A DNA stretch of 64,000 nt from Haplodiscus bocki (Eukaryota): positions 2,046,001 through 2,110,000 of the forward strand of contig OZ296654.1 in the NCBI GenBank assembly GCA_965655095.1. The letters are read 5' to 3'. Position numbers and translations under genes: made by a program. The notes under the pieces are model-generated. The model made no database searches and was not told the DNA's origin. It was given only the letters and a program-made list of their open reading frames with translations. How positions within the stretch are numbered: position 1 is the first letter of the stretch; the number at the start of each line of letters is the position of its first letter. Below, one piece after another: positions 1 to 64,000 of this stretch.

Positions 1-2460
1 TGGCTTGTCGGTGAGACATTTGGGATACACTGAGCAGCCACTCTGCTCGTGCGCAGCTTTTTTTAGTTTAAATATTGGGAACGACTGCGGCAATCACGCC
101 GAAAAGGCCTTTACGCATTCCAAGCAGGCTTTATAATCTTTGGTGTAATAACTTTTACGGTGGTAACTTTGGCATTCTTCCGCGGAGTTGGTGCCGGAGT
201 TTTTGAAACTCACTCGATTCTTTGAATCCTGTGATTAGCCTCGATTGTGGGTTTTACTTCGGCTATTGGTGCGATTTCTTAGGATTTTGTTCCAACTGCG
301 GCTCTGGCTTTGATCAGCGTAGCTGGGGGACTCCGACTGATGCGATCGGCTGCTGGTGCGACGTTCACCACTGCGGCTTTGTTGCAGAACTGCTTCGTTC
401 ATCTATGACTCGTTTAACTTCTTCCTTGATGTTTAAAACTCGATCGGAAAACAGTTCACCTCGGGACGGTGAACGGTCGGTCAAAAGGTTGACATACGCG
501 CGGAGGTTTCCAGCTGTTGGCCGTGAAGGTTCAATCAAGAATGCATCCCAAGTGCTAAACTAATTGCCTCCTCAATCACTGTTGGGTTAGATTTTCGAAC
601 TTCCCGCCGAACGACGGAATTGGCCAACCCTTTGATGAATGTGGTGAAGAGGAGCTAATTGCGCAAATGGCATCGTCGGTGTAAGCTTTTCCTGCAAGAT
701 GAAGGAGTTTCCAGTAGAAAACGGATACATATTGGCCAGGTAGCTGGCGAAAACGCTTTACTTGGGCTTTCAAAACGTCGGAGTTCGGTTCGTATTGCTG
801 CCAAAAGAGACGTTTGTGTTTTTCGTAACTGCGTTTTTGAGCAGTGGTGAGGGACCGGTAAAAAGTGAGAGCTTCAGCGGTTAGGCGGGCAGAAAAGCAA
901 TGCGGGCGCGGGTCGGGAGTCAAAGTGACGCAATGAGAAAGCGTGGAAACAACTTCGAATTGAGTGAGAAAGTCTTCCACATTGGTAAGACCTGTGAAAG
1001 ATGGCGGTAAAATGTAGAAATAGTTAGGAGCAGAACCACGTGGAGTCATTCTGAATGATACAGAATGGTTTTAGAGAAGCAAGTTTATGCGACAACTAGC
1101 ACACTTCCGTGGACATATAGTCAAATACTTCACCAAGTTCGAGTTTGTGCAAGGCACTAGCAAACACAGTTTCATCGCAATAGGTAGATATGTCCCGGCG
1201 TAAGTTTTTAGGAAGATGTGTTATGAATTGTTCTTCAGACGACTAGTTTGTAGCAGGCGAAGCACAAGCGGCGATCAATGGGTAGCACATTGAAGTTAAT
1301 GGACGAGCACTGGGAACTGAAGATGAGGAGGAAACCAACGAAAATTGAGCTGAATGACAAAAGTGCCGATCATCAGAGAGTTAACTTTTGAAAACAGAGG
1401 TGCAACGTGGAAGTCAATTCGAGAAATAGGAAACAGGTGACGCAAGTACACAAAAGTGCGAAAAGGAAACGGTCAGTAGATTGGATTGTGAATGGAGCCG
1501 GAGCATAGTTGTTTTTCGAAACCGAAAAAAAACTGGGCATACAGGTGGAGGCGTACGAAACAATACGGTTGGGGGACGCAACTTTGGTTCTGTAGGAGCT
1601 GTTAAAATGAAATGCGAAATGTTCAACAAGACGAAGCGGGGCGTGATTGTGACGGAACTTGACCTCAAAGCGGTACGGACGGGGGTGGAGCTAGGCAAAA
1701 TGGCTGCGGAGCGGGTGAACGGGACGGCAAAGCAGTCGGTAGGGGCTGAGTCAAAGCCGAAAATTGCACAGGGATGATCCAGGTGACGGCTAACAACAAG
1801 AAATGTTGGCAGTTTTTTGCGGGAGTGAGATTACAGAACTGCCAACATGACCAAGTGAGTGATTCTGGGAAATGGTTAGCCTAGTGTTGTCGGAGAAGTA
1901 TGGTGTAAACAAAGTTATTTGACGCCGGTACCGGTTGATCGGAACCTAACTAAGAAGCGAGCAGGATTTGTGTTTGAACACACGGAGAAAAATAACACGG
2001 GATGGTTAGCGGGACAGGACCGGAAGAAAATGGAAAACACCGTTTGAAAAACATACAAGGTTACCTTTTCGGGGCGAATAGAGCTACATCGCAACGACGG
2101 TTCGAAAATTTCAACAGGCACTTGCGTTAAACTAAAGAAACAATCTCAGTGAAAACACTGGAACTACGCTCAGCCGCAAACTAGCTGTTCTGCTACGATA
2201 GAAATGGAAATCGTCTACTTTAAGGGTTTTTTCAAAAACAAATTTGATCTGCTCGAATGGCGGTACTCTGCTTGAAAAAGCAAGACCTAACCTATTCTCG
2301 CCTATTGAAAAGCGGTGCAGAGTTCGAAGACTCGGGGAGCTCTCAATATCCAGCTCAAAATTCAGAGCAGTCAGAAAAAATTAGTGCGTGATGTTGCAAA
2401 TTCAACAAAAAAGGTGAAAAGAACTTGATGCAGCAGGTTCGCAAAGACACTGTCACCAAT
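1..2460 (-). mobile_element. Ty3/Gypsy LTR retrotransposon, 5' internal portion (PBS, leader, gag); continues beyond the left window edge
   Basis: PBS-like TGGTGACAGTG on the minus strand at ~2448-2458. Gag-like ORF at 576-1049. Decayed zinc-knuckle remnant at ~80-130 (C-L-E-C, frameshift, FRRDCRS). Confidence 0.75.
60..1049 (-). pseudogene. gag: Gypsy gag (capsid-like plus zinc-knuckle remnants), frameshifted
   Basis: ORF 576-1049 reads PPSFTGLTNVEDFLTQFE...RLTAEALTFY...RQLPGQYV, the typical retrotransposon gag pattern. It continues after a frameshift as TTFIKGLANSVVRREVRK (FxxGL motif). Confidence 0.75.
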
Positions 2461-3320
2461 TTTTATGGAAACTCTTTGCGTGGGTAGCTATGTTTTGGTT
2501 ATTTTGGGTGAGACTTGAATTTTTCTTTTTTTTCTAGGTGAAAAAGTTTTGTTTTTTTGCAGGTTTAAAGAGTTATATTTGGGAGATATTGACGAGTAAC
2601 ATTTCTTCAGTTAGTTAAAAACGGAATGAATTCAACAATTTAGCTCCAAAATTGCTTACACTTTCATAATAAAAAGGACTTCCAGCTGTATAAATTTTAT
2701 TGCGAACGATAAGTACTTTAAATCTAGGCCATCAATAATTGCCGATAAGCGGCGTTGTCTTAACGTTTCGTCAAACGAACAAATATATTCACTGCATGCA
2801 AGGCCAATAAAAATAAGTTTAAAGAGTAGTGGTTATACGAGGGTAAATGATCAATATTACTGCAAAACAATTTAGCACGACAATATTTTAAACTAAATAA
2901 ATTGAACAGCCTGGAAAATGAAATGTTCGCTCGTAAAAAAAGAATTCAAATGACCTAAAAGAACTAAAGTGACTTTTGGTAATTCAAAAAAATAGGTTGT
3001 TGACGAAATTGAATAAATAATGTCAGTTATTAAATTAAAGTGTTTTGTTTTGATTGTTACAGTATAAAAGTTTTTCAGATTTATTTTTTGAAAATTCAAA
3101 TTGTTTCTTCGTTTGCCATCATTGTCATAATTTGGGGAGCGTTGATTTTAAGGGCAAGTATGTATTGTTGTTTGTTGCAAAACATTCAATCATTTTAGCG
3201 GAATCCCTGGTTTGAGGTGTTACTGTCAGCTTTGTGATACAAAATCTATAGGATTTTTTTCAATTTCTTGGATGTGCTTAAGTTTAATTTCTACCATTGG
3301 ACTGTGTACAAAATGGGCGA

Positions 3321-3480
3321 GGGTATTTTCTGTTAATTGCCCCCCCCCACTGATTTAACCCCCCCACACACCATAATCGATATGCGAAGTAATAAGCGGC
3401 GTAATGTTTTAACTCACGCGCGAGTGAATTTAGGCCCATTAGAGCCGAGTTCGCTCTGCATGGGGGAGGGGGGGAGTTAA

Positions 3481-3524
<44 letters not shown>

Positions 3525-3579
3525 GGGGGGGGGGGTTAAATTATGTGTGTGGGGGAGAGATCCATTAACAGAAAAGATC
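3321..3579. mobile_element. MITE / non-autonomous DNA transposon with ~45-bp imperfect TIRs, 8-bp TSD and internal (GT)n/poly-G
   Basis: Left end gggtattttctgttaattgccccc...gatttaacccccc is the inverted match of right end ggggggttaaatt...attaacagaaaagatc. Identical atgggcga flanks both sides (3313-3320, 3580-3587). Confidence 0.8.
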
Positions 3580-5039
3580 ATGGGCGATTTTGTCTCTCAT
3601 GTATTGTATGAAAAACATGGGAAGCAAAATTTCACTCTTTAAATGTTGGTCAATTGAAGCGAACTGAAAATAAGATCGATAATTTTTGATCACGCTTTTT
3701 ATCTAGTCGGTGCCTGTTGTTTCGATGACGTCACAGATTTGGGCAGTAGTCAAATTAGATGAATTAGATTTGCTTTCAGTTGCGAACACTATCTAAGAAG
3801 GAAGCTACATCATTCATCTTATCTCTTTTCCCTTTTGATTCCTATTCATGAAACAAGATTTACAGTTACTGATTTTCAATGTAAATCAATGCCCACAAAG
3901 CTAATCTATTTTGTCCGAATTCACAATTCGTTTTTTGTCTAAAAAACTGTTCTATCCGCAAATTTTATTCATAATGCATAATCCTAAGCAAAAAGGCTTT
4001 GTTGCAAAACTCCTGCTGATTTTATAAAAACTGTAACTGAAGCTCTATTTTAAAAACCGCCTAATTTATGGTGCAATCAGTGGGTTCCAAAAGCTCTCCC
4101 TGTGAAAAAAGACCAATAATTTTGACGCACCGATAAAGTGACTATTCAAAATTGCTTGAAATGACAATCTGCAGATTATTATTTATAAACTTGTGATTAG
4201 AAATTCCTTTTCTGGAGTGAGAGCAAGGAGTGAGAGTTTGCAAACTCGTCAGAAACGCGGAACACAATGTATTTAGCACTACACAACCATTTTCTACAAT
4301 TTTGTTAATTTTTTTCAATTATCATATTTTCTATCTAAAACACTCTATTGGTCTTTCGTGCAGCTCTTATTTGAAGATGAAAAGAATCATAAAAAACAAA
4401 AAATGTCAAAAGTCATTCACGTTTCTAAAATTATCTACCAGTAACGATATTCTAACCAATTTAGTAGAAAAGCAGCAATTTTCAGTTTTTGTTGTAGAAC
4501 AAACCTCCCGCCTCAAAGAAATCAAACATTTCTTCTTCTGCTCTGTAACAACAATTAGTTGAGCTTGAGGATTTTTTTTGAAAAAACATGATTTTAGACT
4601 AACGAACATTTACTGTTGTTTGAAGTTAAGTAATTGGTTTAAAAAAAAGGACCGTTCACTGAGCAAGATTGTCTTTTTCTGCCAGTGGTTTTTTGTTCAG
4701 AAGAGGGAAAATATGTTGGGGTTCAATTGATTAATAAATTTTGGTTGAATAGATTAGGGCTCTTCTGAAATACCCAAACACCCTTTGTAGATCCAACCGG
4801 AACTGGACTCTTATGAACTGCCGCCACTCGTTTAAGAAGTTTGCACCGTAAACAACGCAAAAATGAACAGGTAGCGGCCAAAAAGAGGCCGTTTGGACAG
4901 GACAAGAAAACGAAGCATAGGCCGGTTTCAATAAACATTCTTCCTTTTGGTCAGAAAGTACTTAAAAAAACGAGAAGCCGTGAAATATACAAACAATAGA
5001 TATATTTTTTAAAAAAATACAAACATGGAAAATATGATG

Positions 5040-5140
5040 TTCGGATCATGATCACGGCATGAATAATGGCGACCACAACAAGAAACATGTCCACCATGTG
5101 TCATCGAAGCATGATCATGGTCATATTTTTCCACCTCGGG
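5040..5140. repeat. Fragment (one end) of a CATG-rich non-autonomous DNA element
   Basis: CATG-dense segment ending catatttttccacctcggg, the inverted equivalent of the ctcgggttggaaaaacatg terminus at 7116. Confidence 0.5.
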
Positions 5141-6202
5141 GATCTTTCGCCGTTGCTGAGTGGATATGGCAAATGTCATCATGGCATCGTCAAATAAAGC
5201 ACGCCGCGAATCAAACCGGTGGCAGTGGGACTATTCGATATTGATACAATTTTTGGTTTTTCAAAGATATCCACTTCTTTACCGAACTGGAGATTGCTTC
5301 GAAAAAATTGTTTCGCCGTGTCGGAAACATGAATTCCACAAAAATATTGCATAATAAATAATTTCCATCAATAAGCTATTTTCTCATATTTTCGTTAAAA
5401 AAAACAAAATGACATTTTCGGTTCATGTTGGCATGTTTTCCTCGTCGCCGAACAACCGATTGGCATGAAAACATTGTAATAACTATTTTCGTCATATTCA
5501 AGAAATCTTTCCCAGGGTGGAATTATTGCAATAATTTAGGGTACGTCGATTTTAAGCAGAATAACTTGGTGTTAGCAGGACCTCACAAGAAAGCGAGAAA
5601 GCGTGTTGTGCAGCTTGAAACTGGTCCAAAATGGACATCAACTCACAAAAATGCTATCGAAAAAAAATTTCAAAAAGTTGGTCGGGCACTTTTGTTGCCC
5701 ACTGTATCAAGAAGTGTTCATTGAATTTAGATTCTGTTTTGATACTTTTCAATTTGCGGAATCCCATTTTGGAAGATCAGTAAATAAACGTAAAAAAAGC
5801 CTCAAAGCTCTTGCTAGAAGTTTTCTGAAATTCTACTTGTAAACGTTCAGCATCAGAAATGACATGAAGCCATGTGAAAATTCCTTCTCTCATACAATGT
5901 TCCTTTTGAATCAGATTGCCTACATTAGATTTTTCACGACATTTCATCTTGCCTTTCAAGGCTGTGGCTAATCCCTTGAGCCAACACGCCACCAAATTTT
6001 GCCAGTCGAAAAAAAAGGATGCGGATTAAAAAAAAAGCATCAAAGAATTTGTATTGCAGTGAAAGTAAAGGCAAACGTAGCTCGATATATGCGTCTAGTA
6101 GTCTAGTATATGCGTAGCACGTTCAAATAACTGGGGTGCCAGTGATTTGATGGAAGCTGCAAATTTGGGAAGCAGAAAATTCAGACGGTGGGGAAATGGT
6201 CA

Positions 6203-6256
6203 TTAAAATATTGAAATAGTCTGGGACGATGAAGGACACACACGCTCAGAGTAGCG
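6203..6256 (-). CDS. Possible terminal exon of the host gene (RYSERVCPSSSQTISIF*)
   Basis: TAG acceptor at 6259-6257 after a pyrimidine-rich tract. Phase 0 matches the end of exon 6840-6913. Short and unsupported by homology. Confidence 0.25.
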   Translation of the reverse strand, partial: RYSERVCPSSSQTISIF

Positions 6257-6581
6257 CTATCGTGAAGTAGGACAAGCAGGTTCAGAGTTATTAGCAAAAG
6301 CATCCAGGAAATAAAAGAAGGACGGTTTTAAATAGAGCAGGAAACTTGCAAGGTTGGTGTTGGGATGAATAAAAACCAGTATGCGCAAAGGTTGCAAGCA
6401 ATTGAGAGTATTGAGGAATGCAAAATATTGCGAAATATTGCGCCATTCGGCTGAAAATAATTTTGCAAAAACTGACACTCTTCACTTATGCCATTAAACC
6501 TTACATCCTTACTCGATAAAGTTGTGAGCTGGGCAATTTGTTTGAAAAGTTGCCGCGTTTTTTGAACTCAAAATTTGTGCT

Positions 6582-6658
6582 GGGTCTTTTCCGTTATATC
6601 CTTTGTTTATGGAGTGATGGGGGACTAAATCAGTGGGAGGAGTCAACAGGAAAGATCC
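6582..6658. mobile_element. 77-bp internally deleted copy of the MITE at 3321
   Basis: gggtcttttccgtta ... gggggactaaatcagtgggagg...aacaggaaagatcc matches both TIRs of 3321-3579. Flanks tttgtgct / gttgtggt look like a decayed 8-bp TSD. Confidence 0.55.
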
Positions 6659-6839
6659 GTTGTGGTTACAGAAATGTTTCCAATATAAGCAGCAGCCACC
6701 TGAAATCTTATGCAAGGTTTAAAAAATTATGCCAAATGCATATAAGGTCTTCAAGAATCCCAAAACTGAATTGGAAAACTGAGATAAAAATGGTTGAATT
6801 AAGAATGTGTAAAATAGAAAGAATTAAAATTGAACTAAC

Positions 6840-6913
6840 TTCATGTTCGGGGCTCTGATGCTCGACCAAGGGAGGGGCCTCGTCACTGGGGTAGGTCGGA
6901 GTTTTGTAGCCAG
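6840..6913 (-). CDS. Host gene exon (SGYKTPTYPSDEAPPLVEHQSPEHE)
   Basis: GC-richer island with acceptor ttgtttttcag and donor GTTAGT. Open in the frame dictated by the phase-1 end of exon 11376-11737. Confidence 0.7.
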
Positions 6914-7115
6914 CTGAAAAACAAGAAATAACACATGGAACATTTTACAACCTTTTTATTCAAATAGAAAAGTGATTTCGTCACTAGGATACTTAATGCT
7001 GACGAAATCTCATCGCATGCTCATAAGTTCCAACATCACACAAAAACTATTCAAATCCAGTATTGCAGAAATTTTACAAAAAGAAAACAATATAAACTAA
7101 GTTATCACAACACCA

Positions 7116-7343
7116 CTCGGGTTGGAAAAACATGACTACCATACCATGATCATGGCGAAAAACATGGCCATGATCATGCCATGATGACGGCGTTGTAGTC
7201 AAAGTTCTTAGCATCGTGGCCATGACAACAATGACTAAGATGTTATGAAATACCGATTAAACTGTCATGGCCAGTTTGAAAACATCATGTTCATGGCAAG
7301 TCATAACGTGATCGTCACGTTTGACCGTTGTTGCCAATCCGGG
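7116..7343. mobile_element. CATG-rich non-autonomous DNA transposon with CCC...GGG-type termini (CMC/EnSpm-like)
   Basis: Termini ctcgggttggaaaaacatg and ccgttgttgccaatccggg are imperfect inverted repeats, with CA on both flanks (2-bp TSD). The interior is built of CATG-containing subrepeats. Confidence 0.55.
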
Positions 7344-7845
7344 CAGAATAGCGCGGCACTGTACCGTTATAGTTGAGCTCAGAGCAAATTTCCGTGAAAC
7401 ACTTGTGAACACAAAGGTCTTATTAGATCACATCCAATCGTATGATATTTTGACAAATCTATGTTTTGAAGAAGCCATTAAAAAAAATTTCTTGACTTAG
7501 ACCAACATGCGAGGAAACTATTCTGAGAAGTAAATCATATAAAGAAACATCAGCTCTAAGCAATCTAGTGAACGGGCTTCAAACAAAGACGCTCACAAAC
7601 GCCCAGTGTTCTCGCAGCAGCTCCATTCTGAGCGAACAAGAGTGTTGAAGTGAAATTTTTTGATTAAAAGAGTTGAAACGAAAGCTTATTCCAGAAAACA
7701 ATTATTAATATTTCTCCGAAAGTTGAAGACTTTGGACGTTTTTATGTTACGCCGCACATCAAAACACCAAAAAGAGTATGTTATATATCCATTTTTTTTG
7801 TTTGCGTGGCATTAGGTACTTTATGAGGTCAAAAATAAACTACAG

Positions 7846-8402
7846 ATTTTGCGCAAGCCCAAATTTGAACACGCCGCTATCCAATCTTTGTCAAACCGAC
7901 TCTGTTTTCTGTCCTACTTCTCATCTATCTCTCCCCGTTGGGTTTAGTCATTTCCACCCACATAAAAAGATGAAATGAAAATCGTCCACTCAACGCGGAC
8001 GTTTTTAACACTTACTTGCCAATTGAATTTGTACGTGTCCGAATTTCCACAAATGACCTTTCTGAATTCGAAAAATTTCAACTACCAAATTAAAGCGAAG
8101 TTTCCGCCGAATGAGAGTAAGATTTCTTACACGTGCGAGGATTTGTTTTTCTTTCAAAATCGGTAAATGTGACAAATTTGCTTCATTTTTAGTACAAAAT
8201 GGCATAATTTTCAAAAAAGAATTTTTTTCCCACCTAAAATAATTTCATTTCCGAAAAAAAATTTACCAAATTTGCAAAAGTAAGAGAAATTGTTGAAAAA
8301 AAATTATTATTCCGAAAAAAACGCTTTTTACTTTTTTTAAAAAAGCATCTGTGTAAAAGTTGGAGGGCGGGAAAAAATCCGGTGGTATCCGGCTGTCTTA
8401 TT
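7846..8402 (+). mobile_element. Helentron-associated (HINE/DINE-1-like) non-autonomous element, decayed copy
   Basis: Starts with the subTIR attttgcgc and ends gcgggaaaaaatccggtggtatccggctgtcttatt (subTIR remnant, ccgg hairpin, TT). This is the inverse orientation of the copy at 32614-33505. Confidence 0.5.
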
Positions 8403-11375
8403 AGTTATCCAGTTGAAAACAAGTTGTTTAGAAGAGATTTATATACCTACAAATTTGGAAAAAGTTTCCTGAAGAACTCTAGTGCGACAAAATTTGGAAG
8501 GAAATAACCATCCGCAAGACCCTTGAAAAACCACAAAAGAAATGATTTTGCGATCCACTATTCGAAGTTAACTTTTTTGATTCTCCATAAAGATATAAAT
8601 TCCTCAGAAATGTCAAAACCTTCGCGAATTTTTGGAGATCAATCTTTCAAAAAAGTTCGTTCGTAGTCAAAATTTGAATTACAACGCAAATTTGTTTTAC
8701 AAAACGTGCTTTTCTTTTCATTTCACTTGGTATGCAGCCGAGACAGGGCCAGAAATCACAAAATCTACGAACTTAGTCGAAAAATCTATTTGTTTTCGAA
8801 AAACTTCGGCTAAAATCTTGCCACAAAAATGGCGGAAAAACTGAAAAAAGTCAGCTAAATGAAGCCAGGATGATAGTTTATCAATTTGTGCAGATAGTGA
8901 ATGTTCTGGAGGTGTTTTATGCTGCATAAAAGGAAAAATTTACTTTTTTCTCCAAAAACTCTCGATATTCAAGTTTTTGAAGCAAAAAGCTGCCAAGTGT
9001 ATTTCCGACTAAAATCAAAATTTAACAATCGATGAATTTCTTATTTGCGTAAAAATGCCAAAAAATCAAAAAAAAACATCGGAAGTAAAAGTGCCTTGAA
9101 CCGAAAGGAACGCTGAGGGTTGCCAAGCTTTCTAGACAAGAAAAAAAGTTGAAGCGCAACTAACGTTGCCTGCAGGCATCGAGTAATAAACTAACCTCTG
9201 ACGAGATGCTACTCCGACAAATCGATCATCGGAAGGATGGACAAATAGCGAAAAATAATGAAAACAAACGCAAAAAAGCTGTGTCCTAATCTAAATTTTG
9301 CTGAAAAAATCTTGTCTTTTCTGTGAAAGATTGGCGCCCCGAATTTTCAGCTAACTGGCGCTCTAAAAGGGTGTGAAGTGTGAATTTGTACTTTTCTGTG
9401 AGCTTGTGGAACTATTAATGAATTGTTTTAGAAAACAATTGCTAGAAACGTTTGATGAAGTGTAGAAGAAGTGCTCGCAAGAAACAACAATTTTCCGGCG
9501 AAAAATTCGAGTGATTAATGGCGGTGCTGCTTCTTATCCTACCATGGATTTGATGAACGTACTAGTGCCAACAGTCACCAGTACTGAGGCAAAAGTACTT
9601 TAGTAGATGAATGAACTAATTTCCGGAAATTTGTTTGCCGACAAATATCATTCGAGTCTTGCCGATGTTTTTATCTAAAAACCAGACCCGTATCTTTCAT
9701 GCGCTCGAAGATTTTGGAATTCAAAGTTCGAGAAGCTGAGGATGTCACATTTTTTTTTAAAAAAAATTTTTTAAAAACAAAAAAAAACGAAACGTCGACA
9801 TAATGGCATTCTTGTTTCACTCGAAGCTCTAAAAACGACACCATTTTGACGTCTTGTTGCGCGTCAAAAGCCTTAGCTTCGCTCGCTTAATATAAAATCC
9901 TTTTCAAGCAAAACGTCGACAATTCTGGCAAAACCAAAAAGCCCAACCCAAACTTTTCTTTTTGGCCCGAATAAACTAGCTGAATTAACCTAAATAATTG
10001 TTCAGAGAACAATCCGAAGAAATCAATTTTTCTCGCAAAACGGCAATCCAGCAACGCTGTTCAATTTGAAATAGGGTTTGAAACTCTCAATTGATGATTT
10101 ATTAGCAGAGAAATTAATAAGTTTCAAATTCAGTTGTTCATTCAGCGGTTTCTAACATTAGTAAGAATCGTGGAAAAATTTTGGAAGAGACGTTAATAAT
10201 CATAAGTGTAGTTTTTCCAAAACTCTACTCAAAAAATTGCTATTTTTTTTAACTATCATTTTCTTGAGCAGCGCTCAGATTTTTGGCGAAGGGTGCTTTA
10301 TTCAAGAATTTTTTAAAAGCTAGAAATGAAGCAGTGAGCTTACAAGTTAACTCTCGAACCAAAAACGAGCATGTTTAGCCACGAAAGCTCAAAAATTGAA
10401 AGTTTTAGAGCAATGTTGTTGAAAAAAAAAAGATAAAAAGATTCTGACAATCTTGTTGAAATTACAAAAAATTTGATGGGATCAAAATCGGACAAAATTC
10501 GACAGAAAAGGAAAATCCTTCCGTATGAATTTTTTGCCAATTGCATTCTTCAATCAGCAGAATGAGATTATTTTTGACTATTTTTTTCTAATTATACCTT
10601 ATTGGATTTTTCATGAATTTCGCGTCTAGATTAGATAAGGAATAATCTTGCAGAAAGTATTTGAACTTTCAGAAATTTCGAAAGCGAAAGTCTTTGAGCT
10701 AAGTTAGGCCAGTAATTCAGATGTTGGCAGCAGCAATTTCAAGATCTCGCCATGATTTTCCGAAAATCTTGGGATGCCTAATATGATTCTGCACAATCAT
10801 GGCATCAACCAACCATGTTTTTGAAAAGATCTTGACTATAGTAGCAAGATTAAATAGGTTTTATCATCCCTATATCATGTCAGACATCATGCATCTTGCT
10901 AAGCTACCAAAATCATGGGCTTCGCTAAAATAGTGTCCCTAATCTGGAAGCTCTGAAGATAATTTAGTTTGTTTTGATTTTCAACAATTTTTGATAAAAG
11001 CTGTAATGATTATTTACGAAAGAAAAAATGCAGACACAAACATCCAAAATCGTATAGAATATACTAAGATCATATGTACTTACCCCGCATATAATTAACA
11101 TTTTTTTGACAAAAATGGCAATGCGGGTTTTTCAGAATATCAAAATTCTTAATATAAAAAAGCTGCCTGATGGAATAGAAGGTTGTTATGAAAAATTAAT
11201 TTATTTTTGATCGAGAAAAGTTGAATGATTTTCTTTCTTACTGAGAAAAAAATTGATTACTTCTATTTTAAAGACACCCTTAATAATAATTAATGGAAAT
11301 AATTTTTTCTGTCAATTATTTTTGGAAGACTCTGACCAAGATCCAAATCGATTGGAAGCTAGGAACCAGACTTAC

Positions 11376-11737
11376 AAAGGAGTTCATCTTCGGGTACTTG
11401 AGTTTGTTCACAGCATGCGACATCGAAGGATACCATGACAGAGCCCATCTGGATGGACAATCTCCGTTCTGGGTTGTAGAATCCTGACTCTACTGGGTGC
11501 GCCAAGTCTCCAGGTTGCAAAGATTTGCGTGAAGCCAACAGTCCCCCTGGACGGAAAGACGACTCCATACTACCCATTGCATCTTTGTCCTTTGGCCCCA
11601 CTGAGGGTTCTGAGGTGGGCACGGGAGACAATGAGCAGTCCAAGTTGCAATCCGAAGAAGACCTCCTCTGCATTTCGTGTTCTTTTCTTTGATGACTGGC
11701 TCCGCAACTGATTAGATTGATCAAGAGTTTAACTAAC
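11376..11737 (-). CDS. Host gene exon, 362 nt, Ser/Pro-rich (probably cytoplasmic or disordered region)
   Basis: Lies inside ORF 11359-11799. Acceptor ttcctctgcttcag at 11740-11738 and canonical donor GTAAGT at 11375-11370. Higher GC than its flanks. Confidence 0.75.
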
Positions 11738-12377
11738 CTGAAGCAGAGGAATTTTGTTATTGAAAGCATACAAGGAGGCCACAGTTTTTTCAACTTCACG
11801 CAAAAAATTATTATACTCCAAGATATGGGTGTTCTCTGTTCATAAAGAAACTAAAATAAATGCTTTCACGGAATCGGCCATGCATAGATACCCGAGGCTG
11901 CGAAAAAAAAGTATTTGAAAGTTCACTACAAAATATAAAAGTGTCAAGATTCGAAAGAAATTCCGATAAAGTTAGAAGCAAACGAGCGCCCACCAGTCAC
12001 ACATCTCTCAAAAGCTTCAATTCGCACGACTCAGTGTGCAGAAAACAACTAAATCAAACGCACGTTGGACATTAGAAGAATACAAAACATTGGCAAAAGA
12101 AACGAGCGTTGCGCTTAATCTTCTCTTTTTTCTAATATACGTGCTCAAGAACTACAACGTGAGGCACTCCACTGAAGAAGTCTCCGAAACTCTATCTAAA
12201 CCTAACCTAAAAAGAACATAGGCGTAGCGAGGCTGGTGCTTGGGCTTCGCTTCGAAAGCTGGATAGAAGAATTTTTGTTGAGCTATAAAGAATTTCGAAC
12301 TTGACCTAATCGTGAAAACTTGGCCTTGAAACTCTTTCTCAATAAATTGAGCCTTGAATCCACACATAAATCATTAC

Positions 12378-12445
12378 TTCATCAATATTGACGGTGGGTC
12401 ACTACCTCGGAACTTGAAAGAACACCATCTACAATGACCACCGGT
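12378..12445 (-). CDS. Host gene exon (TGGHCRWCSFKFRGSDPPSILMK)
   Basis: Acceptor gttttcacag and donor GTAATG. 68 nt ending in phase 2, which exactly matches the phase-2 start of exon 11737. Confidence 0.55.
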
Positions 12446-12767
12446 CTGTGAAAACTTCATCAAAAAAGAAAACACTGAAATTGCATTTTCCGATGAACTT
12501 TTGGCAAATGTGTCATTTTTTACAAGATAGCAAATAATTAAAAACTTTCCAAACTTCTTGTGGTTCATTTGCTTGACAAAAGTTATATATCCCAATCCTG
12601 CCATGGCGGAAAATTCATTCGTCACTAATGAAAATTCGATAATCTCAGAGAAAAATTATCTTTTTTTATCGCAAATCGTCGTTGTCTAATTCTGCTCAAC
12701 AACATCTGTGTCTGACCCAAAAAAAAATCCTTCATGGTTCTGTGATCACTAGTGTGTGTGGTCTTAT

Positions 12768-13089
12768 ATTGTTGTTGTTGATTGCCTTTGCTCAGGAGGC
12801 GACCTCAGTGGAATCATCGTCTTGTAAACGGAGGAAATTGGCTGCTTCTGTTGGGGATTCCCAGAGTGATAGCAAGCACAAATTTGTAGGAATTGCTTCA
12901 CAGTCAAATAGATGGTTCGTTGTATGCTTCTCCTTCTTGCAATTCGGGAATAGATCTGAGTCTTCTACTCCAATCATTCCGCCTTTTCGTGGTGGACCCA
13001 ACACGAAGGATGCTCCTGCGTGCAAATGGAAGGTCAGCGGTCAAACCCTGGACAATCATCCCTCCTTCGAGAAGAAGAGAGACCTCAAC
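12768..13089 (-). mobile_element. Short non-LTR retrotransposon insertion (LINE 3' end with CCHC finger remnant and (CAA)n tail)
   Basis: Peptide IGVEDSDLFPNCKKEKHTTNHLFDCEAIPTNLCLLSLWESPTEAANFL is a LINE ORF2 C-terminal zinc-finger pattern. Tail caacaacaacaa. Perfect 13-bp TSD tgtgtggtcttat at 12755-12767 and 13090-13102. Confidence 0.85.
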
Positions 13090-13789
13090 TGTGTGGTCTT
13101 ATCGCTCAGTGTTGAAATGATATGACTCCTCTCTGGAAGGTCTGGCTTAGAAGAACTAAGTAATGTAATAGTTTTGCTTTTTTAGTAAATTCACTAAAGC
13201 TCCGACTAAAAATTACCAAAAGGTTGACTAAGCAAGTTTTGGTTATGATAAACTAAAGGAAAAAATTTCATACGCAGAAGCCATTTTTGAAATTCCTTTT
13301 CGCAAGAGATTCGGCGGAGACAGTGTTGGAGATACTGAACGTTTGAGCCAAACTATCAATCTGCACAATGAAATAGGTGGGTGAGCCCGCGTCGTGTCCA
13401 AAGGAAAGTCCTCAGTTTCATTTTTTTGACATCAAACTGGGGGAAGGAGTTGCCTCGCTAGCTCACAGAAGAAAAACTTCTAAGAGTGATTAATTCAAAC
13501 TTTAAAGTGAAAAATTTTCATGTGTTTCTGTTCCTGTCTGAACCAGTTCACGACTCAAGTGACTGAGTTTGCTTAATTGACAGCCTACAAATTCACCTAA
13601 TTTCTTGTGTTTGGCGCAGTTAGTCCTTATGTACCTAAGTTTTTTCTATTCTTACAGTCATTCGTCAATTATTGATCGTTCTTGCCTTTGTTCTTGGCTT
13701 TTCTGCTGGTAGTAAAAGTAGATTTTTGAAAACTTTGCACCTCACTGATCAACCTGGATTACAAAACAGTTATGAGTCGATTCGTCTGC

Positions 13790-15050
13790 CCTAGATTACC
13801 GACAGAAGAAATATTATATTCCGAGGCTATGAGCTTTCGCCCTTGTGTCAGGAAAAACATTCATGCTTGTAGGCCTGGAGCATTTACCTCAGGAACTGGT
13901 AATTCTAATTCTTAGGCGGGAAGAGCGAAGCTTTTCACACAAAGATCATCAGTCTATTGACTTCGTTTTTGTTTCGCTTTTTTTCATTTTTTTTGGCTTT
14001 GTGATCTAGCGAGACAATCCTTTTGACGAGGCTTTGCTCGCAAAATTTGTCACTATCGGAACACCTAAACTCAACCCCCAAATCTCCGTTCGAAAGTTTT
14101 ATAACGGGGGTATTTGTTATTCATAGTACGGCAAAGTTCTCAGCTATTTTCTTAACAAGTTATTATGTTCAATTTTATTATCAATTGATCTTTGCATCTG
14201 CGGAAGTTTATTTCATGACTGAAGGTATTAAATTTCAAGTTTCTAGAAGTAGGTGTACGTCCAGTGAGAAAGCAAGATGCATATTAAAGAGTTCTGAACC
14301 CAGCGAGCACGTTGGCTGATGGCATACTTTGTGTCAATGCTAAGAAAAAGAAATTTTTTCTTTCACAGAGATGTTCCTATCGCCCCGTTTATTCGTTCAT
14401 CAATCGTCTCTAATAACTTCTGTGGACATCCGCGGAATAGAAGACAGCTGTAGTGAAGGTGGCACTGTTGTAAGGCAAATAGAAACTTGCCACAAACTTT
14501 ACTAATCTAAATGCAGATAAAGGACAATACAGTTCCCGACCACGGAAAATACTCATACGCTCGTACTATTCGTTCGTACTATCCAATCTTTGTACCGGAC
14601 AGCCGGTGTTCGCACAAGTAAGGGTGAATTCATCGGGTGCATTGACGAGAGTAACTTTCGACCTCACCCTCTGACTACTGAAGATCTGAAATCCTTGTGT
14701 AAAGCTCAAGCTATGTCTCCAGTGGTGAGTGTGAATTCACTCACTATCGGATTACATAAATGCCCAATGAAAGTTAATTATCAAATTGGTCAAATGACTA
14801 GAACTTCGAGATAATTTTGTAGGTTTTTTCGGGGCTTTTTACTATCTCTCTATCCAATTTTTTCTGATGCTGCTCAGTTGGGACAACAAAAGGGGGCAGG
14901 TTATAGCTTTCCCAGTTTTGCAAACTCGGGATGGTCTTTTGTAAGCCCAGTGTGTTGCAAAAGTTGAGGTAGGGTGATTTCGAATATTTGACCCAAAATC
15001 AAACCTGTTCCTTTCCGTAATCTGCACTGCAACGGCTTAGCCTTATGTAT
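13790..15050 (-). repeat. Putative 3' LTR (boundaries approximate; probably contains an insertion at ~13930-14470)
   Basis: Collinear similarity to 26030-26620 and 27965-28080, e.g. ggtgagtgtgaattcac...ttatcaaattggtca vs ggcgagtgtgagttcaa...ttatcaaattggtca. Confidence 0.6.
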
Positions 15051-15449
15051 TCCATTGCAAAACACGCTGAGTTGGTCTTCGATGTCCTCGTCCCGGGTGA
15101 AAATGATTGATGTTCGTCAACTGATCTTCGAAAGCTTTAGCTGAGTTGACTCGAAAGTGCCTAAACAGGATTCACTGTCGTCTGTTTGAGAAGGGTGGGT
15201 TTCGCAGTATTTGACATTGATAAGTAGGGTTGTGTGGTTAGGAACTGTCTCTGTCTTGGCTCTCTGCTGCACAAGATCCCGAGAATTTAAAGGATTGATA
15301 ATTTAGTGGGGTACAAACCAGTTCCGCAATCATTGCGCGATTCCTTGGTAAATTTTATGAGAATATAACCACGAGTTCTATGATTTACTGATTCGCATCA
15401 ATTTGACTGCATCAATCAATTTTATTCCACAATTCAAAAACAACTACTG

Positions 15450-18400
15450 CATCAAGCATAATTTGTGGCGCTCCTGGTCACTTCCTTTTTTGTGTTCTTT
15501 TTGCTGTTTCCTTTTTTCTCTTTTTCCACTAATTTTGTTTCTTTTGCTCTCTTTGCAGATGTCTCTTCTTTTCTACAGAAATTTGTTTTTGTTTTTTCTG
15601 ATCTTTGTTCAGTCTGCGGTTGCTGCCACAAACTTAGGGTGTACGACAACTACCATGGATATGAATGGAAAAATTTTTGCTTTGTATAACACACGGTTGT
15701 GATTAAAACGTGTTTTCTGCTCTGAGCGCTGTTAAAAGTCCTCTGAACCCAGTAGGGCTAGGGTCACATTTTCTCGATGCCCAGGCCATAAAAATTATAT
15801 TCAAGACAACGTCAGGAGGCAGCACCATTGGCTTGATAGGCCGCATCAAAGACTTCCAACTCACACTTCGTCTTCAAAAATTAACGGAAACTGCAACAAA
15901 ATAACCAACTTCGAACGTGTATTCAATTTATTGGTAACTTCAACGCGTTGCTATTGAACAAATAATAGTGCATTGGTGATGGCAGCTTGGCATGAGAGGG
16001 CGATATTACCCGGCAACTTCAAGATTTGAGGCAGCACCATTTTTCGGGAATTGAGCTTGAAGTTCTCTCTGCTTGGTCAATGCTAAGCACTCATCGTTCA
16101 TTGGTTCGGAATATATTTTCGGTTCTCCTAAGATTAACTTTCTTCTCAACTGGTGCCAGGAATTTCTGTCCTTTCAAGGGGTACGCCCAGTTTTTTTGGT
16201 CTAAGCAATTTTTGGTGTCAGGCTTCCCTGTAGGGACCATTTCCATGTGCCAATGTCTTCCGGATTTGTCTTCATCAGATCGTCCTCAGGCAGTTTCTCA
16301 CAAGAAATAGCTCGAACAATATCTTCCTGTGCTGTACTTGGAGCTAATGACTTTGTTGACTCTACCATTGTACTGAGGAGACACTTGACACTTCATGTGT
16401 ACACAATTCTCCTGTCTACCATTCAATTGTTTTTTTTTGTTTTTCGAGATGGCATTTGTTGATGCCGTCATTCCTTCAGTAGAATCTTACATCCTTCAAA
16501 CGAAATTATTGGAATGATGTTTTGGTAGCATCATATAGGTGTCGGGTCTTGTTGAGGAGATGCTTTTGACGGTGTTAGTGGCGCGACAGGTCAACCTATC
16601 TCAACTGATCTACTGCAAAGGCTCCAATTTATCCCTTATAGCGTTGAAAGATCAACTTCATTTCCTTGTTGCTCCATCTGTCATCTCTCTGAGTCCGTCC
16701 ACCACTCCCGAAGGGCTTGTGAACCCAATTTGAGGCCATGCCAACTGTCAAGTTGCAAGTCAGTTGATTCTGCAAGAAGGTGAGATGATTGCTTTTCCAT
16801 TACTTGACTATCAGGATCAAGGGTCGTGATGGTTACTTCAGGGTAGTGATGGATTCGTAAACACTCAGCCTCACCGGTAGACAGAGGTCCACTGCGTCAT
16901 TATACAGAACGATTAACAGTTGCGAAGGGCCTATGAAATCTGGAGCTTCTTCATTATTGGTCTTTTCTGACTGCGCTTCCAAGAAACCTGCTTGAGTCAT
17001 TATTGGTGAGTATATAGAGCAGCAAATCTAATGTTAGGCGACTTTCCATTTTTCTTCAAGGGCCACACTGCTCTGTAGGTGTTGTCTTTCGAACAACTTC
17101 GATAAAATTCCGAACGTCGCATGGTGGCTTTCGTGCAGAGAATGAAATTAAGGATCGAGCGGTGCTGGCTGAAGTGGGAATTTGTTGGACCAAGCCCAGA
17201 AGTCCTCCCGTCCAGGAGTGTTCATGTCACGAAGCATACTTGTTTAATGAACCCTTCAACTTGCCACTTGACAGCGTTCTTTTCAGCTGTTGCTTCTTTT
17301 TCAGACACACTTTAATTTCTCTCCACAAAGGCGGAATTCCAAGTCCACTCCAGTAGCATTATCCACTCGTTCACTTCATCTCAATGATTATTCTCAGCCC
17401 CACACTGTAGCATAGTGGCTTGAAGGCTCAAACACCAATCTAACACACTGTGTGTGCGTATCCAATCTGTGGTTAGAGTTTGGGATCCTTGTGTGATGAT
17501 GGTCGCTCTTTGGGTCATATTCACCAGATGTTGCACTACTGCCGAAGTCAACCATTCTAAGGAGGCTTGTTTCAAGCCAGAAGTTTTGCAAAATGTGCTC
17601 AGTTTCCTTGTGTATGGAAGGAACTTCTGCGGATTTTGTTCAATGTCACCTGAGGGAGGCCTTGCTTTCCAAAACAAAACTCTACCTCAACTCTGAAGAA
17701 TTCTTCTAGTCTGTGTTCTCGACAGCACGAGGCCATACATTTTCCGTGGTCGTAAGTTGTCACGTCGCAGAAGGATAGTTGCCATTTTGCGGTGGTACTT
17801 ATGAGCATTAAAATCTGTGAATTCTGCGCAAAAAAGTAGAAAACGCTAGATCAAGGGACGTGGCGGTTCGGGGCTAATCCACAAAATGGATGCACAACTT
17901 TCCACCATCGCGACGTTATTGGAATGAAACGTTCTTGAATGACGGAAAAGGTCTTGTGGAAACAATGCAGGAAGTATAAGTGTCCAGAATTGATGCTATG
18001 AAGACCCTAAAGTTTCCGGCTCTGGTTAACAACGTGTTGATTTTTGTGCATTGTCTAACCAGTCCTCCAATGGCGTCCCCTCTATCGAAGATCCATCGAG
18101 TCAATTGATCCGAAAAGTTGCTTACAACGATGACAGCTGGCACCTGAGTTGTCCATGTGGCGTAACAGAAAATGTCCTTGGCAATAAGAGAAACCATGTG
18201 AGATAGCTTAATGGTGGCAAACGAAATGCACGGCTTATCACCTACTGGAAAAGAATTTTCTACGCCATGCTTCAAATTGGAGTCTGAAAAATACCAAGAT
18301 GTTGAATCTGTCAGGTTCACTTTTCTGAGTCGTTGCAACCAAAAACAGTTTTTTTTCCAGATTCTCGAAGCGAGGGCTCCACTGATATGTTCTGTTTAAT

Positions 18401-20545
18401 TTGTTGGCATTCAGGCAGATGAGCGTGGCAGTCTTCTAAAAATTGTTTTTCGGCCTGCCCACTCCAAATATATATATATGATCAATGTTTTGTTGCGGTC
18501 CATTCCTTGCATCGTGAAGGTTCTCATCGCTGCGATTCTAGACCTTATGTTGTCCAATCGAAATGTTTCCTCTGTTCTGACTTTTATGTCCGTTTGTAGG
18601 AACAACTTGCAGCATGCTGCAACGTCCGTCTCAAAACTTGTTGGCCCAAACTTTTCTGCGTGCTTCTTCTCAGTGGCTCCATGCTCGTCAGTCATTAGTG
18701 AAAACCAAAGTCCCTTGACTTTTTTGACCTCAGAATGTGTTCAGGTTTTGCCTTGTTCACATTAATTTGATGTTAGTGGAAAAGTTATTCGTTGCAGTGA
18801 TGGGCATTGTTGCTCTGGCGTGTGTTCAGAGGATGAAGTTGCTTCTTGGGACTATTTCTTTTGGATCACCCGGTCTGAGCCAGGGGCGAGGCTACGGATG
18901 TTAAGCAGCGGATTGCGAGTCAATTACACTTGAATCACTAGCGGTTGGTCTCTTAGGTTTTCTGCGGTGCTGTTTTTTTATCAAGCCTTCCGTCTTCTTT
19001 ATCAAAAGAATTTGTGGAGTCGTTCTTCTTTATCCATCTGAATGTGGATATCACATGATGTCTGAATGATATATCTTCCAGGCAAATGCTCGTCTATTCT
19101 GTCCAAGAAAATTAACCAGTTTGAAGTAGCAGTACCGTTTCTGGCCCTTCTATTTATGAAATCCGGCCTTCGAGGTTCTATCCAGTGGCAATTGTACATC
19201 ATGGCCCCGCCATATCCTTATCTTTAGTACATAGGTCACGAAAAACCGCTTTAATTTGATTTTTTTTTCATTTTCTCTTTCATCCACAGATTGCTTGGTA
19301 ATTCTTGGTCCGCCAGCTAACTGCGTGAGGAGGTCTTAAACTGCAGCGGCTTCGTCAGACTCGAGTCATTTATTAATTCAATCACAGAAGTTCATTCCCC
19401 TCTTCTAATCTCTTCTGTTTGTTTTCTTCCCCTCGCTCCGAAGATTTTTTCTTCTCGTTGGTTAAAAACTGTTTCCCGATAACAGCCAGGATGATCCCAG
19501 TTTCCTTCGAGCAGGACTGCTCCTCTCATTTTTTCCAATGTTGGGACTTTTTTTGAGGATTCAAATTTGTCCTTTCAGATTCTTTCAAATCTGTAAAAAC
19601 TAAACTAGTTCACACAGTCTATAAAGGCACTTACAGGTTGTGCCCTGACAAATAGTATTCCTCAGGTGGTTCTTATGAAAATTTCAATGACAGTTTCTTT
19701 CGAGGAGTAAGGCCATTGATCAGGACTGGACGTTATGTTACATGCGCAAAGCCATTCGGGCTTCACGCCGGTCGTAAGATCAATCCGCTGCTCCGAGGTG
19801 TTTTCAATTTCACTAATGATTGATTTGGTTAGTAGGATTTGTTCAACTATTGGACAAATTGTCTACTTCGTTTTTCTTGTTTCTTGATATTCATTTTGAC
19901 CACTTCTGTCTTAGTTTCTCAGTTCAACTGAAATCGATTATTAGGATTGCATAGATCCCGGTATCCTACAAAATTTCGACTAGATGTTGATACCACCACA
20001 TGATTAGTTGCATCCTCGTTTCCACCCCAGTACTGGAAGTAGGATTCCGTTTATGTTTCTGCATTCAACTGTCTCAGCAAGTAGTCCAAGTACATCTACA
20101 AGATTTTTATGAATACGGCTTCCTTCAGTCAAGCGGTGTTAATTTTTAGGAAGACGTATCCTCGGGTCCAAAGTGAGTAAAATTCCGGTTGGTGGGTCTT
20201 TTCTTGAACTCTTTGGCTTCTCCAAATTCCCTAAACAAATGTTTAGTCATTCTTGAGGTTAAATGATTTTTTTTCCGTGCGGCCACTCAATGCTGGATCC
20301 TCATAGCAATTGACGGGTTTGTGATCCGGATTTCTGCGGAAGCAGAGTTTTTCTCCAGTGCTAAGAAGATTCAAGAAAAGGTTGCCGTTGAAAAGTCGCA
20401 AGGTATGTTGCTTGTCTGACCAGATTTCCCGTTTAGGGGGCAACATTAATAATTCAATTCGATGAACCGGTATGTGTGACCCAATCCTCCATTGATCGAT
20501 GTGCCAAATCTTACTCCGAAAATCTTTAGCGCATGAAGGTCACTA
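15450..20545 (-). pseudogene. Decayed accessory ORF of the Gypsy-like element: CxxC zinc-finger-like start and SGNH/GDSL-hydrolase-like segment
   Basis: (TGA for C)PSCAKDFRSKIWH...SH at ~20545-20475. ORF 17916-18338 contains WYFSDSNL (block I-like), ISFATIKL and PAVIVVSNFSD (block III-like). Several further minus-strand ORF fragments follow. Confidence 0.4.
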
Positions 20546-21989
20546 AATGACTTTAAGAAAAAAAAGAGATGCCTTACTTCATAGCAATGTTTAGAACGGA
20601 ATTTGCCCTTCGTGATTTTGTGCTAATTCTGCTATTGTTCTGCATACGACCCCAATATTTTGTCTTGGCCCGCAACTACAGTTTTGATTCAGGTTAATTT
20701 TGATTTTGAGAGTTTTAGATAAGAATATTTTTTCAAATCGAACTTCAAGCCTGTGCCTTCTTGGCGCTTTTGTTTAGTTTCTTGCAGGTCACTCCGAAGG
20801 TGTTCTGATTGAAGTTGTCTTCCGGTCCTTAGTTTGAACTATCAGCCAGGGTGAATCGAACGGTTCTCACATTGTACTTTGTACTTTTTTTCTTCTTTCC
20901 AGCTTTTTACACATGCGTTCCCAGTACGTCAGCAGCTCCTGGTGAGCCTGCTTTGGGCTGGGGACTACAGCTCTCAAAGCAAAAACGTTTTGCACCCTAT
21001 CCATTGGAATGCAATTGACTGTTTGCTCGAGTTTATATCAGCAGTGGAATTGTTTGTATGCTGTTGGGCAGCGAGCACGATTTGTTTGTGGAGGCTCGAC
21101 TGACTCATGGCATATTGGGGATGATGTTGGCCGTCGTCGACAGGCATTTTCGACGAAAATAAGGTGTTGGCTGCCATTGAATTTTTGTTCTTGATGCGCC
21201 TTGACTGTGCTGATTATCCTCGTCTACTATTTCATTTCCAAACCCCGAAAAAAACTGAATTCTAATCTCCAACGTCTTCTGGATGATGGCATTGAGGTAT
21301 CTTGTTTAAAGTTGGTGCTGGCGATTTGCATGTAAAAGTAACTTGTTGGGGAGTAGTCCAACTTTTTGAGCAATCTGACCGTTTCTTCTTTTTCATGTTT
21401 CGAACCGGTCTTCTAGCTTTTTCATTTCGAAGCTTGTCGAAACTGTTGTACTTTGAAATAGAACTTGGTGCTGGAGCGTAATTTAGATCAGCAGGTGGTG
21501 AGGGTTGAACTTTTTCAGCAGGTAGATGTTTCTGAAGTAAAACATCGTATGGTTTAGCCGAAAAGTCACTAAAGCGATATACATCGTAGGGTAGATCCAG
21601 CTCGGTCAAATTCCGTTCTTCTTAGTTATCACAAGTTTCAGTAAATAATCTTGCGGATAACTCCCATGACCATAGTTGCTTCTCAGGTTGAGTGGCCGAA
21701 GATAACAAATGTTTTTCAGAAGAACTAGAAAGAGTGAAAATGCTTATGTAGCCACAGCAAGATTATTCTTTTTTTGAGTGGGTAACTGACGGATGCGGGG
21801 TCTGCCGATTGTACCGTTAACTGGAGTCATGTTACTTGGACTATCCAGTGGTGGGGCTTCTGAGAGTAGAGGTTTTCCCTTAGATGTCTTAATCGATGCC
21901 TGTGTTGGTTTCTTCAACAAAGTCATTGGCAAACGTGTCGAAGTACCTGCTTGGTGAAGGCATTTTCATCAATTTTCCAGTCGAGGGAT

Positions 21990-23680
21990 TTAGAGGCACT
22001 CGAAGTGTACCTAGAATCTATTTGACAAGATTTCATGCTCAATGTTAATGAAAAATAATGGTCCTCGCCAGGCATATAACAGTTTTCTTGTTCATGTAAA
22101 AGTGGGATGACATGCCAAATAAAAAAACGCTGTCTCCTTGTTCTACCATTTCCGCCGGGAGGCGTTGTCAAACCGTCGTTTCTAGCTAATTAGAGTTTGT
22201 TAATGAACCCCGTGTGCTAACTCATGAACGGCGAGTGGTTTCTCTGGCGAGTAACACTCTGTCGTGTTGCGAAACATTGGTATACGTTGCGAAAGGGAAT
22301 TGGATTTTCGCGTCCCGTCTGCAGCATGTAGAGCGGGGAACATCAGGAGTTGTGTCAAATGCTGTTGTAGGCTCCAAGAACTTCTTCGAGCAATAGGTTT
22401 GACTCAATCTTTCTCCTACTATAGTTGACAGAGGTGTAGCAATTTCTGGATAGTTCCTTCAAAAATGTCAGACTGAGGTGATCCAGATATTTTCTAAGTT
22501 TTTGCTCAATGTTCGCGACTAAAAAATCGCACTTCGTGTCTCTTGTGTAATTGCAGGTTTTCAGGCCGGCTACTGCCTCTTCGTTGTTGCTTTCTAAGTG
22601 GGTTTCTGCTTCCAGATTTGTATTGAAATACAGGGTATTTTTTAAAGTGTGACTCCTTGCACTTATGTCTCCTTTTCCGACTTTTACTCAGAACCTAGGA
22701 AAATTTTCACCGCACGAGTTTCACTGAGCTAGGTTGTGATTGTCAGTGGATTGAGAAATTTTGCTTTTTGTCGTTCTGTTCGTCAATTTTAGGGCAGAGT
22801 TAGCAAATTTTACTGTTTTGAGAACAGAAACGGAATCCAATAGTTTTGTTGGGTAGGAGGCTTTTCGCCGTTGTCATTCTAATGGAGTGATTGGCTCTAG
22901 TCTCAATGGTTCAAAAGCGTTATCGATCGTCAAATGAATTTTTAATCAAAAATAGTAAAACTTTAGCTATAACAACGCTTGGTTGTCAATTCTCATGAAC
23001 ATATTGATGAACGTGACAGCTGTGTGCTCCGTACTTCACTTGAATGGGATTCAAAGACTAACACTCCTAGTGCTCTGGATTCGGTATCTTCTTCGTTCCC
23101 TTTTTGCTCTTGATGAAAAAGACATGACAAAGCAATTTTGCTTTCGTCTTGCGTATGTGTGCCTTGAAGTAGCGTCCTTCAACTGTGGCAAAAAATAATG
23201 CTACTACGTCAGATAATTCAATCCTGATTTCTTCAATGGCACGTTCAGCGTTCTCAGACCAATGAAACCTCGAATTTTTTAGCTGCATTATCCCGAGTGA
23301 TTTCGCAGTATTTGTTAAATCAAATAATTTTGCCAACTTTTTGTCTTTTGTCAAGTTGTTGCACTGATGCTCTTTGATGACGAAATCCCTCCAGCTGATG
23401 TCTACCAACAAATAACTTTGTTTCCTGAATGAACCCCAGAATCGAGCAGAGTGTTGTCTACCATTAGGACATCAGCTTGCAAATTGAATCCAATTGCTGT
23501 GGAGCACTCTTTATTTGCTACTTTGAAAAACCGAATAGCCAAACCGTTGCTTGCGCAAAAGATTGACGTATTGAAATTAACATGCTGCATGGAACATTGC
23601 GGGCTAAACTGCGCCAACTCGAAATTGTCAGCACTAACAGTCCAGCTCCTGTGTTGACTAATCCACGTAAGTTGATAGCT
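21990..23680 (-). pseudogene. pol: Reduced pol: aspartic protease, RT connection/RNase H remnant, integrase C-terminal GPF/Y module
   Basis: LRGLVNTGAG (DTG to NTG) at ~23640-23670. KNSRFHWSENAERAIEEIR...ALFFATVEGRY in ORF 23067-23411. SLNPIQVKYGA at ~23026-23058. KRRFD...TRKLLYAWRGP...VHFECL at ~22185-21990. Confidence 0.75.
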
Positions 23681-23799
23681 TGCTACCTTGATGACATTCT
23701 CAACACTAATGTTCCATTGTGACTTTTCTAGGCCTCCCTGGTTTGCAATAGGTCTAGTTCGGAGGTTCCAGCAACATGATCGTTTCTTTAAAAAGTGAA

Positions 23800-25564
23800 T
23801 TCTGATTTGAAATCAAAGTGTATGACAAGCATGGCTCCTATGTTGACCTCTATTGCATCAATGAATAGCAATACTCGCACTGTTCAATCCACTTTCAATG
23901 GTGTTTCGCTCGTCCTTCAATCACTATTTGCTGAGGTTCAAACTTCAAAACTGTTTCCAACTTTTGACGTGTAGCACGGGATTCCACTTGGAGCTCATGG
24001 AAAAGACATCCTTCTAGGAAAAGACTGGTTTGTTCCTTTCCGAGATGGATCATTTTCTACAATTGAACACCCGTCAGCAATCAACGGCTTTTGTTCAAAA
24101 TTTTTGTGATCAAATATGAAGTTATAATGATTCTGTTGATGTGGTTCTATCCTCGGCATTCTTTTTATTTCTTTTTGATGATAGTACCAGATTTAGCTTA
24201 CTCTTGCATAAACCTCCGAATCAACAAGAATAGCAGACTTTAAATGGCCATATTTAAATCAACTTTTGCACGAAAGGTGAATTGTTGGAGGAGTCTCCGT
24301 TTCCACCCTTTCCACTTCAAGAATGCTATTTCGATCCGGTTGATATTAGATGCGGCATTTGCAGGCTTTAGTATATTTACACGAGTGCGCGGTTAATTGC
24401 GACCCTTGAAGAGTGTCGAATATGAAAACGATTGTAACACAGGGATTCGTGCTTTATGCCCTGGTTTTATCAATTTTTTTCGTCTTTTTTGGAGATTTAG
24501 GTGGCTCCAGTGATCGCTGAAGTTTTTCGCCTAATCCTGCTTTGGGTGCTGTAGTGTTTAGGTCTTTTGGTTCTAGCTAGATCGGGTATGCAGGAGTTGG
24601 TTCAGGACGTTGTCCTTTCGTGGATTGTTCCTTCTCGCTTAGTCCCACTGACTCTATGTTAAACTTTCTCAATCTTTCTTGTTAAAGTTGTTGGTAGGTT
24701 ATCCAGTTTTTGTTCGTGTACGTGCTTGCATGCTGTAGCCCGATGTATTTCGTCGATTTTAACCCCCGCTATGAATCATTGCATTGTTTTATCACGACGA
24801 ATTCAAGGCGTCTCTTCCGGACACGCTTCGTTCCTCAACACCTTTAATTTTACAAGTATTACATTTCGGATTCTCACTGTTTCTTTTCTCCAGTGGTTAG
24901 GGGGTTCCTCATTTGGGCTCGGCTTTTGCCCACTTCTAATGTTCTCTACAAAACTTGAAAGATTTGTTCATGTTGTCCGAATTGACATTCGGGCCTGTTC
25001 AAATTTTTTTTCACGCCTCTCAATCCTGGTATTTGATCAAAAGCCACGCAATATTGGGTTTTCAGCTCACGTTTGTGATGCTTTAGAAGTTTTCAAATTC
25101 ACCGTTGTGGAATCCTCTGGAGGCTTTTCGCTCCACTTCAATGTCACTTCTTTGCACACTACTATGAAACTTTTAGTAAACAATTCCAATAGCTTGTCAA
25201 TTACCGACTTGTTGGTGCTGGCGCTAAATTCGTCCGCTCACTCTTCAGCATATTGGAGTTTTTGGGTCAATTCCGGCACTCCAAGCACCAGATCAATTGT
25301 TTAAATTTTCTCTAAGATTTCTAAAAATAAATTCAGTTGTCCAGTGCTAAAGATAGCTGGCGAAGAAAGCTTTATGGTCAAATTTTTGAATCCATTTGCT
25401 TCCACGTAAGCTTGTGTTTGCGTCTGACGATCTGTAGCGGTAGCGTTCATTTGGGTCAGAATTAAATTTCTGAAATTTCGATTCGACAAAGTTGAATCGA
25501 TATAAATAATAGCGCCTGCACTTTGGTCCCCATTTCTTGGTCCAAAGGCCCTAGGATATGGCAA
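23800..25564 (-). pseudogene. gag: gag-like region of the Gypsy-like element
   Basis: Minus-strand ORF fragments lie between the PBS and the protease, with a FIAGL motif at ~24760-24775. The plus ORF 24726-25304 is its antisense shadow. Confidence 0.55.
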
Positions 25565-36795: not shown

Positions 36796-38447
36796 TGTGA
36801 TGAGTGTGCGGTTGTCAATCAAAAAGTGTTCTTGGAACCGAAAATTTGTCTACCTCATCAGGAAAGTTCTCTCGAGTCTCATCATTTACATTTAATTTAT
36901 GAAATGTGTTGATTCTATCGGATAGGTTTCCAAGCCAGGCAGTAATCCCAATATGTTTAACACATCCTGAAAATGCTGGAAAACTAGCGGCGTCTCATCC
37001 TGAAAATACAATTATTGACCTGACTGCTATTTCAATCCTCGGAATGATAATATTATCAATCGCTGTCAAAATTGCGTTCTGGATTCTATTCTCTACCGTT
37101 TCAGCGTTATTACTCATTGCCCTATCAATCCTATCAGTTAGGCATCATTCCAATGTTTGAACATTCATCGTATTCTCATTGGTTGTTGAAATACCATTGT
37201 TACTATTAACAGTATATTTCGGTCAACTGGACTGCTGTTGACCACAACATTTTGCCTTCCGCTGCTTACAGCGTCACCAAAAATAACGTCTCGATCAATG
37301 TCATCTAACTGGCTAAGAAGCCTTCTGTTTTGCTGCCTCTTCTTTTAAGTCGAAACCATTTTTACTTTACCAGGTGAATTACTTCCAAAACAATAACGAA
37401 TAAATCGAGCAAAACAGTTTACAACAAATCGCAATCAATCAATCTTACAATTGAAATCGAAAGTTTTCAGTTTCGTCGATAGTTTTGGGTGACTGGTTTA
37501 CAGAGATGCTCTTGGAATTTTAAAGTCACATCAGGTCAACGCTGGGTCGCGGTTTCTTTTTGTTGACTTTTGGATTCGGCAACCAATCACGGTACTCAGC
37601 TTGTTGACGTCATACCTGTGACTGTGATTAAATTGAAGATCATAGCAACTATGCCGGTTTTGCAAAACATAATTATGTTATCGTTCTAAAAATAGCAACC
37701 GTTCGAAACATCAATGGAAAAATGCCGAAGAATTATGACACGCAAAAATTAGTTATGAAAATCCAAATGAACGAGTAGGGTAAAAATAATGCAAGAGGGA
37801 GCATGATTACATGCGTGATTTGTGTTGTGAAAAATCAGATACAAAGGACTTGAATTTTTTAAAGATTTTTGAAGACTTTCATTGAAATGGTTAACCAATA
37901 TGTGGTTAGGTTTCCGGTCAGAAGGACCGGTTGTTGACGTTGTATCTTTGATTGCGTTTCAATCGTCGTTAGTTTATGTCACTGTGACGTTTTGGCGTGA
38001 TACGATTTTATATGAATTGCAACTACTAAATTACTTGGTCATAGTGACCTGTGGAGGCGCATGTCTTTTTGGTTAGCATGGGTAAAATGATATAGAGAAT
38101 TTCATGCCATTAGGACTTATTTATTTCTGAATACTTTCAAATGTGTTTCTTTGTATGTGTTAACTGGACGATTAGTACTGCACAGGAATTTTCATAGCAC
38201 AGATGATTTTGTTTGACTGTACTCGTGAGATTGAATTGAATTTCAAATTTTTTGGTCTTAAGGCAGTCATTAGTACCGTTTTGTGACCAGTCGAGCTTTT
38301 CAGTGAATAGTTACTTGTCATAAGCATTGGTTGGTTAGGCATAAAAGTAATAGATAGCTATGCGATTGTACATTTACGTATGCAAACAGCTTTTCTAGTG
38401 ATCCCTCAGATAGTAGTGATCAAACTCCAGTCGTTAGTGCTACGTTT
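36796..38447 (-). mobile_element. Probable solo LTR carrying an ORF start; its 5' end probably lies in the N-gap
   Basis: Decayed ORF MVST*KKRQQNRRLLSQLDDIDRDVIFG (ATG 37359) runs to ...QPHTHH and ends at TCACA (36800-36796). CCAAT/CRE-like motifs lie upstream at ~37580-37612. The other terminus and TSD are not visible. Confidence 0.5.
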
Positions 38448-38647
38448 NNNNNNNNNNNNNNNNNNNNNNNNNNNNNNNNNNNNNNNNNNNNNNNNNNNNN
38501 NNNNNNNNNNNNNNNNNNNNNNNNNNNNNNNNNNNNNNNNNNNNNNNNNNNNNNNNNNNNNNNNNNNNNNNNNNNNNNNNNNNNNNNNNNNNNNNNNNNN
38601 NNNNNNNNNNNNNNNNNNNNNNNNNNNNNNNNNNNNNNNNNNNNNNN
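38448..38647. other. Assembly gap (200 N)
   Basis: N run. Confidence 1.
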
Positions 38648-39002
38648 GAAAAGGAATGTCGAAGAAGAAGAAAAGTAAGCTGGTCTCAAATTACCCAAAA
38701 AAATTTAATCACATTTTGGGTAGGTAAACTTCAATCTACGCGCTACAGTCTCTTTTTTAACGAGACATAAATTGAAATTCACAGGCAAGCGACAGTTGAA
38801 TATATTGAAACGTTGTCATGGTTTCGTTTCATTAATCTGAAAGACAGAAAAATAATTAAATTCGTTTCCAATGCTTCAAACGGTGAACAGACCTCAATCT
38901 GTGGTCATTTCCGCGGACATGATCATCCCTGAAGTGCATTAAATGCAGAGAAATCTAGTTTGAATTTCTAAATGGTCATTTCAGAACATTTCACGCCTTT
39001 AC

Positions 39003-39098
39003 GTTTTTGTTCATGCCCGCTGATGAAGAAAATACGCAAAATGTTTGTGAACAGAGCCTGAACACTTTTAAAGGCCACTGTAATCTTTGAGCTGCTAC
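39003..39098 (-). CDS. Candidate host exon (VAAQRLQWPLKVFRLCSQTFCVFSSSAG...), ECL3/TM7-like; donor uncertain
   Basis: Acceptor ttttgcatccccaag. Phase 0 follows exon 39587-39897. The PLLG-to-AG spacing is similar to the PLLG-to-QG spacing of class B GPCRs. Confidence 0.3.
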
Positions 39099-39586
39099 CT
39101 TGGGGATGCAAAAGCTTTTTAGTGTCTAAAACAACAAAAGAAATCGGAAAAAAAATCAGGATTAAATCGTTTTATTGTTTTCAAAATTTTGTTGTTAAAA
39201 GCTACATTGTTTTGTTGATGAAAACAAAGAAAAATCTACATTTGCCAGACAAAATGCGTCGTTTAATGTACTAAATGGTCAAAAAGGCACGCCGGATTGC
39301 TATAATCATTCCTATTTTCGAAGAAGGATTTCAGAGAACAAAATAAATAAGAGAACGGCCCAAGTAAGCGCAGTATTTAAGGCTCAAAATAAACTTGATA
39401 AACCTTTCACTGTAAAACTGGCGCGTACCATATTACATGCAGAGCTCATGCAAAAGGGCTCCATACGCAGTTAACCCCCTTAATACAGGTAATTTTACCA
39501 GCATCTATGTAGGAAATTTGCCTTGATTTACGGTGTTGTATTTTTCAAAATCTGTGATCTTTTCATTTCGCTTTCCTCAACCCCAC

Positions 39587-39897
39587 CCAATTAAGAGCGT
39601 ACACACTTCCGAGAAGAGGTAGCAGGGAGGCCATATGATCCACAAGGAAATTATATACCGAATAGGTTCGATGGATCCTTTCGCGTACAATTGATTGGTT
39701 TTCTGACAAGATAGCGACTGCGTTATTGCTTGAACCGGGCAAGACTTCGTTACTCTTGCTGCTGTGATTGCAAAAATCTACTGTTTTTGAAGCTGCTGGA
39801 CAAAAACTCGTTTCATCCAAAAACTTCAACTTACACTTTTTGTTCCGCAATCGCCACAAATAACTACTGCCTTTGGAAATAACTAGTGCAAGTAAAA
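39587..39897 (-). CDS. Candidate host exon resembling class B (secretin/adhesion) GPCR TM5 end, ICL3 and TM6
   Basis: Within ORF 39563-39925: LLALVISKG...ASLLPLLGSVYALNW. LLPLLG is the class B TM6 signature. Acceptor ttcattcag; weak donor GTGGGG. Confidence 0.45.
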
Positions 39898-40805
39898 CTG
39901 AATGAACCAATATAAAAGAACACACTCAATGACAACGAAAATTTCGTATCAAACTGCCATCTGCTTTATTTTTGACACTAGTTTTCCGCACTTCGACTTA
40001 TTTCCAAAATACAAATTGTACAGAAGTATCGTTCGTGACTATTTCAGAAGACTCTCCTTTGGAGCGAGCTCAATAGACGAAAAGAAAAAAAACCAAAGCG
40101 TCCAGTAGCTTCCGACTTTAAACTCTCTTATGCTGGATTTTCATTACCAGGCTAACATGGAGCAAAAAATCCAAGATAAATTTCAACTTTAAATTTACGT
40201 TCCAAAGATTGCACCCTGAATTTCATATCTAGGAACAAGAGAAATGTTGTCGCGTTAAAACTAAGGCTTAAGCAGATATATTATATTTCTCAGATACGTG
40301 CAGTAAGCTATTAAACGGGAAATGACTAATGTTTAACAAGAGAACTGCAGACGTTGTTGACTAACCTGGGAGCTGCGGGACGGATAAAATAATATGCAAT
40401 ATAAAAGAAAGCTGAAAAGATTGGAGTTGCACAAAGGAAGGAAAAGGAATATTTCTAAATGCGTTGGAATGTGGTTCAACGCATTGACTCAATATTCAAA
40501 TTCAGACATGCACCATGCTTGCAAGATCACGTGACTGGTCACCTGGTATAAATTCATTTTGTAGCTGGTACAGGAAAGCGGCCCGATCATAACTTACTTA
40601 CTCGCTTACCGGACGGCTTACTTCTCTTACCTTACCTTACTCTCTTACCTTACTCTCTTCTTGCTTTACTCTCCTGTTCCCTTTTACTGGGATAAATCTA
40701 ATTAAAAATTCTCTTCTCCCTTCTCTTCGGACAAAAATATTCCAAGTCCCATCTTCCTTCTGACCTAGAAAAAATTCCTCCTTCTTTCTTCAACTTCAAT
40801 AATCT

Positions 40806-41033
40806 TGCCATCGGAGTATAAACGGTGTCTTCTAACACTAGCTTCGGTATTAACGTGTGCTGATTCCGTGGATGAACTTCGGCTCTGAAACAACAGCGAA
40901 TCTTAATTTGCACGACTCCTGCCATCGGAGTATAAACGGTGTCCACTAACGCTAGCTTCGGTAATAGCGTGTGCCGATTCCGCTGACGAGCTCCGGTTCG
41001 GAAGCATGAGTGGATCTCAAACTGCACGACCCC
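40806..41033. repeat. Tandem duplication, 2 x 114 bp
   Basis: tgccatcggagtataaacggtgtc at 40806 and 40920. Confidence 0.9.
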
Positions 41034-41416
41034 TACGAGGTTCCTAGGAAAGAAAGTTGACTGTACTCATAGATCAATTCTCACCTCGTCTGTGTCCGTG
41101 GCATTTAGAATTCATTCTAAATTGCAAGATACTTATTAAATATGCAGAAACCGTCCCTTTTCCAAAATTCAAACTGTTCCTACCGACTAGATAATCTTCA
41201 TTGACATTGCTATTTGCAGCGCTCTCCTATTGGTCAATTACTCGATTGCTATATAACAGGGTATAAATACCCCGTACTCTCTCATACTATTCATTCGCTT
41301 GCTACTACCAACTAGCCTATTTCCACGAGGCGAAACTCTTCCGCTTTCCTCTCATCATAATTTTGGCATTCAATCATCATTTGTCTTAACCAAATTTCCT
41401 CATCACCTCGGCGAAG

Positions 41417-41685
41417 ATATCCAAAGAATTTTTCGCCTGCAAAATTGTCTTAGCCGCAAATCATCAAAATCCTGGATAGATTCAAAAACTTTTGCGCCTG
41501 CAAAATTGTCTTAGCCGCAAATCATCAAAATCTTGGAAATATTCAAAGACTTTTTCGCCCGCAAAATTGTTTTAGCCGCAAATCATCAATGTCCTAGAAA
41601 TATTCAAAGACATTTTCGCCTGCACAGTTGTCTTAGCCGCAAATAATCAATGTCCTGAATATGTTCAAAGACTCCCTCGCCAGCA
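41417..41685. repeat. Minisatellite, ~4.3 x 61 bp
   Basis: cgcctgcaaaattgtcttagccgcaaatcatcaa recurs at 61-bp period, with units starting at ~41431, 41492, 41553 and 41614. Confidence 0.92.
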
Positions 41686-44600
41686 GTGAAGCAGCAAGTA
41701 GTATCCCAGCCGCAATCAGCAACCATCCAGCAACCAGCTGCAACCAGTAGCAACCATCAGTAATCAGCAGTAATCAACAGCAGCGAACATCAACACGACC
41801 GATGCCAGCTTCTAACGTAAAAGACCATATGGCAATTTCCCCCTATGCTATCTTGCGTTCACAACCTCAGACAAGGCTCAGTAATTCCCCTCTCCCATAC
41901 GTGCAGTCATATTTCCTCCACGGTTCAACATGTTGACTTGTCACTGTTTATAATTTAATATTCTTTTGTACTCTTCTTTATAGCTCACAAGTCCTTGCCT
42001 GAAATCACGCAATCCCTTTGTTCGCACGGTTAAGCAAGGCACGTTAGTGAGACTTTTAAATAATAGCCGTCGCTACAACGCAGCAGTGCTGACTGAGTCA
42101 ACCGCCTGCACAACTAAGTAAATAATATATTTGCAATACCTCTACCACGTGCGACAATGTCTCCCGAACTGGCAAAAGTTTCAACATTTTTATTGAAGTT
42201 TTTTTATCAATCCGAGAAGGATAAAATAAATTGAGCGAGTTTTAGAAACAAGGAAGGTGGGGCAAAGAAACTGATTCCGTTTTATTTTACTTGAGCGATC
42301 GTTCTGCAGACTCTTGCCGCTGTTTGTCCCGTTTCTAATTCTCGTGCTCTCTCCTCCCGTTTTCTGCACTTGTGCACACATCTCTCATTCTTATCACTCA
42401 GAACGTTGCCTCAGAACGTTCATCACGCCGAAAGTTGCCATTGCCTTCATTAAAATCAGTCACCGACACGTAGGAGCACCAAAAAAACAGCGACCTACTC
42501 AGAGGGAGCTTTCTCTATCTTGCAGAGTCATTTAACAAACTAGCAGGTTCTCAGGGATAAAAATCCTTCCCTAATGAACAAAACCACTCGAAAACGTTTT
42601 TAAAAACGGAGAAAAAACCCAAAAGATAGTAGTGTTCGGTTAAAATCAACAGAGCGTGTCAGACATCCCCGAAGTTTGTGTTTGGTTTTGATAGATTGTG
42701 TACGTTTTGCCACCTTATATGCTCATTTCCTCCGCTGAAAAAAATCAATAGATAGGTCCCAAAGACAAAAAAGACTCACGCCGTCGTATTGCGATTTTTG
42801 TGGTTTTCTATCCAATCTGAGACTTTCTGACTGAGTAAGAAAACATTGAGCGGGATCGAATAAAGAGCAAAAAGATTACTTCTGCTGCCTGGACATGCTC
42901 ACGAAGCTGTTAGAATGTGACGAGACCAAAACTTTCTGATACGAAAACCACTTGGAAAACTCAGTTTGACCAAACTAGATTTTGACCTTTTTCCTTATTT
43001 CGGAGTGACTATTGTACGTGATGAAAATCTTCCTGCTTTTCTGAGTGACCTTAAACTTTTGAATTTGGTTTTCTAAGAAGCTGAAAAAACGTTTCTGATG
43101 GATTTTTCCGATACTTTGGCTTTTCGATGACATCGTACAATTTGAAACACTTTGATTTTTGGGGCTGCTTCCAGACAAGACCGTTTTTCGGTTTTACCGA
43201 AGTTCCAATGCCCACTGCTCTGAAAGGAAAACCGATGTCGAAAAGGTCCTAAACTGTTTTTTGGAAAACTTCTTTTGATATATTAGTAAGCTCAGTTTCG
43301 CCGACACTCTCAAAACCATGATTTGGGAAAAGATAGAACGATCCTGTGAAAAATTGGCTTTTTGTTACCTCAGTGAACAAAATTTAATTTTGGCAGCTTC
43401 CAAAACTCATGGAGCGCGAGCTTGGCCGGCTGAAAGATCTCCTTCACAATTTTAATTTAAATCTCCAACCATCTTAATTGAGCTAGTTGCCGAAATATTA
43501 TTACACTTTGCATTTCGGAATTGTTTGGAGCAGAAGTGTCACCTTGCAAAAAAAACATCTAAAAATTTTTCGATTTTCCCGATTCCCATCAAAATTTGAA
43601 TATAGGTTGACTATAACCGGAACTTAATGTGGTACAAAGTGGACCTTGATGGCGTCAGTAATCATGGGGAAATGAGACTTTGTGATAATTTGAATAAAAA
43701 ACGTTTTCTTATTTTGTTTTTAGCTTGAAAATATCACAACATTGTTTTTCACCATATAAATAGTTTACCACTTGCGTGTTTGTAACATCGTTAAAAAGGT
43801 ATTCACAATTAGTTTATCATGATGTGCTCCGTTTTTTGATAGCTACAATCAGCTACGATAAATAGGTGTTTTTCGCCGAAAAAGCAGGCAATTTTTTAGC
43901 TTCTAATTTTGTGCCTTGGAGGTGTATGAGTCTGAACAACCGGAACGAGTTGGCAGCAATTGGAGCCTATTTAGTACACGTTCGCAAGTCTGTACGAGGC
44001 TGTGTAGCCTACTAAGTTGGTCGTATAACGATTAGAGCATTTATCTTGCGGCGAAAAGCTGACGCAAAATGATGCGGTATCCAATTATTAACTGAAGAGC
44101 AAAATTCCCTACAGTCTATACGGGAAGCACCTCTCTCAGACCACACGCCATTTGCCTGTGACCGCAAGTAAATGTTCTCCAAATAGCAGGTAATTCACAG
44201 GTGATTTAACCCGCGGTGTGATAGTCTGTACTTGCGGCTCTTATTGCATGTGATCGAAGGAAACTCCTCTCATTCAAAATTTCTACCCGGGTGGGCTCTG
44301 AGGTACTGCATTAAAATAATACATTAAAAAGTGCTGATTAGTTTTTAATGGAAACGTCTGGCAGGCTCGGTACATAACGTCGGGCAACAAATGATTCGGT
44401 ACAGCACCACAGAAAATCCTGCTCTCACCGATTTGTTCGCAGCTTTGTTGCCGGGATCTCATTGTCGGGCTCTGGAGAGTGTGGGAAGTAATTTCTGCGG
44501 AATAACTGCATCTGAAAACATTTAGGCTTAGCCTACTAGCAACTGAAAACCTAAAGTTGCGACGTAAAATAACTGTGTGCTAGAACCTGATGGTCGTCAA

Positions 44601-45949
44601 TATTTACTCTGAGGCTAAAAACTGATTTTCTCAAAAAAATTCCTGGAATGCCCATAATATTGCAACAATTAAGGAGAAAAGTTCGAGTTTCTGATCCTTT
44701 GACATGGAATTCTCTTTTTCGATCGAAAGTTTTCCGGACTTTACATTGTCCATTGCTCATTTGCATGCCCAGCAGGTCAAAAAAGTACCAAAAAGCGGGA
44801 CTTCGAATTTTTCATCCGAAGTGAAAAATTGACTTGGCCGCAAGGTTTCCATTCCAGTTAATTGACGTTTCCTTCGTTGGAAATACGTCCTCGAGCTACC
44901 AAGTCAGCCGAAATTTTTCGATTTTGTGACAACTGCTTCAAGGTAAGTACGCTGGCGTCACATGAATGACAAAGAGCATTCTGGTGGGAATTATCAACTT
45001 TGTAAGCATATGTAACTGCAAGCATTACCTCAGTGCTTGTGGAAATCTGTATCTCTTCACAATGGACGAAATCAAAAAGGCAGCAATTTGCAAACGGCCC
45101 ATGTTGATGATAGTCCGCAGTCTCAAATTACTCGAAGGGGGACGTGTGGTTTTCGATATTTTTCTTAATTTCGGAAAGCATTTACCATCCAAACAAAACT
45201 GCAAAAACAACTATTGGGGTGATATTTTGTCTTTCAAAATGTTCGGCTTCTCAAAAATTTTTGTCTAAACCTACATTTGGAAAAAAAATCTCCCTTACTT
45301 TTGCTTTTGTACCCTTTGGTACGTGTTATGCTCTGATACTGTGTATCTTATTATGTAAAGGAAACACGCTAGTGGTATAATCCTACACAGTTAACCACAG
45401 CCTATCAAATATATCAGCTCACATCGATTGAAAAAAGGACTATCGAATTTGTTTATAGTTGGGGTTGTTTCATGGCGGCGTTGATTTTTAGTCGTCGAAG
45501 GACTTTGTGGAAAAAACGTTGCACGCAAAGGTTACCAGATGTCCTGCGGAAAATTGTAGCGGTAGCTTGTTTGCGATGAGTGAGATGTCAAAGTTCCAAC
45601 TTTATTGAGATTCTCCGTTATTTTACCCCAGTCGACAACGCATGTAATTTTTGTATGATGCTGCTTGTTACCAAAGACTTTCTGAAAGATTTTCAATTAT
45701 TCATATATAAAATTTTTCATGCCTAAATTTCGTCTGTTAAGCTGACATTCTCAACGTACATAGACAGAAAAAAATTGTGATAACGTAGCCAGCCATGTTT
45801 TATGAAGATGTAAACACCAATCAATATCAATACAAGAATGACTGTTTTCCGTCCAAAAAAATTTTGAAATGAAAATATTCAATTCAGTAGTCGGAGTTTT
45901 TTCCTTTTCATGATTTTGCTCATGACGCGCACACTTCGCATACTGCAGA

Positions 45950-46040
45950 GCAGAACAGCTGGTGTATTGTAAAACACCAATGTGTGGGTGTCACCGGGGT
46001 GAACAAGCCACAGGTGGTGGTTCGAATCCCGTTCTCGCCC
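45950..46040 (+). ncRNA. tRNA-derived sequence (SINE-head-like or tRNA pseudogene)
   Basis: A-box-like tggtgtattgt at 45960, perfect B-box ggttcgaatcc at 46019-46029, and gcagaac / gttctcgc end pairing. The central hairpin is oversized. Confidence 0.5.
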
Positions 46041-46829
46041 ATATTTTTTACCCATTTTAAGATACTCGTTCACACATTTTCATGTTTTAAAAGCAAGAAG
46101 AAGGATTTTTTAGACAAACATTTATGGTTTTATGACAAGTGGGTTCTTTCTTTCGCGAAAACAGTTCGTTTCCCAAAGTAGAAGAAAAAATTGATATTTC
46201 TGAATTATTTTCAGAAACTAGAAAAAAAATTTTCGATCTTCCAAAAAAGACCGAAAAAATTTTAAAGTTTATGAATCTGCATTAAAACCTTATTTTAGAT
46301 GTAAATAATTTAATTTCTTTTCAGCTTTTGGGTATGAGTTTTTTCAGCTATCCAAGTTTCTCCGTGGTCATTAAACACGATTTTATTTCGAAAAAAAACT
46401 GTTTTTGAAACTTGTCGTTCTGTGATCCCCAAATTGTTGGAATTGAATACCGAAAAGCGCAATTAGTTTTGATTTTACCTGAAGTTTCAACTCACTTTTC
46501 ACAAAAAAAACAAGTCCCAATTCTTTCATTTGGAAATCAATTGGAAGACTTCCAGGTGTATATGAGTAATTCGTTGAGGAACTTTTGGTTTTGTACCTTG
46601 CATCACAAGTTTGGTAGTCCAAAAAATCTAAAAAGTGCTATGATTTTCGATTTAACTCGATTTTCAAACATGCTTTTCATAGCAACTACAGTTTTAAATT
46701 TCTTCCATCAGAAACTCAATCGAAAATTTCACCCTTGTAAACAAGGTTTTGATTTATTATTCATATAATTCGATATTCGTGTCTTATTCCGGATTGTCCG
46801 ATACTTCCAAGAAGATTCGGATTATAAAA

Positions 46830-48116
46830 TTTCATCTCGATTTCGGAACTCGTATTTTTGAAAAACCTCAGCTTTGATTTCCCCCATGAAAGTCCCAATC
46901 GGAAGCCTCACTCTTATAGAGTAAGCTTCGATTGAAACACCAAGGTATTTTATCTTTGCATCAGAACCCCGATAGCCCAAAAATTCCAATAGTGCAATTT
47001 TTTTATTTATCTTGATATTCAAAACAAACGTCTTTGGAAACAGAGGTTCCCTTTTCAACCATCAATGTCTCAATGGAAAGCATTACAAATGAAGTGGAGG
47101 ATTCGATTGGAAAAGAACCAGAACAGTCCGAAAATTCCAGAAAGTGCTATTGTTATCCCTTCATACCGATATTCGATTTCATGTTTCTCCGTTACTACAC
47201 GTTTAGTTTCTTCCAACAAAGTCTCAATTGAATCCTTTGCATCAACAGAGGAGGATTCGACTGAAAATATTCTCATTTTCCTCCTTGCGTCTTAATCCTG
47301 ATAGTCCGAAAAATTTCAAAATGGGTGCCAATAGAATTCAATTATTTCTGTATTCACAATGATATTTGTTCTTATTGACAGGTTTGATTTCCATCAATAA
47401 GTCTTGATGAACACCTTTACACTCGTACAAGACAAGTCGATTCATCCTTGCATCAAAAACTTGATAGTCCAAAAACTGTAGGAAGTGGTAAAAAAACTGA
47501 TTCATCTCGATTACCGAACTCTTGATTCTTCAAAGCTACATCGACTTCTTCCAGCAAAGTCTCAACCGAAAGCTCAACTTGTGCAGAAGTAACCAATAAA
47601 AATTCCACCTTCTTCATTCCTGCCTCAGAAGTTTGATGCTCCAAAGGTTCCTGATGTGCTTCTAATTTCGATTGATCTACTTACACAACCTCATGTTTTT
47701 CTATAACTTTAGTCTTGGTTTCTTGCAGCAGGGTCTGGATCGACAAATTTACATTTGTAGTGGAGGGTTCGACCGAAAAGTCAAATTTTGAGTTTTTCAG
47801 TTAATACTTCTTTTAGATCGAAACTTCTAAAATGAGCTATTAGTTATGATTCATCACGAGATACAATATGTGTTTCTCCGCTAGTACGACTTCAAATTCC
47901 TCCATCAAGTCCTCAATGGACAAACTTTTACTCAAAAAAGAGTTTTGGATTGAAACGCATTGATTTGTTCTTTGCGTTGGAAACTTCAGAGTTTGACTGC
48001 TGTTTTTTCAAGGCCAAACAACTGTTAAGAGTTTGATAATTTGTTTTATTTCTTCTCATAGTTTTCCATAACCATTGACTTGATTTCTTCTGGAGGTTTC
48101 AATTGCGAACTCTTTT

Positions 48117-48160
<44 letters not shown>

Positions 48161-48930
48161 GACAGACGACTCGATTATAAAGTTTTTGACTTTGTTCTTT
48201 GCGTCGGAAGCTTGAAAGTCCGAGAATTCCGAAATGCTCCTAATGTTGACAAATCTCTATATTTCAACTCATATTTCGCGATTAATCCAAGCTCAATTTA
48301 TTCCACCAAGGTCGCAATCGAAACATTTCCGCTTTTTGAGGAGAATTGGGTTCGAAAAAGTATCAATGCCATTCCTGTTTTAGAATCGTTGTAGTTCGAA
48401 AACACCGGAAATATTTTAATAAAAACTCATCTCGATTTTAGACTCGTGTTTCTTTCAAACAGCTGACCTGATTTCTCCCCTCGAAATCTCAATTTAAATA
48501 CATTTTTTTGTGTTGCATTAATCCATTCGAAAGTGTTGCTTTTCTTCCTTGCAATTGAATCCTGATGGACCAGAAATGTCAGAAAGTGCTGTTTGTCTTC
48601 AATTGACTCGATATTCAAAGTCGATTTGGCGTCCCCGTCCCGATTGACAGGAAGTAGCAAAAGCATTGAATTAGTAGTATTGAATTGTCTCCTGATTCCA
48701 ACTCGTCCTTCTCGGAAACTGCAGATTTGATCTCTTCTATCAATCTCTGAATTGACGGTGATTTATAGTTTCAAATTTTTCTTTGATAAAATAGCCTGTG
48801 ATTCCGTAGACTGAAATGTTGATCTGCTGAACATGCGAAAAGATCCAATGAGTATTCTTATTTTGTCTATTTTCAAACTCATAATTCCTCATTCCAATCG
48901 GCTTGAATTCCTCGGACAATGCTTTCATTG
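46830..48930 (-). repeat. Ancient ~155-180-nt tandem array encoding a decayed peptide repeat
   Basis: A core similar to ttcc-a-caa-gtctcaat recurs at ~46892, 47067, 47221, 47401, 47559, 47733, 47909 and 48311. Peptides SIETLLEE..KHEIEYRYE and SVETLLEE..NQEFGNRDE. Confidence 0.65.
48124..48156. repeat. (CT)n microsatellite
   Basis: Directly visible. Confidence 0.95.
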
Positions 48931-49479
48931 AGATTTTTTTGTCGATATTGGGTTATTTGTAAAAATGATTTGTTGCATGTTCGATCAATTTTTTATACGC
49001 GACATTTTGACGAAAAATATTGCAGTGCGATTGGGCCTCTTGTATTTTGTCAAATAAAACGTCTGCGATAGCGCGTCCAATAATGTAATAATGTGAACGC
49101 GGAAATTAGAAGGCAAATACCGGCCATTCTTGGGAGAAATTCTTACAAAAATATTTGGGAACTAATTTTAATTGCCTTTCTCATCTATGCCGTAGGACTA
49201 TTCACCACACCCTCCTTAGGATAAAGCTTCTGGAGGTCAGTCATTTCTTGTGTTTGCACCTTTCAAGTCGGAAGTTTCAAACAATTTTGAAGTTGATCAG
49301 ATTAGCGTGTAGAGTTACTCAGCAATACAATGGTAACATCATGCTTACTTTGTACTGGCGTGTAAATAGGCCCAAGAAGTCTATTCTTCTGATAACTCAA
49401 ACTTAATGTTGACCTCTTGAGCTCTATTTTTCTCCAATGTATATGACTTGCAATTTACAATGAGACAAAGTTTGGCCAA

Positions 49480-49640
49480 CTTATTGGAAAAAAATGATCC
49501 AAGATTTGTCCTTTTTGAAGGGATATCATCCATGATCATCCATGAGTCAACCGTGGAATGGTTCTCGGCATGGCGAGCCATGGGCCATGGATGAATCATG
49601 GATAAATCATAGGTGATTATCCACGAATGGTCAACGTGGG
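49480..49640. repeat. CATG-rich element related to the one at 7116
   Basis: ttggaaaaaaatg start, CCATG/CATGG subrepeats, and end ...aacgtggg. Confidence 0.4.
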
Positions 49641-63860: not shown

Positions 63861-64000
63861 TTTAATCAGAATCAGACTGTGACAATTACCAGCTGCGTCA
63901 AAAAAATAAAGTCAATGTCTCAAATGTCTGCTCTTTTACGACGAAGTTGCTGAGAAATATCTGACAAAAAAGTCTGGTTTCTACACCATGAAAAAAATTA

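Follow-up and report, generated by a model that had tools for sequence, protein, structure and literature searches.

A decayed Gypsy retrotransposon family of Haplodiscus bocki, with a likely macrodomain-type end of Pol and a separate ORF3 containing an SGNH-like segment

The window, a stretch of 64,000 nucleotides from Haplodiscus bocki, contains a degenerate member of an old family of Gypsy LTR retrotransposons; the copy occupies positions 14,475-28,083 on the minus strand. Its 3' LTR (14475..15062, about 585 bp, with at least 41 genome matches) is the direct-repeat partner of a 5' LTR interrupted by a later insertion of about 1.3 kb (26661..27969, strand not assigned), which has an 8-bp direct repeat on both sides. 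The first 118 bp of the 5' LTR (27966..28083, minus strand) start with TGTGATG and share 75% identity with the 3' LTR across 116 nt. The remainder (26196 to about 26660-26667, minus strand) shares 62% identity across 335 nt, and its terminal bases have been lost together with the start of the primer-binding site. Other copies display a TGTAATG-like start and an ATTACA-like finish, both decayed in the window, so that the family has the two direct LTRs with TG...CA ends typical of Ty3/Gypsy elements. A primer-binding site starting with TGGC follows the LTR in one copy (L064), with decayed forms in two others (L008, L110), and a short G-rich tract, corresponding to the polypurine tract, precedes the 3' LTR in four (L107, L113, L117, L100); both are decayed in the window copy. 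This copy is old, and no matching flanks indicative of a target-site duplication were found around it in the window.

The internal region follows the Gypsy order of protease, reverse transcriptase (RT), RNase H and integrase (IN), the protease motif being placed by eye. Decayed gag with zinc-knuckle-like remnants (approximately 23750..25650, minus strand, by eye) is common to copies L027, L034 and L062, and is followed by a decayed aspartic-protease motif region (23400..23720, minus strand). The RT core is missing from the window copy and present in five others (L027, L100, L149, L162, L176); in L100 RNase H comes after RT. The connection/RNase H remnant (22850..23300, minus strand) scores 58 vs 35 on the reverse strand, and RNase H reaches 87 in L099 and 98 in L168. 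At a score of at least 75, RT is detected in 5 of 44 stretches, RNase H in 3 and the IN core in one (L136); reverse-strand control scores are mostly 31-58, with two on IN at 97 and 102. The integrase remnant (22050..22850, minus strand), about 770 bp shorter than in copies L097 and L132, has a GPY/F-like motif at its end. This tail, readable as W-x-G-P-L near 22090, and the two LTRs confirm the Gypsy-like assignment of the original prediction.

That prediction also placed a single extra coding region of about 5 kb between the integrase remnant and the 3' LTR. The position holds, but the gap to the 3' LTR measures about 7 kb, and the interval described (15450..20545) brings together the last part of Pol, which reaches about 19,800, a brief spacer, ORF3 and 3' UTR sequence of about 0.8 kb. 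The extra region consists of two parts, a Pol tail and a separate ORF3. Downstream of integrase runs a coding linker (20330..22050, minus strand) whose reading frame stays constant from about 21,800 on, followed by a macrodomain-like domain (about 19930..20330, minus strand), a spacer without codon periodicity where many copies break (approximately 19600..19800, minus strand), and the decayed ORF3 itself (15900..19600, minus strand), which codon periodicity delimits to about 1,230 codons or 3.7 kb, its start not placed exactly. The 3' UTR (15063..15900, minus strand) includes an A/G-rich stretch; the G-rich tract beside the LTR in other copies is decayed here. The PSC..H..H stretch taken for a zinc finger at the head of the extra ORF turns out to be an off-frame artefact: across copies, most readings of its Cys column are Arg or stop, and its frame contains 74 stops in 982 codons vs 21 in 980 in the conserved frame. 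It falls inside the coding linker, outside ORF3.

The extra region is common to dozens of other genomic copies, in which it is colinear and adjoins the same LTR. One of these (L060-L063) is colinear with the window from the 5' LTR through to the 3' LTR, two (L149, L162) contain RT and the SGNH-like segment of ORF3 together, and 12 of 39 other loci with this segment have a match to the window LTR downstream on the same strand, within the 10 kb fetched; for L061 the LTR match is reached via L051. Across copies, third-position diversity is higher and stops are fewer in a single frame over about 21,800-19,800 and 19,600-15,900. The in-frame pN/pS ratio is 0.62-0.68, against 0.87-1.05 in the other frames and 0.83-0.89 for the 3' UTR control. 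Because codons are periodic and pN/pS falls below that of the 3' UTR, ORF3 and the Pol tail were once under purifying selection. Initial searches with the window DNA or protein gave no second copy, which would suit a region that had inserted into the element separately or was open by chance; this reading is already refuted, and is scarcely credible, given the colinear linkage with the element's pol and LTR across many copies and the in-frame constraint. The coding capacity of the region, its linkage to one element and its selection among copies are thereby borne out.

The macrodomain-like domain, which the original prediction did not mention, matches a TARG1/OARD1-type profile (z 6.0, with none of 60 shuffles as high), while 11 other windows give z ≤1.4. 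In hhalign the segment aligns with a macrodomain template over 125 columns and beats 25 of 25 shuffles, at a probability of only 3%; it receives 23.6 against a bacterial SGNH template and 20.4 against the macrodomain template. The template family matches PDB 4j5q (E 8.6e-21), and the segment itself has no match in Pfam, PDB or Atlas. The domain is likely the end of Pol. Similarity extends colinearly over the whole domain, as in human TARG1/OARD1 (PDB 4j5q, 4j5r) and in the intact macrodomains of other retroelements of the genome. By contrast with these, the T-K and G-C-G-L-D motifs are unmatched in the hhalign alignment, where the loop register is uncertain. We take these motifs to be catalytic in TARG1 (Lys/Asp and a Gly-rich diphosphate loop), and an activity of the window domain appears doubtful. 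Macrodomain-bearing retroelements are numerous in the genome (2,598 candidates; 150 of 150 scored matches pass the Pfam cut-off); the Pol tail agrees with this abundance and hints at conflict with host ADP-ribosylation.

ORF3 has no homologues in Pfam, PDB or homologue searches. Its SGNH-like alpha/beta segment (17780..18320, minus strand) is defined by motif columns across copies, with stretches resembling block I (about 18310-18275), block II (about 18230), block III (about 18140) and block V (about 17865-17840), all on the minus strand. The motifs WYFSDSNL, ISFATIKL and VIVVSNFSD occur in the order originally given for blocks I-III, within a stop-free frame (17916-18395), and from DSNL on they sit in the family-conserved frame (window segments 18284-18183 and 18149-17979). 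A clear block V had not been recognised, which is correct for that frame; a corresponding stretch nevertheless exists in other frames at about 17930-17840, and it escaped notice because the frame read loses register past 17979.

On this sequence evidence an SGNH fold is probable for the segment. Its five strand-like hydrophobic runs are arranged, together with the motifs of blocks I, III and V, in the order and at the spacing of SGNH proteins, and a 95-column hhalign alignment is colinear across blocks I-III and strand 4; both observations speak against another kind of alpha/beta domain whose likeness to SGNH would be coincidental, ORF3 then being a different sort of accessory protein. When the four blocks are placed automatically, each lands on the columns already picked by eye, and the template His is aligned with Arg (z 2.6, 2/200 shuffles). 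The macrodomain-like window, however, equals the segment in this test (z 2.5), so that the test may detect merely an alpha/beta protein. Profile, database and folding tests, all weak, null or of low confidence, likewise leave room for the coincidental likeness. The segment gives z 2.3 (2/60 shuffles) against the host CR1-type SGNH profile and z 0.3 against a mixed SGNH template, where a different ORF3 window gives z 3.1. The hhalign probability is 0.4-1.8% against host SGNH proteins, with 1 of 30 controls higher in one run, and 0.7-0.9% against the bacterial or mixed templates, no better than for other ORF segments; the positive control reaches 97.9%. Two AlphaFold models have pTM values of 0.34 and 0.30. 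We consider a coincidental resemblance a minority possibility, although one of some substance.

In 42 copy readings, block I retains the nucleophile Ser (T24 D19 S24), its Gly column being Thr in 24. Block II reads S24 and P17, followed by C15, R9 and Lys 5, and thus lacks the oxyanion Gly, whereas host SGNH proteins have Gly at this position in 5 of 6 rows. Block III (N17 F21 W14 D20 H23) has no Gly column and hence no G-x-N-D, and block V (L24 R16 P13 H20 E23 L23 A17 Y19) does not display D-x-x-H: the His position is occupied by Arg 16, His 5 and Cys 4, the Asp position by Glu 23. The segment has likely lost its catalytic histidine, in line with the original guess that it is catalytically dead. 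A His two columns past the block V Arg, kept in 20 of 42 rows, could serve as catalytic base. ORF3 would then resemble the GDSL ORF3s of the Vesta elements, which are reported to retain their catalytic residues (PMC5408684), and would remodel lipids as a working esterase built on a Ser-His dyad. The kept Asp-Ser of block I (D19, S24 of 42 rows) and this His fit such an enzyme, which is still improbable: neither the block II Gly nor the block III G-x-N-D is kept, the His has no Asp before it at D-x-x-H spacing, and the block alignment has Arg at the His position.

The possibility that ORF3 stands in for Env, so that the element can pass through an infectious stage outside cells, arises from its location in the env position, and is mentioned as a formal possibility for the rotifer elements (PMC5408684). 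The C-terminal transmembrane anchor of an envelope protein was not found; a hydropathy scan detects a TM-like stretch in none of the five segments (highest 19-column mean 0.57-1.41, values that averaging over decayed copies flattens), in agreement with the original prediction, in which no such segment was recognised. There is therefore nothing in favour of the env-substitute role proposed with it. Moreover, most of ORF3 is missing from several copies, among them L099 and L168, whose junctions are nearly identical, and the rotifer GDSL ORF3s are described as free of TM and coiled-coil domains and probably auxiliary (PMC5408684). An Env-like function is thus very improbable.

We instead favour, with about even confidence, an old Gypsy family with a Pol ending in a TARG1-type macrodomain and an ORF3 whose pseudo-catalytic SGNH-fold segment would act as a scaffold. 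Such an ORF3 would be soluble and cytoplasmic and take no part in Env-like membrane fusion. By analogy with known SGNH proteins, its pseudo-esterase pocket and a basic surface could bind acidic phospholipids or RNA, and it might aid the assembly or placement of the ribonucleoprotein particle inside the cell. More speculatively, and with a low chance of being right, two captured enzymes may both have become binding modules: a non-catalytic TARG1-type macrodomain at the Pol terminus, reading or shielding ADP-ribose marks, and an Oskar-like SGNH domain of ORF3 with a His-to-Arg change, binding RNA or membranes and steering the particle to the germ line.

Few LTR elements are on record with a non-env ORF3 of enzyme fold. 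This family joins them, and suggests that such folds can stay under selection after catalysis is lost. Its significance is restricted, since no intact copy turned up, the fold is not proven and nothing supports the idea of an env substitute.

Among known systems, the OSK/SGNH domain of Oskar, described as a hydrolase-like region that binds RNA (PMC6191285), offers a model for a non-catalytic role, the SGNH region serving as a binding domain. Oskar differs from the window element in being a host germ-plasm protein (PMC6191285), and the Pfam OSK model has one genome match (E 0.57), which lies outside all fetched copies. Closer in kind is the ORF1p esterase of ZfL2-1, reported to bind acidic phospholipids and proposed to help in RNP assembly at membranes (Schneider et al., 2013, PMC3905857); here, as in other CR1/L2/RTEX elements, the accessory protein of a retroelement carries the SGNH domain. 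By contrast with the window ORF3, it has an active Ser-His-Asp triad, a gag-like position and membership of the non-LTR class (PMC3905857). In tblastn, the genome's intact CR1/L2-type SGNH ORFs show no similarity to the SGNH-like segment of the window. An SGNH domain in an LTR element is not unprecedented, since a GDSL/SGNH ORF3 is published for the Vesta LTR elements of bdelloid rotifers (Rodriguez, Kenefick and Arkhipova, 2017, PMC5408684). Like these, the window element is of the Ty3/Gypsy type and has, downstream of pol, an ORF3 that is not env, with a probable SGNH-type domain and no TM segment. The Vesta GDSL ORFs are described as about 1.3 kb long, with catalytic residues kept, in young elements (PMC5408684), whereas the window ORF3 is about 3.7 kb, has likely lost catalysis, comes after a Pol tail of macrodomain-like sequence and belongs to a family with no intact copy found; the two are likened by architecture.

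The additional coding region (15450..20545) in the env position of the minus-strand Gypsy element is real, forms an integral part of that element and was once under selection. The Gypsy, Pao and CR1/L2-like elements of the window point to an animal host. Direct searches of the genome (a 1.5-Gb eukaryote assembly) with the window itself returned no second copy of the region. Matches to its 3' end led to a colinear copy on contig C6, and the better-kept frame of that copy, used as a query, gave 52 matches at 49 distinct other loci, all of which were fetched; two further protein searches added 16 loci. In a DNA profile many loci are colinear across the whole region, and others retain the first kilobase and continue directly with the 3' UTR. 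The same LTR lies downstream, inside the 10 kb retrieved, in 12/39 other loci with the SGNH-like segment. Colinear copies and a shared downstream LTR mean that the objection that the region is a separate nested insertion fails, and its assignment to the element in the original prediction holds.

Some copies are rearranged. In L099 (3503-5151) and L168 (3039-5293) the macrodomain-like part is present and is followed by a jump to the end of the accessory frame, ORF3, at nearly equal model positions (1153 to 4738 and 1164 to 4750, respectively), and this near-identity suggests a subfamily that arose by deletion and was mobile without the bulk of ORF3. L116, L121 and L125 are short copies too. At L114 (4161-4694) and L124 (7213-9881) a second piece of the ORF3 region lies in inverted orientation within or next to a copy. 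Two copies on C6, L061 and L097, lie ~160 kb apart in opposite orientation with 79-85% protein identity, and are probably a later duplication.

The coding signal was followed in an alignment of 96 pieces on the sense strand. Third codon positions are more diverse than the other two (mostly 0.54-0.63), diversity is usually lowest at the second, and stops reach their minimum in the same frame. Five segments show in-frame pN/pS of 0.62-0.68; out-of-frame values are 0.87-1.05, and the 3' UTR control gives 0.83-0.89. Picking the frame path by similarity biases towards low pN/pS, but this bias is absent from the UTR control in every phase. Periodicity keeps one frame from ~21,800 into the region (23/44 upstream pieces), drops out at ~19,800-19,600, returns, and stops near 15,900. 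The interval is therefore composite, consisting of the final part of a long coding tail behind the integrase, then a spacer, ORF3 (~1,230 codons) and a UTR. Because noise obscures whether the frame runs on unbroken from the GPY/F motif to 21,800, fusion of this tail to the integrase is only likely. Outside the SGNH-like segment, ORF3 comprises a charged N-terminal part and ~600 C-terminal codons. No intact copy was found among 40 loci, where the longest stop-free frames within ORF3 are shorter than 200 codons. An unnamed database protein (P0003, at L117:4232-4720) was rejected as an intact homologue, being a gene call on this family's decayed frame in which TGA is translated as Trp.

The 3' LTR of the window copy spans ~14,475-15,062, and the 5' LTR is split into 27,966-28,083 and 26,196-26,667 by a 1.3-kb insertion (26661-27969) with flanking 8-bp direct repeats (27970-27977 and 26653-26660); inspection by eye showed no terminal inverted repeat in it. 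Identity between the two LTRs is as low as 62% over 335 nt and 75% over 116 nt, which marks the copy as old. At least 41 places in the genome match the LTR. Copies start TGTAATG-like and finish ATTACA-like; some are followed by a TGGC primer site and preceded by a short G-rich tract. Weak matches at 44342-44856 and 35229-35396 (58-73% identity) are probably older solo-LTR remnants. A Pfam search of the window's pol frames gave zero matches, and the protease and GPY/F-like motifs were recognised by eye. Frameshift-tolerant comparison of 44 stretches with intact Gypsy Pol from the same genome (score 75 or more) detected RT in 5/44, RNase H in 3/44 and the integrase core in 1/44, RT preceding RNase H in L100. 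The window copy is without the RT core, and its integrase is ~770 bp shorter than in the copies L097 and L132. Elsewhere in the window are a decayed Pao/BEL element (29213-31842, plus strand; Peptidase_A17, E 8e-19; DUF5641, E 1e-15), a T-rich repeat of 9-bp period (32980-33338) and tandem repeats of 114 bp (40787-41034) and 61 bp (41417-41721).

The zinc finger proposed at the start of the region has to be abandoned: the PSC..H..H frame is shifted by one base from the conserved one, does not retain its Cys, and contains 74 stops in 982 codons vs 21 in 980 for the conserved frame. Just downstream, the conserved frame (~20,330-19,930) resembles by eye a TARG1-type macrodomain. A template was built from intact macrodomains that other elements of the same genome carry, one member of which matches human OARD1 (PDB 4j5q, E 8.6e-21). 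Aligned end to end, it scores z 6.0 against the segment (0/60 shuffles; 11 other windows at most 1.4); in hhalign it covers 125 columns and exceeds 25/25 shuffles, at a probability of just 3%, and the same segment scores 23.6 over 60 columns with an SGNH template. Pfam, PDB and Atlas gave no direct match to the segment. From these comparisons the segment is likely a TARG1-type macrodomain. This genome has such domains in great number within long open frames (L190-L219 plus another 120 places; 150 scored matches, 2,598 candidates), in at least two sequence families.

The SGNH-like segment (~18,320-17,780) was read in 42 rows from 40 loci, with leave-one-out scores of 137-630 vs 34-57 for reverse strands. 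Its five hydrophobic runs follow the order and spacing seen in SGNH proteins. In block I, Asp (19/42) and Ser (24/42) are kept, preceded by Thr (24/42); block II reads S-x-P, then Cys or Arg where Gly is expected; and block III has N-F-W-D-H in place of G-x-N-D. Block V (Leu24 Arg16 Pro13 His20 Glu23 Leu23 Ala17 Tyr19, of 42 rows) aligns to the template L-H-[LP]-x-x-x-G-Y with Arg opposite His; His (5) and Cys (4) are the minor residues of that column, as would be expected from CpG decay of an Arg codon. Fold tests gave low values: hhalign probability was 0.4-1.8% against host SGNH and <1% against bacterial or mixed templates (positive control 97.9%), and the global profile reached z 2.3 with the host template and 0.3 with the mixed one. 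A block test gave z 2.6 with blocks at the expected places, the macrodomain-like window also scoring 2.5, two AlphaFold models had low confidence (pTM 0.34 and 0.30), and fold searches gave nothing informative. An SGNH fold is on balance the probable reading of this segment and, if it is right, catalysis has probably been lost. Intact SGNH ORFs of ~200 aa also occur separately, in two families (L069-L078, L080, L081), directly upstream of CR1/L2-like ORF1 sequences identified by eye.

ORF3 had been proposed to substitute for env. No TM-like stretch occurs in any segment (highest mean hydropathy 1.41, in values that decay flattens), which argues against an Env, and that proposal is not upheld. 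The esterase of ZfL2-1 is reported to bind acidic phospholipids, with a proposed aid to RNP assembly (PMC3905857), and the hydrolase-like region of Oskar to bind RNA (PMC6191285). By analogy with these two proteins, ORF3 would most likely serve the element's particle as a binding scaffold inside the cell. The literature searched, which covered few subscription journals, contained neither a report of the His-to-Arg form nor one of Gypsy Pol carrying a macrodomain. The closest counterparts are the Vesta LTR elements of bdelloids, which resemble the present element in carrying GDSL/SGNH-type ORF3s with no TM domain, but differ in that their catalytic residues are intact (PMC5408684), whereas ORF3 here has probably lost catalysis.
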